A stretch of DNA of 59,846 nucleotides, taken from a virus. Its lineage: Duplodnaviria; Caudoviricetes. How positions within the stretch are numbered: position 1 is the first letter of the stretch; every line of letters begins with the position of its first letter. Below the pieces are notes generated by a model. It was given only the letters and a program-made list of their open reading frames with translations, was not told the origin of the DNA and ran no database searches. Both the position numbers and the translations under genes were made by a program. Of this stretch, positions 1 to 59,846 are shown in pieces. The stretch is from the IMG/VR virus record IMGVR_UViG_3300030099_005700, positions 1-59,846 of that record. One strand, given 5' to 3'.

Positions 1-68
1 CAAATCGATTGTGTCGCTTTGCCAGCGACACATCAAGAAGCTAGAAGACAAAGCCTAACCCTAACCCT

Positions 69-106
69 GTCCCCCTAACCCTGAAAAGGGTTAGGGGGAC
101 TTTTTT
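69..106 (+). terminator. Rho-independent terminator after ORF 58912-59529
   Basis: 14-bp stem GTCCCCCTAACCCT / AGGGTTAGGGGGAC with a GAAA loop and T6 tail, directly after the TAA at 56-58 (=59527-59529). Confidence 0.9.
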
Positions 107-148
107 GTGCCCTCGTCCCTGCATGGGGGCGCGGGCATTATTGTTTTA

Positions 149-208
149 GTCCGCGTGTCAGTCCGCGTGTCAGTCCGCGTGTCAGTCCGCGTGTCAGTCC
201 GCGTGTCA
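149..208. repeat. 12-bp tandem repeat x5 (GTCCGCGTGTCA)
   Basis: Five exact copies read directly. Confidence 0.95.
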
Positions 209-271
209 AACGTTTTACCAGATTCTCGTCAAACGTTTTACCAGATTCTCGTCAAACGTTTTACCAGATTC
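205..271. repeat. 23-bp tandem repeat x~3 (GTCAAACGTTTTACCAGATTCTC)
   Basis: Copies at 205, 228 and 251 (last truncated); each carries the AAACGTTT core. Confidence 0.95.
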
Positions 272-335
272 CCCGATCCCTGAATCCTGAACCCCGATCC
301 ATGATCCCTGTATTATTCAAAGACATAATTAAACC

Positions 336-373
336 CTCGTCCACACCTCGTCCACACCTCGTCCACACCTCGT
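336..373. repeat. 11-bp tandem repeat x3+ (CTCGTCCACAC)
   Basis: Three copies plus a partial; the right-end copy continues differently. Confidence 0.9.
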
Positions 374-423
374 TTATAGACCATAACTCGTTGAAACTAA
401 ATTTGTTACATAAAAGAAAACTA

Positions 424-452
424 TTGACAAAACCCCCTTTATTTGGTATAAT
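424..452 (+). promoter_or_regulatory. Early sigma70 promoter
   Basis: TTGACA(424)-17 bp-TATAAT(447) with an extended TG; GTG start at 462. Confidence 0.9.
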
Positions 453-461
453 GTATATACA

Positions 462-1214
462 GTGAGAGAAGAACCAAAAACAAAAACAAAAGCACTGGCC
501 AACGAGCCAGTCCAACAAGCGTTGGATTCCGGTAAAACGTTTGACAGCTTGCCATCCCCTGCGAGACACGTTGAGCAAGCGCATCTCGTGGGAGTGAGCC
601 CCCACCTCCCCAAACGCCCCAAGCAGGGTGGGAGGCGCGGCAAGCTCACCGCCCAGCAAAAGTGGCAACGCTGGGCCAGTATGCTGAGTAGGCCTGCTGC
701 TGCTAGGGCATACTACGCCAAGCACCACAAGGATATTGACTCCATCCGGCTCCATCCCAATGAGGTCTGGGCTAACACTCCTGTTGAGAAAGAGGAAGTG
801 TCAGACCCCCTCGAAATATACGAACACGCCATGAGAGTGTGGCGCGCCGCGTGTCGTAGGCGGCGCAAGCTGATTGCTCACGGGAGCGCGCTGATGGCGA
901 AGCGCGGTGGTTTCAAACGTTTTATGGAACACTGCGAAAAGCATCCAGATATTTATGAGCTTGCAGATGGCAAGCTTGCAGCCGTGCGACCCGCCCCCAA
1001 GCAACCGGAGGAGCCAGAGGAGGCCCGCGTCGCGCCGCCTAAGCTGGATGGCCGGACAGGATTCAGGAAGCAGGCTTCCAAGAAGACCAAGGCCCTCACA
1101 GATATCCAGAAGCGCATGGCAGAGGAGAAGCGCAAGGCGGAGGCCGCGAAGGAGGAGAAGCCGCGCCCTGTGATGAAGCACCACACCACACCTAACCCTT
1201 GGCTCAACCGTTAA
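462..1214 (+). CDS. Hypothetical basic early protein
   Basis: 250-aa ORF directly after a consensus promoter; its stop lies in the palindrome. Confidence 0.7.
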   Translation: MREEPKTKTKALANEPVQQALDSGKTFDSLPSPARHVEQAHLVGVSPHLPKRPKQGGRRGKLTAQQKWQRWASMLSRPAAARAYYAKHHKDIDSIRLHPNEVWANTPVEKEEVSDPLEIYEHAMRVWRAACRRRRKLIAHGSALMAKRGGFKRFMEHCEKHPDIYELADGKLAAVRPAPKQPEEPEEARVAPPKLDGRTGFRKQASKKTKALTDIQKRMAEEKRKAEAAKEEKPRPVMKHHTTPNPWLNR

Positions 1215-1223
1215 ACGTTTAAC
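1210..1223. promoter_or_regulatory. Palindrome GTTAAACGTTTAAC
   Basis: Perfect 14-bp palindrome recurring at early gene junctions. Confidence 0.75.
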
Positions 1224-1308
1224 ACACAACAGAAAATGAAACAGATACACACAGACAAGCCCGATGCAGCAGAAGACCAATCTCTAGTAAAACAACAGAA
1301 ACAAAAAC

Positions 1309-1569
1309 ATGATAATGTCACAAGAGCAGCGCGATGCTAACCGCGCCAAGAGAATGGTAGAGTTGGAGGATCAGATCCCCAATATTCTGCGTTGTGTGGA
1401 GGTGCTGAAGCAGCATTGCCACACACTGAGTTACATTGAGAGTCTCGATGATATCAGAAACCTGCTGTCTAAAATAGCAGAAGCTGAGGAAATCCCCTTT
1501 GCCCTTATCATGTCTATTTACAAACATGATTTCTGGGAGTCGCATTATCGGGGGGTTAGAACTAGTTAA
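1309..1569 (+). CDS. Hypothetical protein
   Basis: 86-aa ORF with an A/C-rich leader; stop within the palindrome. Confidence 0.7.
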   Translation: MIMSQEQRDANRAKRMVELEDQIPNILRCVEVLKQHCHTLSYIESLDDIRNLLSKIAEAEEIPFALIMSIYKHDFWESHYRGVRTS

Positions 1570-1578
1570 ACGTTTAAC
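1565..1578. promoter_or_regulatory. Palindrome GTTAAACGTTTAAC
   Basis: Exact copy of the junction palindrome. Confidence 0.75.
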
Positions 1579-1650
1579 ACGTTCCCCACTGCATCTCCCC
1601 TGTTGGGTGGGTGCAGAGGGGAGTGTATTAGATATACACCACACAGAGAA

Positions 1651-1806
1651 ATGAAAATGAAGTTGCTATTGCAAGCGATAGACCTCCCGCCAGCGGAGGC
1701 AGATCACTGCGAGGTGCGCCAGTCTACCCAGACCTTGGCCATCACCGCAGAAGACATGGTGGATCTCACGATCCATGAACCCCTGACCCTGAACCCTGAG
1801 TCATGA
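1651..1806 (+). CDS. Small hypothetical protein
   Basis: ATG at 1651 (MKMKLL); ATGA overlap with the next ORF. Confidence 0.5.
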   Translation: MKMKLLLQAIDLPPAEADHCEVRQSTQTLAITAEDMVDLTIHEPLTLNPES

Positions 1807-1985
1807 GCCTCGAAGAACTAATCAACAAGAAGTGGGACAAGGACGATCAGTCCAATCTGTCCATCGAGGAACGCAAGGCTAATGCTGTTGACCTCATCAG
1901 CAAGAAGCCTGAGCCAGTGCAACCTGCACCCTTGGCCCCGTTCCGTGCAGCCCTTGAACAAGCATTCGAAAGGAAGAAGTCATGA
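1803..1985 (+). CDS. Small hypothetical protein
   Basis: 60 aa, ATGA-coupled on both sides. Confidence 0.65.
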   Translation: MSLEELINKKWDKDDQSNLSIEERKANAVDLISKKPEPVQPAPLAPFRAALEQAFERKKS

Positions 1986-2356
1986 GCGCAACATTCTATC
2001 CTGCCAAGCAGGAATCGGAGAAGGCGTGGACCTTTGTGGAGGTTCCCTATGAGGTGAACCTCAGTAACTCCAACACACGTTTCGTGTTGGAGGCATTGGG
2101 GTTGGACTCCAACTTTGAAGACGCACGAATCTCGCAATCGCGGGCGATCATAGATGATGCCAACGCAAAGGAACAGGACATCGACGACTTCATAGAGAGG
2201 TGTCATGTGGTGCTGCGTGGTGGTATTCCTGATGGTGCCTCGCACATATCGAGGTCGAGCGATGAGGAAAGGTATATCCTCCACAAAGTAGCGATGCTCT
2301 TGGTGTCAGCTACATTGGGGGAACAGGGTGGGGCAACCCACTGGTATTTCGCTTAA
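1982..2356 (+). CDS. Hypothetical protein
   Basis: 124 aa, ATGA-coupled, stop inside the palindrome. Confidence 0.75.
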   Translation: MSATFYPAKQESEKAWTFVEVPYEVNLSNSNTRFVLEALGLDSNFEDARISQSRAIIDDANAKEQDIDDFIERCHVVLRGGIPDGASHISRSSDEERYILHKVAMLLVSATLGEQGGATHWYFA

Positions 2357-2365
2357 ACGTTTAAC
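2353..2365. promoter_or_regulatory. Palindrome TTAAACGTTTAA(C)
   Basis: Near-exact copy; starts a ~29-bp direct repeat also at 2799-2828. Confidence 0.7.
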
Positions 2366-2375
2366 AGAACAAGTC

Positions 2376-2810
2376 ATGAGTGAGAACAACATGAAACAAA
2401 AGATAGAGGAGATTAAGGAAGCGATGGTCGAGAGTCTGGCAGACATTATGCTTGGCGAGCGCATCCCCCTTGACTTCTTCCATGAGAAGACGGCGGAGAT
2501 CCTGTATCCCGCAAACAGGAAGATGACCAAGACGATCCTGCGGAAGATAGTTAATAACTATCGGTTCCTATTGATCGACCCTAGTCCAATTCGGAACAAG
2601 ATCCTTGAGGTCTTATACCCTTATGGGTTGCTCCTAGATGCCTACGATGCCCCGCCGCCTCCCTCGCACCAATACCCTTTGAGAAGGTTGAAGAGTATGG
2701 TCAAGCAGTGGAAGTGGGAAGAGGCGAACAACCACCACATCTATAGTGGGGATGCTTGGCGTCTCTTATTTAAGTTGATCAAGAGTGAACAGAACCAGTT
2801 AAACGTTTAA
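2376..2810 (+). CDS. Hypothetical protein
   Basis: Start revised to ATG 2376 (MSENNMK) after the palindrome. Confidence 0.65.
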   Translation: MSENNMKQKIEEIKEAMVESLADIMLGERIPLDFFHEKTAEILYPANRKMTKTILRKIVNNYRFLLIDPSPIRNKILEVLYPYGLLLDAYDAPPPPSHQYPLRRLKSMVKQWKWEEANNHHIYSGDAWRLLFKLIKSEQNQLNV

Positions 2811-2811
2811 C
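2798..2811. promoter_or_regulatory. Palindrome GTTAAACGTTTAAC
   Basis: Exact copy that supplies the stop codon. Confidence 0.75.
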
Positions 2812-2822
2812 AGAGACAAGTC

Positions 2823-3431
2823 ATGAGTAAAACTACAACAGACACAAGACCGTTGTTGCTCCCCGATAATCCCTGCATATGGGACTTCAAATCAGATCAC
2901 GCACCACGCGAGGATCGTAATCCCACAAGGATCATGCCGCCTGAGTTGAAGATCCTTTTGCCTAAAGATCATCCTTCAGTCATAGATGAGATGGAGGATC
3001 TGGAGAAGAGAAAGCGAAGGTGGAAGTTATCTAAAATAACCTCTCGTGTTTGGGAAGACTGGGAGTGGAGGGAAAGGAGTATAAGGAGATGTGGTGTGCT
3101 GGACTTTGTGGCCACTTACCTTCATAACGAGATTCAAGATATATGTGGCACCGACATATACCATCATGCAGATGGTGAGCTTGATCTTACTTTAGGTATG
3201 CACAAGGTAATCGTAGAGCATAATGGCAAAAGATATGACTGCGCTATACTGGTGTATCTATCTCCTGAAGGCGGGGGAGGTAGACCTCAGTATCGGTCCC
3301 TCGTAGTGCTGGAAGATAGGGCCGATGACCTATGGAGATTCCTAGACCTGCGACCACGCACCTTTGAACTGCAAGATGGGGGGTCAGTTGACCTGTTATG
3401 CCGACATAGACCAAGACGGTTACACATTTAA
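2823..3431 (+). CDS. Hypothetical protein
   Basis: 202-aa ORF in the early array. Confidence 0.7.
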   Translation: MSKTTTDTRPLLLPDNPCIWDFKSDHAPREDRNPTRIMPPELKILLPKDHPSVIDEMEDLEKRKRRWKLSKITSRVWEDWEWRERSIRRCGVLDFVATYLHNEIQDICGTDIYHHADGELDLTLGMHKVIVEHNGKRYDCAILVYLSPEGGGGRPQYRSLVVLEDRADDLWRFLDLRPRTFELQDGGSVDLLCRHRPRRLHI

Positions 3432-3493
3432 CCAAACAAGTTATGGAAGAAAAAGACACATACCAAAGGGTAGCACACAGGAGGACGAAGAGA

Positions 3494-3507
3494 GTTAAAC
3501 GTTTAAC
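3494..3507. promoter_or_regulatory. Palindrome GTTAAACGTTTAAC
   Basis: Exact intergenic copy, 11 nt before ATG 3519. Confidence 0.75.
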
Positions 3508-3518
3508 GAAACAATCTC

Positions 3519-4157
3519 ATGAAACAAAACAAAAGAAAACTGGACCTTGGTCCTAAGCGTTGGTTCCGCCGTAACAAGCGGAAGAAGCAAAGCATGGTAG
3601 CTCGCATGGCCCGCATGATGAATGACCTTGTAGACTCCGTTGTGCTCCGAAAGGGATTACCCAAACACGTAATAGAAATTACTGTGTGGGAAACCTGTCA
3701 CCGTAGCTCTGAGTATAGTGATTGTTCTGATAGCCCATTCAGTCATTCGCATGAGTTCTCTCAACAGGACTACGCACTCGAAACCATGTGGGTGGAGTAT
3801 GTAGAGAGATGCGTAAATTGGGAAAGGAACCCTGAAGCCTGTATGTCAGAGTTTGATTTCAAGACTGAACTCATAAGGCTAGGGGAAGTCGAGCACGGCG
3901 ACCAACCAGACCTAGGTATCTTTAGTCTTGGGGAGAAGACCTACTATGTAGATACCAAGACCCGCGCCCTGTATCGTTTTGCCGATATACTGGGGCAATC
4001 CCACGTTTACCATCGTCCGTGTGTCCATGATCCTAGTCATGCTGACCTCAGAAAGAAGGGCAAAGACTTCGGTAGTCTTGATCAAGTTCCGTATCCAGTG
4101 CTCAACCGCATGAGATCAGATGTTTTGGCAAGTGTCACTAGGTATATGGAAAGCTAA
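3519..4157 (+). CDS. Hypothetical protein
   Basis: 212-aa ORF. Confidence 0.7.
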   Translation: MKQNKRKLDLGPKRWFRRNKRKKQSMVARMARMMNDLVDSVVLRKGLPKHVIEITVWETCHRSSEYSDCSDSPFSHSHEFSQQDYALETMWVEYVERCVNWERNPEACMSEFDFKTELIRLGEVEHGDQPDLGIFSLGEKTYYVDTKTRALYRFADILGQSHVYHRPCVHDPSHADLRKKGKDFGSLDQVPYPVLNRMRSDVLASVTRYMES

Positions 4158-4169
4158 CCTGCAATAAAT

Positions 4170-4724
4170 ATGAAACAAGAAATAGAAACACTAGAGGTAA
4201 CTCTGTTCTTTGACAGATACCTGCCTGACAATAGGGCATCTGAACAACTGATGGATGACATCACCCAAGCAGTCGAGGATGCAAAGCCAACTGATGCAAC
4301 AAAGGACTTTCCTACTGCTGACGTTATCAAAACAGATGAAGGCCCTCTCTATAAGAGAGACTTCTCTTGCACGTTCGGGGCACCGAAACCACATGGACCT
4401 ATGTGGAAGGTGCGACTGAGATGGATACGGGATATCTTTCGGTTAAGCATTGGCTACCGTATGATTGACTGGCTCAAGTTCTGGGAGTGGGGGCCTTGGA
4501 TAAAACCAAGTTTCTCAACCTATAATAGAGTAAGGTGTGAAGTTACGATCCAAAGTAACTGGCTCTCTCAGTTTCTTGTGCAGGAAGGCAGGTGCCATCC
4601 TATTGAGGAGTTTGATGTGTATGCTCTGTATAAAGAGTTTAATAAGATCGAAGGCTTGTGTGGTATAGAAGCCTTCGGTTCTGCCGAAATGCCACTTCAC
4701 CCTGATGGAGAGGACGATGAGTAG
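4170..4724 (+). CDS. Hypothetical protein
   Basis: 184-aa ORF. Confidence 0.7.
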   Translation: MKQEIETLEVTLFFDRYLPDNRASEQLMDDITQAVEDAKPTDATKDFPTADVIKTDEGPLYKRDFSCTFGAPKPHGPMWKVRLRWIRDIFRLSIGYRMIDWLKFWEWGPWIKPSFSTYNRVRCEVTIQSNWLSQFLVQEGRCHPIEEFDVYALYKEFNKIEGLCGIEAFGSAEMPLHPDGEDDE

Positions 4725-4742
4725 CCAACCACTTAATGAATC

Positions 4743-5279
4743 ATGAATAATACATGCTACATCCTGCGCGGTTTACCGGGCACAGGTAAGTCCACGCTCG
4801 CTAGACTATTAAGCGCAGCCAATAACCCTGAATACTGTCTCGACAGGTTCTTTGTCCGAACCTTCTCTACTGATGACCTGTTCATCAATGAGGAAGGAGT
4901 CTACGAGTTCGATCCGTCGCTGCTAAAACAGCATCACGAAGAAAACTTGAGGCGGGCTATTGAGTTCTTCAACCTGCACCCACGACCGCACCAGACTCTG
5001 GAGGGTGAGCACTGGGTACAGATCGCCATCATTGACAATACAAACGTCCAGCACTGGGAGTATGAACCCTACATTACAGCCGCTGAAGAAGCAGGGTGGG
5101 ATGTGCAGATCATCCCGCTCGCGTGGAATTACTATGACATACCTGAATATGCAAAGAGGACAAAGCACGATGTGCCTGAAGAGGCGATCCGACGCATGGC
5201 AGACAGGTGGGAAGACCTCCCTAAGAAATACGTATGCTTGCGGAACTATAAGGGTAAATCATTACGCTCAAACGTTTAA
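4743..5279 (+). CDS. P-loop kinase (AAA_33 / polynucleotide kinase-like)
   Basis: ILRGLPGTGKST Walker A, STDD, IIDNTN and HDVPEEAIRRM motifs typical of this kinase group. Confidence 0.85.
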   Translation: MNNTCYILRGLPGTGKSTLARLLSAANNPEYCLDRFFVRTFSTDDLFINEEGVYEFDPSLLKQHHEENLRRAIEFFNLHPRPHQTLEGEHWVQIAIIDNTNVQHWEYEPYITAAEEAGWDVQIIPLAWNYYDIPEYAKRTKHDVPEEAIRRMADRWEDLPKKYVCLRNYKGKSLRSNV

Positions 5280-5281
5280 CC

Positions 5282-5449
5282 ATGAGTAGCCAACCACACA
5301 TACCCTACGTCACGTTAGATGGAGAGGAGATCCGTCTGGATAATGTCGAGTTCCTTAACATAGAGGAAGACTTTTACGGACGGGATCTCGTTACGTTTAA
5401 CTACGAAGGGGAAAGACACCAATCATATATCATACACAAACCACACTAA
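5282..5449 (+). CDS. Small hypothetical protein (55 aa, not in ORF track)
   Basis: MSSQPHIPYVTLDGEEIRLDNVEFLNIEEDFYGRDLVTFNYEGERHQSYIIHKPH fills the gap exactly. Confidence 0.7.
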   Translation: MSSQPHIPYVTLDGEEIRLDNVEFLNIEEDFYGRDLVTFNYEGERHQSYIIHKPH

Positions 5450-5451
5450 CT

Positions 5452-5721
5452 ATGAAGATAAGAGAGATAAAAGAAGAAGTAGAAAGCTGGGACTGGAACC
5501 TCAACATCTTTGAGATATACGATAAGATGAAGGAGGAGTTCACCGACGATGGTGGCCGACACCTGCTACTCAACTATGCATTTGAATACTACAACCATGA
5601 CCGAATGCTAAAGGAGTTAATGGATGCCCTTAACGTAGAAGTTGAGACGCAAGAAGCAGTACGGGGGTACTTCGGTATGCACCCGAACCGACCCGCAAAG
5701 CTGAAGCATATGCCCGCATAA
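5452..5721 (+). CDS. Hypothetical protein
   Basis: 89-aa ORF, tightly packed. Confidence 0.7.
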   Translation: MKIREIKEEVESWDWNLNIFEIYDKMKEEFTDDGGRHLLLNYAFEYYNHDRMLKELMDALNVEVETQEAVRGYFGMHPNRPAKLKHMPA

Positions 5722-5725
5722 ACAT

Positions 5726-5983
5726 ATGAGTGACCCAATAGACGTAAGACAATGGATGCCGTCGATACGGCGTATGGCCAAGCAGAAGCTACCCCTCGTC
5801 ATAGCGCAGGAAGAACTACGCAGGGAACGGGAGGCTACTAAGAAGCTAACCGATGAGATAAAACGTTTAGCTAAACGAGCACGAGAATGCGAGCAGGGGG
5901 CTACTGGTCTGTGGTTAGTGAACCATGCATCCTGTTTAGAGAGAATTGTATCTGAATATGAGAACAAAGATGAATCCCTTTAA
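5726..5983 (+). CDS. Hypothetical protein
   Basis: 85-aa ORF, tightly packed. Confidence 0.65.
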   Translation: MSDPIDVRQWMPSIRRMAKQKLPLVIAQEELRREREATKKLTDEIKRLAKRARECEQGATGLWLVNHASCLERIVSEYENKDESL

Positions 5984-6308
5984 GGGGAAAGTAGCGACAG
6001 CCGTCCTCGATCTATCAGACGAGAACGGGAAGCGGACTGGTGTGCAATACCACAATACTATTATTGTGGAGTTCACCGACCATGAGATAAAGCTGAACGC
6101 CACAGACCCTGATGGGGAATCGTGGCACACGCCTACAACCAAACTACGCATGAACCAAGTATCCCAACAATATGATCTTGGCTTCCATGTGTATCAGAAG
6201 TATGGGAGCTGGTGGGTTGAACCCAAGAGCCATGCCCATCAGAGCAGACCCCAGAAACCTCGTGGGGCAAGGATGCCCTACATTGATGGCATGACTATTA
6301 AGAGATAA
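5970..6308 (+). CDS. Hypothetical phage protein
   Basis: Probable start MNPFKG; contains YHNTIIV and WHTPTTKLRMNQ. Confidence 0.7.
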   Translation: MNPFKGKVATAVLDLSDENGKRTGVQYHNTIIVEFTDHEIKLNATDPDGESWHTPTTKLRMNQVSQQYDLGFHVYQKYGSWWVEPKSHAHQSRPQKPRGARMPYIDGMTIKR

Positions 6309-6313
6309 CTACC

Positions 6314-6553
6314 ATGAACCTAGAACAGCTAAAGGAACTCATTCACGGAATCGGAGACGACACACTCTGCGAGATGACAGGTGAGACAGGTCTGGCACCG
6401 GAAGAGAAACAGAAAATAGATGAAGCCATAGAAGGTTTGCGCGAAGTAGCACAAACGGCTTTGGAATTCATGCCGGAAGGTAACTCTATTATCGAGATAG
6501 TAGAGGCGCGTAATGATCTTATAGATGCTTTTAATTTATCTTATGATCAGTAG
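6314..6553 (+). CDS. Hypothetical protein
   Basis: 79-aa acidic ORF. Confidence 0.65.
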   Translation: MNLEQLKELIHGIGDDTLCEMTGETGLAPEEKQKIDEAIEGLREVAQTALEFMPEGNSIIEIVEARNDLIDAFNLSYDQ

Positions 6554-6560
6554 AAAAGTA

Positions 6561-6589
6561 TTGACAATATATACTTTATTTGGTATAAT
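6561..6589 (+). promoter_or_regulatory. Second early sigma70 promoter
   Basis: TTGACA-17 bp-TATAAT; shares TATTGACAA and CTTTATTTGGTATAAT with the promoter at 424. Confidence 0.9.
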
Positions 6590-6637
6590 ATATGGACAGT
6601 TGGGAAAGGTATCTCAACTGTTCATCACACACAAACC

Positions 6638-6657
6638 GCAGTTAAACGTTTAACTGC
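6638..6657. promoter_or_regulatory. Extended 20-bp palindrome GCAGTTAAACGTTTAACTGC
   Basis: Lies between the promoter and the first gene of the operon. Confidence 0.75.
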
Positions 6658-6680
6658 AAAAGTAGAAAGACACAGACAAA

Positions 6681-7586
6681 GTGCAAACAACAACACCACA
6701 CAGACAGGTCGTCCGCAAGACGGCGGAGCAGCAGAGGGAACAAAAGCAAGAGCCTAGTGGCCTCAGCATCGGAGCAACAATTAACATCTCCGCTTCGTCC
6801 TTCGACAAAAGAAGGAAGAACAAGAAAGGGGAAAGGGAATATGCTGAGAAGCATGGGACCGATATTGATGCCAACGAGATGACCACCAAGCTCATCCGCA
6901 AGGATTATCTCAAGCCGATCACCAGCCATGTGGCTAAAACAAGGGAGGGTATCAAGCATTACTCTTCACCTTGGGACGACGGTGGTAATCGTCGGGTCGC
7001 CCCGCTTATGATCCCCAAGCTCCAGAACTACGTTACCAAACGTAGGATGGAGTGGCAGGAGTTGGTAGATGAGTTTGTTGCCAAGTGGCCTGAGATCAGA
7101 AGCAATTCTGAACAGAGGCTCAATGGTGACTTCGCCAAGTTTGCCCACCTCTATCCAGCAGTGGACGACCACGATGGGGTTCGCCGGAACTTCAACCTTA
7201 ACATTACCTTTGGTCCGTTGGGTGGAGCAGAGGATCTCCCGCTTGACTTGCGAGAGACATGGGAAGAGGAGGACCAGCGCCGACGCGCTGAGATTTCTCA
7301 GGATCTTCGTGACAGGTTCTACGACAAGCTCACTCATCTCTCCAAGCGGTGCGCCGTAGCAGGTGATGAAGGCACACGGTTTGCCAAGTCTAACTTGGGC
7401 CATGTTCTGGAGCTTTGCGACATCCTCCCATCAATGATGATTGATAGTGACATGGAACTGCAAGGGGCCATTGATCAGGCACGACATATGCTGCAAGGCG
7501 TAGATGCCGACAGCATCAAGTCATCCAAGATTGTGGCTACTGACATCAGTCAGCAAGCCAAGGAGATTGCTAACTCTCTCATGTAA
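6681..7586 (+). CDS. DUF3150-like helical protein
   Basis: PWDDGGNRR, EFVAKWPE and LYP motifs; position upstream of an AAA + VWA pair, as usual for this family. Confidence 0.55.
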   Translation: MQTTTPHRQVVRKTAEQQREQKQEPSGLSIGATINISASSFDKRRKNKKGEREYAEKHGTDIDANEMTTKLIRKDYLKPITSHVAKTREGIKHYSSPWDDGGNRRVAPLMIPKLQNYVTKRRMEWQELVDEFVAKWPEIRSNSEQRLNGDFAKFAHLYPAVDDHDGVRRNFNLNITFGPLGGAEDLPLDLRETWEEEDQRRRAEISQDLRDRFYDKLTHLSKRCAVAGDEGTRFAKSNLGHVLELCDILPSMMIDSDMELQGAIDQARHMLQGVDADSIKSSKIVATDISQQAKEIANSLM

Positions 7587-7648
7587 CAGACAGTCGGGGG
7601 CCGCGCATCCGTTGATCACGCGGAACAAAAAAGTAGAAGCAAAACAAA

Positions 7649-8743
7649 ATGATACACGTTGAAATCACATCAGACGACATCCCATCCGTATTAGACCGTA
7701 ACCACAAGGCAGGAAATAAAAAGCCTCCTGTCTTTCTGTCCCTCTACGGATTGGGTAAATCAATGCAAGCCGCGTTATGGGCTGCTACAAAGGCGGCTCA
7801 TTACATCGACTATCGTGGAGCCTATAAAACGTTTAACGACATTCGTGGGTTCGGGATTCCCAAACACCCCAAGGAAGAGGGTGAGATAGGCCGGATGGAA
7901 TTCTATCCTGACGAAGACCTCGACTTCGTGAAGGGCATACTGAATGTCCTTCATCTGGAGGAGATTGGTTTGGTCAGTCCCCAGACCCAGAAGGTTCTCA
8001 TGCAGATGCTTCTGGAGAAGCGGGTGGGTAAGTTCTTCTTCCCTGAAGATACCTTCATCATGGGGTCGTCCAACATGCTCGCCCACAAGACAGGGGTTGA
8101 GCGTTGGCTGGCGGCATTGGCTGACAGGGTAGCGTTCTACCGCATTCGTCCTGACTTCGATTCATATCAGAGATACCTCATGGATCATGGTAAGACTCCT
8201 TATCTCTTGGCGTTCCTGAACTCCAACCCTTCTGCTCCTTATGATTTCAAGATCAAGGAGTGGGACGGTGAGTCTAACCTGCCTACCTTCAGGTCGTTCT
8301 CTCGACTAGATGAACTGACTGACAGTTACGATGACATTGCAGAAGCCGTGGCAGATCCTCTGTTCCGTGCCCATGCTACGTCTTGTGTCGGCCCTAAATA
8401 TGGGGAAATGTATACATCGTTCCTCAAGCTCACTAGCAGGGTAGGGGATGTAAGTAAGATGATCGAGGATGCTGATCGTTGCAGCATCCCGAATGAGCCA
8501 GACATCAAGTGGCTTATTGCATGCAGGTCTATTGCCCTAGCAGACGCAAACAACATTGCGAATGTTCTGGTCTTGGCGCACCGCCTGACAGACCCCAACA
8601 TGAACAACCCTAGTAACCTCGACATGATGGAGTCCTTCGTTGGCAATTCCCTCAGTCGCATCAAGAAAGACTTGCTTAAGACTCAAGCCCTCGTAGGGTG
8701 GAGAGTCAAGCATGCCGACGAACTCTCAGGAAAGATCAGCTAA
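7649..8743 (+). CDS. MoxR/dynein-related AAA+ ATPase (variant motifs)
   Basis: SLYGLGKS (Walker A), VLHLEEI (Walker B), MGSSN, ALADR and PTFRS; adjacent VWA gene. Confidence 0.8.
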   Translation: MIHVEITSDDIPSVLDRNHKAGNKKPPVFLSLYGLGKSMQAALWAATKAAHYIDYRGAYKTFNDIRGFGIPKHPKEEGEIGRMEFYPDEDLDFVKGILNVLHLEEIGLVSPQTQKVLMQMLLEKRVGKFFFPEDTFIMGSSNMLAHKTGVERWLAALADRVAFYRIRPDFDSYQRYLMDHGKTPYLLAFLNSNPSAPYDFKIKEWDGESNLPTFRSFSRLDELTDSYDDIAEAVADPLFRAHATSCVGPKYGEMYTSFLKLTSRVGDVSKMIEDADRCSIPNEPDIKWLIACRSIALADANNIANVLVLAHRLTDPNMNNPSNLDMMESFVGNSLSRIKKDLLKTQALVGWRVKHADELSGKIS

Positions 8744-8928
8744 TCTGATTCACTGTATCCTGAACCACGAATCTTGCCCCACGATTATGTGGCCAGCTAC
8801 CGATCCACTTGTAACCGGATTCTACTTCTGGCTACGTGATATGGGTAGTAACCACATAGTCGGGGCAGGTGGCAGTTACGTTAAGCTGTCCAAGGAAGCA
8901 GACGAATTGCTCTGCGACCACAGAGAGA

Positions 8929-8946
8929 CAGTCAAACGTTTGACTG
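8929..8946. promoter_or_regulatory. 18-bp palindrome CAGTCAAACGTTTGACTG
   Basis: Variant of the junction palindrome with symmetric substitutions, upstream of ATG 8971. Confidence 0.7.
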
Positions 8947-8970
8947 AAATACACAGACAAGAAAAGAAAC

Positions 8971-10284
8971 ATGACCGCAAAAGACAAGATCGCGAAAGCG
9001 AAGAACGTTATAGCGAATCATCACGACATCCTCATGCCAGCACTGGCTGCGCTAGAGGATATTATTGTTGAGAATGATCCGCTCCTCACGGCATGCACAA
9101 ACGGTGACCAAGTTAGATATGGTGCACAGTATGTGGATACGCTGAATATCCAACAGACAGTTGGGTTAATTGTTCATGAGGTATTGCACCCTCTACTGGA
9201 TCACCTCACACGATTGGCGAACCAGTTTGCAACAGACCCTCATCTCACCAACATTGGTGCAGACTACGAGATCAATAACTTCGTGACAATATACAATGAG
9301 GATGCTGCCTTCCCTATTGTGTTGCCTCCTGATGCTTATGTTGATGTCGAGAAGTATGGCACTCTGGCAGCAGAGGTTATTATCAGGAAGCTCTACGAGG
9401 ATAACCCACTCCCGCCGCCTCCACCTCCACCTCCACCCACTGATCCAGAAGGTGATCAGGACGGGCCTGAAGGTGATCAGGACGGGCCTGAAGGTGACAA
9501 GGAAGGCGACAAGGAAGGAGGCAGAGATGGCAGGGAAGGTAACAAGGAAGGCAAAGGTTCCGGCAACGGGCAACCACAACGCCAACCTTATTCTTCTGGT
9601 GAGTTTGAGCCAGCTAAGACTCCTGCCAAGGCGAAAGAGATTTCCGATAAGTGGAAGGAGATCTTGTCCAGCACCATTCAGACTGCGAAGTTACGTGGTA
9701 AGGGTGGGGGCAAGTTCATCCAGAAGCTTGAGGAATTGCTGGAGCCGCCCCTTGATCTGGAGGCTTGGTTGGATAAATACACCACTGAGTTCTGTTTGTC
9801 GGATGAATCAATCCGCGCAGACAAGCGTTACCTAGCTTATCATGATATCTGCATCACAGGTATGGAGGATGAGCAACATGGGACATTGGTATTCGTCAAG
9901 GACACCAGTGGTAGTATCAAAAGTGATATCCTTAACTCTGTCGTGAGCATTGTGCAAGGGGCTTCTAGCAAGCTCCGTCCCCGCCGCATCATTGTGATGG
10001 ATGTGGATGCAGAGGTGCAGCACGTTGAAGAGTTCGGGCCCAACGATGATATCCCCGCTGAAGCCAAGGGCAGAGGAGGCACAGACTTCCGACCTGCGTT
10101 TGACTTCATCGAAAACAATCTTGAGGAAGCACGAGTCATTATCTACTTCACTGATGGGTATGGCTACTTTCCTGAAGAAGAACCAAGTATCCCGACCTTG
10201 TGGGTAACATACGGTCTGGAAGATGATGGCTTCCCATTTGGTCAGGTAGTCAACATGAATGAACTGATTGACCAAGCAGTATAA
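8971..10284 (+). CDS. Metallopeptidase-VWA protein (DUF2201-like)
   Basis: TACTNG, HEVLH and ADYEIN in the N-terminal domain; DTSGS, GRGGTDF and YFTDGYG MIDAS motifs; Pro-rich and acidic linker. Confidence 0.88.
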   Translation: MTAKDKIAKAKNVIANHHDILMPALAALEDIIVENDPLLTACTNGDQVRYGAQYVDTLNIQQTVGLIVHEVLHPLLDHLTRLANQFATDPHLTNIGADYEINNFVTIYNEDAAFPIVLPPDAYVDVEKYGTLAAEVIIRKLYEDNPLPPPPPPPPPTDPEGDQDGPEGDQDGPEGDKEGDKEGGRDGREGNKEGKGSGNGQPQRQPYSSGEFEPAKTPAKAKEISDKWKEILSSTIQTAKLRGKGGGKFIQKLEELLEPPLDLEAWLDKYTTEFCLSDESIRADKRYLAYHDICITGMEDEQHGTLVFVKDTSGSIKSDILNSVVSIVQGASSKLRPRRIIVMDVDAEVQHVEEFGPNDDIPAEAKGRGGTDFRPAFDFIENNLEEARVIIYFTDGYGYFPEEEPSIPTLWVTYGLEDDGFPFGQVVNMNELIDQAV

Positions 10285-10302
10285 AAAAGAAAGGAAAACA
10301 AA

Positions 10303-11412
10303 ATGAAGATACAAACATTCTTCGAAAAACTAACGGACAATCCATACGGTAGATATGCCTGTTGTGCATTTCGCAGTATTGATGGTGTAATATTCGTGAA
10401 GCAAGAGGCGGGGACATTTGTTGAGGGTGTCGAAGACCCAAACGAGTTCCCTATCCTTGTTCAAAAACTGGCGTCGGAGACCGCGTATTCTGCGCTAGAA
10501 CCATACTGGATCATGGGCGCGGTTATTGAAAAGGATGTAATCCTCACTCACAGCTTGTTTGAAAACCACCGCACAATACGGAATGCATACTGGTCAAGTA
10601 TGTATCGCACTCAGTGGCGTTCCAAGATGGCAGAAAGCAGGGTGCATATTACAGTCAACAATGGGCAACCACCTATCCTGAAGCCACATACCCGTAAGCT
10701 CAGAAACAGATACAAGATGATCAGGGATGTCCTGTTGTCTGGCATAGCCCCGTCTGACGGGAGACATGTGAATGCAACAGAAGAGGAGCAATCTCTTCTT
10801 ATGTCTGATCTTGAGTGGTGGGATTGGGCTTGGGCTTGGGCAATCACAGATACCGCCAAGCGTGTATCAGATGCTAACAACAAGATTGCGTCCAGCCTTA
10901 CATCGGTCTCGTTTGACAACTTGACTAACCTCGAAACTAAACTGGAGGGTATCCGCGACAAGGTAGCGGCATCGGATTTCGATGCGGCTGAGAAATTGTT
11001 TACGCCTTTGAGGGATCAGGTTTCCAAATTGGATGGCCTACTAAATGAGGCTTACAATAAAATGACGGGGGCACAACACGGGCTGAATGTGAGCCGTATC
11101 CCCGACCAAGTATATCGCTTGGTTGTGGAAGACGATAAGAAGCAGCGATACCTTTTTCACGATGACTGGTACTTGGCAGGTAGAGTCACAACGAAAGGAG
11201 ACGAGAGCATCATTGAAGCATTTGAGTCCTTGTCAAATCTGTTCATCAGGATCGGCTTGCCAATCTCTGCGCCCTATGGGGTGCCAGTTTGCCCTGAGAA
11301 CATTGGTAAGCTAGCGGTCTTGAATGATACAGTCAGGGAAGTCATAATGACCTTGCCCCAAGAAGAGGCTGAAAAAGCTGAGGATGATCCTCAAAAACAA
11401 CTACTGGCGTAA
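10303..11412 (+). CDS. Hypothetical protein
   Basis: 369-aa ORF in the operon. Confidence 0.75.
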   Translation: MKIQTFFEKLTDNPYGRYACCAFRSIDGVIFVKQEAGTFVEGVEDPNEFPILVQKLASETAYSALEPYWIMGAVIEKDVILTHSLFENHRTIRNAYWSSMYRTQWRSKMAESRVHITVNNGQPPILKPHTRKLRNRYKMIRDVLLSGIAPSDGRHVNATEEEQSLLMSDLEWWDWAWAWAITDTAKRVSDANNKIASSLTSVSFDNLTNLETKLEGIRDKVAASDFDAAEKLFTPLRDQVSKLDGLLNEAYNKMTGAQHGLNVSRIPDQVYRLVVEDDKKQRYLFHDDWYLAGRVTTKGDESIIEAFESLSNLFIRIGLPISAPYGVPVCPENIGKLAVLNDTVREVIMTLPQEEAEKAEDDPQKQLLA

Positions 11413-11413
11413 T

Positions 11414-11671
11414 ATGAAAACAACTACCGAAATTCAAATAGGAGACTCCGTAGTTGAGATCAAGAGCCGTCGTGAAGACAACGCCTCTGGATGGTCAATC
11501 ATTACGTTTACCCCAACAGGTAGCTTCAGGTTTGTGCGACCTCACATCCCCAGAGTCCTGAACAGGTATGTAGATTCTATCGTAGCGTCGATAGATAAAC
11601 GTTTTTTGGATGACGAGTCAGTAGTCCAGAAAACAAAAGATGCTGTGCTATCCATCATTGATATTAAGTGA
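11414..11671 (+). CDS. Hypothetical protein
   Basis: Start revised to ATG 11414 (MKTTTE). Confidence 0.65.
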   Translation: MKTTTEIQIGDSVVEIKSRREDNASGWSIITFTPTGSFRFVRPHIPRVLNRYVDSIVASIDKRFLDDESVVQKTKDAVLSIIDIK

Positions 11672-11925
11672 TGAGACACTACGTGCAGATAGTAGAGCCG
11701 ATGGGTCTACCCATGCTTGTCGATGGTATGTTTGTCGAAAGCGAACTCGTTGAATGCCGTGCCCACCCCCTGATCGGGGGTGTGGTGCGGGATCAAATCG
11801 AGATGGAAGATGGGGAACCCCTGATGTTAGCAATGGTAGGTCTGCTTCAATCGGTACACGATGCGAGCAGCCAGATAGATCAAGAGACTGACCCAGACTC
11901 ACATGACCGTTGCCGACAAAACTGA
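11668..11925 (+). CDS. Hypothetical protein
   Basis: 85 aa, GTGA overlap. Confidence 0.6.
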   Translation: MMRHYVQIVEPMGLPMLVDGMFVESELVECRAHPLIGGVVRDQIEMEDGEPLMLAMVGLLQSVHDASSQIDQETDPDSHDRCRQN

Positions 11926-12226
11926 GGCGTTGCGTAAAGTCCTGATACGGTACAGCCGTAAGGATTGGGACTGGATATGCAATTATGGTCCTCAGACAAA
12001 ATGGTGTAAGCTGGGGCTCCTTATCGCTAAACGCGAACTAGGGATGACATGGCGGGAAGCTGGGGCCTGTTTCGGTTTGAAACCGGAACAGGCTTCCAGA
12101 GTCGCTCGTAAGTTTGAGGATAAGGTTTTTGAGGAACCCGCTCTTTTCGATATGATGACTAATCTATCGTTTCGAGTACTTGAATCCTTGGGCCAGACTT
12201 GCGGATCTCATCAAGAGCGATCCTAA
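11903..12226 (+). CDS. Putative HTH DNA-binding protein
   Basis: RELGMTWREAGACFGLKPEQASRVARK resembles a helix-turn-helix. Confidence 0.55.
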   Translation: MTVADKTEALRKVLIRYSRKDWDWICNYGPQTKWCKLGLLIAKRELGMTWREAGACFGLKPEQASRVARKFEDKVFEEPALFDMMTNLSFRVLESLGQTCGSHQERS

Positions 12227-15200
12227 GTCTTTGCTTGCCAACCACGCCATCAGGGGTAAGACCTATTACTTGTTCTATAAATGGTGTTGGTAACACATCT
12301 CTTTCTCTGCGCCCCCTGACAATATAAGACTGGCGTCTCTTGCCCATGCCTAAGGCCTTCTCACTCATAACTCTTCTCGCTTGTTGAGGCGTTAGGCCCA
12401 ACCCTTGTGCCCCTATGTAAGAACTGTAGATGCGCTGATCTACTTCGCGCCTTACCTTGATCCACTTGCGGATAGACCTGCGAATCTGCCCTTCGGACAA
12501 CTGCCCTTTCGATTTGAGTATATTGCGTAGGGAAGAAGCACGGTTTCGTTCGTCCCGCGCTCTTTGCAGGTACCGGAGATAGTGGGTCTCAGGATCATAC
12601 TTGTATGGCTTCACGGGGGTTATCTCTCCTATCAGAAGGGCCTTTGCTGATTTAGCAGGGTCAGGAGATGCTCCTGCATACAGAGCCTGATAAGCAGCTT
12701 GTGCTAATTTAGTAGGTGTCCTAGGGGCGTAAGCCTCTGAAAAGACGTAACCTAACTTCTTAGCAAAGCCCAAAGCTCCCTCTCCTTTCTCCGCTATTGG
12801 GCCTCCTGTGTCAGACCTCACATTCCTAGACACATCTACTACAGAACTAAGGAATATATTTTCATCCATGAATGTCTGCATCAAGCTCCCGAATGCTTCT
12901 TCAAATCCTCTTTCGGAATTACCTCTAAATGCATGCTCAGAGAAACGGAGCAGAGGGTCAACTCCGATAGCGAAAGGATTAACAAAAGTCATATCCCATG
13001 ACCTAAGCTCTTTACTCTTTATGCCTAGTAGGCTCTGAGGGTTATACCAGAAAGTATTAAATCTCTTATACTCTGGTGAAGACCCCCGTAGAAGTTCGTC
13101 TTCTTCTTCACCAACCCCTGCCAAGTGAGCGAGTAATGTTGGGAGACCGGCGCTCACTCCAAGGATAACAGTGGACACTCCACTTATGCGCCTTACGCCT
13201 CTTAACCTTACGACAGGGTTGGTGCTCTTCATCTCTTGTCTGGCTAACTTGTAAGTGTTTTCCAGTATGCGGAAGACTTCGGTTTTGAACCGCAAGAACG
13301 GGGTAACAACAGAAGCGTACTCACTCTTACCTATCTTCTCAACTAGGTGGTAAGCATCTGCATACGACTGTGATGTACGCCGAACTTTTTGGGCTGCAAG
13401 ATATTTAAGGTCGTAATCGGAGAGGCTCCGGTATCCTGCTGGCGCGTTCGCATCAATAGAATCTGTGTTGTTATCTATGTCCCACTGCTTTGCTTTCAAC
13501 AGGTTCTCTTTCTCCAGCTCGTAGTACCCGATCTTGTAGAAGGCATCAACCGATTGTGAAAGAGCCTGAAGTCTTTCCATGACAGGCTTTATTACTTTGT
13601 CTGAAAGCCCCTTCGATTTCTCAACGATCTTATTTAAAGATTCAATTTCTTTGAGAACAGAAGATACATTCTTGGGTTTCTTGAGCAGATCTCTAATCAA
13701 AGATGAATAAAGATCCTGCCCGATGACATTCAACCCCGTCAGCTCTGCATAATATTCATCAAAAGCCTTGGGGTCTTTTATTGCGCGACCGATAACTGTG
13801 GACCTCGTAGCTATTCTAGCCATAGACACAGGGCCAAAACCTTGGGCTGGCGCGAAGAAGAACAAGTTACCTAAAACGTTTCTCATGTAGAACGTTACAG
13901 ACCCTAACGTTTTAGCAGTAAGAGCGGCCCCAGTTAAGAGCCTAAGGCCTTCACCAAACGACGCTAGTTTCTGTTTAGAGGTAGACAAGTTAGACTCTGC
14001 AATATCTGGCGAGTACATACGTTTCAGATCATCAAACATATCCTCATGGATATAGTAATTATATGTTTGGTCGTATGTTGACTCCAGCTCTGTGGTCGCC
14101 TGCACTTTATCCCCATAAACGTATGCTTCCCCCGTCCGCATATTGACGTAGGACTCTGGATCTAGTTCAGGGCGGTTGGTTAGCTGTTCGTGGGTAAATA
14201 CGAATGCATCTTCATCGGTGTCACTTTTCGGAGCCCCTAGCTCTGCTAGGTTATTGAAGTAGGCCTGTTTAGCTGTCATCTCTGCAACAACAGTAAGTGA
14301 GCGTGCGAGATTATTTATTCCTTCTTCAGGGCCATAGACGCCCATTAGTTTCTGTAACGGGGGAGGGACTTGTTCCCTTCGTCTCAGGTTATTCAGCAAA
14401 GACCTGCCTACTCCTTTTGGTAGCCGGTAAGCTTCGCCTTTTGTCCGTTTCTCCATAGCCTTCAGATAGGTGGACATCATAGCGTGGATCGGATCCCGAC
14501 CTGTGTCTGAAGCCTGCTCTAGTTCTTGCTTTGATTTTTCCAACGACTCTTCTACAGTCATTGACTCACCTTCATTTCTCGCCTTCGCACGGATCTTCTT
14601 AGCTTGGGTCCTGATCCACTGCCGACGCATATACTCGTAGGCTTCAGTGAACGCTTCCGTTGTCTTATCGGACATAATCCTATCTCTGAACCCTTCCTCT
14701 TCAAAGACCCTGTACTGTCGTGTGAGATAAATGCCCACTTGGCTTTCTACTTTGGCCATTACTTTCCCTTCAAGGCCGAAGGTTTTTTTCATGACCAGAC
14801 TAAAGGCGTCGAGTAACAGGCGTAGCTCTAGTATAGATTCAGCTAGATCGGGAGCTATTTGTCGGATGTTTTCCTGTGCGGCATTTATATCTTTGCGTAC
14901 TTGTTCTTGTAGCCTCTCGCGTTCTTTACGCATAGGATCGACCACTAACTCTCTGTATTTAGCTTTGATATTTTCTCTAGTGAACTCAGTAGCTTCTGCG
15001 TCACCTGCCTCTACCTTTGCTTTTAAGTCTTTCCTCCATGACCAGTAAGACTCTCTAAGCTCTTGCCTGAAATCAGGGTCTACTATTACATTTTCGCTAC
15101 TACCCGTTGCTTTTGAAATAAGAGCCTCGTCTATTTGAGGATACCTCTCTCGTATTTTTTGGAAGGCAGCGATCTTAGCATTGCTAAGTTTTTCAGAAGC

Positions 15201-18200
15201 ATTGAGAAAGGCCTTCTCTTTCTTTTTTAACTCCGAAACTCTGGGGTCTGAATCCCCATATTTCATAGCCTTTAGCCCTTCGTAACCTTTATACTTCCCT
15301 TTAGAAAAGACCCCCACGGGCAGCTCTAAGGTGTCGAACATACCTTGGAACCGCGCAATAATGTCTTCAGGAGTGGTATTCTCATCGATATCATTGAGAG
15401 ACGCGTCAAACCGACGGGTTATAACATCAAATCCAGCATTAGGATCACGCGGGTCAAAGGGCATGTGTCTGGCGCGAGCGGCACCCCCATTGGCCAAGAA
15501 CCTAAGCTCATGGGCCATACGGTTAATCATAACCGCCAACTCTGGATTATCTTTTTTGAGGTTATACCTAGCGGACATCCTACGGAATACCCCTGCAATG
15601 TACCGGAGCATTATGCGGAGAGTGCTTGGGCTAGATTCGTAAAATGCAATATCTTCTTGGGTAGTGTACCCACGAGTCACCCTCTTCAAGACACTGAGTA
15701 ACTTCTCACCCATGACTTGCCGCATAGTCTCTAAATCGTTGTCAGCAATACCTTGTTTAAGGGCAGCGCGTAACTCAGGGTTGCGGGTATATTCGTCTAT
15801 AAACTCGTTGAATTCTGTTTCACTAAACGTGTCAATCAGAGTATCCAGTTCCGCAAGGGGGATTGCTTTGAACTCTGCTATGTGCCCCAGCTCTTCAGCA
15901 ATAATGGAATCCATGATGCCTTTAAGGTGCAACTCGTTCTCGACTATTGCACTCTTAGCAAACAAAGTTCTCACTAGATTCTCCCGAATCACATAAATGA
16001 CGGGGACTCTCTCCCCGTCTTTCTCAACTACCACAGAAGCGAATGCTTCGTCAGGCCTACCTGAAAAAATATCTGGGGCATCGGCGGCAGTATCTACCAT
16101 CGACACTGCAACAGAAGGAGGGATACTACTCAAAGACTCTTCTACAAGTGCTTGGATTTCGGCCTCCTGTTCAGGAGTCATTTCCCCAGCTTCAATCCCG
16201 CCTTCAGAGCCAAAAGGACTGAACCTCGCCCCAGAGGGGGAAGTCCGCATAAAGTCGAGTTTCAATACATTTCGATAGCGGGACCGAGCCCTATCAATCC
16301 TATTATCCATGTCACCGAAGGGCGTGGTCTGCCCTTCAGCGTTCCCAAGATTAACAAAGTCTATCAAATTATCAAAAGCCTCGCGGAATTTGGCGTCCGC
16401 TCTGACCCCAAACAAATCCAAAATAGCATCGGCTATGCGGCGGAACAGGCTACGTTGTTTATCTTTAGGCTGTGTGCTTTTAAGCGTTCTTTGAAAAGTG
16501 GCTGACGAGAAGAACGTCGCCACAAACTCGTCGAGACTCCCCATAGCATGGTCAAACTCCAGATTTTCTGAAGCTTCGTTTCGGGACTGGGAAGAGATCT
16601 TGAACAAACCTTCTAGTCTCTTCTTAGCCCCGCGTTGTTTGGGGGTAAGCTCAGATTCTGGCTTGGCTAGAAGATCTACAGTGAAGGCATGTATATATTC
16701 GTGGAGAAGGACGGACTCTACCCCTTGACCATAAAACCCCGACAAGTTTATGCTGACCATCTGGGAACCATCTTCAAAGGTGGTGTGGTTCCCCGCAGAC
16801 CCATCTGGCACATCATATATAGAGAACTTGACGCGAGAAAGAAGCTCTGGGTTTCGTAGCAAAAGTTCAGCTACCAACCGATGCTGCCTGTTACGACTGG
16901 ACTTCGCAATCTTCTGCAAAGCGTCGATTACTGAAGAAGGGTCACCAGATTTTAAGCCCAATCTACTTACCACACTTTGGTTTTTGCGGCGGTAGTAATT
17001 GAACTTCTTCCCAAGGAAAATTGAGGGGGCATGGTTTACACCCAGCTTCGCGAGAACTTCTCTAGCGATGTCGTTAGTAAGTTCTGCCTTTCGGGGGCTG
17101 AACATAGGAACATACGATCTAAATATGTTTATGACATTCCAGTTTTGTTTCATCAAGACCTCTTCGGAGGCCACAGCCTTATTTAGACGCGCTACAAAAT
17201 CTGATGTTCTGTGGTTGACTCTAGCGACATTAAGGAGATGCTCAAAAATACGAGCGGGTTGGGTTTGTTCAAGAACATGGGGAGGGGCAGAATCGCCTTC
17301 AACGGCTACGACGACGCGCTTCAGCGCATCAGTAAAAAGGTTTTGTTCCCTAATAGTGTTGGGTCCGCGTGCCCTTAAGTAGTTCCTTACGTCTACCCGC
17401 ACAGACTCCACCGCATTCTCCATGTCAGCGGCATCGAGCATTGTGGCCTCCCGCCAAAGAGACTGGACTTCTTCTCCAGTAAGGTTCTCAACACCGAATT
17501 CTTGAATTTCAGGAATCGGCAGATCCTCTTTGTCTATATCTTGTTCAGCAGCTAGGTCTTGCTGATCAGCCTCAAATTCAGTTACAGTTTGTGAGGCGTC
17601 GAAAGAAATATTGGTGACATCTGGGAACAGGAGTGCCCGCCGACTAATAAGCCTCTGCCGAGCCCTATTACCTGCATCGCGAATTATAGCGTAAAGATCA
17701 ATTGTATCACCCTTAAGGTATTTTATATTGTCTCGTGCTTCTTTAGCAAAATATTGACGAATAGTTATTTCTGCCCAGTTATCAGCAAGAGTTCTAGAAG
17801 TAGGGGTGGTTGTAATTATAGGCCTGTCTTTACTATCAGGAAACCCATATTTCAGTAAGAAGGCCGCTTTGCTTTCGAGGCTGTTCGCGTCCTCTACGAC
17901 CAACCCGTCCTCCATCCGTCGGACTGGCACAGGGTTAGCAAACCTAGGAGGGGTATATGACACTATCTCTTCGAGATGCATATGCCCAGCTAGCGTTTCC
18001 GTTTCTATTTCAGGGTCAAGCTCAAGGACATCAAATGACTTCTCCCCTTCTGCAACTGTCCTCGTTCTAAGAGAACGGGAACCATAACCGGGGGCTAGCA
18101 TCGCTTTATGGAGGATTGTGTAAACTTCAGCTAAAGCCATAGCTCTAGCTGTTGTGTACTCCTCAAAGGAGACACCAGCTCCTTCACGGAAGGCCTTTAC

Positions 18201-21200
18201 ATTTAGTATCCGGCTTATCATGGAGCCAAGAGGGCTAGTCGTACTGCCAGTAACTATGCCCGTATACTCTTTCGCAAACAAAGCATTCAGGGGGGCGGTG
18301 GGTCCTCCTCTTTCTTTCCTGTCTCGCTCTGCGTCGAAAACTACCAATTGGTCCCCAACAGGCTCTCCTTTATTATTTGTCGGGCCCAATTGAGCATTAA
18401 GATAACTTGGGACAGCGTTCCGCTCAAAAGCCGCGTTTATCTTTAGGTGGCCCAACAAATATTTTGAAAGGTCAGACTGGAGGGTGTCTTTGTAAACTAT
18501 GGACCTTTTAGTAAATTCAAAACCCGCTACAGGGGCCTCGACATCTACAGCAAAAAATCTTTTTGTTTTCGTAAGGTCATCGAACTTTTCAACAACAGCA
18601 ATAGCTGGGTTGCCGATATACTCCCCATCTTTTATGTAAATATCGGGAACCCTTACCAGAACTTTCTCTTTTCTGAGTAATGCAGCAACGCTCGCAGGGT
18701 GGTTATTAAACACTCCAAAAGCTGTGTCGTGATGCCACTTAGTGTACCTTTTATCGTCTTTAGATTCCCCAGACAAATTTTTAGCCTGAGTATCAGTTAG
18801 GCCAACTGTTTTAGCTGCTTCAACTGCTTTAGCAATCGTGGGTACAGGGTAGCGCCTTTTAATACGGTTGTTAATCGTTAAGGTAAGAGCCTCTCTTGTC
18901 CACTTTCTAGTCTTTGGGCCAGCGTCGCCAAGTAATGTGGCGATTTTGAATGTAGCATCAGGGAACCCATAGGGGGTTTTTTTCGTTATATCCACTGGGA
19001 TGCCCGACCGGACATGTAAGTGTATAAGTTCGCGTATCCTGTCGCGCAAAACTCTGTCTGAGAATGAGTCAGGGCTTTCGGTGGCTTCTTCGGTGACTTC
19101 CGCGTCAATGCTATCGGGGTCATTATCAGCGGTGTCTTCGGGGGTATTAAACTCTTCGCGATATATTTTTTGAGACTCTTTAAATATGTCGTTTAGATGG
19201 GGCTCTAGCTCTTCTCTCGTGTAATCATTTTTGAAATCGGACAATAGCTGTTTCGTCCACGCGTCGAAGTTAGCTATTTTTCGGGCTATATATGCCGCTC
19301 CAATAATAGCTAAATCCGAAAGGGTCGTTGGGTCGAGGCCTAGATTAAAACGAGAACGTTTTTCGCGTAGGTTTCGTCTGGCTTGTTCAGCCTTCTTTTC
19401 CATTCTTTGGGCGAAAGCTTCTACCTTAGATATTTCTGAAGTCTCGTCTGTTTCTACAACAACATCGGCCTCCTCACGGGCTTGGGCAATGTCTTCAGCA
19501 ACAGCCTTCAAGGCTTCCACGGCGTCTTCAGAATCCAAACCTGCTGCATTTGCGTTGTCAGAAAACTCGTTCAGGTCATCCTCTGTTATTACAAGCTCTT
19601 CTTCTGCTTCAGCGGCGGCTACTCCCTCCTCTTGCAGCTCCTGCTCTTGTTTTACTTTAGGGGACAGTTCAAAAGTAAGAGCCTGAATAACGCCCTCATG
19701 GGCTTCGGTAACCCACTCGCTAAACGGCTTATCGGTGACGTTTTTTATTTTCGTGGCTTTGCCACCAAATATTAAACCGACAGGGTCTCCTTGGGGCCCT
19801 ACTGTCTTGGATTTTTTAACGGTAACCCCCAAGGCCTTTAATTTTTTGTTAAGCGTTGCTAGAGTAAGCTCCCCTTTAGGGGGGTTTTTGAGGAGCTTAT
19901 CCTTTTGCTTTTGCAAAGCCTCTACAATCAAGCTGTGTTCTGCTTCTGAGACCTCTGTCTTAGAAGATGAAGCAATGAAGGGGGTAGTGGCATATTTTAC
20001 TTTATTCTCTAAAAGACGTTGATACAGGTCGGCTGGGAGTTCTGATTTAAGAGCCGCTAGTTGGTTGGTGTTCAGAGAGGGCATAGACCCCTCTGCCCCT
20101 GCTACTTCAGGTGACTGGATCCAAAAGCCCCCCACGGTCCTTTGGAGAGTCGTTGGTTTTCGCACCATCCTCTTACCTCTTTGCGTGGTAAACCCAAATC
20201 GTCCGTAGAACTCTTTTAGTTTTTCTTTAGATGGCCCACCCTTAAACGCTTGTACATCAAGGGTAATGCGAGTGCCAGTTGCGTCTGCGATTTCAGCAAG
20301 GCGGGCCATAATCGCAGTGCCCGCCCCTTGCTGTTGTAGCGTAGGCGCAACTTTGATAACATCGAGGTGGACTGTTTTTCCGCTAGTCTTTCGGAGGTCT
20401 ATCAACTCTGACGCTGTGGGGGCCGTGGCACGTTGACGTTCTCCCCCCGTTTGTAGCCTCAATTGAGGCAGTTGTTTAGTCTCTGCCTCATACATTTCCA
20501 TGAAACCCTCAGATCCTGACTTCTGAGTTTCGGGAGTACGGGATTCAGGTGCTGCGTCTTCATCGTCTTTCCTCTCTCGTGCTTCTGCTTCTGCTGCCTC
20601 TTCTCTTTCCAGTGCTTCTACTGTAATTAGGTCTGAAGGATCTAGGTCTGGTCTAGTAAGCACTTGCGCAGAAAGATCTTTGAAGTAGTCCTCTATTTCG
20701 ATAGGGGTCGGAACCCTAACCTGAGGCACAGGTATTATCTGACCTCCTTCACGGCCAGAGGTTCTGATTATTTCTTCCTCAGCAGCGGCTCCATGTTGTT
20801 CGGGAGTCGCTTTAGATACGGCGTCTACTATTTGATCCGCTGCGTCTTTCTTGATTATGTCCCAAGCCTCGTTGATCTCCTGCATTACTTGCTCCGCTTC
20901 AGGAGCAGGATTCACATCAGGGTGATTTGTACGTACTAAATTCCGGTAAGCAGCTTGTATCTGAGCAAAAGTAGCGCCCACAGCCACGCCTAAACGGGCA
21001 TAGGCTTCAACAACATTTTGGGGTTTTTCTCTTTCCTCAACAGGGGTGATCTCAGATGGTTCGGTTTGCTCTTGGGTTTGCTCTTGGGTTTGCGCGGGTT
21101 CTCGTGGGCCACTTCGGTAAAAGGGGTCGGTGGCTCTTTCTGGGTCGATGTTTGCCCTTTCCCTTTCGTCCATGATGTCCTCAATAGCATCTGCTGTCGC

Positions 21201-23723
21201 AGGACTGTCTAGATCTCTTAATTTCTGGCCAGCTTCTCTGGCGCGTTGTGTATTTATCTCCTCCGCTATTCGTGTGGCCACCTCTCTTTTAGCCGCCCTC
21301 TCACTAGTAACAGCCGACCCCCGTGCGGCACGGCCCAATGTGTCTCTAAAGAGAGGCATGCCCAAGCCAAAGGCTCCCCCATAAGCAGCAGCAATATAAG
21401 CGCCCGTGACTCGATCTGTGAAGGGCATGTCTTCTCCAGTGAACCCCGTCTGAATGAAGCTATTGATGAATTCATCCAGTCCTTCTTCTAAAGCCTCGTC
21501 AGCAAAATTTTTCCCGTAACGAAGCATCGCATTTGTAGGGACAAATTCTTTCCAAGATCTTTTAATCCCCTCTGCGGATATTTTTGCTAAAGCCGCGTCA
21601 TAGACATCATCGGGTAATTGCCCTAGTTTCTGGATACTAGATCTGTGAGCAACCGTGTTGGCGACAGTGCGTTTAAGCTGTTCCCTTACTTGGGAAGTAC
21701 TAGCGCGACCAATAATAAAATCTTCTACACCGCCCATTCCAATGGCGCGGAAACCTAAAACAAGACCCCCTGTAACAACAGACGCCATGAGCCCAGCCCC
21801 CAGAGCCTTCTGGTGTCTTTCTTCAGACGGCATATCATCAGGCAAAGCACTGTAAACAGAAGCGTAAGTCATGCCTCCACTGCGGGTCGCAGCAGGCACA
21901 AACATGGCGGGGTAAAGCGTAGAATTCTTGGCTACTACTTGATTGTACTTTTTGATGACATCCACCGCAGTGGCTTTCTCGAAAGCTTCTCTCGTGGCCT
22001 CATTGGCAAAACTTTTTTTCTTCTTACCAAAAGATACAATGAGGTCTTTCGCTACAAGACGTTCGGCAGCTTGCTCTGCGGTTTCTAGCGCACCCCCAAT
22101 CGTTTTTCTTTTCAAGGAACCTGCAAGAATACCTGTAGCTATTCCTTTGGTAGTAAGTTTTGCTCCGGTTTTAAGGCCAAGATAACCCGCTCCACCTACA
22201 CCAGTAGTTGTTGTTAAGGCTGCTGTAGCAGTAAGGTCAACGGCTACAGGGGCGATCATGGAGGAAAGAGTCGTAACCCAGCCTACCTTGTCCCCCATCA
22301 TGTTTGCTAACCGCGCCCGCGCAGCACGGTCCCTCTGATTTTTAATAAGTGTATCTTGGGCGAGTTTGTTTGGCTCGCCATCAAAACTTGTAGCGGCTAC
22401 CCCCAAAGCAGCCACTGTATCAGTAAAGGCGTCTGGCACAGACCTCAGGACCGACCCTACGAACTCATTCCTAAACTCATTGTAATCATTGTTCTCAAAA
22501 AACTCGTCAAAAATTTCGGACTCTTCTTTACCATCGAGCAAGCCTTGGGCGACTGCCTCATTCCATTTAGAAGACAGGTATGTCCTGTTTATGACTTCAT
22601 TAAAGTCATTGAACATAGCACCATTAAGCCTGTTGCGACGTCGTAGTCTTAGCTTCTCTTTTTGCGGACCAGAGTAATCTTTAATGGCTTCTTCGAACAA
22701 AGACTTCTTGGCAAGGAGATCGCCATGCATGACCATGTCGCCATAGCCGTAAGTCCGAACATTGTTTGAAAGATTGCCCTCATCAAAGCGAATAACTCCC
22801 GACGACATAGCCATTTCCCCGACCATGTAATCCACAGCGGCGAAGCGGTCTTTTAAAGGAATACGTGAGGTATCAGGAAACAAGTACTCAAGCTCTTCTA
22901 CTACGTCCGCACGAAGTTCTTCGTTCAAAGACACATTGACCCGATCATCAGGAACGCCGAGCCTCTGTGCATAACGATGCATCGCACCTGTCAAGGATTC
23001 TGTGTCTTGGTCACTTCCAAGTGCAGTGTTTATCGCAAGAATAGCGTCTTCATAATGGGCACGTTTGTGTAAGGGAACCCCGCTATCCTCAAAGGGGGTC
23101 ATCGCTTGTTGTACCCCCCGTATGTCACGAGCATTAAGGAACCCCGCATCTACACTTTGCTTGTAAGCTTCGTAAGGGGTAAGACCATCAGCAGCAGGAC
23201 CACTCTTTAAATAATAACCACCATCAGGCCTAGCAACGCGGACAAACGGAGACCCTCCATCAGAGCGGATCTTATCTACAGCATCCTCATAATATTTATC
23301 GACCATAGCCGAAGCTTCTCCAAAAAGAGCTTCTTCTTGAGCCAGATAGTTTGGATCGGCGTCCCCCTTATTTTTTATTTTTATAAAAGCGTTATATGCC
23401 CTGATTGGATCCCCATCATCAGAACGGGGGTCTATGACATTCGCTCTAGATACAGCCTGAGCTTTTTCTTCATAAGAAGGGGAGTAATCCCTACTAAAGG
23501 CCTCATTTATCTGATCTGCCGTTAGCCCACTACCCCCCTCATCAGTAGGGGTTGCCAAAGCTTGCCCCAAGTTCCGGTCAATTATCCCCGCTATTTCATC
23601 ACTATATTTCCCATCTTTGAAATAAGATTCTCGTATGTAATCCGCGTGGGCGATTCTACGATCAACGGGGTCATCTAGGTCACTAGTGAGTGACCAATCA
23701 TCGAATTTTACAAGCTCAGACAC
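12159..23723 (-). CDS. Giant (3854 aa) polyvalent internal virion protein with J-domain, GNAT and zincin domains
   Basis: Uninterrupted ORF. J-domain AYRNLVRTNHPDVN; GNAT QQQGAGT...LKEFYGRFGF; zincin LLHEYIH...LDEFVA; hydrophobic N-terminal segments; last gene of the internal-protein cluster. Confidence 0.85.
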   Translation of the reverse strand: MSELVKFDDWSLTSDLDDPVDRRIAHADYIRESYFKDGKYSDEIAGIIDRNLGQALATPTDEGGSGLTADQINEAFSRDYSPSYEEKAQAVSRANVIDPRSDDGDPIRAYNAFIKIKNKGDADPNYLAQEEALFGEASAMVDKYYEDAVDKIRSDGGSPFVRVARPDGGYYLKSGPAADGLTPYEAYKQSVDAGFLNARDIRGVQQAMTPFEDSGVPLHKRAHYEDAILAINTALGSDQDTESLTGAMHRYAQRLGVPDDRVNVSLNEELRADVVEELEYLFPDTSRIPLKDRFAAVDYMVGEMAMSSGVIRFDEGNLSNNVRTYGYGDMVMHGDLLAKKSLFEEAIKDYSGPQKEKLRLRRRNRLNGAMFNDFNEVINRTYLSSKWNEAVAQGLLDGKEESEIFDEFFENNDYNEFRNEFVGSVLRSVPDAFTDTVAALGVAATSFDGEPNKLAQDTLIKNQRDRAARARLANMMGDKVGWVTTLSSMIAPVAVDLTATAALTTTTGVGGAGYLGLKTGAKLTTKGIATGILAGSLKRKTIGGALETAEQAAERLVAKDLIVSFGKKKKSFANEATREAFEKATAVDVIKKYNQVVAKNSTLYPAMFVPAATRSGGMTYASVYSALPDDMPSEERHQKALGAGLMASVVTGGLVLGFRAIGMGGVEDFIIGRASTSQVREQLKRTVANTVAHRSSIQKLGQLPDDVYDAALAKISAEGIKRSWKEFVPTNAMLRYGKNFADEALEEGLDEFINSFIQTGFTGEDMPFTDRVTGAYIAAAYGGAFGLGMPLFRDTLGRAARGSAVTSERAAKREVATRIAEEINTQRAREAGQKLRDLDSPATADAIEDIMDERERANIDPERATDPFYRSGPREPAQTQEQTQEQTEPSEITPVEEREKPQNVVEAYARLGVAVGATFAQIQAAYRNLVRTNHPDVNPAPEAEQVMQEINEAWDIIKKDAADQIVDAVSKATPEQHGAAAEEEIIRTSGREGGQIIPVPQVRVPTPIEIEDYFKDLSAQVLTRPDLDPSDLITVEALEREEAAEAEARERKDDEDAAPESRTPETQKSGSEGFMEMYEAETKQLPQLRLQTGGERQRATAPTASELIDLRKTSGKTVHLDVIKVAPTLQQQGAGTAIMARLAEIADATGTRITLDVQAFKGGPSKEKLKEFYGRFGFTTQRGKRMVRKPTTLQRTVGGFWIQSPEVAGAEGSMPSLNTNQLAALKSELPADLYQRLLENKVKYATTPFIASSSKTEVSEAEHSLIVEALQKQKDKLLKNPPKGELTLATLNKKLKALGVTVKKSKTVGPQGDPVGLIFGGKATKIKNVTDKPFSEWVTEAHEGVIQALTFELSPKVKQEQELQEEGVAAAEAEEELVITEDDLNEFSDNANAAGLDSEDAVEALKAVAEDIAQAREEADVVVETDETSEISKVEAFAQRMEKKAEQARRNLREKRSRFNLGLDPTTLSDLAIIGAAYIARKIANFDAWTKQLLSDFKNDYTREELEPHLNDIFKESQKIYREEFNTPEDTADNDPDSIDAEVTEEATESPDSFSDRVLRDRIRELIHLHVRSGIPVDITKKTPYGFPDATFKIATLLGDAGPKTRKWTREALTLTINNRIKRRYPVPTIAKAVEAAKTVGLTDTQAKNLSGESKDDKRYTKWHHDTAFGVFNNHPASVAALLRKEKVLVRVPDIYIKDGEYIGNPAIAVVEKFDDLTKTKRFFAVDVEAPVAGFEFTKRSIVYKDTLQSDLSKYLLGHLKINAAFERNAVPSYLNAQLGPTNNKGEPVGDQLVVFDAERDRKERGGPTAPLNALFAKEYTGIVTGSTTSPLGSMISRILNVKAFREGAGVSFEEYTTARAMALAEVYTILHKAMLAPGYGSRSLRTRTVAEGEKSFDVLELDPEIETETLAGHMHLEEIVSYTPPRFANPVPVRRMEDGLVVEDANSLESKAAFLLKYGFPDSKDRPIITTTPTSRTLADNWAEITIRQYFAKEARDNIKYLKGDTIDLYAIIRDAGNRARQRLISRRALLFPDVTNISFDASQTVTEFEADQQDLAAEQDIDKEDLPIPEIQEFGVENLTGEEVQSLWREATMLDAADMENAVESVRVDVRNYLRARGPNTIREQNLFTDALKRVVVAVEGDSAPPHVLEQTQPARIFEHLLNVARVNHRTSDFVARLNKAVASEEVLMKQNWNVINIFRSYVPMFSPRKAELTNDIAREVLAKLGVNHAPSIFLGKKFNYYRRKNQSVVSRLGLKSGDPSSVIDALQKIAKSSRNRQHRLVAELLLRNPELLSRVKFSIYDVPDGSAGNHTTFEDGSQMVSINLSGFYGQGVESVLLHEYIHAFTVDLLAKPESELTPKQRGAKKRLEGLFKISSQSRNEASENLEFDHAMGSLDEFVATFFSSATFQRTLKSTQPKDKQRSLFRRIADAILDLFGVRADAKFREAFDNLIDFVNLGNAEGQTTPFGDMDNRIDRARSRYRNVLKLDFMRTSPSGARFSPFGSEGGIEAGEMTPEQEAEIQALVEESLSSIPPSVAVSMVDTAADAPDIFSGRPDEAFASVVVEKDGERVPVIYVIRENLVRTLFAKSAIVENELHLKGIMDSIIAEELGHIAEFKAIPLAELDTLIDTFSETEFNEFIDEYTRNPELRAALKQGIADNDLETMRQVMGEKLLSVLKRVTRGYTTQEDIAFYESSPSTLRIMLRYIAGVFRRMSARYNLKKDNPELAVMINRMAHELRFLANGGAARARHMPFDPRDPNAGFDVITRRFDASLNDIDENTTPEDIIARFQGMFDTLELPVGVFSKGKYKGYEGLKAMKYGDSDPRVSELKKKEKAFLNASEKLSNAKIAAFQKIRERYPQIDEALISKATGSSENVIVDPDFRQELRESYWSWRKDLKAKVEAGDAEATEFTRENIKAKYRELVVDPMRKERERLQEQVRKDINAAQENIRQIAPDLAESILELRLLLDAFSLVMKKTFGLEGKVMAKVESQVGIYLTRQYRVFEEEGFRDRIMSDKTTEAFTEAYEYMRRQWIRTQAKKIRAKARNEGESMTVEESLEKSKQELEQASDTGRDPIHAMMSTYLKAMEKRTKGEAYRLPKGVGRSLLNNLRRREQVPPPLQKLMGVYGPEEGINNLARSLTVVAEMTAKQAYFNNLAELGAPKSDTDEDAFVFTHEQLTNRPELDPESYVNMRTGEAYVYGDKVQATTELESTYDQTYNYYIHEDMFDDLKRMYSPDIAESNLSTSKQKLASFGEGLRLLTGAALTAKTLGSVTFYMRNVLGNLFFFAPAQGFGPVSMARIATRSTVIGRAIKDPKAFDEYYAELTGLNVIGQDLYSSLIRDLLKKPKNVSSVLKEIESLNKIVEKSKGLSDKVIKPVMERLQALSQSVDAFYKIGYYELEKENLLKAKQWDIDNNTDSIDANAPAGYRSLSDYDLKYLAAQKVRRTSQSYADAYHLVEKIGKSEYASVVTPFLRFKTEVFRILENTYKLARQEMKSTNPVVRLRGVRRISGVSTVILGVSAGLPTLLAHLAGVGEEEDELLRGSSPEYKRFNTFWYNPQSLLGIKSKELRSWDMTFVNPFAIGVDPLLRFSEHAFRGNSERGFEEAFGSLMQTFMDENIFLSSVVDVSRNVRSDTGGPIAEKGEGALGFAKKLGYVFSEAYAPRTPTKLAQAAYQALYAGASPDPAKSAKALLIGEITPVKPYKYDPETHYLRYLQRARDERNRASSLRNILKSKGQLSEGQIRRSIRKWIKVRREVDQRIYSSYIGAQGLGLTPQQARRVMSEKALGMGKRRQSYIVRGRRERDVLPTPFIEQVIGLTPDGVVGKQRLRIALDEIRKSGPRIQVLETID

Positions 23724-23753
23724 AGCTAAGTCAGGTTATATGTTTAATTGCAG

Positions 23754-24830
23754 TTAATCTCCACGAGGGGGGACTATAGCCCCACGAATGTCTCTCTCAT
23801 CTCTGGTGTCTTCCAAATCACGAAGAGGGTCTTCGAAGTCGCCCCCTACAAAAGCAGCTCTTGCATCGTCTACCGCGTCTTTTAAGTCCTCAAGAAGCTT
23901 AACATCGGATTTAGGGTCGGTGCGGGGGTAGGCCTTCCTTACTTCTTCTTGTGTTCTGTTTGTCCGTCTGGCCAGCCTGCGAATCAACCGATTTCGGTAA
24001 ACAGAGTTAAATCTGATAGGGGGCTGATTTTCGATAATAAACAGAGTCCTCTGCTCATTTGTTTCTAAAGCGTCGTAAGCATCTCTTACTTCGTCAGACG
24101 CTGTTTCAAGGTAATCTTGAAAAGAAAAATCTTTTACGTTTGCTGATTGCACTAAAGAAATATCTTCTTTTAAGACTTCCTCTTTTTCCGCCCTTAGCGT
24201 CTCTTGCTGGGCAATATTTTGAGCTTCTTTTTGCTGTTCTCCCAAAACAGTAATGGCGTCATCAAGAGACATTCTTCCACGAAGAAGTTCAGCGCCTGCT
24301 TTTTGAGCGGAGGAAGACGGCATTGACAACAACCTGTTACCTATCTGGGCGGCTCCTTCTTCTAGTTTTGTAGTCTTTGCTTCTTGTTCAGCGCGCGTTC
24401 TAGTCTGTTCTATAGCCGTATTATATACTTGCTCAAACACAGGCACATTAAGTAAAGCCTGAGGGTTCTGTCGCCCTATCTCTTGGATTTGATTCTTTTG
24501 TTCAAGGGGTGGAAGCTCACTACTTAAAACAGCGTCGATCTGTTCATACAAAGCAGGGTTATTAAAATCGCGTTGAAGCCTTTGCTCTTCTTTTTTGCGT
24601 TTAAACTCTAGCTGGGCATTCTTATATGCTAAATCCTGTGATTGCAGACGCATGATGTTGTTGTCTAAATTCATCAAGCGATCCTGCAAAGGAGCAATGT
24701 TCTGGGTGTAGTTAGCTTGAATCCGTCGGACCTCTGATGCGCGCATTCCAGACTCAGGAAAAAAGTCTCCCATGCCGGAAGCGACCTTACTGGTCTGGAT
24801 TACGTCGTCGCTGTTAAATTCAAGGGCCAT
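23754..24830 (-). CDS. Putative internal virion protein
   Basis: 358-aa helical/coiled-coil protein upstream of the giant gene. Confidence 0.6.
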   Translation of the reverse strand: MALEFNSDDVIQTSKVASGMGDFFPESGMRASEVRRIQANYTQNIAPLQDRLMNLDNNIMRLQSQDLAYKNAQLEFKRKKEEQRLQRDFNNPALYEQIDAVLSSELPPLEQKNQIQEIGRQNPQALLNVPVFEQVYNTAIEQTRTRAEQEAKTTKLEEGAAQIGNRLLSMPSSSAQKAGAELLRGRMSLDDAITVLGEQQKEAQNIAQQETLRAEKEEVLKEDISLVQSANVKDFSFQDYLETASDEVRDAYDALETNEQRTLFIIENQPPIRFNSVYRNRLIRRLARRTNRTQEEVRKAYPRTDPKSDVKLLEDLKDAVDDARAAFVGGDFEDPLRDLEDTRDERDIRGAIVPPRGD

Positions 24831-24832
24831 AT

Positions 24833-26065
24833 CTATAGGGAAGTTCCCATCTGGTTGCGGAGGTTCTGGTAATCTCTCATGCGTTGCTGCGTAGCACCTA
24901 TCAGGTTTATTCGTTGCCTGCGTTCTTCCTCTTCACGGGCGAGACGTTCAGGCGTAGAAATAGCACTTCCTTCATTAGAGCGTTGGGTGGCTGCTTTTCC
25001 AAACATAGCAAACCCTTGCGCAGCCGCCCCTTTACGGATTAGCTTGCGACCTGCGCGATCCATAGCTCCTGATAAACGGCCTAACTCACGAGGGGTCTGG
25101 CGTAGAGAGCTACCGGAACCAAGTGGGCGGCGGTTCGGGTCGTTTCTTTCTTTGACAGCAGAAACAAAAGCTTCTCTGCTAGCAAAATCTTTTTCTCTTA
25201 AACCGCCAACATCAAGGCCTTCTATTTCTTTAGCTCTTCTTTTAGCTATCTGGTCTTTCTTATCAAGTTGTTCAGCCAGACGCTCTACTTGAGCAGTTAC
25301 ATCAACGGGCTTAGGGGTCGTATCTTCCTTTAGTTTCCGTTGGTCGTAAGCCGTGGCTAGTCTGCGGGCTTCAATTTCTGCAAGCTTGGCTTTGTTTCTT
25401 TCTGTGCTTTCTTTGTAACCTCTTATTCTTTCTTCCCGCTGAAAAGCTCGCGCATCTTCTTGTTCAGAGGCGCTGAGTATCCCGTCGCCATCACTGTCAA
25501 ATGCAAGGTCGTTTCTTGCCGCCTCTTGCTGATCTGGTGAAAGGCTTTGTTTTCGTTCTCGTGGGAAGGCTTTAAGTCTTAACGCCTCTTCCCGCTCTTG
25601 CTGATATGGTGCAATGTTGCTTGCGGGGCCCGTTACAGACCTCCCCATAGGGCCAAAAAACTTGGGTTTAGGAGTAAAGTCGTCACTATCATCTTTAGGT
25701 CGCCCGCCAGCAGTGCTCCTAGCCAGTTCGGTTTTTATTTTTTCATTTTCACCGTCTTCTTTATCTCCGGTTAGCTCCCGAACGTTCGATTCAAAATCAA
25801 CTTCAGGCCCTGTGGGGACTACAGAAGGTTGGAAAGCCTCAACAGTTGCTGTGCCTACTGCTTTGCCTGCTGTGCCTACTGCTTTGCCTGCTGTGCCTAC
25901 TGCTTTGCCTGCTGCTGGAACTGTTTTAGTGAAAAACTTACGGGTGCCTTCAGATACCCCTTCAACTACCTCTCCAAGTGAAGTTGTAGCACCTGACCCT
26001 TGAGGCCGAAGTACCCTCACGTTTTTCTTCTTCTTCTTCTTATCGTCTTTGTCTCCGTTAGCCAT
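24833..26065 (-). CDS. Putative internal virion protein, low complexity, with an EF-hand-like loop
   Basis: Probable start MANGDK; AGKAVGT x3; DSDGDGILSASE. Confidence 0.6.
   Translation of the reverse strand: MANGDKDDKKKKKKNVRVLRPQGSGATTSLGEVVEGVSEGTRKFFTKTVPAAGKAVGTAGKAVGTAGKAVGTATVEAFQPSVVPTGPEVDFESNVRELTGDKEDGENEKIKTELARSTAGGRPKDDSDDFTPKPKFFGPMGRSVTGPASNIAPYQQEREEALRLKAFPRERKQSLSPDQQEAARNDLAFDSDGDGILSASEQEDARAFQREERIRGYKESTERNKAKLAEIEARRLATAYDQRKLKEDTTPKPVDVTAQVERLAEQLDKKDQIAKRRAKEIEGLDVGGLREKDFASREAFVSAVKERNDPNRRPLGSGSSLRQTPRELGRLSGAMDRAGRKLIRKGAAAQGFAMFGKAATQRSNEGSAISTPERLAREEEERRQRINLIGATQQRMRDYQNLRNQMGTSL
25848..25910. repeat. 21-bp coding tandem repeat x3
   Basis: GCTGTGCCTACTGCTTTGCCT x3 encoding AGKAVGT. 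Confidence 0.9.
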
Positions 26066-26067
26066 GA

Positions 26068-26361
26068 TTACCAAAGGTGTTTACAAGCCCAATAGCGGGC
26101 AGTTGTTTTATCTTTTGCAGTTTTGCAGTTATGCCTCGCTCTAAAATTAGCGCGGCGTTTAGGGTTTTTGTGTTTTCGGAAATCGCTGTAATCACGATGT
26201 CCGTACGAAACCTTTTTAATCTTGTCGCCCTGTTTGCCTAATACGACGAATTTTTTCTTCGAGCCTTTAGGCGCTCTTTTAGGCTTATTAAACCCAGCAT
26301 AGGTCTCTCCCATATACTGAATTCTACCAGAAGGCAGGCGCTTAAATCTTTTTGCAGCCAC
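26068..26361 (-). CDS. Small basic conserved phage protein
   Basis: GFNKPKR...KKFVVL...RRANFRARHNC...ARYWAC pattern, recalled from aquatic phage proteins. Confidence 0.8.
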   Translation of the reverse strand: MAAKRFKRLPSGRIQYMGETYAGFNKPKRAPKGSKKKFVVLGKQGDKIKKVSYGHRDYSDFRKHKNPKRRANFRARHNCKTAKDKTTARYWACKHLW

Positions 26362-26368
26362 AAGGTAT

Positions 26369-26397
26369 AAATTACCTTTTTACCTTAAAAATGTCAA
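26369..26397 (-). promoter_or_regulatory. Putative sigma70-type late promoter
   Basis: TTGACA-17-TAATTT, 7 nt before GTG 26361. Confidence 0.6.
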
Positions 26398-26425
26398 TTG
26401 TAGCAAAAATGCAGAAAGGCAACCA

Positions 26426-26507
26426 AAAACTCCCCTTCAGAATTACTTGGTACTGATGATAAGATCATTGGTACCATATGTATTTGGGGAGGACTTTTTG
26501 AGTTCGG
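26426..26507. repeat. 82-bp hairpin element, copy 1
   Basis: About 71/82 identical to 58351-58432; long inverted repeat centred on GAT-AAG-ATC. Confidence 0.9.
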
Positions 26508-26508
26508 G

Positions 26509-28296
26509 TCAGGAAAGTAAACTCGTATCTGTGTTCTGAAGAGCCTTACCCAGCGACTCAATTGTAACCCGTTTCCTGAACCCCGTACCCTGATCGTCTT
26601 TCGGTGGATCAACTGCCACGAGTCCTAGTCGTTGGCGCGCACAGTCCAGCGCAAGGAATGCTGCGTCAGCCAAGTCAGGACTTCGGCCGAAGCGTGACTT
26701 GAAGTCTGGCTTGGATTCAATTTTCACTTTAAGGGAACCAGTTTTGATCATATCGTAATTACGGGCGCACATCTCTTGAGCAAGGTCGGAGCTAATCCCA
26801 TAGATCTGTCGGGTCCGCATAAGTTCCTTACCCACGAACCACAATTCAGATACGCGGTTCATGTAAAGTTCTTCTCCTGTGAGCTGGCTGTTCATAGAGA
26901 CGCGCTTGTCAGAGGCCTTCCCACCAAACGTCACCCGCATAAAGTTAGGTGACCACTCGCCCGCCAGCACATCACAGAAAGGAGCGCCCGCACCAGTGGA
27001 ATCCACCGCTACATTCTCAGGACTGACTCCCTTTCTCTTACAATGGTCAACAATCTGCTGAACAATCTGGTAAGTGCGCGGCACCGCCTTGTTTGTTGCA
27101 TCATCATTAAGGTGGATCGCATCAGTAAACTGGCAAACGTACTGCCCATTTCTGGCATAACCCACCTCAGCAATCGACAAGATCGTCCGGTCGCCCCCAT
27201 TTGTAAATGCAGGGTCAATACCAGCAACCATTGTGGGCTTGCCCTCCCACTCTACCTTACCCATTGCCCCACAGTTAGTTAGCTCAGATTCGGCATAAAT
27301 GCCCGTCGTCTCATCACTATCGAAAAAGATAGCCCTGACCATTCGCATGTAGCCTCTTGATTCCGGCCCCAGTAGTATTCGGTCCTCCTCCAGTTTTGCA
27401 GCAGTCGGGAGCCAAGGATACTTGGTCTCGCCTAAAAGGATGTTTGGGCTGCGTTCTCCATCCAGTCGAATATATTTCCCGCCCCACTTGGTATCCCACT
27501 CATCTGCGGATTGTATATCTACAGACTCCCAGCCGTCTTTCGGTTCGGACCAGACCCCGAAAGCGTCGAAACGACTGTTGGGGTTAGCCATCCCAATCAT
27601 TTGGAAATGGGGGTTTTTTGATAAGTTCGTCAAGCCTGCCTGAAGAATGGCCTGAGACAGCTCAGACAGCTCATCCCCTACTAAGATAACTCGCTTCTGT
27701 TTTATACCAATAAACTTACCTACCGCTTCACGGGTCTTGGACTTTTCAGCGGCGATAAGAGACAAGCCTGCTCGCTCAATCAGGTTTTCTTTCTCATCAA
27801 CATACGCAGCATTTCCAATTGAATCCCGAATCTTGATCGGGGCACCATCAATCACTGACAGTAGCGATATAACAGATCCCCATATACGTTTACGTGCTTC
27901 ACGCAACGTAGTCGAAGTCATCAGGATAAGAGTATCGCGCGGCTGGGATAACCAGTTCACTATCCCCCAAGCAGCCATTGTGTGTGATTTACCGGATGAG
28001 GCTGATCCCCCTATGGACAAATACTTGTTGTGTATAGCCGCTCTGATCATTTGCTCTGCCCAAGGATGGCGCACCATCATAGGTTCTGGCAGATCATCAT
28101 GATTCCACAGCTCATCACATATTCTCCAAAAGTAATATTCACGAGCTATAGGGCGGGGATGGTGAGCAAAACCATACAACAGTGCCGTTATTAAACTTGT
28201 AGGCGGGATTAACAATCCCCCCACATCCATCTTTTTTGTTTTAGGGTCGATACGCGGCTCTATAACGCGCTTGCGTTTGGTTGGATCGGACGGCAT
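26509..28296 (-). CDS. terL: Terminase large subunit
   Basis: GSASSGKS Walker A, ILVGDE Walker B, MANP coupling motif, AGIDPA and SPDLADA nuclease motifs. Confidence 0.92.
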   Translation of the reverse strand: MPSDPTKRKRVIEPRIDPKTKKMDVGGLLIPPTSLITALLYGFAHHPRPIAREYYFWRICDELWNHDDLPEPMMVRHPWAEQMIRAAIHNKYLSIGGSASSGKSHTMAAWGIVNWLSQPRDTLILMTSTTLREARKRIWGSVISLLSVIDGAPIKIRDSIGNAAYVDEKENLIERAGLSLIAAEKSKTREAVGKFIGIKQKRVILVGDELSELSQAILQAGLTNLSKNPHFQMIGMANPNSRFDAFGVWSEPKDGWESVDIQSADEWDTKWGGKYIRLDGERSPNILLGETKYPWLPTAAKLEEDRILLGPESRGYMRMVRAIFFDSDETTGIYAESELTNCGAMGKVEWEGKPTMVAGIDPAFTNGGDRTILSIAEVGYARNGQYVCQFTDAIHLNDDATNKAVPRTYQIVQQIVDHCKRKGVSPENVAVDSTGAGAPFCDVLAGEWSPNFMRVTFGGKASDKRVSMNSQLTGEELYMNRVSELWFVGKELMRTRQIYGISSDLAQEMCARNYDMIKTGSLKVKIESKPDFKSRFGRSPDLADAAFLALDCARQRLGLVAVDPPKDDQGTGFRKRVTIESLGKALQNTDTSLLS

Positions 28297-28328
28297 GATG
28301 GAACTAGATATAAGTCTATTTATTTAAG

Positions 28329-28931
28329 ATGGCAGGGAAGAACGACGGCAATACTGAAATAGTCCAAAAAGCTTTGGAACTAAATTCACAGGGAATGACT
28401 AATGCAGCTATCGGACGCCATCTAGGTGTACACCAGAATACAGTAAGGAGATGGTTTCGTAAACTGGGGCTTCCCCCAAAAAAAGCAGGCTTTAATTTAC
28501 CTAACGTAACCCCTGACAAGGACGAGCTTAAAGAAAAACTGGAAGTAAATCTTTCGGACATGACCCAGCAAGCCGCCACAGAAGCTCGTCTGGCGGCTTC
28601 AGAAAAAGAAGATCAGATACTCGCAGAGATAGCGGAATCACAGAATTCCCCTGCTGATAAATACCAGCATTACGTTGCCGCCGCTGGAATTAAGCTTTTG
28701 CGAGACAGCATGAACCTAGTGCGCGGGCCGAGAACGATACGAGAGATGTCCGAACTGGATCAATTGATTCGACGCAACCTTGGGCTTAATGCCAAAACAG
28801 GTGGGGGTGGGGGCAGAATGCAGATAGATATTTCAATTTTAAACAACTCTACTGACCAAGACGGGAAAAAACGGGTCTCCGATAAACCGATCATAGACGT
28901 AGAGGAAACCAAGAAGAATGAACTGGAGTGA
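28329..28931 (+). CDS. HTH protein, possible terminase small subunit
   Basis: GMTNAAIGRHLGVHQNTVRRW HTH plus a helical C-terminus; divergent from terL. Confidence 0.6.
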   Translation: MAGKNDGNTEIVQKALELNSQGMTNAAIGRHLGVHQNTVRRWFRKLGLPPKKAGFNLPNVTPDKDELKEKLEVNLSDMTQQAATEARLAASEKEDQILAEIAESQNSPADKYQHYVAAAGIKLLRDSMNLVRGPRTIREMSELDQLIRRNLGLNAKTGGGGGRMQIDISILNNSTDQDGKKRVSDKPIIDVEETKKNELE

Positions 28932-29190
28932 TAGGTTCTCTTTAGATTTTAACGGGCCTGAAGATGTTGAAGGCCATTACGCAATAACAATCCTAGATGA
29001 GCTGGCTGAAGCATATATGGGAGTGATACGCCACCCTAACGGGCCACCTATTTCTTGCTACAGCCACGAACTGTCGGCGCACATCTTATCTAAGAAATGG
29101 CACATCACAAAAAAGTCGGCTTCTAATTTAATTGACTATATTGCCCAAAACGCTAGTGGTGATAGCGCACCTGCGTTTTTAAAAACCTGA
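28918..29190 (+). CDS. Hypothetical protein
   Basis: 90-aa ORF. Confidence 0.65.
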   Translation: MNWSDRFSLDFNGPEDVEGHYAITILDELAEAYMGVIRHPNGPPISCYSHELSAHILSKKWHITKKSASNLIDYIAQNASGDSAPAFLKT

Positions 29191-29196
29191 TGCCCG

Positions 29197-29436
29197 ATGT
29201 TCCAGCAACGCCATGTGGTAGAGAACCCTTCGGTCCTGCGAAGAGAAGACTTGTTTGAAAACAAGTTTGTTTACCGTGTAGTCATTGCTAAAGGGACATA
29301 CTACCGCGTTATACCCTCTACATGGAAAGAAGTGTGCTTCATGCGCCTTTTAGAAAAAGGGCTGACTTACGAAGTCCCTTACGACGGTGACGGTCTTTTG
29401 ATTGCTAAAAAAGCAATACCCTCAGATGAACACTGA
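29197..29436 (+). CDS. Hypothetical protein
   Basis: 79-aa ORF. Confidence 0.65.
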   Translation: MFQQRHVVENPSVLRREDLFENKFVYRVVIAKGTYYRVIPSTWKEVCFMRLLEKGLTYEVPYDGDGLLIAKKAIPSDEH

Positions 29437-29758
29437 ACAACTCCTCCTGATACACGAAGAAACGTGTAAAGCCGCGCACGAGATCATGCGCCAGAAGAAC
29501 TCTGACTACACAGGTGGGTCCGAAGCCACTGATGCCCTTGAGAACTTCAAGGCATCTCGATCCTTGGGACTGCACCCTGCAACCGGACTCCTGCTTCGTG
29601 TACAGGATAAGCTGATGAGGATTCGCTCATTCGTGGCTGATGGAAAACTGCGGGTAGTAAACGAATCTGTAGAGGACGCATGCGATGACATTGTCAATTA
29701 CGCCATCCTCTGCAAAGCCCTCTTGAGAGAGGAAGCAGAAAACAAAGATAGAGAATGA
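29426..29758 (+). CDS. All-alpha NTP-pyrophosphatase-like / nucleotide-modification-associated protein (DUF1599-like)
   Basis: KNSDY, ENF, RVQDKLMR and ESVEDACDDIVNYA motifs. Confidence 0.75.
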   Translation: MNTEQLLLIHEETCKAAHEIMRQKNSDYTGGSEATDALENFKASRSLGLHPATGLLLRVQDKLMRIRSFVADGKLRVVNESVEDACDDIVNYAILCKALLREEAENKDRE

Positions 29759-29976
29759 TGGATGCTACAACTAAAGAAGCTAGAAAGATTGTGTGCGCTA
29801 GTGAATGCAAAGTGTTAGCTACATGGTTGCAGGGGAGGGCCAAGTTAATCGAAGAGGGTCTTACCGATGATGAAAATACTTTAGCAATCCTTGGCCGGTA
29901 TGTTGGCAGAATTAAAGCTGACGTAGACAAAGCTGGTTGGGTCGCTGAAATAAAAGCACTAGATCACGACGAGTGA
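29755..29976 (+). CDS. Hypothetical protein
   Basis: 73 aa, coupled overlaps. Confidence 0.55.
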   Translation: MMDATTKEARKIVCASECKVLATWLQGRAKLIEEGLTDDENTLAILGRYVGRIKADVDKAGWVAEIKALDHDE

Positions 29977-30467
29977 TTGTTGGTGTAGACAACGGTCTTG
30001 ATGGCGGGCTTTGCGCTATCGCACAATTCGACGGTAGCCTTATCGACAAGATTGCCATGCCTTGCCGCCAGCAAAGCAAAAAGCGTGAGATTGATATCTG
30101 CAAGATTCACAAGTGGTTATCAGATTTAAACACGCCTTTTGTTTTAGCTATTGAAGAACCACTGGCACATGCAAAGAGTTCGCAAGCCGTGCGCTCTATG
30201 GCTATTTCATTTGGCAAGTTACTGGGTATGTCCGAGTGCAAAGGATACGATGTAATAAGAGTCAGTGTCCACAAATGGCAAAAAGCCATGCTGGGATACA
30301 TCCCTAAGGGGAAAACAAAACAGGCGGCACTAGACAAGGCGCAGGAACTTGAGCCATCAGAGAACTGGCTGAAGAACAAAAGATGCCGCACCCCCCACGA
30401 CGGCATGGTGGATGCTTTTCTCATAGCCCATTACATCAGAGAAAGAAAAAGGTTGACGGAAGTCTGA
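29973..30467 (+). CDS. RuvC-like Holliday junction resolvase
   Basis: VGVDNGLDGG, AIEE, SFG, WQK and HDGMVDAFLIA motifs. Confidence 0.85.
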   Translation: MIVGVDNGLDGGLCAIAQFDGSLIDKIAMPCRQQSKKREIDICKIHKWLSDLNTPFVLAIEEPLAHAKSSQAVRSMAISFGKLLGMSECKGYDVIRVSVHKWQKAMLGYIPKGKTKQAALDKAQELEPSENWLKNKRCRTPHDGMVDAFLIAHYIRERKRLTEV

Positions 30468-30515
30468 CTCCGACCTATTCTGCCCCTGCACTTGTCTGTG
30501 CGTGTGTGATGTGTA

Positions 30516-30603
30516 CTAGGCGCTGGCGGTGAGAAAAGACGTTTCAGAGAGAATGGGTACCCACGATAGTTCTCCTCGTAGCGAAAACACCGCCAGCGTT
30601 TAG
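30516..30603 (+). ncRNA. Candidate structured RNA
   Basis: 16-bp closing stem CTAGGCGCTGGCGGTG / CACCGCCAGCGTTTAG with two G-U pairs, after a TTGACG-17-TATTCT promoter-like site at 30453-30481. Confidence 0.35.
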
Positions 30604-30659
30604 AAAAAAGTTGATTTTTTTATTGGGGTAGGGCGCGGTCTGTGGTAAGGGCATAGGCA

Positions 30660-30920
30660 ATGCCAAAATACATCACACCACAAACAGTGACTCATTTCTT
30701 TGAGGTTCACGAGATCCCCACACCAGAAACGCTATCCCTCTGGCGTAAGGCTGTTGAGCCTGCTTTCCAGCTAGGCTTTCGCATAGGGAGAACTGAAGAC
30801 GACAAAATAGTCATCATTACACCAGAGCGGCACCGTAAGGTTTACAAGGGCTTTGGCAAAGCCGGATACCAATTGGGCATGGTCCTTATGCACGCAATGT
30901 TTAGTAACCGCTTACACTAA
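30660..30920 (+). CDS. Hypothetical protein
   Basis: 86 aa, TAATG-coupled to the helicase. Confidence 0.65.
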   Translation: MPKYITPQTVTHFFEVHEIPTPETLSLWRKAVEPAFQLGFRIGRTEDDKIVIITPERHRKVYKGFGKAGYQLGMVLMHAMFSNRLH

Positions 30921-32212
30921 TGAAAACTCTATTCCCGAAGCAACAGGTAATCCACGACTTCTTTGTAAACCAGCAAAGACAGGGCAACAATACATGCGAA
31001 ACATCTGACACCGGAGTAGGCAAAACTGTAACCGCTTGCCAAATGGCAAAAACGCTTGGCCGACCCGTAGCAGTAATATGCCCAAAAGCTGTCGTGCCTT
31101 CGTGGGAACGAGAGATGGCTGAGACGGGACTCAGCCCTGTCTTTGTTCTTAACTTTGAGAAGCTCCGCACAGGACGAACTCCCCATATGAAAAAAGCTGG
31201 GAAGAAAATCATGAGGTGGGACTTACCCGAAGATACCCTTGTCTTGGTGGATGAAATCCATAAGTGCAAAGGGCCTTACACCCAGAATGCCCAACTCGTT
31301 ATTTCTCTTATACAGCAGGGGTTTTCGGTACACGGGATGTCGGCTACAGCGGCAGAAGATCCTACCGAGATGAGAGGGCTTGGGTACATGTTGGGGATGC
31401 ATTCTCTTAACAAAACAGAGAACGGTCTTCAAAGCTGGTACTCATGGATGTTGAAAAACGGATGTGCCCAGAATGAGTGGGGTAAATGGGAACTCATCAG
31501 AAGGTCTGTGCTACCGCAACTACGCGACCAAATGTACAACAAGAATGTAGCCAAGCTAACAGCAGCAGATTTCCCCGACTCGTTTAAAAACAACCGCGTA
31601 ATTATTGAGACCATTGAGTTCAGTAACTCCTCCAAAATCAGGTCTGCTTACAAGAAAGCAGGGATTACTCCTGAGATTGTCCAACAGTATATTGAGAAGG
31701 GTACAGTTGAAGATAGCGACCACGTACTCGTAAACATCCTGCGCGCCCGTCAACTGGCAGAATCATTCAAGATCCCCGACCTTGTTGAGATGACTGACGA
31801 TCTGGTAGCAGAAGGCAAGAGCGTTGTGCTTTTCGTAAACTTCTCTGACACAGTTCAGACCCTGTGCCAGAACCTCAACTGCGGTAGAGTCGAAGGAGGC
31901 CAGTCAGCAGAAGAAAGACAGAAAGCCATTGACCGCTTCCAGAATGATGAAAAGCATGTCTTGGTTGTGAACATCGCGGCAGGAGGTACTGGCATATCCC
32001 TCCATGACACTAAAGGTAATCGCCAGAGAGTTTCGTTGATCTGCCCATCTTTCTCAGCAAAGAACCACCTCCAAACTCTGGGGCGTATCCACCGCAACGG
32101 TGCTAAGAGTGATGCAATCCAGAAGATTCTTGTAGCTAACAAGAGCGTCGAAGAAGCCGTGATGAAAGCAGTAGGTAAACGGCTGACAAACCTAAACATT
32201 CTCCACTCCTAA
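30920..32212 (+). CDS. SF2 (SNF2-like) helicase
   Basis: TGVGKT, DEIH, SAT, GGTGISL and QTLGRIHR motifs. Confidence 0.92.
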   Translation: MKTLFPKQQVIHDFFVNQQRQGNNTCETSDTGVGKTVTACQMAKTLGRPVAVICPKAVVPSWEREMAETGLSPVFVLNFEKLRTGRTPHMKKAGKKIMRWDLPEDTLVLVDEIHKCKGPYTQNAQLVISLIQQGFSVHGMSATAAEDPTEMRGLGYMLGMHSLNKTENGLQSWYSWMLKNGCAQNEWGKWELIRRSVLPQLRDQMYNKNVAKLTAADFPDSFKNNRVIIETIEFSNSSKIRSAYKKAGITPEIVQQYIEKGTVEDSDHVLVNILRARQLAESFKIPDLVEMTDDLVAEGKSVVLFVNFSDTVQTLCQNLNCGRVEGGQSAEERQKAIDRFQNDEKHVLVVNIAAGGTGISLHDTKGNRQRVSLICPSFSAKNHLQTLGRIHRNGAKSDAIQKILVANKSVEEAVMKAVGKRLTNLNILHS

Positions 32213-32227
32213 ACAACAACCAACGAA

Positions 32228-32542
32228 ATGAACATTGACCTAAACACCAAAGAAATGCAGCAAGTCGTGTATAACGCGATAACCCACACGATAAGTGGGG
32301 CTATCCGCGACCTGTTTGATCCCGAAAACGTCAACGAACCAGTATTTATGCCGCGTCTTATTCGTGAAGCAATAATAGACGGTATAGATAAAGCCCTATG
32401 CACTGGACCGGATACTCGCAATGCCATAGAGATGGGCATGAAGCGAGGTGTCGAAGAAGCAATGCGGGGCACCCCGCCAATAGAAGACCATATTATAGAG
32501 CACATTACCGAACAACTAGAGGAAGCCCGCGATGAAGGATAG
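32228..32542 (+). CDS. Hypothetical protein
   Basis: 104-aa ORF. Confidence 0.65.
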   Translation: MNIDLNTKEMQQVVYNAITHTISGAIRDLFDPENVNEPVFMPRLIREAIIDGIDKALCTGPDTRNAIEMGMKRGVEEAMRGTPPIEDHIIEHITEQLEEARDEG

Positions 32543-33653
32543 CCCAGACCATAGTTCCAGAGGACACGCTGAGTTCTCCCCCTCTTCCCTGAAGTACGTC
32601 GCATCATGTGCGGGGTACGAGGGGAAGGACGGGACCAGTGCAGCCGCTGAGATGGGGACGCGCATCCACGAAGCGTTGGAAGTCCGTGACCCCTCTGCTC
32701 TCCACAACGAAAATGAAACAAGTATCTACGACCAGATTGTAGAGATGGAAACCGACTTCATGGGTAACTTCCCACCCGTGAAGGAAGAACACAACGAGAT
32801 CCAAGTTGATGTCGAACTAGACGGGACGGAAACATGGGGGACTTGTGACAGGTTTCTAATCCTTGAGTCCGGTACCGAAGCTGTAATGGCTGATTACAAA
32901 ACAGGCATCAGCATCATCGACCCACCTGACAAGAACTGGCAAGCCAAGGCTTATGCAGTTGGTGCCTTCCAGAAATACAAGAATATCGAGAAGATCGTCT
33001 TTGTGTTTTATGTGCCACAGCATAACGACTCTTTGCACCACACGTTCAGCCGTGATGACTTAGCTGGCCTTATTCAGGAGTTGAGTGATGTTATCAAGAA
33101 GGGCGAAGAAGTTCGGCCCAAGTGGGCCAAAGGAGAGATAGACCTCAAGGACTGCACCCCGACTCAGTACTGTCGGTTCTGCAAACACGAAGACGCTTGC
33201 CCTGCTTTGGGTGGGCTGGTCCTCGACGTAGCAAAGAAGCTCGACTCCACGATCCCTGATGTGGATCTGGAGAACATTGATGACCCTGCGCGTTTGTCAG
33301 AACTCTTCAACATCGCCAAGATTGTGGAGAACTGGGCTGCTCGTATCAAAGAGCGCACAATCGAAGCGGCCAAAGGGGGAGCAGAACTTGACGGCTTAAA
33401 GTTACGGTCAATGGGGCGCACCAGAAAGATTATGGACAATGAGACCTTTGCTACCATAGCAGAAGAGCATGGTCTGGAGGCCAGAGACCTATTGGAAGCC
33501 GCTAATTTACCCCTCGCAAAGATTGCAAAACTCGTTGGCGCTCAAGCGGAAAAAGGCGGGCGGCGAGAAAAAGAGTTGAATTTTATTGACGCCTGCGAAG
33601 AAGCGGGCATTATCCGCGCCTCAGACGAACGATTTACTATCGCGAGTCGTTAA
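32532..33653 (+). CDS. Cas4-like PD-(D/E)XK exonuclease (DUF2800-like)
   Basis: FSPSS..C, GTRIH, GTCD, DYKTG, QAKAY and CRFC..C motifs. Confidence 0.88.
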   Translation: MKDSPDHSSRGHAEFSPSSLKYVASCAGYEGKDGTSAAAEMGTRIHEALEVRDPSALHNENETSIYDQIVEMETDFMGNFPPVKEEHNEIQVDVELDGTETWGTCDRFLILESGTEAVMADYKTGISIIDPPDKNWQAKAYAVGAFQKYKNIEKIVFVFYVPQHNDSLHHTFSRDDLAGLIQELSDVIKKGEEVRPKWAKGEIDLKDCTPTQYCRFCKHEDACPALGGLVLDVAKKLDSTIPDVDLENIDDPARLSELFNIAKIVENWAARIKERTIEAAKGGAELDGLKLRSMGRTRKIMDNETFATIAEEHGLEARDLLEAANLPLAKIAKLVGAQAEKGGRREKELNFIDACEEAGIIRASDERFTIASR

Positions 33654-33677
33654 TCCAGAAACACGAAACAAGAAACA

Positions 33678-34331
33678 GTGAGTAAGAAGCAAGCAAGCAC
33701 TGCGATTGCAGAAGCACCTAAGTCAGAACTCGCCGCCAGCAATGCTAGTGGCATAGCCATCGCATCCAGCGATATCGACGTACCCCGTATCAACGTGGTG
33801 CAGAAAACATCCGACATCGAGGCTCCCTTGGGGGCCGTGGTGCTCGACAAACAGCATACCCTTGCTGAAGCGGACCAGACGGTCCCTGTAACTGTTCTTT
33901 CCGTCATGAAGGGGTGGCGGGAGAACATAGACTACGACTCCGACGAGATTCCTCAAGTGGCATACACTCAAGAGGACGCTAATCGGATCGAACAGAACAG
34001 CGAGTACGAGATGCTTGAATTCGCTGAGATCACCCTCCTGTTCCAGCAACCGGAGGGTAATGATGATGAGGCCGCGTATCCATTCGCCATTGGCGATAAC
34101 AACTACGCTATTGGTCGCATCAATGTAGCAAAGGACGCTTACCGCCAGACGTTCAAACGTTTGGCGACGTTCGCCGCCTTCAACCCGAAGGCTTCGCTAC
34201 AGCATCGGATCTGGGACTTTAAAAGTTCTTTGATCAGCCGTGGAAAATACAGTTGGTTCGCACCGTCTCTGGCTATCAGCCAAGCGGAGCCTACTGAAGA
34301 TGTTAAAGCCTTCGTAGAAACTTTTGCGTAA
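33678..34331 (+). CDS. Putative single-stranded DNA-binding protein
   Basis: DIDVPRINVVQKTS N-terminus; position between the nuclease and PolA. Confidence 0.55.
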   Translation: MSKKQASTAIAEAPKSELAASNASGIAIASSDIDVPRINVVQKTSDIEAPLGAVVLDKQHTLAEADQTVPVTVLSVMKGWRENIDYDSDEIPQVAYTQEDANRIEQNSEYEMLEFAEITLLFQQPEGNDDEAAYPFAIGDNNYAIGRINVAKDAYRQTFKRLATFAAFNPKASLQHRIWDFKSSLISRGKYSWFAPSLAISQAEPTEDVKAFVETFA

Positions 34332-34540
34332 TGGCTGATATATCTGAAATACCTGTATTAACTCTTCCCGAAGAGAACGCAGTTCTCTCTAGCGAAGCCG
34401 CGACATTGGAGACAATGATTTCGGAACTGGAAGAGAAGAGAAACGAAGCAGAGCTGACTATCCATAAACTGCGTGTCATCAGACAGGCGATCTTGGAAAA
34501 GTCTGAAGAGCTTCAAATGGAGTTACCAATAGACTCCTAA
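34331..34540 (+). CDS. Small coiled-coil protein
   Basis: 69 aa with a heptad pattern. Confidence 0.65.
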   Translation: MADISEIPVLTLPEENAVLSSEAATLETMISELEEKRNEAELTIHKLRVIRQAILEKSEELQMELPIDS

Positions 34541-34550
34541 CACCCTTAAT

Positions 34551-34592
34551 AGCCCGCCCCGACTCATTTTCCATCGGGGCGGGCTTTTCTTT
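34551..34592 (+). terminator. Rho-independent terminator
   Basis: AGCCCGCCCCGA / TCGGGGCGGGCT stem followed by TTTCTTT. Confidence 0.8.
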
Positions 34593-34600
34593 ATGATTAG

Positions 34601-36361
34601 ATGGAAACATATGCTCTGGACTTTGAGTCCTATTACGACAAAAGCTGCTCAATCAAGCAGTTAGGGCCTTTAGGATATTTCTCTCATCCCGACTTTGACG
34701 CATACATGGTGTCTATTGTTGGGGACAACGGTTACACTTTTGTGGGCCACCCCAAGGAATTCGATTGGGACATCCTTAATGGCAATATTGTATTATCACA
34801 CAACGCCTCTTTTGATGAGACCCTGTACTTTTTTGGGGTAGACAAGGGGTGGTGGCCCAAGATATCTCCTGCGGAATGGCACTGTACTGCGGATATGGCA
34901 GCAGCTTGTGGGCTTCCACGCTCACTTAAAAACGCAACCGCAGAAGCCTACGACCTTGAAGTGTCTAAAACAACAAGGGACAACATGGCGGGTAAGCGGT
35001 GGGAAAGTATGTCTGAGGATTTTCAGGCAGAAGTCAGCGAATATGCGTTGAAAGACTCAGAACTGTGCTTGAGGCTTTGGCAGGATTATAAGGACAAATG
35101 GCCAGATAACGAAAAGCTCATTAGTCTGACTAATCGCAGGATTATCCAGAGAGGGTTGCCGATGGATACTGACTTGCTGAAGAGGCAGCTTGAGACAATC
35201 AATCAAAGGCTTTTTGAGGCTGAGTCCAATATCCCTTGGGCAGGAGAAAGACCTTTACTTAGCCGCGCCGCATTCGATGAAGAATGCCTCAAGCACGGCA
35301 TAGAACCCCCTAAGTCTTTAGCCCAGACAGACTTGGATACCCAAGAATGGCTTCGGCAATATGGCTACAAATACAAATGGGTTGAAGCCGTTACTAGCTG
35401 GCGTCGAATCAATGCCATCAAGAAAAAATTAGAAGCCTTCGACTACGCGACCCTGCCAGACAGTAGATACTATGGGGGTTTAATGTATTGGGGTGGGCAC
35501 ACTGGCCGATTCTCTGGCAGTGGTGGTAACTTGAATTTGCAGAATCTTCCTCGCGATGAAATGTTTGGGGTCAACTTACGGCATATGATCCGCGCCCCAA
35601 AAGGCAGGAAACTGGTTGTTGTAGACCTGTCACAGATCGAAGTTAGGACTTTATGTTGGCTCGCAGGGGATCAAGTGACTCTGGCTGAGATAGCAAGCAC
35701 TGACGATATCTACGAAGCATTCGCAATCAGGATGGGCTTGTGGTCAAAAGGAGAAGGGTCTTTGAAAGAGAAAGACCCCAAATTACGCCATAAGGTAAAA
35801 GCTATTGTTCTAGGGTGCGGGTATGGTGCAGGGGCCAAGAAGTTCTCTGAGATGTATGATATGCCAGAGGATGAGGCTAAAGCCGCCGTCGATCTTTACC
35901 GAAACCGACTGTCATCCATCCCTAAATTCTGGAGAAAAGTAAATAATAACCTGAGATCTTGTTACAGCGCCAGTGCCCCTTATGAAGTCCTTTTACCATC
36001 TGGGCGTAAAATAAAATACGGCAGGACAAAACTCGTTAAACAAAATGGGCGGGCGGGGCATCAAGCCATAGTGAGCAGGAACGGCAAACGTTTGCCTATG
36101 AAACTGTGGGGCGGGATAGTGGCCGAAAATCTGTCACAAGGTCTGGCCAGAGACATATTTTCAGATATGCTTTTACGGTTGGAGGATGAAGGCATTAAAC
36201 TGATCTTCCATGTGCATGACGAAGTCATCATCGAGTGCGATGAACATGAAGCCGAAGAAACCCTAGAAAAAACAATTAGCATCATGTCAACGCCGCCGAC
36301 ATGGATTCCTGACATTCCTTTGGCGGCAGAAGGACAAATCCTCACACACTACCAAAAATGA
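34601..36361 (+). CDS. polA: Family A DNA polymerase
   Basis: Exonuclease motifs ALDFES and HNASFD; polymerase motifs TGRFSG, NLQNLP, DLSQIEVR (A), RHKVKAIVLGCGYG (B) and VHDE (C). Confidence 0.95.
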   Translation: METYALDFESYYDKSCSIKQLGPLGYFSHPDFDAYMVSIVGDNGYTFVGHPKEFDWDILNGNIVLSHNASFDETLYFFGVDKGWWPKISPAEWHCTADMAAACGLPRSLKNATAEAYDLEVSKTTRDNMAGKRWESMSEDFQAEVSEYALKDSELCLRLWQDYKDKWPDNEKLISLTNRRIIQRGLPMDTDLLKRQLETINQRLFEAESNIPWAGERPLLSRAAFDEECLKHGIEPPKSLAQTDLDTQEWLRQYGYKYKWVEAVTSWRRINAIKKKLEAFDYATLPDSRYYGGLMYWGGHTGRFSGSGGNLNLQNLPRDEMFGVNLRHMIRAPKGRKLVVVDLSQIEVRTLCWLAGDQVTLAEIASTDDIYEAFAIRMGLWSKGEGSLKEKDPKLRHKVKAIVLGCGYGAGAKKFSEMYDMPEDEAKAAVDLYRNRLSSIPKFWRKVNNNLRSCYSASAPYEVLLPSGRKIKYGRTKLVKQNGRAGHQAIVSRNGKRLPMKLWGGIVAENLSQGLARDIFSDMLLRLEDEGIKLIFHVHDEVIIECDEHEAEETLEKTISIMSTPPTWIPDIPLAAEGQILTHYQK

Positions 36362-38532
36362 AATACCGTTATATTAAGAATCTCCGAGACCATACAGCAC
36401 ACAAGACAACCGATCTCAGTAAACTCACTAAGAAGAAGCCCCCTTTCAAAACCAAAGCAGACTACAGGGAATGGTGTGCAGAGACTACAACAAACCATGT
36501 GTTTTATTCTACTCTGGAAGGCAGGGCACCGTCTAAACGGATAAGCAACGACAACCCTGTACACAAAATTTATGGGGTAGTTGCCGACTATGACGCTTCC
36601 GTTGATTGGGCCGCAATCGACAGTGACCTGAAAGTTAAGTGTGCAAAAGACAAAAAACCCACGTGGAGATCCAAGACACAGTCAGGATATCTGCGCCTTG
36701 TGTGGGAGTTCGACAAGCCCATACCTGTGGACCCAAACATGTTTGATACTTTTATGTCAAACATGATGAAGGCCCTGCAACTGGACAAACTGTTCGCAGG
36801 CTTTGATAGTTCCTCCCTTCGCGCAAACCAGTATTTTGAGTTGGGGGAAGATTGGGTGAAAGTGGATGGCTTGCTTTCTTCTAATATAATCCAAGCCGCT
36901 CTTACGAAAACGGTATCTGATAGGCCCCCACAGTCTGAGGATACTTCAATCCCAATCAATATCGTAGCTGAAGAAGTAGAGGATAGATTCCCCAATCGCT
37001 GGGTAGGGGACTTTGAGCTGGGGTCTCGCGGCCCGTTGTTCTGGATTGACGATGGGATAAATCGGGACGGGTGTCAGGTGGTAGAAGATGGCATTGTCTG
37101 CTATAGCGACCGTGCTGGCAAAGGGTTCATGTCGTGGCGCGACATCTTTGGAGCGGGGTTTGTAAAGGAATATGAGGAAAGGAAACTTGCAGGTCTTTTA
37201 GATGACTATTGGTTTAATGGCCGAAGTTTCTTCAAGGTTCTTTACGATAGCGCCGTATCCATACCTAAAGACCAACTAATACTAGAGCTGAAGCAAGCTG
37301 GGTTCTCCCCAAGACCAAGAAAGAATCAGCCACTTTCTGAAGTAGAGGGGGCCCTACTGACGGTCAGCAACCAGAATCGTATTGATGAGATCGCGCCTGT
37401 TGTATTCTCTCCTGACAGAGTTGTGGCATACAACGGGCACCGCATCCTCAACTGTTCTAATATCAGGCCCGTAGAACCAGATGAAGACGGGTGTGAGTCT
37501 AAATGGCCCTTCTTACATGGGTGGCTAAACCAACTATTTGTTGATGGCGAGCAGCCCGCGCTGCACTACTTCTACTCATGGCTTAAGCGGTTTTACGAGT
37601 CTGTTATTGAACGGGAGTTTGTTCAGGGGCAAGCATTACTACTGGTCGGCCCAACCAACAAAGGAAAATCACTGCTATCTAATAGAGTTATAAGTGGTCT
37701 GGTCGGGGGTTACGCAGACGCATCAGATTACCTGTCGGGGCAGACTAAGTTTAACAAAGATCTAGGCAGGGTAGCTACATGGGTAATTGACGACACTACT
37801 TCTGCGGCCTCATTTCGAGACCAGCGGAAAGCGACTGAGTTAATCAAACGCGCTGTAGCAAACCCGCGAGTGGAGTATCAAGCGAAGTATGCAGATGCCA
37901 TGAGCATTCCTTGGACGGGGAGAGTAGTCATGTCACTTAATATGGACATTAACAGTTTGTCCGTTATCCCTTCGTTGGATAGCAGCAACAGGGACAAACT
38001 AATGGCTCTTCGCATCAGTAACAAAGCCACCAGTAATTTCCCAAGAAACTCCATCCTTGAGAAAACCATCGAAGACGAACTGCCTTACTTCGCTAGATTC
38101 CTCATCGATTGGACAATACCCAAGGAGGTGGAGGATGTTGGTAGATTTGGAGTGAAGTCCTTTATCGATACCACTGTTGCTGATGCTGCTTATGACAACA
38201 GTAGCAGAAGCACTATTGCAGAACTTGTCGAGTTCTTCGTCAAGAGGTGTAGAGAACTGAATGATTCGATGACTCATTGGAAAGGTACCCTCACAGAGTT
38301 TCAAGTAGCTGTCCATGATTTCAATAATGGTCGCAACGTGGGGATGTCGAACAACCTTGAATTTGTGCGGCGAGGGATGTCCACTTTAGAGGAGGCAGGA
38401 AAAAACAACCCACATCTCAGGCCCGTGAAATCAAGAGGGAAAGGTGGGGGCAAACTATGGGAAATCAATCTTGATCCTTCTTTCGACATCGACGCGATGA
38501 CTCAAAGGAATCCGGTCGGCGCAGAGCTTTAA
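36358..38532 (+). CDS. Primase-helicase (PrimPol-like N-terminus + SF3-type ATPase)
   Basis: VADYD and TQSGYLRLVW in the N-terminus; LVGPTNKGKS and VIDD in the C-terminus; follows polA. Confidence 0.75.
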   Translation: MKYRYIKNLRDHTAHKTTDLSKLTKKKPPFKTKADYREWCAETTTNHVFYSTLEGRAPSKRISNDNPVHKIYGVVADYDASVDWAAIDSDLKVKCAKDKKPTWRSKTQSGYLRLVWEFDKPIPVDPNMFDTFMSNMMKALQLDKLFAGFDSSSLRANQYFELGEDWVKVDGLLSSNIIQAALTKTVSDRPPQSEDTSIPINIVAEEVEDRFPNRWVGDFELGSRGPLFWIDDGINRDGCQVVEDGIVCYSDRAGKGFMSWRDIFGAGFVKEYEERKLAGLLDDYWFNGRSFFKVLYDSAVSIPKDQLILELKQAGFSPRPRKNQPLSEVEGALLTVSNQNRIDEIAPVVFSPDRVVAYNGHRILNCSNIRPVEPDEDGCESKWPFLHGWLNQLFVDGEQPALHYFYSWLKRFYESVIEREFVQGQALLLVGPTNKGKSLLSNRVISGLVGGYADASDYLSGQTKFNKDLGRVATWVIDDTTSAASFRDQRKATELIKRAVANPRVEYQAKYADAMSIPWTGRVVMSLNMDINSLSVIPSLDSSNRDKLMALRISNKATSNFPRNSILEKTIEDELPYFARFLIDWTIPKEVEDVGRFGVKSFIDTTVADAAYDNSSRSTIAELVEFFVKRCRELNDSMTHWKGTLTEFQVAVHDFNNGRNVGMSNNLEFVRRGMSTLEEAGKNNPHLRPVKSRGKGGGKLWEINLDPSFDIDAMTQRNPVGAEL

Positions 38533-39019
38533 TAGGTAAGTGGTAACCGTCACAAAGATAAGTAAACCCATCGTCGTCCGTTTCCCCCTTATGTTTGAAG
38601 TTTTTTTTCTTAGTAACGTGGTGCCTAGTAGCCCACCCCAACAACCAGACTTTCGATAAGTCCTTGTGTACTCTGGTAAAAAAATAAAGGTCAGCTTGCA
38701 GCTCTTTTTTACCTTGAGAATTAACACTAGCTAAGTAGTGCAGCTTAGGTTTCGTTGTGCAGGTCTTGGACTTAACGTCTACTTTTTTATTGTTGTAGAG
38801 GTAGTCGTGGGTGTAGCACTGCTCACCAACATGCTTAGAGGATTCAATATACTTACCAAAAGCGACTTCACCTAAAAACCCAGTCATGCGCCCTATGCCG
38901 TGGGTATAAGAACTGGGGGGTACCCCCAAGGATTTAGATCGTCTGAAAGCTTCAGCGACATCCTGTTCATCTGGATAGAACAAAACGAACCTGTTCTTTA
39001 ACTGGCAAAATTGACTCAA
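38465..39019 (-). CDS. PD-(D/E)XK-like endonuclease
   Basis: GFLGEVAF...HDY...VDVKSK...ADLYFF...WLLGW pattern. Confidence 0.6.
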   Translation of the reverse strand: MSQFCQLKNRFVLFYPDEQDVAEAFRRSKSLGVPPSSYTHGIGRMTGFLGEVAFGKYIESSKHVGEQCYTHDYLYNNKKVDVKSKTCTTKPKLHYLASVNSQGKKELQADLYFFTRVHKDLSKVWLLGWATRHHVTKKKNFKHKGETDDDGFTYLCDGYHLPIKALRRPDSFESSRRCRKKDQD

Positions 39020-39255
39020 GTCCTATACTGGCGCGTTTTCTTAGCAATTGCTTTAGGCTGTTTAACAAATTGCTTGCCTGCTTTATTGCCTTTCGCTTTA
39101 GCGCGATTGGTTGCCGCTTTTTCAGAAGGAGTCAACGAAGCCCACGCAGCATCAGGAAGATATCTTTTTTTACCTTTGCTGGGTTTTTTATCTGAAGTGC
39201 GCCACTTTTGTTTCGTCCAGCGATCTAAAGATTTCTGTGGGTCTCTCTTTGCCAT
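39016..39255 (-). CDS. Small basic protein (DUF5872-like C-terminal half)
   Basis: QKSLDRWTKQKWRT...RYLPDAAW...GKQFVKQP. Confidence 0.75.
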   Translation of the reverse strand: MAKRDPQKSLDRWTKQKWRTSDKKPSKGKKRYLPDAAWASLTPSEKAATNRAKAKGNKAGKQFVKQPKAIAKKTRQYRT

Positions 39256-39449
39256 TACTTACCGACTTTTTTCATGGCTTCTTTGTGGGCTTGGCCAAAG
39301 GTCTTACCCGCCATCATTGCATTCCTCATCGAAGACATATGCGCTTTTGTGTGATGCACACTATGGCGCTTCATTGTGTCTTCTTGTCTCTTTGTAAGAG
39401 CTTTCTTTTTAAGGAGTTTTTCTCCACGTTTTTGTCTAGGTGTTTTCAT
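39255..39449 (-). CDS. Small basic protein
   Basis: HSVHHTKAHM...GKTFGQAHKEAMKKVGK. Confidence 0.75.
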   Translation of the reverse strand: MKTPRQKRGEKLLKKKALTKRQEDTMKRHSVHHTKAHMSSMRNAMMAGKTFGQAHKEAMKKVGK

Positions 39450-39464
39450 AATAGTTGTTAGTAA

Positions 39465-39653
39465 TTAGTTTCGGTATCCGCCCCCCGCTTTTTTATAGCG
39501 GGCGGCTAGTAACTGCGCTTTCCGTGCTGACCATTGCCCCGCTTTACCGCCTTTCGTACCGCGTTTAATTTCATTGAACATACGGCGACGCATAGAAGGC
39601 TTAGTGTAATTGCCAGCTTCATTAACACGGGACTTATATTTCTTCTTAGGCAT
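39465..39653 (-). CDS. Small basic protein (DUF5872-like N-terminal half)
   Basis: NYTKPSMR...GGKAGQWSARKAQLL..YKKAGGGY. Confidence 0.8.
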   Translation of the reverse strand: MPKKKYKSRVNEAGNYTKPSMRRRMFNEIKRGTKGGKAGQWSARKAQLLAARYKKAGGGYRN

Positions 39654-39657
39654 ATCT

Positions 39658-40266
39658 CTATGGGTTAAGAGCCTGTTCTACTGCTTCGGGGAAGCTCATA
39701 TCTTTAGCCCCTTCTGCTTTTTTTTGTCTCCTGATCTTATGCTCTTGAGCAAGAGCTTTAGACAGTTTCATCATCCGGGGGGCGATCCCCGTCTTATCTC
39801 TAAGAGATTCACGATATTCATTATTATCTAGGAATTCTTTTGATGCTAAATCGAACTCCCCTTTAGCCATGTGTTTTAAGGTTTTAGGGGAACCGGGGAG
39901 CCCTCCACGATAATACGAAGACACAATCTGAAGTTGCAGCTCTGGTTGGAAATCAAAGAAACCTTTTCCAAACCTATCCAAGACGAGTTTAATTTTTTTG
40001 CCTGAGTCTTTACGGGCCAGATCTACGACCTCTTTGTCGGTGAGAGTTTTGTTATAAAAGTCAGATTTCTCATAAGCTTTTTGAGAGCCGTCGCCAATTA
40101 AATGCCCCACACCTATAGTCCATTTGCCCTTACTATCTTTGTAAGGTTTCTTTATTTTCTCTTTGTAAGGGCCGACCTCTTCTGTCCAAAGCTCTTCCAT
40201 TAGCTTATCAATACTAAAAGCGGGTTTAAAAGGGCTCACTAATGCTGTTTTTGGTCCTTCAGGCAT
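39658..40266 (-). CDS. Lysozyme (T4-type/GH24-like), probably virion-associated
   Basis: EEVG...PYKDSKGKWTIGVGH catalytic-loop pattern. Confidence 0.8.
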   Translation of the reverse strand: MPEGPKTALVSPFKPAFSIDKLMEELWTEEVGPYKEKIKKPYKDSKGKWTIGVGHLIGDGSQKAYEKSDFYNKTLTDKEVVDLARKDSGKKIKLVLDRFGKGFFDFQPELQLQIVSSYYRGGLPGSPKTLKHMAKGEFDLASKEFLDNNEYRESLRDKTGIAPRMMKLSKALAQEHKIRRQKKAEGAKDMSFPEAVEQALNP

Positions 40267-40269
40267 TTC

Positions 40270-40569
40270 TTAATTATCTTTGAATCGTTTCGTGAATCTG
40301 TTCCAAGCGGGAAAAAAAATCTCATCCATACAGCGGACGATGGCTTCTTCTTCATATGTCTCACAATAAGTAAGGCCGGAAATACCTAGAGCGGCATGAA
40401 CCATCTCATGTCGGATCGTCTCAATGAGATCTTTCCCTTTCAGGGTTTTGTCTATCTCTATGAGTTTGCGGCGGTGGGAATACACACCATAGCAGTCATC
40501 ATCACCTAAATCTCTGAATCGGATTCGGACCCGAACCCCACCCATGGTTATGCTTTTGGGGACACTCAT
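40270..40569 (-). CDS. Small zincin-like metalloprotein
   Basis: CYGVY...ETIRHEMVHA...EEEAIV. Confidence 0.75.
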   Translation of the reverse strand: MSVPKSITMGGVRVRIRFRDLGDDDCYGVYSHRRKLIEIDKTLKGKDLIETIRHEMVHAALGISGLTYCETYEEEAIVRCMDEIFFPAWNRFTKRFKDN

Positions 40570-41117
40570 CCTCCTGCGAATCTTTCAATCGCACGGGCGT
40601 AGACCCCAACTAAGGCCCCGCGATTGTGGTTAATCATGTCCCACTCTTCTTCATTGCTCCCAAAAAATGGTTCAGCAATCACAGCTACAGGGCGCACCTT
40701 TCGCAACAGGTAGGAGCCACGTTGATTTCGTGTCCTTGGCTTCGGACCCCTAACTTTCATGTCGGGGAAAGAAGCGGACATTTCATCGCTTAAGATACTG
40801 GCAAACTTCTTGCCGCCTTTACTCGTGTGCCAGTAAAGCCATTCGTGCCCAGAGGCTGATGGACCGGCGGAATTAAAATGCAACTCAATGACTGCGTCGA
40901 TGTCGTCTTCTACCAGCTTACGGGCTAGGTAGTTGATCCCACCTACGTAGCTTTTAGCGGGGTATTGGTCGTATATTTTATAATCGACCGACAACACGCT
41001 GGAAATACGCCGCACGATATCGCGGTTGAAATCCCACTCAGAGAGAATGTAGTCGCCTACAGTATAGGCTCCTTGGTCTCTTAACCGAGAGTGTCCGACT
41101 GCCAATCCAATCTTCAT
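40566..41117 (-). CDS. N-acetylmuramoyl-L-alanine amidase (Amidase_3), endolysin
   Basis: LAVGH, SEWDFN, IELHFNS and IAEPFF motifs. Confidence 0.9.
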   Translation of the reverse strand: MKIGLAVGHSRLRDQGAYTVGDYILSEWDFNRDIVRRISSVLSVDYKIYDQYPAKSYVGGINYLARKLVEDDIDAVIELHFNSAGPSASGHEWLYWHTSKGGKKFASILSDEMSASFPDMKVRGPKPRTRNQRGSYLLRKVRPVAVIAEPFFGSNEEEWDMINHNRGALVGVYARAIERFAGG

Positions 41118-41278
41118 TTTTTAAGAATGCGATAGAGTGAAGCCAGCCCCACAGCGATGCCCACGATGAGCGACCCCACTCGTAGCCAGTATTCGAACTG
41201 CTCCTGCATACTTGTGATCAGCCCAATGACGGGTGCTGCCATTCCGATTAAAGAATCAAATATTCGGGTGTTGATCAT
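41114..41278 (-). CDS. Small membrane protein, putative holin (not in ORF track)
   Basis: MINTRIFDSLIGMAAPVIGLITSMQEQFEYWLRVGSLIVGIAVGLASLYRILKK; ATGA-coupled to the amidase. Confidence 0.7.
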   Translation of the reverse strand: MINTRIFDSLIGMAAPVIGLITSMQEQFEYWLRVGSLIVGIAVGLASLYRILKK

Positions 41279-41499
41279 TTGTCGCTCCCAATAATAACCG
41301 CACGGCGGTATGAGTAGTCGCTGTGAAACTTGTGGTCTTTCCGACCCACCAAACTACCTTCGCAGAAATCATACGTTTTCCCCTCGATCAGAGTGATCGT
41401 CGGAGGATCGTACAAGGCGCTTGCGTTCGCGGTCGATGCGTTGGGCAACTCGTTCCATGAGCAACTTGCTAGCGGGATCACCAATAGATGCGAGAGCAT
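41275..41499 (-). CDS. Putative lipoprotein / o-spanin
   Basis: MLSHLLVIPLASC lipobox, overlapping the upstream ORF in another frame. Confidence 0.5.
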   Translation of the reverse strand: MLSHLLVIPLASCSWNELPNASTANASALYDPPTITLIEGKTYDFCEGSLVGRKDHKFHSDYSYRRAVIIGSDK

Positions 41500-41602
41500 C
41501 AAGACGATCTTCCAAGGCGTCGAGATGTCTGTCTCTTTGCAGTCGCACATATTCAACATAGGCTTGAAGAGCAGCAGTTAGCAGTTGGAAGAATGTCTTC
41601 AC
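41369..41602 (-). CDS. Putative i-spanin-like protein
   Basis: Hydrophobic N-terminus then coiled coil, within the lysis cluster. Confidence 0.45.
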   Translation of the reverse strand: MKTFFQLLTAALQAYVEYVRLQRDRHLDALEDRLDALASIGDPASKLLMERVAQRIDRERKRLVRSSDDHSDRGENV

Positions 41603-41778
41603 TTAGACTTCGCCTTACCCACATTCAGGGCGAGCCAGCTAATGACGCCTGAAATCCTTTGCACCCATTTGTTATCCGATTCATTCGGTGTCATGGTTGC
41701 GACTAGTGAGGCCACCGCAATAACGCTGGCTGCAATTTGCAGGAGTTTCTCTGCGTTCTCTGTAATGTATTCGATCAT
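41599..41778 (-). CDS. Putative holin (not in ORF track)
   Basis: MIEYITENAEKLLQIAASVIAVASLVATMTPNESDNKWVQRISGVISWLALNVGKAKSK; TP..D motif typical of small holins. Confidence 0.75.
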   Translation of the reverse strand: MIEYITENAEKLLQIAASVIAVASLVATMTPNESDNKWVQRISGVISWLALNVGKAKSK

Positions 41779-41789
41779 TGAATTAGGGG

Positions 41790-42809
41790 TTACATCATAT
41801 TGCTGGTGTAGTCACCCACACCAGAAGGGTCAAATTTTACAAGTGGTTTTGCTGCACCACGATGGGCGTCGAGCTGTTCGTCAAGGATAGCGCGGCAGAT
41901 GCCCCAGTGGTAATTGGCGCGTTCTAGATCAGCATTGTCTTCAGCGGTGGTCCCCAGTAGAGCATGTTTGATTGCGCCTAGACTTGAGATAAAGACAACA
42001 TCGGTGCTGTTTAACAGTTGCTTAAACTTTCTCTTGAGCAGCAGCCGCAAAGACATTGTGTCTGAGTCATTATTAGAAAGACGGTATCGGCGGTAACGAG
42101 TAACTTGGTTGGCTTGTTGAAGGTCAGTAGCCGCGACCAGAGAAACAGAAGATCCCTCTTCTTCCCAAGTTAGCTTAACGGGGGCAGACAAATCTTCTGT
42201 GCCAACACGGATTTCACTGATACTGGTTATATCATCAGCAGATGTAAGAAGCCCTGTTTCACCACCACAGGTAAACTTGCCCCCGTCCCCGCTAGTAGTG
42301 GCAGAGTCAGAAAGGGAAGTATTTGTGCCGTCAGAAAAAGTAACATGAACTGTACCTGAAGAAGGTAAAACTGAAGAGGGGCTAATAGGCTGTAGCTTCA
42401 ACTTATACGTTTTACCCGACGCGGGTTCTTCAACAGTAGGCGTATACCCATCGTCCACAATCCCCACTGCCTGCATAACATCCCCATCATCGTCGCGCCC
42501 AAAAAGCCTATAGTCGTAGAACTGAGCTTTTACTGACTGAGGATACGAATAATCAGTTGTACTGGAATCAGGGTCTAATACAGCAGAAATAATAGACTCC
42601 GCACTATCGGGGATAGTAAAAGTCGTAGATGATGTGGTTACTACATGCTCAAAAAGCAGGTCCCGCCACATTCCCATATTATAAAGACGAGGGAGAGCTA
42701 AATTCAGTTCTTTTCTAAACTGTGGGGTCCCTTCAACACCCTGTGCTGCGGGTGACCCGCATGAAGCTTGAAGGGCGTCAGTTACCCCTTGGACAGTCAA
42801 CGTGGCCAT
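41790..42809 (-). CDS. Structural protein (head-tail adaptor/tail-like)
   Basis: 339 aa in the structural block; helical termini around a beta-rich core. Confidence 0.55.
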   Translation of the reverse strand: MATLTVQGVTDALQASCGSPAAQGVEGTPQFRKELNLALPRLYNMGMWRDLLFEHVVTTSSTTFTIPDSAESIISAVLDPDSSTTDYSYPQSVKAQFYDYRLFGRDDDGDVMQAVGIVDDGYTPTVEEPASGKTYKLKLQPISPSSVLPSSGTVHVTFSDGTNTSLSDSATTSGDGGKFTCGGETGLLTSADDITSISEIRVGTEDLSAPVKLTWEEEGSSVSLVAATDLQQANQVTRYRRYRLSNNDSDTMSLRLLLKRKFKQLLNSTDVVFISSLGAIKHALLGTTAEDNADLERANYHWGICRAILDEQLDAHRGAAKPLVKFDPSGVGDYTSNMM

Positions 42810-42814
42810 ATAAG

Positions 42815-42843
42815 AAAGTAACAGATGGGGGGTTAGGGGTCAA
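42815..42843 (-). promoter_or_regulatory. Putative promoter, near-leaderless
   Basis: TTGACC-17-TACTTT, 5 nt before ATG 42809. Confidence 0.6.
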
Positions 42844-42872
42844 GATTGACGCCCCCGCGTTAGAGTTACTTT

Positions 42873-43901
42873 TTAAGGGGAATTAGTGGTGTGGAAGCGG
42901 TCCATGACAACCGTGTTCCAAGATACATCGTTAGATACATTTTGGTCAATTAGTGCATCTTCAGTGACGGTCCCCAATTTTATCTTATAGACGCCTTCAT
43001 CACCTCCTTCAGGCTGGCCTGTAGCATCGTTAGGGACTCCCGCAGCACGGCGATCTGTAGTGGTGGTGCCCATAGTAATGCCTCCAATAGCATTTCCTGT
43101 TGGGTCACCCACCTGAACCCAGCACTTTTCTACTTCGTTGGCTACATTCTCTGTATTAACTTTCCAACAAAGATAGACATCCCCGTAACCAACTAGCTGG
43201 TGGTATATGCTGGGGATTGTGGGGTCCATATCTTTCCAATCACTAGCCTCTGCGGGTTCTGGTCCGATTTTGGGGGTTACTTGTGTTATGTTACCTATAC
43301 CTGCCTGTTTTGCCCCGCTACAATATGTGATCTGAGCGGGGCTTATGGTGCAGGTGTGGGATAAATTACCGCTACTTCCTGAATATGTGCTGCCATCGGT
43401 GGCTTTAACCCCTGATGTCGTAGATTCGTTGGGGTTATCTGTCGTAGATTCGTTGGGGCTATCGGTATTAGTAGTCGACGGGGATCCTGTGTTAGTAACA
43501 GTGGACCCTGTAGACCCCCCGTGATCGTGAGTGCTAGAACCCACTGTAGCAGGATCAATCGTATGTGTATGAGAAGTTACGCCGTGCGTGTGATTAAAAG
43601 AATGATGATGATCATGTTCATGGGTATGAACATGTTCGTGGGCGTGATCTGCATGATCAGCAATCGTGCAGGTTAAATCTTGCTGATTGAATTTTAACTC
43701 AAAAGAATCGACCCGATAGTGTAGCTCCCCGTAAGCAACCTTTGCGCCACCATCACCGTGCATCAGTGCAAACGCATGGGGGCGGTGCAGGAGTTCTCCT
43801 GCGGATCTTTCGTAAGAATGACCAGCCCCTTCAAATGATCCCTGATGAGAACCATCAGGGTAATTTGGGTCAGGGATCGGATCTAGCTCAATGGGGGCCA
43901 C
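42873..43901 (-). CDS. Tail fibre/spike-like protein with His-rich insert
   Basis: HADHAHEHVHTHEHDHHHSFNHTH and further HxH motifs in a S/T/G-rich stretch. Confidence 0.6.
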   Translation of the reverse strand: MAPIELDPIPDPNYPDGSHQGSFEGAGHSYERSAGELLHRPHAFALMHGDGGAKVAYGELHYRVDSFELKFNQQDLTCTIADHADHAHEHVHTHEHDHHHSFNHTHGVTSHTHTIDPATVGSSTHDHGGSTGSTVTNTGSPSTTNTDSPNESTTDNPNESTTSGVKATDGSTYSGSSGNLSHTCTISPAQITYCSGAKQAGIGNITQVTPKIGPEPAEASDWKDMDPTIPSIYHQLVGYGDVYLCWKVNTENVANEVEKCWVQVGDPTGNAIGGITMGTTTTDRRAAGVPNDATGQPEGGDEGVYKIKLGTVTEDALIDQNVSNDVSWNTVVMDRFHTTNSP

Positions 43902-43904
43902 TTA

Positions 43905-45254
43905 TCAAGAGGGGGTAAAAACAGTTATTACTTCTAGCAAGTAACCACCTCTGAACGGTTGTTGAGTAGCCGCCCCTATGAATGAAGGAGAAGGCCAGTC
44001 CGTTGGGTCAGAGGCCGTACACCAAGGTTTAGGAAAAGCATAGTCGCCTAGTTTGTAAACAGGGTCACCTGTTCCAATAAAATCTGTGAGAGTAATGGCT
44101 TCTGTAAGCACGTTGGAAACGCTAACGCTAAACTGAACCCCGCTGTAAGACGCGCTTGTAGTCTTAAAAACCTTCGGCGCGGGGGGAGTAAGGGGGTCTT
44201 TGCTCCATATCTGCAATACCGACATCTTAGTCGGGCCACTAAACCCATCCTTACCCTCTTTATTCCTGACAGTCACTGTGGTGCTACTACTGCCGTCTTT
44301 CTTGTTTGCAGTAGTAAATACCATGCCCCCAACCACAGAAGGCCAAGTATAATTACGGTAAGTGGTAAACTCACGGATTTTCTTGCCGTGAGTGCCATAA
44401 GTAGTGTGGTCCTCTGCATCTTGTGGGATTACATCCTGCAAAGTTACTTTCCACCAATCATGGCTTACCTGCTCTGCTTCATGGTTAATCCCTGATCTGT
44501 CCAACCCCCATACAGCCTCATCTTCCCAAGCTACTGTGCCTGCTGTCTCATTGGCTGGCGTATCAGCCCCACCTCCATGAGGTGCCCTGTATGTCTCTCC
44601 CCTGTAAACTAATTTCTCTACAGTTCGTAAAACGCCCTCTGTAGCGGGGTCCATTTTATGAGTGGATATGTCTATCCTCCTGAAATAGACTCGTTGTTCA
44701 ACTACGAACAAGCCATCCAATTCTTGATCACCTATTCTCTTCTGTTGACGAGTCAGCAGAATGTAATCTTTAGAGGTAGGGGTTTCATCAGGGTCGTCAT
44801 TGTTATCATAAGTAACAATGTCTTCCGCAGCAAACTGACTAGTCGGATCCGGCATAGTCTCCCCCGCCTTGTGGGAAGCATCTACATCTGAAAACCCAGA
44901 TCGCAACGTGACATAAGTTCTTACTACTGTGTCGTATTTGTTGCCCCCAATATCAGCTTGACTGAACTCAAAGTTGTAATCGTCCTGCGAGGCTCTATCG
45001 GCTGCGTAGTAATACTCATACATCAGGCCATTCGCATCGGCCTGCTTGACGAAGCACAACTTGTGGTTTGGGAAGTTCTCTGTGTCAGGGTGCGCGGTCC
45101 CGTAGACAGGGAGGTTAGCCTCTATTTCTGCCGGAGTATTACCAATCTTCTGCGCATCAACCGTCTCAAAGAATAGCAGATCGGCTACCTTCGGAGAAAC
45201 GAAGGAAAGGACGGACTGCCTCTGTGGGCTGGGCTGATTCCTAGATACGGGCAT
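43905..45254 (-). CDS. Structural (tail) protein
   Basis: 449 aa in the structural block. Confidence 0.55.
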   Translation of the reverse strand: MPVSRNQPSPQRQSVLSFVSPKVADLLFFETVDAQKIGNTPAEIEANLPVYGTAHPDTENFPNHKLCFVKQADANGLMYEYYYAADRASQDDYNFEFSQADIGGNKYDTVVRTYVTLRSGFSDVDASHKAGETMPDPTSQFAAEDIVTYDNNDDPDETPTSKDYILLTRQQKRIGDQELDGLFVVEQRVYFRRIDISTHKMDPATEGVLRTVEKLVYRGETYRAPHGGGADTPANETAGTVAWEDEAVWGLDRSGINHEAEQVSHDWWKVTLQDVIPQDAEDHTTYGTHGKKIREFTTYRNYTWPSVVGGMVFTTANKKDGSSSTTVTVRNKEGKDGFSGPTKMSVLQIWSKDPLTPPAPKVFKTTSASYSGVQFSVSVSNVLTEAITLTDFIGTGDPVYKLGDYAFPKPWCTASDPTDWPSPSFIGAATQQPFRGGYLLEVITVFTPS

Positions 45255-45422
45255 TTAGTCTGAAACCTCCACTTCGGGTTCCGGCTGTGGTTCATCTACA
45301 GCAAACTTAGCAGCCAGTTGCGCTGCTGCGCCTGCCACGTTAAGTCCACCAGCTTTTACTGCGATATCGATGAGCTGGACCAAGGCACTGCGTTCGTTGT
45401 CGGATAGTTCGATTTTAGCCAT
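45255..45422 (-). CDS. Small protein (55 aa, not in ORF track)
   Basis: MAKIELSDNERSALVQLIDIAVKAGGLNVAGAAAQLAAKF...; fills the gap and has its own promoter. Confidence 0.7.
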   Translation of the reverse strand: MAKIELSDNERSALVQLIDIAVKAGGLNVAGAAAQLAAKFAVDEPQPEPEVEVSD

Positions 45423-45431
45423 ATGCGGGGC

Positions 45432-45460
45432 AACGTAAGGGGTGGGGGATCGGGGTTCAA
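45432..45460 (-). promoter_or_regulatory. Putative promoter
   Basis: TTGAAC-17-TACGTT, 9 nt before ATG 45422. Confidence 0.5.
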
Positions 45461-45468
45461 CTATTTTC

Positions 45469-47265
45469 TTAGGTGGAATACTTGTTAAGAATAAACCAGT
45501 TTGACCCGTCAGCTATTAAAGTAATTGATCCTCTGGCAGTCTGAGTGCCTATAATTATGCTAGAACCGTCGATGTTCTCGCTTCCTTCTGTTTGGATGTA
45601 AATATACTCAGAGTTGTCCCTGTTCTTCACATGAATCTTCCGGCCCGCTACGCAATCGGCTGACGCAAGCGTCAGGTAACGGAAGGTGCTCATGCTGTGA
45701 AAGAGGATCACCGAGTCGCTCCGCGTGGTGGTATAGTTACTGTCGTTTACTAACGTGGTGCTATAATTGAGGGCCTTGGAAAAGACAACCTGTTCAGTTC
45801 CGCCGTCTACGCGGAAGTATTCTGTCGTCGCAGATCCGGTTCCGTCGTCTGAGTAGAAGCGAATGTCGGCGTTTGTAGCATTCTGTCTGAGCGTCCAGTT
45901 TCCGGTGCTGTTCTCCCACTGGAGAGAGCTGCCAGTGTGCCGGACTGTTGCATCCGTGTCCGCACCAAGCTGTAGCTCGTCGTCGTCCCCGAGGCTGAGG
46001 TGTCCGTCGACCTTGGCATTGCCCGCGACCTCGAGCTTTTCGGAGGGATTATTAGTTCCGATTCCCAAGTTTCCGTCTTGGTCTATACGGACCTTCTCGG
46101 AATTATTCGTGGCAAACCTTACTCCGGTGTTTTCGTAATTCCAGAAGCTAACAAGGCCTCCTGCGTTAATTCCGAAAACGAGACCAGTGCTGCCGCCCAC
46201 GCCGGTGGAGTTGTTGTTGAAGTTGATATATGAGTTGCCCGCCGCTCCGTTGATCGTGAGATTTCTGTCGTTGTTGGCTTCAATGCCAATGCCTACGTTG
46301 CCGCCGAAGGTTCCGTTTCCGGATGCTGCAACGTTGCCGGAGGAGTCGATAGCGAGCATCTCCGCACTCCCCGGATTTGATCCAGTGTTAATCTTGAACT
46401 TATCGCCGTCGCCATTGTCGATTCCCGCCGACCATGCTTGAGCCGCAACCTGAAATTTCAGAGAGGCGTCTCCACCTCCCGCAGATTCAATCTCCATCTT
46501 GGCCGCTGACGCTCCGTAAAGGTGAAGCTGTTCCTGTGGCGTGGCGGTCCCGATGCCGACGTTGCCATCAGAAGACTCAACATGCAGGGCGGAGGCACTA
46601 GTCGATGACTTGACTGTAAAATCAAAACTGCTGGATGATGTTGCGTTTACAACAGCCCCGTTAGAACCAAGAGTTATTGTCTCACCGCCACCGCCAGCGC
46701 CATTGCGAAGAGTGAGTGCGCTTGCCGAGAACTCGATCCCTTGGTTATTTTGGCTAGCGGTTCCTGAAATGTTACCGTCTACGGTAATGTTACCCGTCAA
46801 CAGATTCCCTGCCGTCCCACTAAAGATCTCGTTGGAGTTCGTCGCGCTCGTCAGGAATGTAAACGCATCCTCGCTATCGTCGTAACCCATGAAGCCGGTC
46901 TTCTGGGCACCGTCGTGGTAAAAGAATTCTATGCCGCGATCTTTTGAGTCATCGAGCGCGTCAGTCCGCTGCTGACCACCAAGCGAGAAGATCGGGTCAT
47001 CAATCGTGATTACGGTTGAGTTGAAAGTGGTGGCATCTCCGTTGACCTCAAGCTCCCCGTTGACGAATAACTTATTGGCGCTCTGATCCCACTGCATGTA
47101 TTTGTCAGCGGTATCCCCGAAGAACTTTACGTCGTGGCCGGTGCCGTCAACGCCGACATTAAGGTCGCCTAAGATGGTGCCCCCTGCGTTCAGACCTATT
47201 GGCCCATCTGAAACTACGGTTACCTGATCGAGACTTTGAGTAACTGTGACTGACTCATTGGCCAT
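45469..47265 (-). CDS. Tail fibre protein
   Basis: Repeated GNVGIGT..P...L modules and a DRGIEF motif; G/S/N-rich. Confidence 0.8.
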   Translation of the reverse strand: MANESVTVTQSLDQVTVVSDGPIGLNAGGTILGDLNVGVDGTGHDVKFFGDTADKYMQWDQSANKLFVNGELEVNGDATTFNSTVITIDDPIFSLGGQQRTDALDDSKDRGIEFFYHDGAQKTGFMGYDDSEDAFTFLTSATNSNEIFSGTAGNLLTGNITVDGNISGTASQNNQGIEFSASALTLRNGAGGGGETITLGSNGAVVNATSSSSFDFTVKSSTSASALHVESSDGNVGIGTATPQEQLHLYGASAAKMEIESAGGGDASLKFQVAAQAWSAGIDNGDGDKFKINTGSNPGSAEMLAIDSSGNVAASGNGTFGGNVGIGIEANNDRNLTINGAAGNSYINFNNNSTGVGGSTGLVFGINAGGLVSFWNYENTGVRFATNNSEKVRIDQDGNLGIGTNNPSEKLEVAGNAKVDGHLSLGDDDELQLGADTDATVRHTGSSLQWENSTGNWTLRQNATNADIRFYSDDGTGSATTEYFRVDGGTEQVVFSKALNYSTTLVNDSNYTTTRSDSVILFHSMSTFRYLTLASADCVAGRKIHVKNRDNSEYIYIQTEGSENIDGSSIIIGTQTARGSITLIADGSNWFILNKYST

Positions 47266-47267
47266 TG

Positions 47268-47633
47268 TTAAACTACTTCAGGGGTTATGTCGAAAGTTAA
47301 GCGTATGTGGTGAATCACTTCACCACTAGTAAAGGTGCTGTTATCGGCTATTCTTAAATCCCCGATTACAGTGATGGACTCATTAGGGAGGGCAGTAGAT
47401 TGGGCAGTCGTCCATTTTAAATTTATGTTGGGGGCACTAGAACCAAGAATAATTCGTAAACCAGAATTACCAGCAACTCCGGTTAAGGTGTCAATTATAG
47501 CGCCCGTCAAAGAACGACGGATAACAAGTTGAGCCGACTTATTAGAACTAAGATCAACAACACTACCTCCAGAGTCTTTAAATGTTACATCGATCTGCTG
47601 CTGCTGCCCGCGCTGTAATTGAATGTTAGCCAT
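47268..47633 (-). CDS. Ig-like/BppU-N-like structural protein
   Basis: IQLQRG...VTFKDSGGSVVDLS pattern. Confidence 0.55.
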   Translation of the reverse strand: MANIQLQRGQQQQIDVTFKDSGGSVVDLSSNKSAQLVIRRSLTGAIIDTLTGVAGNSGLRIILGSSAPNINLKWTTAQSTALPNESITVIGDLRIADNSTFTSGEVIHHIRLTFDITPEVV

Positions 47634-47639
47634 AGTTCA

Positions 47640-47867
47640 CTAATCAAGGGTGGGTGAGGCCCATTCTTCAGTTTGCAAAATAGCTAAGATCTCAGAATGA
47701 GTGTATGTTGTTTTGCCCGCCAGAAAGTCTGGGGTGTCTCCTTCAAATTTAACAAAGGTCTTATCTCCGTCTACGGAGAACCGCAAGGTGTCAGCAGAGG
47801 TTTCCATTACCTCACCAAAGTTGATGTCATCAACCTCGTCTTCGTTAAGGATTACGTAGGTTCTCAT
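47640..47867 (-). CDS. Small tail-associated protein
   Basis: INFGEVMETSADTLRFSVDG..TFVKFEG; follows the LamG gene. Confidence 0.7.
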   Translation of the reverse strand: MRTYVILNEDEVDDINFGEVMETSADTLRFSVDGDKTFVKFEGDTPDFLAGKTTYTHSEILAILQTEEWASPTLD

Positions 47868-48997
47868 GATGGAACGTCTTCTTCAATTGAGGCTCCGTTG
47901 ATCAACTCAGCCGTTGCACCGTTGATTTGTTTCACTGACACATTAGAAATTTTCATATACTTGCCTTGGCTTAGCCTTCTGCCTTCAAGGTAATCAATGT
48001 AGGAGTTCTTTTTGTAGACTAGTGTTTTAGTCCCATTTCCTGTTCCTTGCAGATAACCTGAAGAGGTGTTGTTTATTCTCACAAAGACATAAGCGTCAGG
48101 GTCGTCTGTTTCTACATCAAACGTAAGCAGATAAAAACTGTCGGTTGTAGGCGTTGCGGTGAGGATGCTGTTTTCAGAGGCAGAGGTTCGAAGATAAACA
48201 AACCATCCATTACTGTCCCCGCTTGCAGTGCGCTCACACCGCATGAAATTATCTCCAAAGGTCAGTGTGTTTCCGCTATACACATACCAGTTGTCTGAAT
48301 CATAGACGTCCGAAATGACCATTTCGCTACCAAGGGAGGTGTCAATTTGGTCAAACACAAACTTGTTATTGGTGCTCCAACCTGACCCATCAGCCACTGG
48401 ATCTGTTCCGTCCCCCATCCGCCACCATTTGGTAGGATTAAGTGATGAAATGTCAGAGGGCACCCCACTGTTGTAAATAGCTGACACATTGCCTGCGCTC
48501 AAAACACTGTCCCACACGGCAAACTCATCCATATTTCCCAACAAATATGCAAAATGTGTATAGCGAGTTCCAATGGTCAAGGTGGAGGCTGCTGTGCCTA
48601 AAGACACACTGCCCTTTGTGTTATCTAACGACCCATCAACGTAGAGTTTGCATTCACTCGCAGATGAACTGTAGGTGATCGCGATGTGGTGCCACGCATT
48701 GATTGAAATTTCTGAGCTATCGTCGAAGGCATTTGAGATTAATTTGTACCCGGAGCCTTGGTCAGACGTGTGGACATAAATCGCGCTTGTATTTGAAGCG
48801 TCTCTTGCGTCAAAAGCGTAACGTGTTCCCGCCGCAGAACGGTTAATCCAATAAGAAACCGTAAAGCTTGATGGCAGTTGATAATTGACGGTCATTCTGT
48901 CATTGGCCCCGTCAAACGCAGCCGAATAGGCGTTAGTAAACGAAACTAACGGCACAAAGCCGCCTGTGGACAAACCCGATGACAGTCCTAAACGCAT
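47864..48997 (-). CDS. LamG/concanavalin A-like tail protein
   Basis: FTVSYW, WHHIAITY, LYVDG, MDEFAVWD and WWRMGD motifs. Confidence 0.85.
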   Translation of the reverse strand: MRLGLSSGLSTGGFVPLVSFTNAYSAAFDGANDRMTVNYQLPSSFTVSYWINRSAAGTRYAFDARDASNTSAIYVHTSDQGSGYKLISNAFDDSSEISINAWHHIAITYSSSASECKLYVDGSLDNTKGSVSLGTAASTLTIGTRYTHFAYLLGNMDEFAVWDSVLSAGNVSAIYNSGVPSDISSLNPTKWWRMGDGTDPVADGSGWSTNNKFVFDQIDTSLGSEMVISDVYDSDNWYVYSGNTLTFGDNFMRCERTASGDSNGWFVYLRTSASENSILTATPTTDSFYLLTFDVETDDPDAYVFVRINNTSSGYLQGTGNGTKTLVYKKNSYIDYLEGRRLSQGKYMKISNVSVKQINGATAELINGASIEEDVPS

Positions 48998-49296
48998 TAA
49001 GCAGCATTGTAAGCAATGACGCGGCCAGCCGCCAAAGTAAACCCGCTGATCTGCCCGTAGATTGTTACACCTTTGGGAATGGTATCAGCAGAGGCGACAA
49101 TCGTGTCTGTATTTGAAATAGCGGACCCGTCTACCTGACTCTTGTTCAACTCAGGCCATGTGATGGCACTAAAATAAGTTGCGTCATCAAGTGAGGTAAT
49201 AGCGCAAAAGTCGCCGGTCACAGGACTGCCCGCAGCCGTGACGTATGCAGCTCCGGCTTGTCCGAAGGATTGTTTGTCGATGTTCGTTGTTGCCAT
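48997..49296 (-). CDS. Small structural protein
   Basis: 99 aa, beta-rich, ending in GRVIAY. Confidence 0.7.
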   Translation of the reverse strand: MATTNIDKQSFGQAGAAYVTAAGSPVTGDFCAITSLDDATYFSAITWPELNKSQVDGSAISNTDTIVASADTIPKGVTIYGQISGFTLAAGRVIAYNAA

Positions 49297-49313
49297 GATT
49301 GTTGGTTTTTAAA

Positions 49314-49751
49314 TTACGATGCTTCAGTTTGAACAAGGAGGTAGCGGAATTCTACGCTTTCGTTATTTCCACCACTACGGACTCTTACGTTGCTTAAATT
49401 ACCAAAACCTCCGTGTTTTGATCCCACTGAAAAAAGAGCCGTAGTTTGAGGTTTTACGATTAAATCGAAATTAGTGCCGCCGTCTAAAGAAATATTTAAA
49501 TTTTTGTAGTGGGTATTGGAGCCACCTGTTTGAACCGCTTCGTCGTTACGAATCAGAATCATTGCGTTACAGTTACTAGTATCTACTTCTCCAGTTACTA
49601 ATCCTGTGCTCGTCGTGGACGAGTCAGCAATGACTTGCGATTGAACGGAAAAACTGGTGGCAGTATCCCCTGAAGTAATTGAGTCAGAAAAATTCAGGGT
49701 AATATCGCCAACAGTTAGCTGAACTGTGTGGGCTATCGTTTTAGCGGCCAT
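49314..49751 (-). CDS. Structural protein
   Basis: 145 aa, S/T-rich. Confidence 0.65.
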   Translation of the reverse strand: MAAKTIAHTVQLTVGDITLNFSDSITSGDTATSFSVQSQVIADSSTTSTGLVTGEVDTSNCNAMILIRNDEAVQTGGSNTHYKNLNISLDGGTNFDLIVKPQTTALFSVGSKHGGFGNLSNVRVRSGGNNESVEFRYLLVQTEAS

Positions 49752-49756
49752 GACTT

Positions 49757-49785
49757 ACTTTACAAGGTTAGGGGATGTGATTCAA
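49757..49785 (-). promoter_or_regulatory. Putative promoter, near-leaderless
   Basis: TTGAAT-17-TAAAGT, 5 nt before ATG 49751. Confidence 0.55.
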
Positions 49786-50111
49786 GGCTTGTGCTTGGAC
49801 ATCATTTTCTCAACGACCATTAGAAACCCGCCACTTTTGCCTTCTTTATCCTCCTCCATCTTTCCGTCGTGACTGCTCATAACGTAATCGTGGACTGAAT
49901 CTAGATAGTCGTTGGCGAGGATGATCTTTTTTTTAACCCATTCTTCTTCAAGATGGGGTGTAGAACATCCAGATAAATGCTTCAAAAGCTCACACGCATT
50001 ATGGTGCAGGTGGTTAAGCTGATGCATGACCATCTTGTGGCCGTCATCAACTTTTCCACCCTTGGCTTCAGGAGAGTCCACAGGGACCATTTTACTTTCC
50101 CCTTCCATCAC
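49782..50111 (-). CDS. Hypothetical head-associated protein
   Basis: LEEEWVKKKIILANDYLDSVHDY four-helix-like motif; Met/His-rich. Confidence 0.7.
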   Translation of the reverse strand: MMEGESKMVPVDSPEAKGGKVDDGHKMVMHQLNHLHHNACELLKHLSGCSTPHLEEEWVKKKIILANDYLDSVHDYVMSSHDGKMEEDKEGKSGGFLMVVEKMMSKHKP

Positions 50112-50470
50112 TCCATCTCCCTGAACATTTTCAAGGCGAACTGATTAGGGTTGAGGTCGGCATAGTCTTCGTCAGCCATCTTTTCGGCAATCTGCTCCAT
50201 GAGCATAGCGTGGTCTTCGGACTCTGGGTCAAACTCTACCCCGAAGATAACCATGAAAAGCTCTTCGGCTTTTTGCATCAAGTCCTCTGGAGCTTCTTCT
50301 GGAGCTTCTTCTGGAGCTTCTTCTGGAGCTTCTTCTGGAGCTTCTTCTGGAGCTTCTTCTGGAGCTTCTTCTGGAGCTTCTTCTGGAGCTTCTTCTGGAG
50401 GCGCGGAAGCGGCGGATTCGACGGCATCGATAAACATCTGGGCGTCGTCCATATCTTTTTTATCTACCAT
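50108..50470 (-). CDS. Acidic protein with EEAP repeats
   Basis: 120 aa immediately downstream of the capsid gene. Confidence 0.75.
   Translation of the reverse strand: MVDKKDMDDAQMFIDAVESAASAPPEEAPEEAPEEAPEEAPEEAPEEAPEEAPEEAPEEAPEDLMQKAEELFMVIFGVEFDPESEDHAMLMEQIAEKMADEDYADLNPNQFALKMFREME
50287..50399. repeat. 12-bp coding tandem repeat (~9 copies, CTGGAGCTTCTT)
   Basis: Exact copies encoding PEEA. Confidence 0.95.
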
Positions 50471-50475
50471 ATCTT

Positions 50476-50519
50476 TAAAAGAAATCCCGAACCCCGAAGG
50501 GTTCCTCAGGGTTCGGGAT
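50476..50519 (-). terminator. Terminator after major capsid gene
   Basis: ATCCCGAACCC / GGGTTCGGGAT stem followed by TTCTTTT on the minus strand. Confidence 0.8.
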
Positions 50520-50544
50520 AACTATGTTAGGGTGTTATGACCTA

Positions 50545-51909
50545 CTATGCGGCGGCGGTATTAGTGTCGCGCTTGAAGATGACAACGTATCCGAAGCTGG
50601 TCTTAATTGGCTTCGATGCGCTGGCCATGATTCCCCGGAAGAAACCAATTGTGCCATCAGGATTGTAAGTGGCGTCGGGGATGTTAGTCCACTTGAAGTC
50701 GCCCTTATAATTGACGGGGTCGAAGGTGATTCCGTTGCCACCAGTGAGCGGTGCAGGGATCAGGGACTCCATGACGTTGTCAACAAGGACATAAGCGGCT
50801 TCAAACTCAGCACTTTCGTAATCTGCGTTCGGGACAACAACTCCACCAGATACAGTATAAGGATCGACTCTGACGAGAGTGTTTGCCTCTCCTCCGCGAC
50901 TCTTATAACGAGTGGTGAGATCGTCGACCAAGTGGTAGAAACCCCTGAAGCTTTTCTCAACACCAAGAGGTGCAATCAGTTCGCCAACTCGTGCATTGTT
51001 GTAACGCACATCATCGCGGAACTCAGCCTCAGTCTGAAGCTGGTAAGAAGCCTCAGAAGAAAGGACTACCGAGAAGATTGGGCGACCGTTCTCACGACCG
51101 TAGGCGTTGGTACCTGCACCAGCGCGAACAAGCTTAAAGTAAATCTTGTCCATGATGGCGTTGGAGATGTTAGCATCAGGCTCCAGTTCTCCAGTTCCGT
51201 CTCCTCCGGGCTCCGGAGGATCAAGGTCACCAGTCTTTACGGTAGACCCAGCTTGTGCCAAACCATCGGTAGTGTCTTCTACGAACGACTGCTTGTCCTC
51301 TACAGAAGAGATAAAGGTCGTGCTAGCAGACTTACAAAGAACGCAGTTATCAGCAAGGCGGTCATACTCGTCGCGGTAGCGATTTTCCCAGCTATGACGG
51401 ACAGACTCCTTGAGGAGGTCCATGATAGCGCGGAGCTGATCGGTACGATGAGCAGCATAACGAAGATCTTCAACATTGATCTTCGGGGACTCGACCGTAG
51501 CCTTTTTCAGGCTGTATTTCTTGAGTACCTGAGAGAAGTCAATTTTAGAAGTGCCTTCGTCACCAGTGTTACGAACATCCTCAATCTGACCATCGGTGAA
51601 GCCAGTCCTGCTGGAGGCTACAGCCGAAAGATTGATAGTATTCCAATTAAGTCCCAAAACGGGGGTCGCGTTCAACGCGCCACTCTTAAGTGGAAGTGCC
51701 CTATCGTAAACGAGGGTGTTGAGTTGATAGCCCATCCCGTCAGGGAAAGTGCTTTGTTTAACAAGGTCAATCCACGGGGAAGTGTGGAGAGTTGACTTGT
51801 GAATATCGTTACCGATGCGATTAGCTTCCTGAGTCAGGATAACGTTAATTGCATTGGCGTCATTTGCAAAAGTGCCGTCTGGAAGAGCGGCATTGGTTGA
51901 AACTCCCAT
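50545..51909 (-). CDS. Major capsid protein
   Basis: About 454 aa from MGVSTN; downstream of portal and scaffold; followed by a strong terminator. Confidence 0.8.
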   Translation of the reverse strand: MGVSTNAALPDGTFANDANAINVILTQEANRIGNDIHKSTLHTSPWIDLVKQSTFPDGMGYQLNTLVYDRALPLKSGALNATPVLGLNWNTINLSAVASSRTGFTDGQIEDVRNTGDEGTSKIDFSQVLKKYSLKKATVESPKINVEDLRYAAHRTDQLRAIMDLLKESVRHSWENRYRDEYDRLADNCVLCKSASTTFISSVEDKQSFVEDTTDGLAQAGSTVKTGDLDPPEPGGDGTGELEPDANISNAIMDKIYFKLVRAGAGTNAYGRENGRPIFSVVLSSEASYQLQTEAEFRDDVRYNNARVGELIAPLGVEKSFRGFYHLVDDLTTRYKSRGGEANTLVRVDPYTVSGGVVVPNADYESAEFEAAYVLVDNVMESLIPAPLTGGNGITFDPVNYKGDFKWTNIPDATYNPDGTIGFFRGIMASASKPIKTSFGYVVIFKRDTNTAAA

Positions 51910-51987
51910 TGTATTAGATAGTAAAGTTAAGGAAAAAAAGACCCTTTCCCCCATTGTGGGGCCAAAGAATCAAACGAAGATGTAGGT

Positions 51988-52105
51988 GAATCCCGCTTCC
52001 TAGAACTATTTACATGGCTAGAGCAACCAGCAGTATTCGGGTAAGAGAGGCAAAGCTCTGGAGATGACGCGTAGAACTATTTAAGGCTAGAGCAACCTGT
52101 CATCT
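51988..52105 (-). ncRNA. Tandem structured cis-regulatory RNA candidate in the capsid 5' leader
   Basis: Two copies of GGTTGCTCTAGCC-n-TAAATAGTTCTA, each closed by a different stem. Confidence 0.6.
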
Positions 52106-52116
52106 GTTATTTTTGG

Positions 52117-52145
52117 ATTATTACGTAAATCCTTAATTATGTCAA
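52117..52145 (-). promoter_or_regulatory. Putative capsid promoter
   Basis: TTGACA-17-AATAAT just upstream of the tandem element. Confidence 0.6.
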
Positions 52146-52195
52146 CCAGAGATTTATTCTGCTCTAGCTGCCTTAAGGGTGTATAACTCAAACAC

Positions 52196-52282
52196 ATGAT
52201 AGATCAAGACCCAACATTGGTGGCTATGCTGATAGTTTCAATAATTTTCCTAGTAGCCATAGCGAAAAGTCTGGACATGTGA
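52196..52282 (+). CDS. Putative 28-aa membrane peptide
   Basis: MIDQDPTLVAMLIVSIIFLVAIAKSLDM, after a TG-TATAAC element. Confidence 0.4.
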   Translation: MIDQDPTLVAMLIVSIIFLVAIAKSLDM

Positions 52283-52308
52283 TTTCGCTCTAGATAAAAG
52301 GCGGAGTT

Positions 52309-52518
52309 ATGAAACAAACATTATTCGTAATCGCGGCGGGATGCACCTTAGCAGTGTCTTCCTGCTCTACGATGGACTTGGGCGGGTCAGTACCTCTCCC
52401 ATTCACTGAGCCATCAACTTCAGCAAAGTTGGACCTTAATCTTCGACCGATGCCCCCGCGATTTTGTATTGGGGTGGACCTCGTTCCGACAGAAGAAGAA
52501 ACCCCTGAATCAGAATAA
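52309..52518 (+). CDS. Small lipoprotein
   Basis: MKQTLFVIAAGCTLAVSSC signal/lipobox; GGAG upstream. Confidence 0.7.
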   Translation: MKQTLFVIAAGCTLAVSSCSTMDLGGSVPLPFTEPSTSAKLDLNLRPMPPRFCIGVDLVPTEEETPESE

Positions 52519-52521
52519 GTC

Positions 52522-52593
52522 ATGGCCTACGGAAACCCAAAACCAAAACCCAAGCCTAAGCCAACAAAGCCCAAAACAAAGGGCGGCTACTAA
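52522..52593 (+). CDS. Putative 23-aa basic peptide
   Basis: MAYGNPKPKPKPKPTKPKTKGGY, 3 nt after the lipoprotein stop. Confidence 0.5.
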   Translation: MAYGNPKPKPKPKPTKPKTKGGY

Positions 52594-52615
52594 TGTAACC
52601 CGCTTGGCAAACCAG

Positions 52616-52653
52616 AAAAACCCGCTTCGTTGCTCATGCGAAGCGGGTTTTTT
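52616..52653. terminator. Bidirectional terminator
   Basis: AAAAACCCGCTTCG / CGAAGCGGGTTTTTT between convergent units. Confidence 0.85.
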
Positions 52654-52699
52654 GTGTCGATCAAATCGACATGACCTTAGAACATGTCGATGTAAGGCC

Positions 52700-52807
52700 T
52701 TATCCTAGACACGACGCTAGAGCCGAAAAAACAAAATATAAAGTTATAGTGATAACAGCCCCCCACACAAAGGCTAGAAAAACGTAGAAAGGCCTACGAT
52801 CTCGCAT
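52700..52807 (-). CDS. Putative 35-aa membrane peptide
   Basis: MRDRRPFYVFLAFVWGAVITITLYFVFSALASCLG, directly after the scaffold stop. Confidence 0.45.
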   Translation of the reverse strand: MRDRRPFYVFLAFVWGAVITITLYFVFSALASCLG

Positions 52808-52809
52808 CA

Positions 52810-54018
52810 CTAACTTCCTAGAGCGGCATTGATGCTATCCTCAAAGCTCATCTCACTCGTGACCCCTGCTGGAGTGGCAGAACTTTTGGTCTGCCCTGAC
52901 ATTGCAGGTTCTGCGGTCTCATAATCCGCAAGACGGTCAGTCAAAAGTTCGTTTTCTTTCCGCATCGACATATAGGCTTTGACGATATTGGGGAGAAGCT
53001 GGGCAGACACAGCATTAAAAGCGTGGTCTACAGGGTGGATTACAGAAGGATCATTTTCTGCGGCTTTAGTCTGGATTGCCTCCATATCTAAATCTTCCAA
53101 ACCAGAAAGAAAAGGTAGCTTTTGTTGCACTCTTTCAACAACATTTCGGGTTACATTAGCCCGCAACTTCGCTTTTTCTGCCGCCATTTGGGCATGCTCT
53201 TGCTCTTCTAGGGCTTTCGCTTCGCTCAAAGCGGCTTCAGCATTCTCAAGAAGATACTGCCGTCTCTCAACTATAGGTTCAACTTCTTCTATAATCCGAT
53301 AAATCTTGGCTTTGTCCCTATCGCTGGCGTCAGCGAGCAACTCATCAAGCTGCTCATCCTGTTGTTCAGGATCATCAAGGGCCAAAACGTCAACAAGAGC
53401 ATCAGGATCGACATTATATTTGTCCGCAATCTGGTCGGCCTGTTCCATTAAAGACGACAAAGGCTCAGTAATAGCCTCTCGGTAGGCGTTTGTAGACTCT
53501 AAATCAGACAACATCTGGCGTTGTTCAAACTCAGCGACTCTGCTTTGGAGTTGTTCTATATCTTTATTTTCAGTCAGGCCCGTTAGCTCTTTGATTTTAG
53601 CTTCATTTATCTGTTGTTGTTGCCGTAGGGCCTCTAACTCAGACTTACTAGACTTTAACTCAGACTTCAGTTGCTTGAATCGGGATGCAGCTTTCGGGGT
53701 CCAATCGTCCCCTATATCCTCAGTAAGAGCCTCAATCGGTTCTTCCCCGCCAGATTCTTCAGCGGCTGGCTCCTCAGCAGCAGGTTCTTCAGCGGCTGGC
53801 TCCTCAGCAGCAGGTTCTTCAACGGGTTCTTCAGCAGCAGGTTCTTCAGCAGCAGGTTCTTCAGCAGAGTCAGACGGTTCTGCATTAAAATTAGCAAAAG
53901 CTGCCTCTAAAGAATCCTCAAAAGAGAGGTCTCCAGCCCCTGCATCCGGCAGAGCTTCAATGTTTACTCCTGCCTCCTCTGCGGGGGCCTCGGCTACGGA
54001 TTCTGTATGTGGTTCCAT
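52810..54018 (-). CDS. Capsid scaffolding protein
   Basis: Very acidic with EEPAA repeats and a long coiled coil; between portal and capsid genes. Confidence 0.75.
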   Translation of the reverse strand: MEPHTESVAEAPAEEAGVNIEALPDAGAGDLSFEDSLEAAFANFNAEPSDSAEEPAAEEPAAEEPVEEPAAEEPAAEEPAAEEPAAEESGGEEPIEALTEDIGDDWTPKAASRFKQLKSELKSSKSELEALRQQQQINEAKIKELTGLTENKDIEQLQSRVAEFEQRQMLSDLESTNAYREAITEPLSSLMEQADQIADKYNVDPDALVDVLALDDPEQQDEQLDELLADASDRDKAKIYRIIEEVEPIVERRQYLLENAEAALSEAKALEEQEHAQMAAEKAKLRANVTRNVVERVQQKLPFLSGLEDLDMEAIQTKAAENDPSVIHPVDHAFNAVSAQLLPNIVKAYMSMRKENELLTDRLADYETAEPAMSGQTKSSATPAGVTSEMSFEDSINAALGS

Positions 54019-54299
54019 TCGTCTATTGTCGGTTGTTGGCCAGAGTTTGGTTGTTTGGTTAGCTTTTCCAAATCATTGAAAGCATCTCTATAGCCCGCGT
54101 ACCAACTTAGTTTGTGGCTATTCTCTTGTGGGTCAGTCCCAATAGAGGAAACAGTAGGCCCAGCGGCTTCTTTTAAGATCGCAATAGCCTGCTGTAAAGC
54201 GGGTTCTTCAACAATTTCCCGCAACTTCGTAACAGCCTTTATATCTTTAAACCACCACTCCAATTTAATTGGAACGGTGGGTTTCTTTTTACTGGGCAT
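53994..54299 (-). CDS. Small head-module protein
   Basis: 101 aa; AGYRDAFNDL motif. Confidence 0.7.
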   Translation of the reverse strand: MPSKKKPTVPIKLEWWFKDIKAVTKLREIVEEPALQQAIAILKEAAGPTVSSIGTDPQENSHKLSWYAGYRDAFNDLEKLTKQPNSGQQPTIDEWNHIQNP

Positions 54300-54312
54300 T
54301 ATGTTTGTTCTT

Positions 54313-55566
54313 CTAAGACAGTCTTCTATCTACAGCCTCTTGGAAAGACTCTTTACTCTCGACAAGAGAAGGGATCATTTCGCGGCTTATATCAAGAAAT
54401 CTTTTTCGTCTGTCTTTACCTTTTATTTTAATTGGGGCTTTTTCGCCCCCTTTCAGACCGTGTTTATCTACGTAATTTTCTTTGTGATACCCCTGACCTA
54501 TTGTCTTTAATCTCTTATCATAGTCGTCTAATCGTCGGGCTGCGATGTGGTGGGTTCTGCGGGACGCTGGGATGCTGGAGCCATACCTCATCTCCCGTAA
54601 AGTTTTTTTGATGTACTCCCTTTGTTTGGGGGTCATATCGTCATAATCATTGAGACCAAGACCAAACAATCTTAGTCCGGCGTCGATGTCTCTCTTAACG
54701 ACGGGGAACCGTTTACCGGTATGCGCCCTAGTGTCTTTCCCTGCGTATCTCACCGGAGGTGTCTCGTCGTCTTCCGGCCCATACAAAGATATGTCTTCAG
54801 CTTTAGGGTCGCTAACTGTATCGAGATATCCATAGAAACGGCTAACTTCTGAAGGTAGTTTTTTCCTGAAAGCTAGCTTTTCTTCTCTGCTCATGGCGTC
54901 ATACTCGGCTATTTTCTTATCAAACTTCTCAGGCGTATCAATACGTGCGCCAGTCTTTTGATATTCTAGCCTTGTCAACGCAGCTAGGGCTGGTGCAAAT
55001 TCGGAGGGGCTTGTTTCTGGGTAAGTTGTTTTCTGACGAGATAAATCTACGGGGTCGGTTATACTTTTTCTAGGCTTCTCCTTTCCTAGTTTATCATAAA
55101 AGGGGTATTCAGAAAAAGTCATCGCATGAGTCAGTTCATGGCCTAATGTGTCTTTAGGAGTGCTGACATCCCCCTTTAATATGGCATTTACCCTGCTATC
55201 GTATTCTGCTTGGGTTGGTTCTAACTCAAGCTCAAGCCAGCCTGCCGCAGGGTTACTTCGGGGATACGCGAATGCCGCGCCTCCCTCATCCACCGCCACA
55301 GCCTCTATAGATGAAAAATCTGGTTTAGCCACTAACGTCCTGTAGGTGTGGTCTTGAAGATGGACATTTTTTTCGTCTATATCTAAAGGGGGTAATCCTC
55401 TCGCACCCCTGTAATTGTTAGCCTTCTTTAATTCCGCTTCGACATTTTTTGTACTGCCGTAGCCTAAGTCAGCTAAAGCCGCTTTTTTATCTAGCACGGC
55501 TTTCTCTCCTCCCCTTAAACGGCGTAGGACTGTTGCTATATTAGCGGGTGTCGGTTTTTCGGCCAT
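54313..55566 (-). CDS. Zincin-like metallopeptidase-domain protein
   Basis: TLGHELTHA with a downstream Y...SPSEFA glutamate. Confidence 0.65.
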   Translation of the reverse strand: MAEKPTPANIATVLRRLRGGEKAVLDKKAALADLGYGSTKNVEAELKKANNYRGARGLPPLDIDEKNVHLQDHTYRTLVAKPDFSSIEAVAVDEGGAAFAYPRSNPAAGWLELELEPTQAEYDSRVNAILKGDVSTPKDTLGHELTHAMTFSEYPFYDKLGKEKPRKSITDPVDLSRQKTTYPETSPSEFAPALAALTRLEYQKTGARIDTPEKFDKKIAEYDAMSREEKLAFRKKLPSEVSRFYGYLDTVSDPKAEDISLYGPEDDETPPVRYAGKDTRAHTGKRFPVVKRDIDAGLRLFGLGLNDYDDMTPKQREYIKKTLREMRYGSSIPASRRTHHIAARRLDDYDKRLKTIGQGYHKENYVDKHGLKGGEKAPIKIKGKDRRKRFLDISREMIPSLVESKESFQEAVDRRLS

Positions 55567-55581
55567 ATCTTTTCTCTGGCC

Positions 55582-57807
55582 TTATGTTTGTTCTTCTCGG
55601 AACTCAAGAGCAGCCTTCGCATCGCGCATGGCTTGTTCCTGCTCAAACTTACGCTGCTTGATCGCCATATCGAGTTCCGCTTTCTGTTGGGCGATCTGCA
55701 TTTCAACCTGAGCCTTTTGCATCTTCATGTCAACTTCAGAAGGACCAGTTGGTTGTTCTCCAGATTCTTGGGCGGCTTGGGCCTGATCTCGCTGGATCTT
55801 CTCAAGGGCCTTCATCGTATTATTGATGGCCTCTTCAGCGAACTGCAATATCTGATTGGTCTGGGATACCAACCCTTCCAAAGCTGGATCACCAGCAGCA
55901 AACTGGACAGTCTCGCTGATATGCTGGTAAAGAGCCTGCAACGCTGGCAGCGCCTGCTGCGGATCTACCTGCCCAGCATTGATGCCCTCGATCAACTGCT
56001 GCAAGAGTGGGGCGTGTACCTGCAAATGTTGACCGTGTAATTCGTTGGATACAACTGGTACAGGCTGGCCCTGCTGCAATTGGCTATTCTCAAGAACTGC
56101 TATCTTCGTATCCACCGCTGGACGGCTTTCCACTTCTGTTGAAACATATCTGTCAGCCAAGTCGTGGCCCACGCGAGTGCTAACAATATCTCTAGTAAGA
56201 TTGCGACGACCAACATCATCGAATTGACCACTAATGCCCTGCAACTCTCGAAGAGATACAAGTCGGTTGGCGAGTGATCCGCTTCCAATGGAGCGAACCG
56301 CTTTGGTCCTTTCGACATCGAGTTTTTTGATGAATTCCGCATCTACACCTCGTTTCTCACATCTGGAATAAAAATCCTTTACCGCTGTATCCTGTTTCTT
56401 GGACTGGACAACACGCCTGACCATTTCACGCATCAGGCGATTCCAACTTGCATAGAACAGGTTAAGGGTTGCACCACTGATACGGGTAGCGACATCCATG
56501 TCCGAAACTACCTGCATCTGGTTCCTGTAAGGTGAACCCTGCTGGGGTCCATATGTACTGATTGTATCAGTATTTAACTGTAGTTGTTGCGTTAAGTCTT
56601 GCAGGGCGGGCTGAACAGCAGTTCCCAGATTGGGTATCGCCTTCTCTACGATCTTGACGTTAGGCGACATAACGGCGTATGCGCCGTAGAAAGTAAATTG
56701 TAACTCATCCAGTGAACGCTGGTTCTCTGGTTGGATCATCACGGCAGACGACAACATCGCGCCATCAATCTGCTGGCAACGCAAACGATTGCTGGTCTGG
56801 ACATGGTTAAAGATCCGCTGGCCCAGACCCCTGATGGAATGGTAGGTGCCGTTCGACCCAACACCATATGTGAACATGATATAAGCCTGTTCCGGTTTTT
56901 CATACCGGCTGGCTTTCTTATACATGAACTGCTTCGGGGTATCCTCCGCACAAATGTAATGGCTAATACTGCCGTCCATCTCCCTGACCCAGAAATGCAG
57001 GACATCCACAGTCGGGTTCTGGATGCCAGCGTGGATATCGTTGTTCTTGAACTCTGCCTGCAAGGACTCGTACTCACCAAGAAGACTACGATTTCCGGTG
57101 CGCCCAGTATGCTTAACATTCTTAACCATCACCCGCTTCACCTCATCCACATCCCAACCAACCGCTTTCGCCGCCTTCTCATTGCGAATGAACGCATACA
57201 ACTCATGCAGGTGGTACTGCCTCCTGCCTACTGCGACATCAATACTTTCTTCAGTAGCGGGCGTCTGGCGGGGGATCAGCATATCGGCAAAACTGCCGAC
57301 CTTGAAACGCCAGTCATCAGCGGAATCAAAATACGCGATACCCACACCGTGTTTAATAAACGTGGTGCAAAGACGCAGGTAAGAGCTGTGGAACTCAGGC
57401 CAGTTCCTGAAGAGATGGGTCAACTCTTCGGCAACAATTTCTTCCTTCGGCCCAGTTTCACTGCGCTCACCAGTAGTGGCCTTCACATCGACAAACCGCT
57501 CCAGCGAACTGTACAGATCTACATAAGCAGATAACGCAACATCCAGAATCCGCTGGGCCTCGCCAAAGTTCAAATTGGTTTTAAGCGACTGACCACTCAA
57601 GGCGAGCTTGCCCGTATTGTAGGGCGCGGCCCCATCGAACATCGCGTCTACTCTAGCGCGGTTGACCGCTGACTTCTCATCAGCCCTGTGCAGGGTTGCA
57701 AAAATATTAACCGCCGACTTTACATCTTTAAGGCGGGTAGTGGCGGGCTTGCCCTTTTCATCAAGACCCTCAAGGTCCAGCCCGTCTAATTCGTACATGT
57801 CCGACAT
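55582..57807 (-). CDS. Portal protein
   Basis: About 741 aa from MSDMYE; first large gene of the head operon; Gln-rich helical C-terminal barrel. Confidence 0.75.
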   Translation of the reverse strand: MSDMYELDGLDLEGLDEKGKPATTRLKDVKSAVNIFATLHRADEKSAVNRARVDAMFDGAAPYNTGKLALSGQSLKTNLNFGEAQRILDVALSAYVDLYSSLERFVDVKATTGERSETGPKEEIVAEELTHLFRNWPEFHSSYLRLCTTFIKHGVGIAYFDSADDWRFKVGSFADMLIPRQTPATEESIDVAVGRRQYHLHELYAFIRNEKAAKAVGWDVDEVKRVMVKNVKHTGRTGNRSLLGEYESLQAEFKNNDIHAGIQNPTVDVLHFWVREMDGSISHYICAEDTPKQFMYKKASRYEKPEQAYIMFTYGVGSNGTYHSIRGLGQRIFNHVQTSNRLRCQQIDGAMLSSAVMIQPENQRSLDELQFTFYGAYAVMSPNVKIVEKAIPNLGTAVQPALQDLTQQLQLNTDTISTYGPQQGSPYRNQMQVVSDMDVATRISGATLNLFYASWNRLMREMVRRVVQSKKQDTAVKDFYSRCEKRGVDAEFIKKLDVERTKAVRSIGSGSLANRLVSLRELQGISGQFDDVGRRNLTRDIVSTRVGHDLADRYVSTEVESRPAVDTKIAVLENSQLQQGQPVPVVSNELHGQHLQVHAPLLQQLIEGINAGQVDPQQALPALQALYQHISETVQFAAGDPALEGLVSQTNQILQFAEEAINNTMKALEKIQRDQAQAAQESGEQPTGPSEVDMKMQKAQVEMQIAQQKAELDMAIKQRKFEQEQAMRDAKAALEFREEQT

Positions 57808-57817
57808 TAGAAAATTG

Positions 57818-57845
57818 ATGATACCTTTACCATGATTCCTGTCAA
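57818..57845 (-). promoter_or_regulatory. Putative head-operon promoter
   Basis: TTGACA-16-TATCAT, 10 nt before ATG 57807. Confidence 0.55.
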
Positions 57846-58273
57846 GAGTTAGGGTAACAGGTGTCCATGATACGGGATAGGGGGATGTTGTGCTTTTTGC
57901 CCTCCGCACTACGCAATCTTACGTAAGGCTGATTCCCTCTATATGACTCCTGAACAATGAAGGGGTGCCTCCCGCTACCGCCCACAAGATTACTGACCTT
58001 CCACACCGCGCCATAGGGTGTGACTACGTAGTCTGGATAATCAGGAATCGGGGTATAGGAATCACGGGGCAGGGTTCGGGTGCGGGCTTCAGGATCGGTG
58101 TGCCGGATGCGGCGGGTAGAGCCGTCATCAGCCTTGACCTGTGTCTGCCACCCCGAATCAATCCAACTGCGAGCCATGCGCTTCTTGGTCTTGGTATTGT
58201 AGACGAACCCGTTGTCGGAAAGGGCGTAATCAGACGCGCCGGGAATAGGTGTAAAAACAGGGGATTGGCTCAT
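57842..58273 (-). CDS. Tandem NUMOD4-like domain protein
   Basis: Two copies of the pattern: TPIPGASDYALSDNGFVY and TPIPDYPDYVVTPYGAVW. No HNH motif seen. Confidence 0.65.
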   Translation of the reverse strand: MSQSPVFTPIPGASDYALSDNGFVYNTKTKKRMARSWIDSGWQTQVKADDGSTRRIRHTDPEARTRTLPRDSYTPIPDYPDYVVTPYGAVWKVSNLVGGSGRHPFIVQESYRGNQPYVRLRSAEGKKHNIPLSRIMDTCYPNS

Positions 58274-58281
58274 GCAAAAGG

Positions 58282-58310
58282 TTGATAAACCATAGGGCCA
58301 AAAGGGTCAA
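58282..58310 (-). promoter_or_regulatory. Putative promoter
   Basis: TTGACC-17-TATCAA, 8 nt before ATG 58273. Confidence 0.45.
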
Positions 58311-58350
58311 CACTTTTCTTGGTACCGATGATGGCCAGAAATCGAAATGA

Positions 58351-58432
58351 AAAACTCCCTCCTAAATATACTTGGTACTAATGATAAGATCATCAGTACC
58401 ATATATATTTGGGGAGGACTTTTTGAGTTCGG
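58351..58432. repeat. 82-bp hairpin element, copy 2
   Basis: Near-identical to 26426-26507. Confidence 0.9.
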
Positions 58433-58447
58433 TTTTGCAAACGCGCT

Positions 58448-58708
58448 TTATTTGCCCTGCGCTTCTTTGCGTTTTTGATACCTCGCTTTTTGTTTAGCGC
58501 GTATGCTGTTACGGTTTTTGCGGTAATATTCTTTATTGTAGTCTGCCCGCTTTTTACGCCTCTTTTTCCACTCTTCTGGGTCCAGCGCCTTGAGTAATTC
58601 CTCTTTGCGTTCGAACACATCCTTGTTGTTCCTGTAATATTCCCGCTGATACTGTAACCGTTTTTCACGGTTTTTGCGGTAATACTCTTGTTTTTTAGCA
58701 TCAGGCAT
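58448..58708 (-). CDS. Basic helical protein with EYYRKNR repeats
   Basis: 86 aa with three YYRxN repeats. Confidence 0.7.
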   Translation of the reverse strand: MPDAKKQEYYRKNREKRLQYQREYYRNNKDVFERKEELLKALDPEEWKKRRKKRADYNKEYYRKNRNSIRAKQKARYQKRKEAQGK

Positions 58709-58911
58709 GGCGCAAACAATCCCGAAATTGGGCGTTTGTCAAATTTTTTCATAAACAAGACCACACACACATACGGCGCTCGAGAAAAACGACACCCCCA
58801 CCCGTAGCGTCTTGATCCATGGGCCCTGATTCATGATTCGGGGTTCAAGGTGCGGGATTCCCGTAAAACGTTTTATGGAAATTCTGGCTCTTTGCTACCT
58901 TTCCAAGTGAT

Positions 58912-59529
58912 ATGGAAAAGACCATACATCACACCACAGATAGCTCCCCTTTCGGGGAGGATGAGTTGGCAAAGATCAAGCCTTATGCCCCTCGACTGAA
59001 GGAAATTGCAAAGGCTTCTGACAAGCTTACCGATGAGCTTGCCCTTCTCCGCTCCAAGATGCGGGCGGACGGGTTAGACGATCGGAAAGTTTGCCTCTTC
59101 TGCAAGATCTCCTCCGGAGTTCTCGCAGCTTCCGACTACAAGGTCCCCTTCGCCCCTGAGGCAATGGAACTGACCTTGCAGGACGCTAAGGCGCGGAAGC
59201 TTAAGAAGACGCCTACCGTGCCGAATTTCAAGTTTCTTGGCACTGCCAAGGAACTGAAGACGGCGATTGCTCTTGCGAAAGAGCGCACCAGCGCCACGGG
59301 TCCCAGCGACCTTCCTGCCGACAAGGCGGGCGAAATGCTGGCGCTTGTTAAGGCTGGCGAAAAGCCCAAGCCTAAGGACAAGAGCGGTGCTGGCGAGGTT
59401 AGCGCCCTTGGCCGGATCGAATCTGACATCGCTAATGCGGTTGGAGATGAGAAACTGGATCTTGCCGGACTCAAATCGATTGTGTCGCTTTGCCAGCGAC
59501 ACATCAAGAAGCTAGAAGACAAAGCCTAA
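58912..59529 (+). CDS. Hypothetical protein
   Basis: 205-aa Lys/Ala-rich ORF followed by a strong terminator. Confidence 0.75.
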   Translation: MEKTIHHTTDSSPFGEDELAKIKPYAPRLKEIAKASDKLTDELALLRSKMRADGLDDRKVCLFCKISSGVLAASDYKVPFAPEAMELTLQDAKARKLKKTPTVPNFKFLGTAKELKTAIALAKERTSATGPSDLPADKAGEMLALVKAGEKPKPKDKSGAGEVSALGRIESDIANAVGDEKLDLAGLKSIVSLCQRHIKKLEDKA

Positions 59530-59844
59530 CCCTAACCCTGTCCCCCTAACCCTGAAAAGGGTTAGGGGGACTTTTTTGTGCCCTCGTCCCTGCATGGGGG
59601 CGCGGGCATTATTGTTTTAGTCCGCGTGTCAGTCCGCGTGTCAGTCCGCGTGTCAGTCCGCGTGTCAGTCCGCGTGTCAAACGTTTTACCAGATTCTCGT
59701 CAAACGTTTTACCAGATTCTCGTCAAACGTTTTACCAGATTCCCCGATCCCTGAATCCTGAACCCCGATCCATGATCCCTGTATTATTCAAAGACATAAT
59801 TAAACCCTCGTCCACACCTCGTCCACACCTCGTCCACACCTCGT
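59472..59844. repeat. Terminal direct repeat, right copy
   Basis: Matches 1-373. Confidence 0.95.
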
Positions 59845-59846
59845 CC

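Follow-up and report, generated by a model that had tools for sequence, protein, structure and literature searches.

IMGVR_UViG_3300030099_005700 is a near-complete virus record (99% complete, 59.8 kb) of an uncultured marine phage, and the whole record is called the window here. Its minus strand carries a capsid gene preceded by a promoter and a long leader, and two copies of a repeated motif lie within this leader (Table 1).

Table 1. Features of the capsid locus and other signals in the window
Feature	Positions	Strand	Detail or basis
Major capsid protein gene (as accepted from model matches)	50545..51909	(-)	454 aa counted from ATG 51909
Sigma-70-like promoter TTGACA-17-AATAAT	52145-52117	(-)	11/12; predicted start near 52110
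Copy A	52105-52062	(-)	closing stem 52105-52099 / 52068-52062; R1 42.7 bits
Copy A, first box	52097-52085	(-)	13-mer GGUUGCUCUAGCC
Copy A, second box	52083-52072	(-)	12-mer UAAAUAGUUCUA
Accessory hairpin P2	52059-52046	(-)	AGAG-CUUUGC-CUCU: stem 4 bp, loop CUNNGY
Copy B	52038-51988	(-)	closing stem 52038-52029 / 51997-51988; R1 51.2 bits
Copy B, first box	52028-52016	(-)	13-mer GGUUGCUCUAGCC, identical to copy A
Copy B, second box	52012-52001	(-)	12-mer UAAAUAGUUCUA, identical to copy A
Hairpin P4, then U7	P4 51971-51940; U7 51939-51933	(-)	G+C-rich, -15.1 kcal/mol
G-poor stretch before capsid ATG	51932-51910	(-)	sequence
Strong intrinsic terminator directly 3' of capsid gene	50519-50475	(-)	16 pairs, 9 G-C, U-rich tail
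Terminator-like hairpin 3' of upstream 402-aa gene	52783..52798	(-)	sequence
Near-consensus sigma-70-like promoter	57845-57807	(-)	-10 ends 10 nt before ATG of long ORF
Near-consensus sigma-70-like promoter	424-462	(+)	-10 ends 9 nt before GTG of long ORF

The capsid gene and its transcription unit

The capsid ORF has no match in Pfam or PHROGs, and a profile built from 22 capsid homologues matched no PDB sequence. An AlphaFold2 model of the protein, made on the alignment of the 22 homologues, is of low confidence (pLDDT 55.8). With this model as the query, Foldseek returned 49 matches at E≤0.001, and all of those listed are HK97-fold phage capsids. The best match is to phage N4 (9e99_A, E 1.5e-6, probability 1.00). 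Because the listed matches are all of this kind, the gene is accepted as the major capsid protein gene with a predicted HK97 fold despite the low pLDDT, and the capsid identity given in the initial annotation is borne out. The ORF list places the start at 51954, an ATG that sits in the loop of hairpin P4. Relatives begin the capsid ORF at the counterpart of 51909, and the start at 51954 is without a counterpart among them.

A tblastn search of 50,697 phage records with the capsid protein and the large terminase found no cultured relative, and blastn of the region gave no match either. In IMG/VR, the capsid protein as query retrieved 80 related loci. Capsid identity among the relatives that bear the motif is about 50-81%.

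The promoter (11/12) and the leader of about 200 nt that had been proposed upstream of the capsid ATG are both found at this locus. Upstream of copy A, a promoter scoring at least 9/12 lies within 70 nt in 61 of 89 distinct relatives, compared to 11 of 386 random windows, and TTGACA is exact in 44. In 54 of the 61, 14-21 nt separate the end of the -10 hexamer from the first box, so the transcript is predicted to begin at the closing stem of copy A or a few nucleotides before it. Most other late genes with a visible promoter had been described as nearly leaderless, and this is upheld at two sites, 57845 (-) and 424 (+); the arrangement suggests that leaderless mRNAs occur in this phage-host system. 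A loose test finds Shine-Dalgarno pairing in few genes (10 of 56). Since two promoters appear leaderless and Shine-Dalgarno pairing is rare, the capsid leader of about 200 nt stands out. The promoters at 57845 and 52145 are the only two on the late strand of the window that reach 11/12.

Several other features lie upstream of the capsid promoter. GCTAGAGCA is found at 52168-52160 on the minus strand, just upstream of the -35 hexamer; over 9 nt, it is exactly complementary to the first box. A second CTAGAGC is found 126 nt further up, at 52293-52287. On the plus strand, a 69-aa ORF (52309-52518), possibly an inserted gene, separates the capsid promoter from the late gene upstream. At 52616-52653, a hairpin between A-runs and T-runs resembles a bidirectional terminator.

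The terminator directly after the capsid gene is the strongest on its strand in the window. Of 7 genomes, 5 keep a strong terminator in the corresponding place, the motif-negative genome G005 among them, and a crude finder detects one after the capsid gene in 21 of 60 relatives versus 9 of 183 coding windows. Relatives also have a hairpin and T-run just upstream of the capsid promoter. With terminators before and after it, the capsid gene is predicted to form its own transcription unit. Same-strand genes extend for ~38 kb downstream of the capsid gene and include an 11.5-kb ORF. A giant 3854-aa ORF (12159-23723, minus strand) contains a DnaJ J-domain (residues 907-962) and otherwise only a weak GNAT match, and no polymerase signal was found in it in Pfam, PHROGs or PDB. 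Its counterparts in relatives share 23-29% identity over about 900-1750 residues.

G005 is a complete relative that lacks the motif. It keeps the layout of terminator, promoter, leader, capsid gene and terminator, with a different 230-nt leader. The module therefore appears to be replaceable and one of several solutions for the capsid leader. A clade of loci (L066-L081; for example, L066:2745-2990) has, in the ~250 nt upstream of the capsid homologue, its own highly conserved leader of ~240 nt with a TTGACA promoter and a Shine-Dalgarno sequence. This leader has a predicted multi-hairpin fold of 54 pairs, 3 of which have double changes, and it contains GCUCUUAAA, which resembles a boxA sequence.

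The two copies and their occurrence in relatives

Copy A and copy B lie on the minus strand exactly where the initial annotation had placed them, with the letters it gave. Their cores are identical and their closing stems are unrelated in sequence, and both stems pair as it had claimed. Copy A forms 7 of 7 pairs, and copy B forms 9 of 10 with a single A-G mismatch. By itself, copy A folds at a minimum free energy of -11.5 kcal/mol (z -2.2). Copy B alone has a z of +0.5 when its folding is compared to shuffles, and the 226-nt leader in full shows no advantage over shuffles (z +0.78). Support for the fold therefore comes from the comparison between genomes rather than from thermodynamics.

Exact matches to either box are confined to the two copies within the window. 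A covariance model built from 92 copies of relatives, R1, was run over the window with its filters off. It scored the two copies at 51.2 and 42.7 bits, and the third-best match was 8.8 bits. The copies lie 80-190 nt from the capsid start codon and so do not overlap the ribosome-binding region.

Between the two copies, a stem of 4 bp with a loop of the P2 type is present in 28 of 69 distinct linkers, compared to 13 of 1380 shuffles. The P2 stems covary (UGGG/UCCA, AGAG/CUCU, AGGG/UCCU and GAGG/UCUC). A hairpin after copy B is common in relatives and mostly is not adjoined by a U-run; among the leaders listed, the adjacent U-tract is found in this genome only. Because the U-run is not conserved, P4 and U7 were rejected as a terminator or attenuator of general use, as was an independent small RNA ending at P4. 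The end of the leader is G-poor and rich in C, A and U, and the start region is unstructured.

The tandem pair is present in about 100 uncultured phage contigs. In 92 of 100 motif loci, a capsid homologue lies on the same strand 82-250 nt downstream, and the remaining 8 are loci in which the contig ends within 400 nt; there is no exception. The conservation upstream of homologous capsid genes that the initial annotation had put forward as a test is thus observed. Nearly all IMG/VR loci at 51-81% capsid protein identity have the tandem boxes 70-250 nt upstream of the capsid homologue. Among the 80 IMG/VR loci, the boxes are absent from clade L066-L081, where capsid identity is 39-40%, and from L029 and L039. 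R1 finds exactly two matches in each of four near-complete relatives. Over 86 sources, 127 of its 128 matches at E≤1 sit in the capsid leader, and 95 further loci gave 185 matches. Two pooled covariance model alignments together hold 139 distinct copies.

Scanning IMG/VR for the pattern yielded 95 stretches, and a scan of 185,579 species genomes found five short contigs bearing the motif (L082-L086). These are from four metagenome-assembled genomes (MAGs) of different phyla and are assigned to the inconsistent taxa Acidimicrobiaceae, Opitutae (two contigs), Blastopirellula and Verrucomicrobiales. They are probably phage contigs binned with bacteria, because each bears a capsid homologue.

The core boxes (13 nt and 8-12 nt) are almost invariant, though the capsid protein drops to about 50% identity, and no protein compared across these genomes is as conserved as the core. 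The 50-nt R1 matches span 24% to 55% G+C around this invariant core. Where the core does vary, the variants are often shared by both copies of one genome. In one clade (L041, L047 and L061), C6 is changed to U together with U9' to C in both copies, and in L050 and the L020 clade both copies have A10:U5' changed to G:C. The linkers between the copies range from 25 to 63 nt, and no helical phasing is seen.

Fold of the core and the strand that carries it

The closing stems are the clearest structural signal. The best duplexes of the true 5' and 3' flanks average -9.4 kcal/mol, compared to -4.0 kcal/mol for flanks swapped between copies. Duplexes at or below -6 kcal/mol are formed by 88% of the true pairs versus 18% of the swapped ones (Mann-Whitney p 1.6e-44, a value that overstates independence because the copies are related). 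Variable closing stems around an invariant core indicate a conserved structure, as judged from the aligned sequences.

In the alignment, C8-U9-A10 of the first box are shown to pair with U-A-G of the second box. Among 100 distinct rows, the A10:U5' position is A-U in 84, G-C in 10, C-G in 1, U-A in 1, unpaired in 1 and gapped in 3. These changes amount to ~7 independent events, an estimate made by eye from the loci and not from a tree, over rows that include related sequences. The neighboring pairs, C8-G and U9-A, are invariant. The covariation that the initial annotation had proposed to look for in homologous capsid leaders is thus present, both as compensatory changes at A10:U5' and as closing stems that differ and still pair.

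G1-G2-U3 can pair with G11-C12-C13. At U3:G11, the same rows have U-G in 94, C-G in 4 and U-A in 1, and G5:C10' is G-C in 99 and G-U in 1. C6 faces U9', and the two are switched jointly to U and C in the one clade. L055 has a divergent second copy, GAGUGCUCUACUC, in which pairs 1-13, 2-12 and 3-11 are kept through two double changes. The local hairpin GGUUG-CUC-UAGCC that had been described earlier is pairable in 99% and has no double changes. Its outer pairs (G1-C13, G2-C12 and U3-G11) stand, and its U4-A10 pair does not; it conflicts with A10:U5', since A10 covaries with the U of the second-box UAG and not with U4.

Two folds fit the core: a hairpin made irregular by U-U and C-U mismatches, and a small pseudoknot of the H type. 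In the pseudoknot version, stem 1 would consist of positions 1-3 and 11-13, and stem 2 of positions 5 and 8-10 with the second box. Loop 3, which corresponds to the spacing between the boxes, would be variable (2-9 nt) and A-rich; it is AAA in 54 and AAU in 34 of the 139 distinct copies. The closing stem abuts the second box directly in some copies, which favors the plain hairpin.

The fold is found on the mRNA-sense strand. In gapless closing stems read on this strand, G-U pairs number 46 and A-C pairs 14, and the G·U excess over A·C places the structure on the sense strand. Compared to its complement, the sense strand gives the better fold in 57 copies and the poorer one in 29 (Wilcoxon p 1e-4). 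The spacing varies continuously, between the boxes (2-9 nt) and between the copies (25-63 nt), which argues for an RNA fold and against a duplex-DNA operator. Taken from sequence comparison, the evidence argues for a fold of the mRNA-sense strand and not for a duplex-DNA operator or a template-strand hairpin promoter, so the refuting case named in the initial annotation, function only as a dsDNA operator, is disfavored.

The element could instead act in DNA, whether as a packaging site, an operator, or a promoter that is phage-specific or of the N4 hairpin type. In its favor, the box sequences are conserved, copy A is overlapped by a weak match to a promoter (ATGACA-16-AATAGT, 9/12), the capsid fold is nearest to that of N4, and the genome has a 3854-aa ORF. 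Against this stand the covarying closing stems with G-U favored on the sense strand, the continuous variation in box and copy spacing, the restriction of extra GCTCTAG sites to the window (in relatives, 0.097 per kb near the promoter versus 0.082 elsewhere) and the giant ORF, which matches DnaJ alone in PDB and Pfam. A DNA-level role is thus very improbable. The CTAGAGC/GCTCTAG sites at 52168-52160 and 52293-52287 were rejected as operators because they occur in the window and not in relatives. N4-type promoters are small template-strand hairpins recognised by a virion RNA polymerase; such a promoter was rejected because the sense strand is favored (46 versus 14) and the giant ORF is without a polymerase match.

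RNA libraries give some indication of the transcript. A contig from a ~95%-identical relative (record 14, 51658-52060) carries copy B, P2 and the capsid start in one piece. This agrees with a capsid mRNA that includes copy B, and DNA carry-over in the RNA library is possible. An identical contig from library X15 ends at 51986, and a contig from X16 (a ~95%-identical relative; X17 is apparently the same data) ends at 52060. Both ends lie 2 nt beyond a closing stem, that of copy B in X15 and that of copy A in X16. The coverage consists of contigs only, none of which spans copy A in any run or copy B in X15, and the uncovered part constitutes no finding. Because of this, and because the stops differ in place, they are a lead and not evidence for processing or for a downstream start. 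Elsewhere, RNA-library contigs carry CTG insertions after 50298 and 50382 within a 120-aa ORF on the minus strand. The summed depth over short CTTCTGGAG repeats in this region (50285-50400) is very high, probably because of cross-mapping of a simple repeat from other organisms.

Candidate roles of the leader element

No Rfam 15 family matches the window at the gathering score. At E≤10, region 51800-52400 gives a 14.5-bit snoRNA chance match alone, and 10 related loci gave no match. The Rfam search that had been suggested thus left the element without a family, in the window or in these relatives. The element appears to be a new family of cis-acting structured 5' leader RNA of phages. No such capsid-leader element is described in the portions of the literature available, and the 8,495 IMG/VR candidate RNAs of PMC10690425 may include the motif.

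The leader element is proposed to bind a trans-acting factor and to set the amount of capsid mRNA, with a probability of about 0.45. The repeats are a single folded RNA module in duplicate, placed where the capsid mRNA begins, and each would be a putative site to which a conserved factor binds; this factor could be a protein or the RNA polymerase as it transcribes. Occupancy of both sites would set the level of full-length, translatable capsid mRNA through protection or processing of the 5' end or through altered polymerase elongation. A specific trans-acting partner is inferred because the core is invariant within free stems and in surroundings of 24-55% G+C, and because variants are shared by both copies. 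The joint change of both copies could be due to gene conversion and not to a co-evolving partner. The proposed control would not operate through start-codon masking or a terminator switch; a classical translational operator and a terminator riboswitch are disfavored because the start codon is distant and no terminator is conserved. Of the interpretation in the initial annotation, the conserved, structured tandem RNA in a capsid leader behind a sigma-70-like promoter and outside Rfam stands, and the autoregulatory, protein-binding or riboswitch part stays a proposal, as no ligand, partner or expression platform was found.

The presence and absence of ORFs was compared between motif-positive genomes and G005. 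Three ORFs (26068-26361, 29197-29436 and 29402-29758, the last a DUF1599 protein) are present in 5 of 5 motif-positive genomes and missing from G005. The first, on the minus strand, encodes a 97-aa DUF5754 protein adjoining the large terminase. It is 79-93% identical in 4 of 5 relatives and is better conserved than the capsid or terminase proteins. A minus-strand 77-aa ORF (52290-52523) is present in 4 of 5 motif-positive genomes. This comparison to a single motif-negative genome yields small, weakly informative candidates and identifies no partner, because G005 is more divergent overall.

Known capsid and autogenous leaders resemble the element in part. In T7, gene 10 forms a unit by itself, with a strong promoter and a long leader before the gene and a strong terminator right behind, and the capsid gene here is arranged in the same way. 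It differs in having a host sigma-70-type promoter, no Shine-Dalgarno sequence and a tandem module that T7 lacks. UUAACUUUA is found at 51930-51922 (-) in the G-poor stretch before the capsid ATG, and similar UUAAC-rich runs occur in the leaders of many relatives. UUAACUUUA is identical to the translational enhancer 'epsilon' of T7 gene 10. Type III toxin-antitoxin (ToxI-like) systems have direct repeats that are identical over the whole unit, with the gene of an endoribonuclease toxin behind them; these were rejected because the closing stems here differ and the downstream gene has a predicted HK97 capsid fold. The T4 gene 32 leader pseudoknot and other autogenous translational operators, which PMC10690425 mentions, are also folded 5' leader RNAs of highly expressed phage genes, possibly bound by a phage protein. 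Such operators adjoin the ribosome-binding site and are single copy, whereas the module here is duplicated and lies 80-190 nt upstream.

A possible but unlikely alternative is that the leader is a put-like or nut-like nascent RNA that binds the elongating host RNA polymerase, alone or together with Nus-type factors. The polymerase would then resist pausing, Rho and intrinsic terminators, and capsid transcription would run into the late gene block. According to PMC9378689, putL of phage HK022 is a nascent RNA directly after its promoter whose stem-loops contain non-canonical pairs. A put RNA acts by binding the beta' zinc-binding domain of RNA polymerase, and it suppresses termination. The leader here has the same position and kind of pairing, and it is promoter-proximal with two stem-loop units of 44-51 nt. 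As described there, putL and putR are also cis-acting, lie downstream of a strong host-type promoter, occur twice per genome and involve no obvious phage protein. In the same source, the put sites lie in two early operons and are about 70 nt in all; here, both copies are in one late leader, and the module is larger, with two units and a linker of 25-63 nt. An invariant core across diverse phages would be accounted for by a partner common to all of them, such as RNA polymerase. Late-strand promoters at 11/12 are scarce (57845 and 52145), the strongest terminator of the strand comes right after the capsid gene with ~38 kb of same-strand genes beyond it, and the leader ends in a G-poor, C/A/U-rich stretch, all of which fit antitermination. 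However, the post-capsid terminator is kept in 5 of 7 genomes, including G005, and a terminator-sensitive polymerase fits this at least as well. No likeness to putL or putR in sequence or structure was found: over the HK022 genome with filters off, R1 finds nothing near the early promoters, and its best match (10.2 bits, E 0.7) is in the replication gene region. A conserved -10-like pause element is also absent. The would-be -11 position in the second box is variable, and a sigma-dependent pause element there was rejected for this reason.

About equally unlikely is that the module represents a new class of small functional RNA with its own activity, either a compact pseudoknot aptamer by which the phage would gate capsid synthesis on a host metabolite or signaling nucleotide, or a unit that cleaves itself or guides an RNase and would thereby trim the leader of the capsid mRNA and free abundant hairpin RNAs.

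Small ribozymes have a small conserved core with free closing helices and occur in intergenic positions of phages, and the module resembles them in these respects. Each unit could bring about cleavage, either unaided or through a host RNase, which would free small hairpin RNAs that might act in trans and give the capsid mRNA a new 5' end. As part of the most strongly promoted unit, it would yield an abundant product. No known ribozyme model in Rfam matches, though, and the core is only ~26 nt. Such processing is rather improbable.

Slightly less probable again is a tandem riboswitch, in which each copy would be a small pseudoknotted aptamer for a metabolite or signal and the pair would gate capsid synthesis. 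The pattern of conservation fits: the invariant nucleotides are set in a compact pseudoknot or an internal loop, the peripheral stems and loops vary in sequence and length, two similar domains are in tandem and loop 3 is A-rich (AAA 54 and AAU 34 of 139). Guanidine-II (mini-ykkC) RNAs likewise have two small tandem hairpins with invariant nucleotides and free stems. In those, the conserved nucleotides are in a tetraloop, whereas here they are in an internal helix or pseudoknot, and the module differs further in its capsid gene context and in lacking an expression platform and an Rfam match. The U-tract after P4 is found in the window only, so it does not provide a conserved platform, and the start region is G-poor, unstructured and far from the copies. 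No Rfam riboswitch matched even at E≤10, and a capsid gene would be an unusual target. A transcription-attenuator riboswitch was rejected because no conserved hairpin with an adjacent U-tract follows the copies in the leaders listed.

Binding of a trans-acting factor to the two copies remains the preferred reading. The RNA family itself is strongly supported by 139 distinct copies, compensatory changes and a strict link to a single gene, in a lineage without a cultured relative. Virions contain more of the major capsid protein than of any other protein, and the element therefore probably acts on the step that sets capsid supply. If the partner is RNA polymerase, RNA-only antitermination would extend beyond the lambdoid phage HK022. 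If the module binds a ligand or cuts itself, it would define a new class of riboswitch or ribozyme. Because the core is short and invariant, it also provides a simple sequence marker with which to detect this phage group in metagenomes from the sea.
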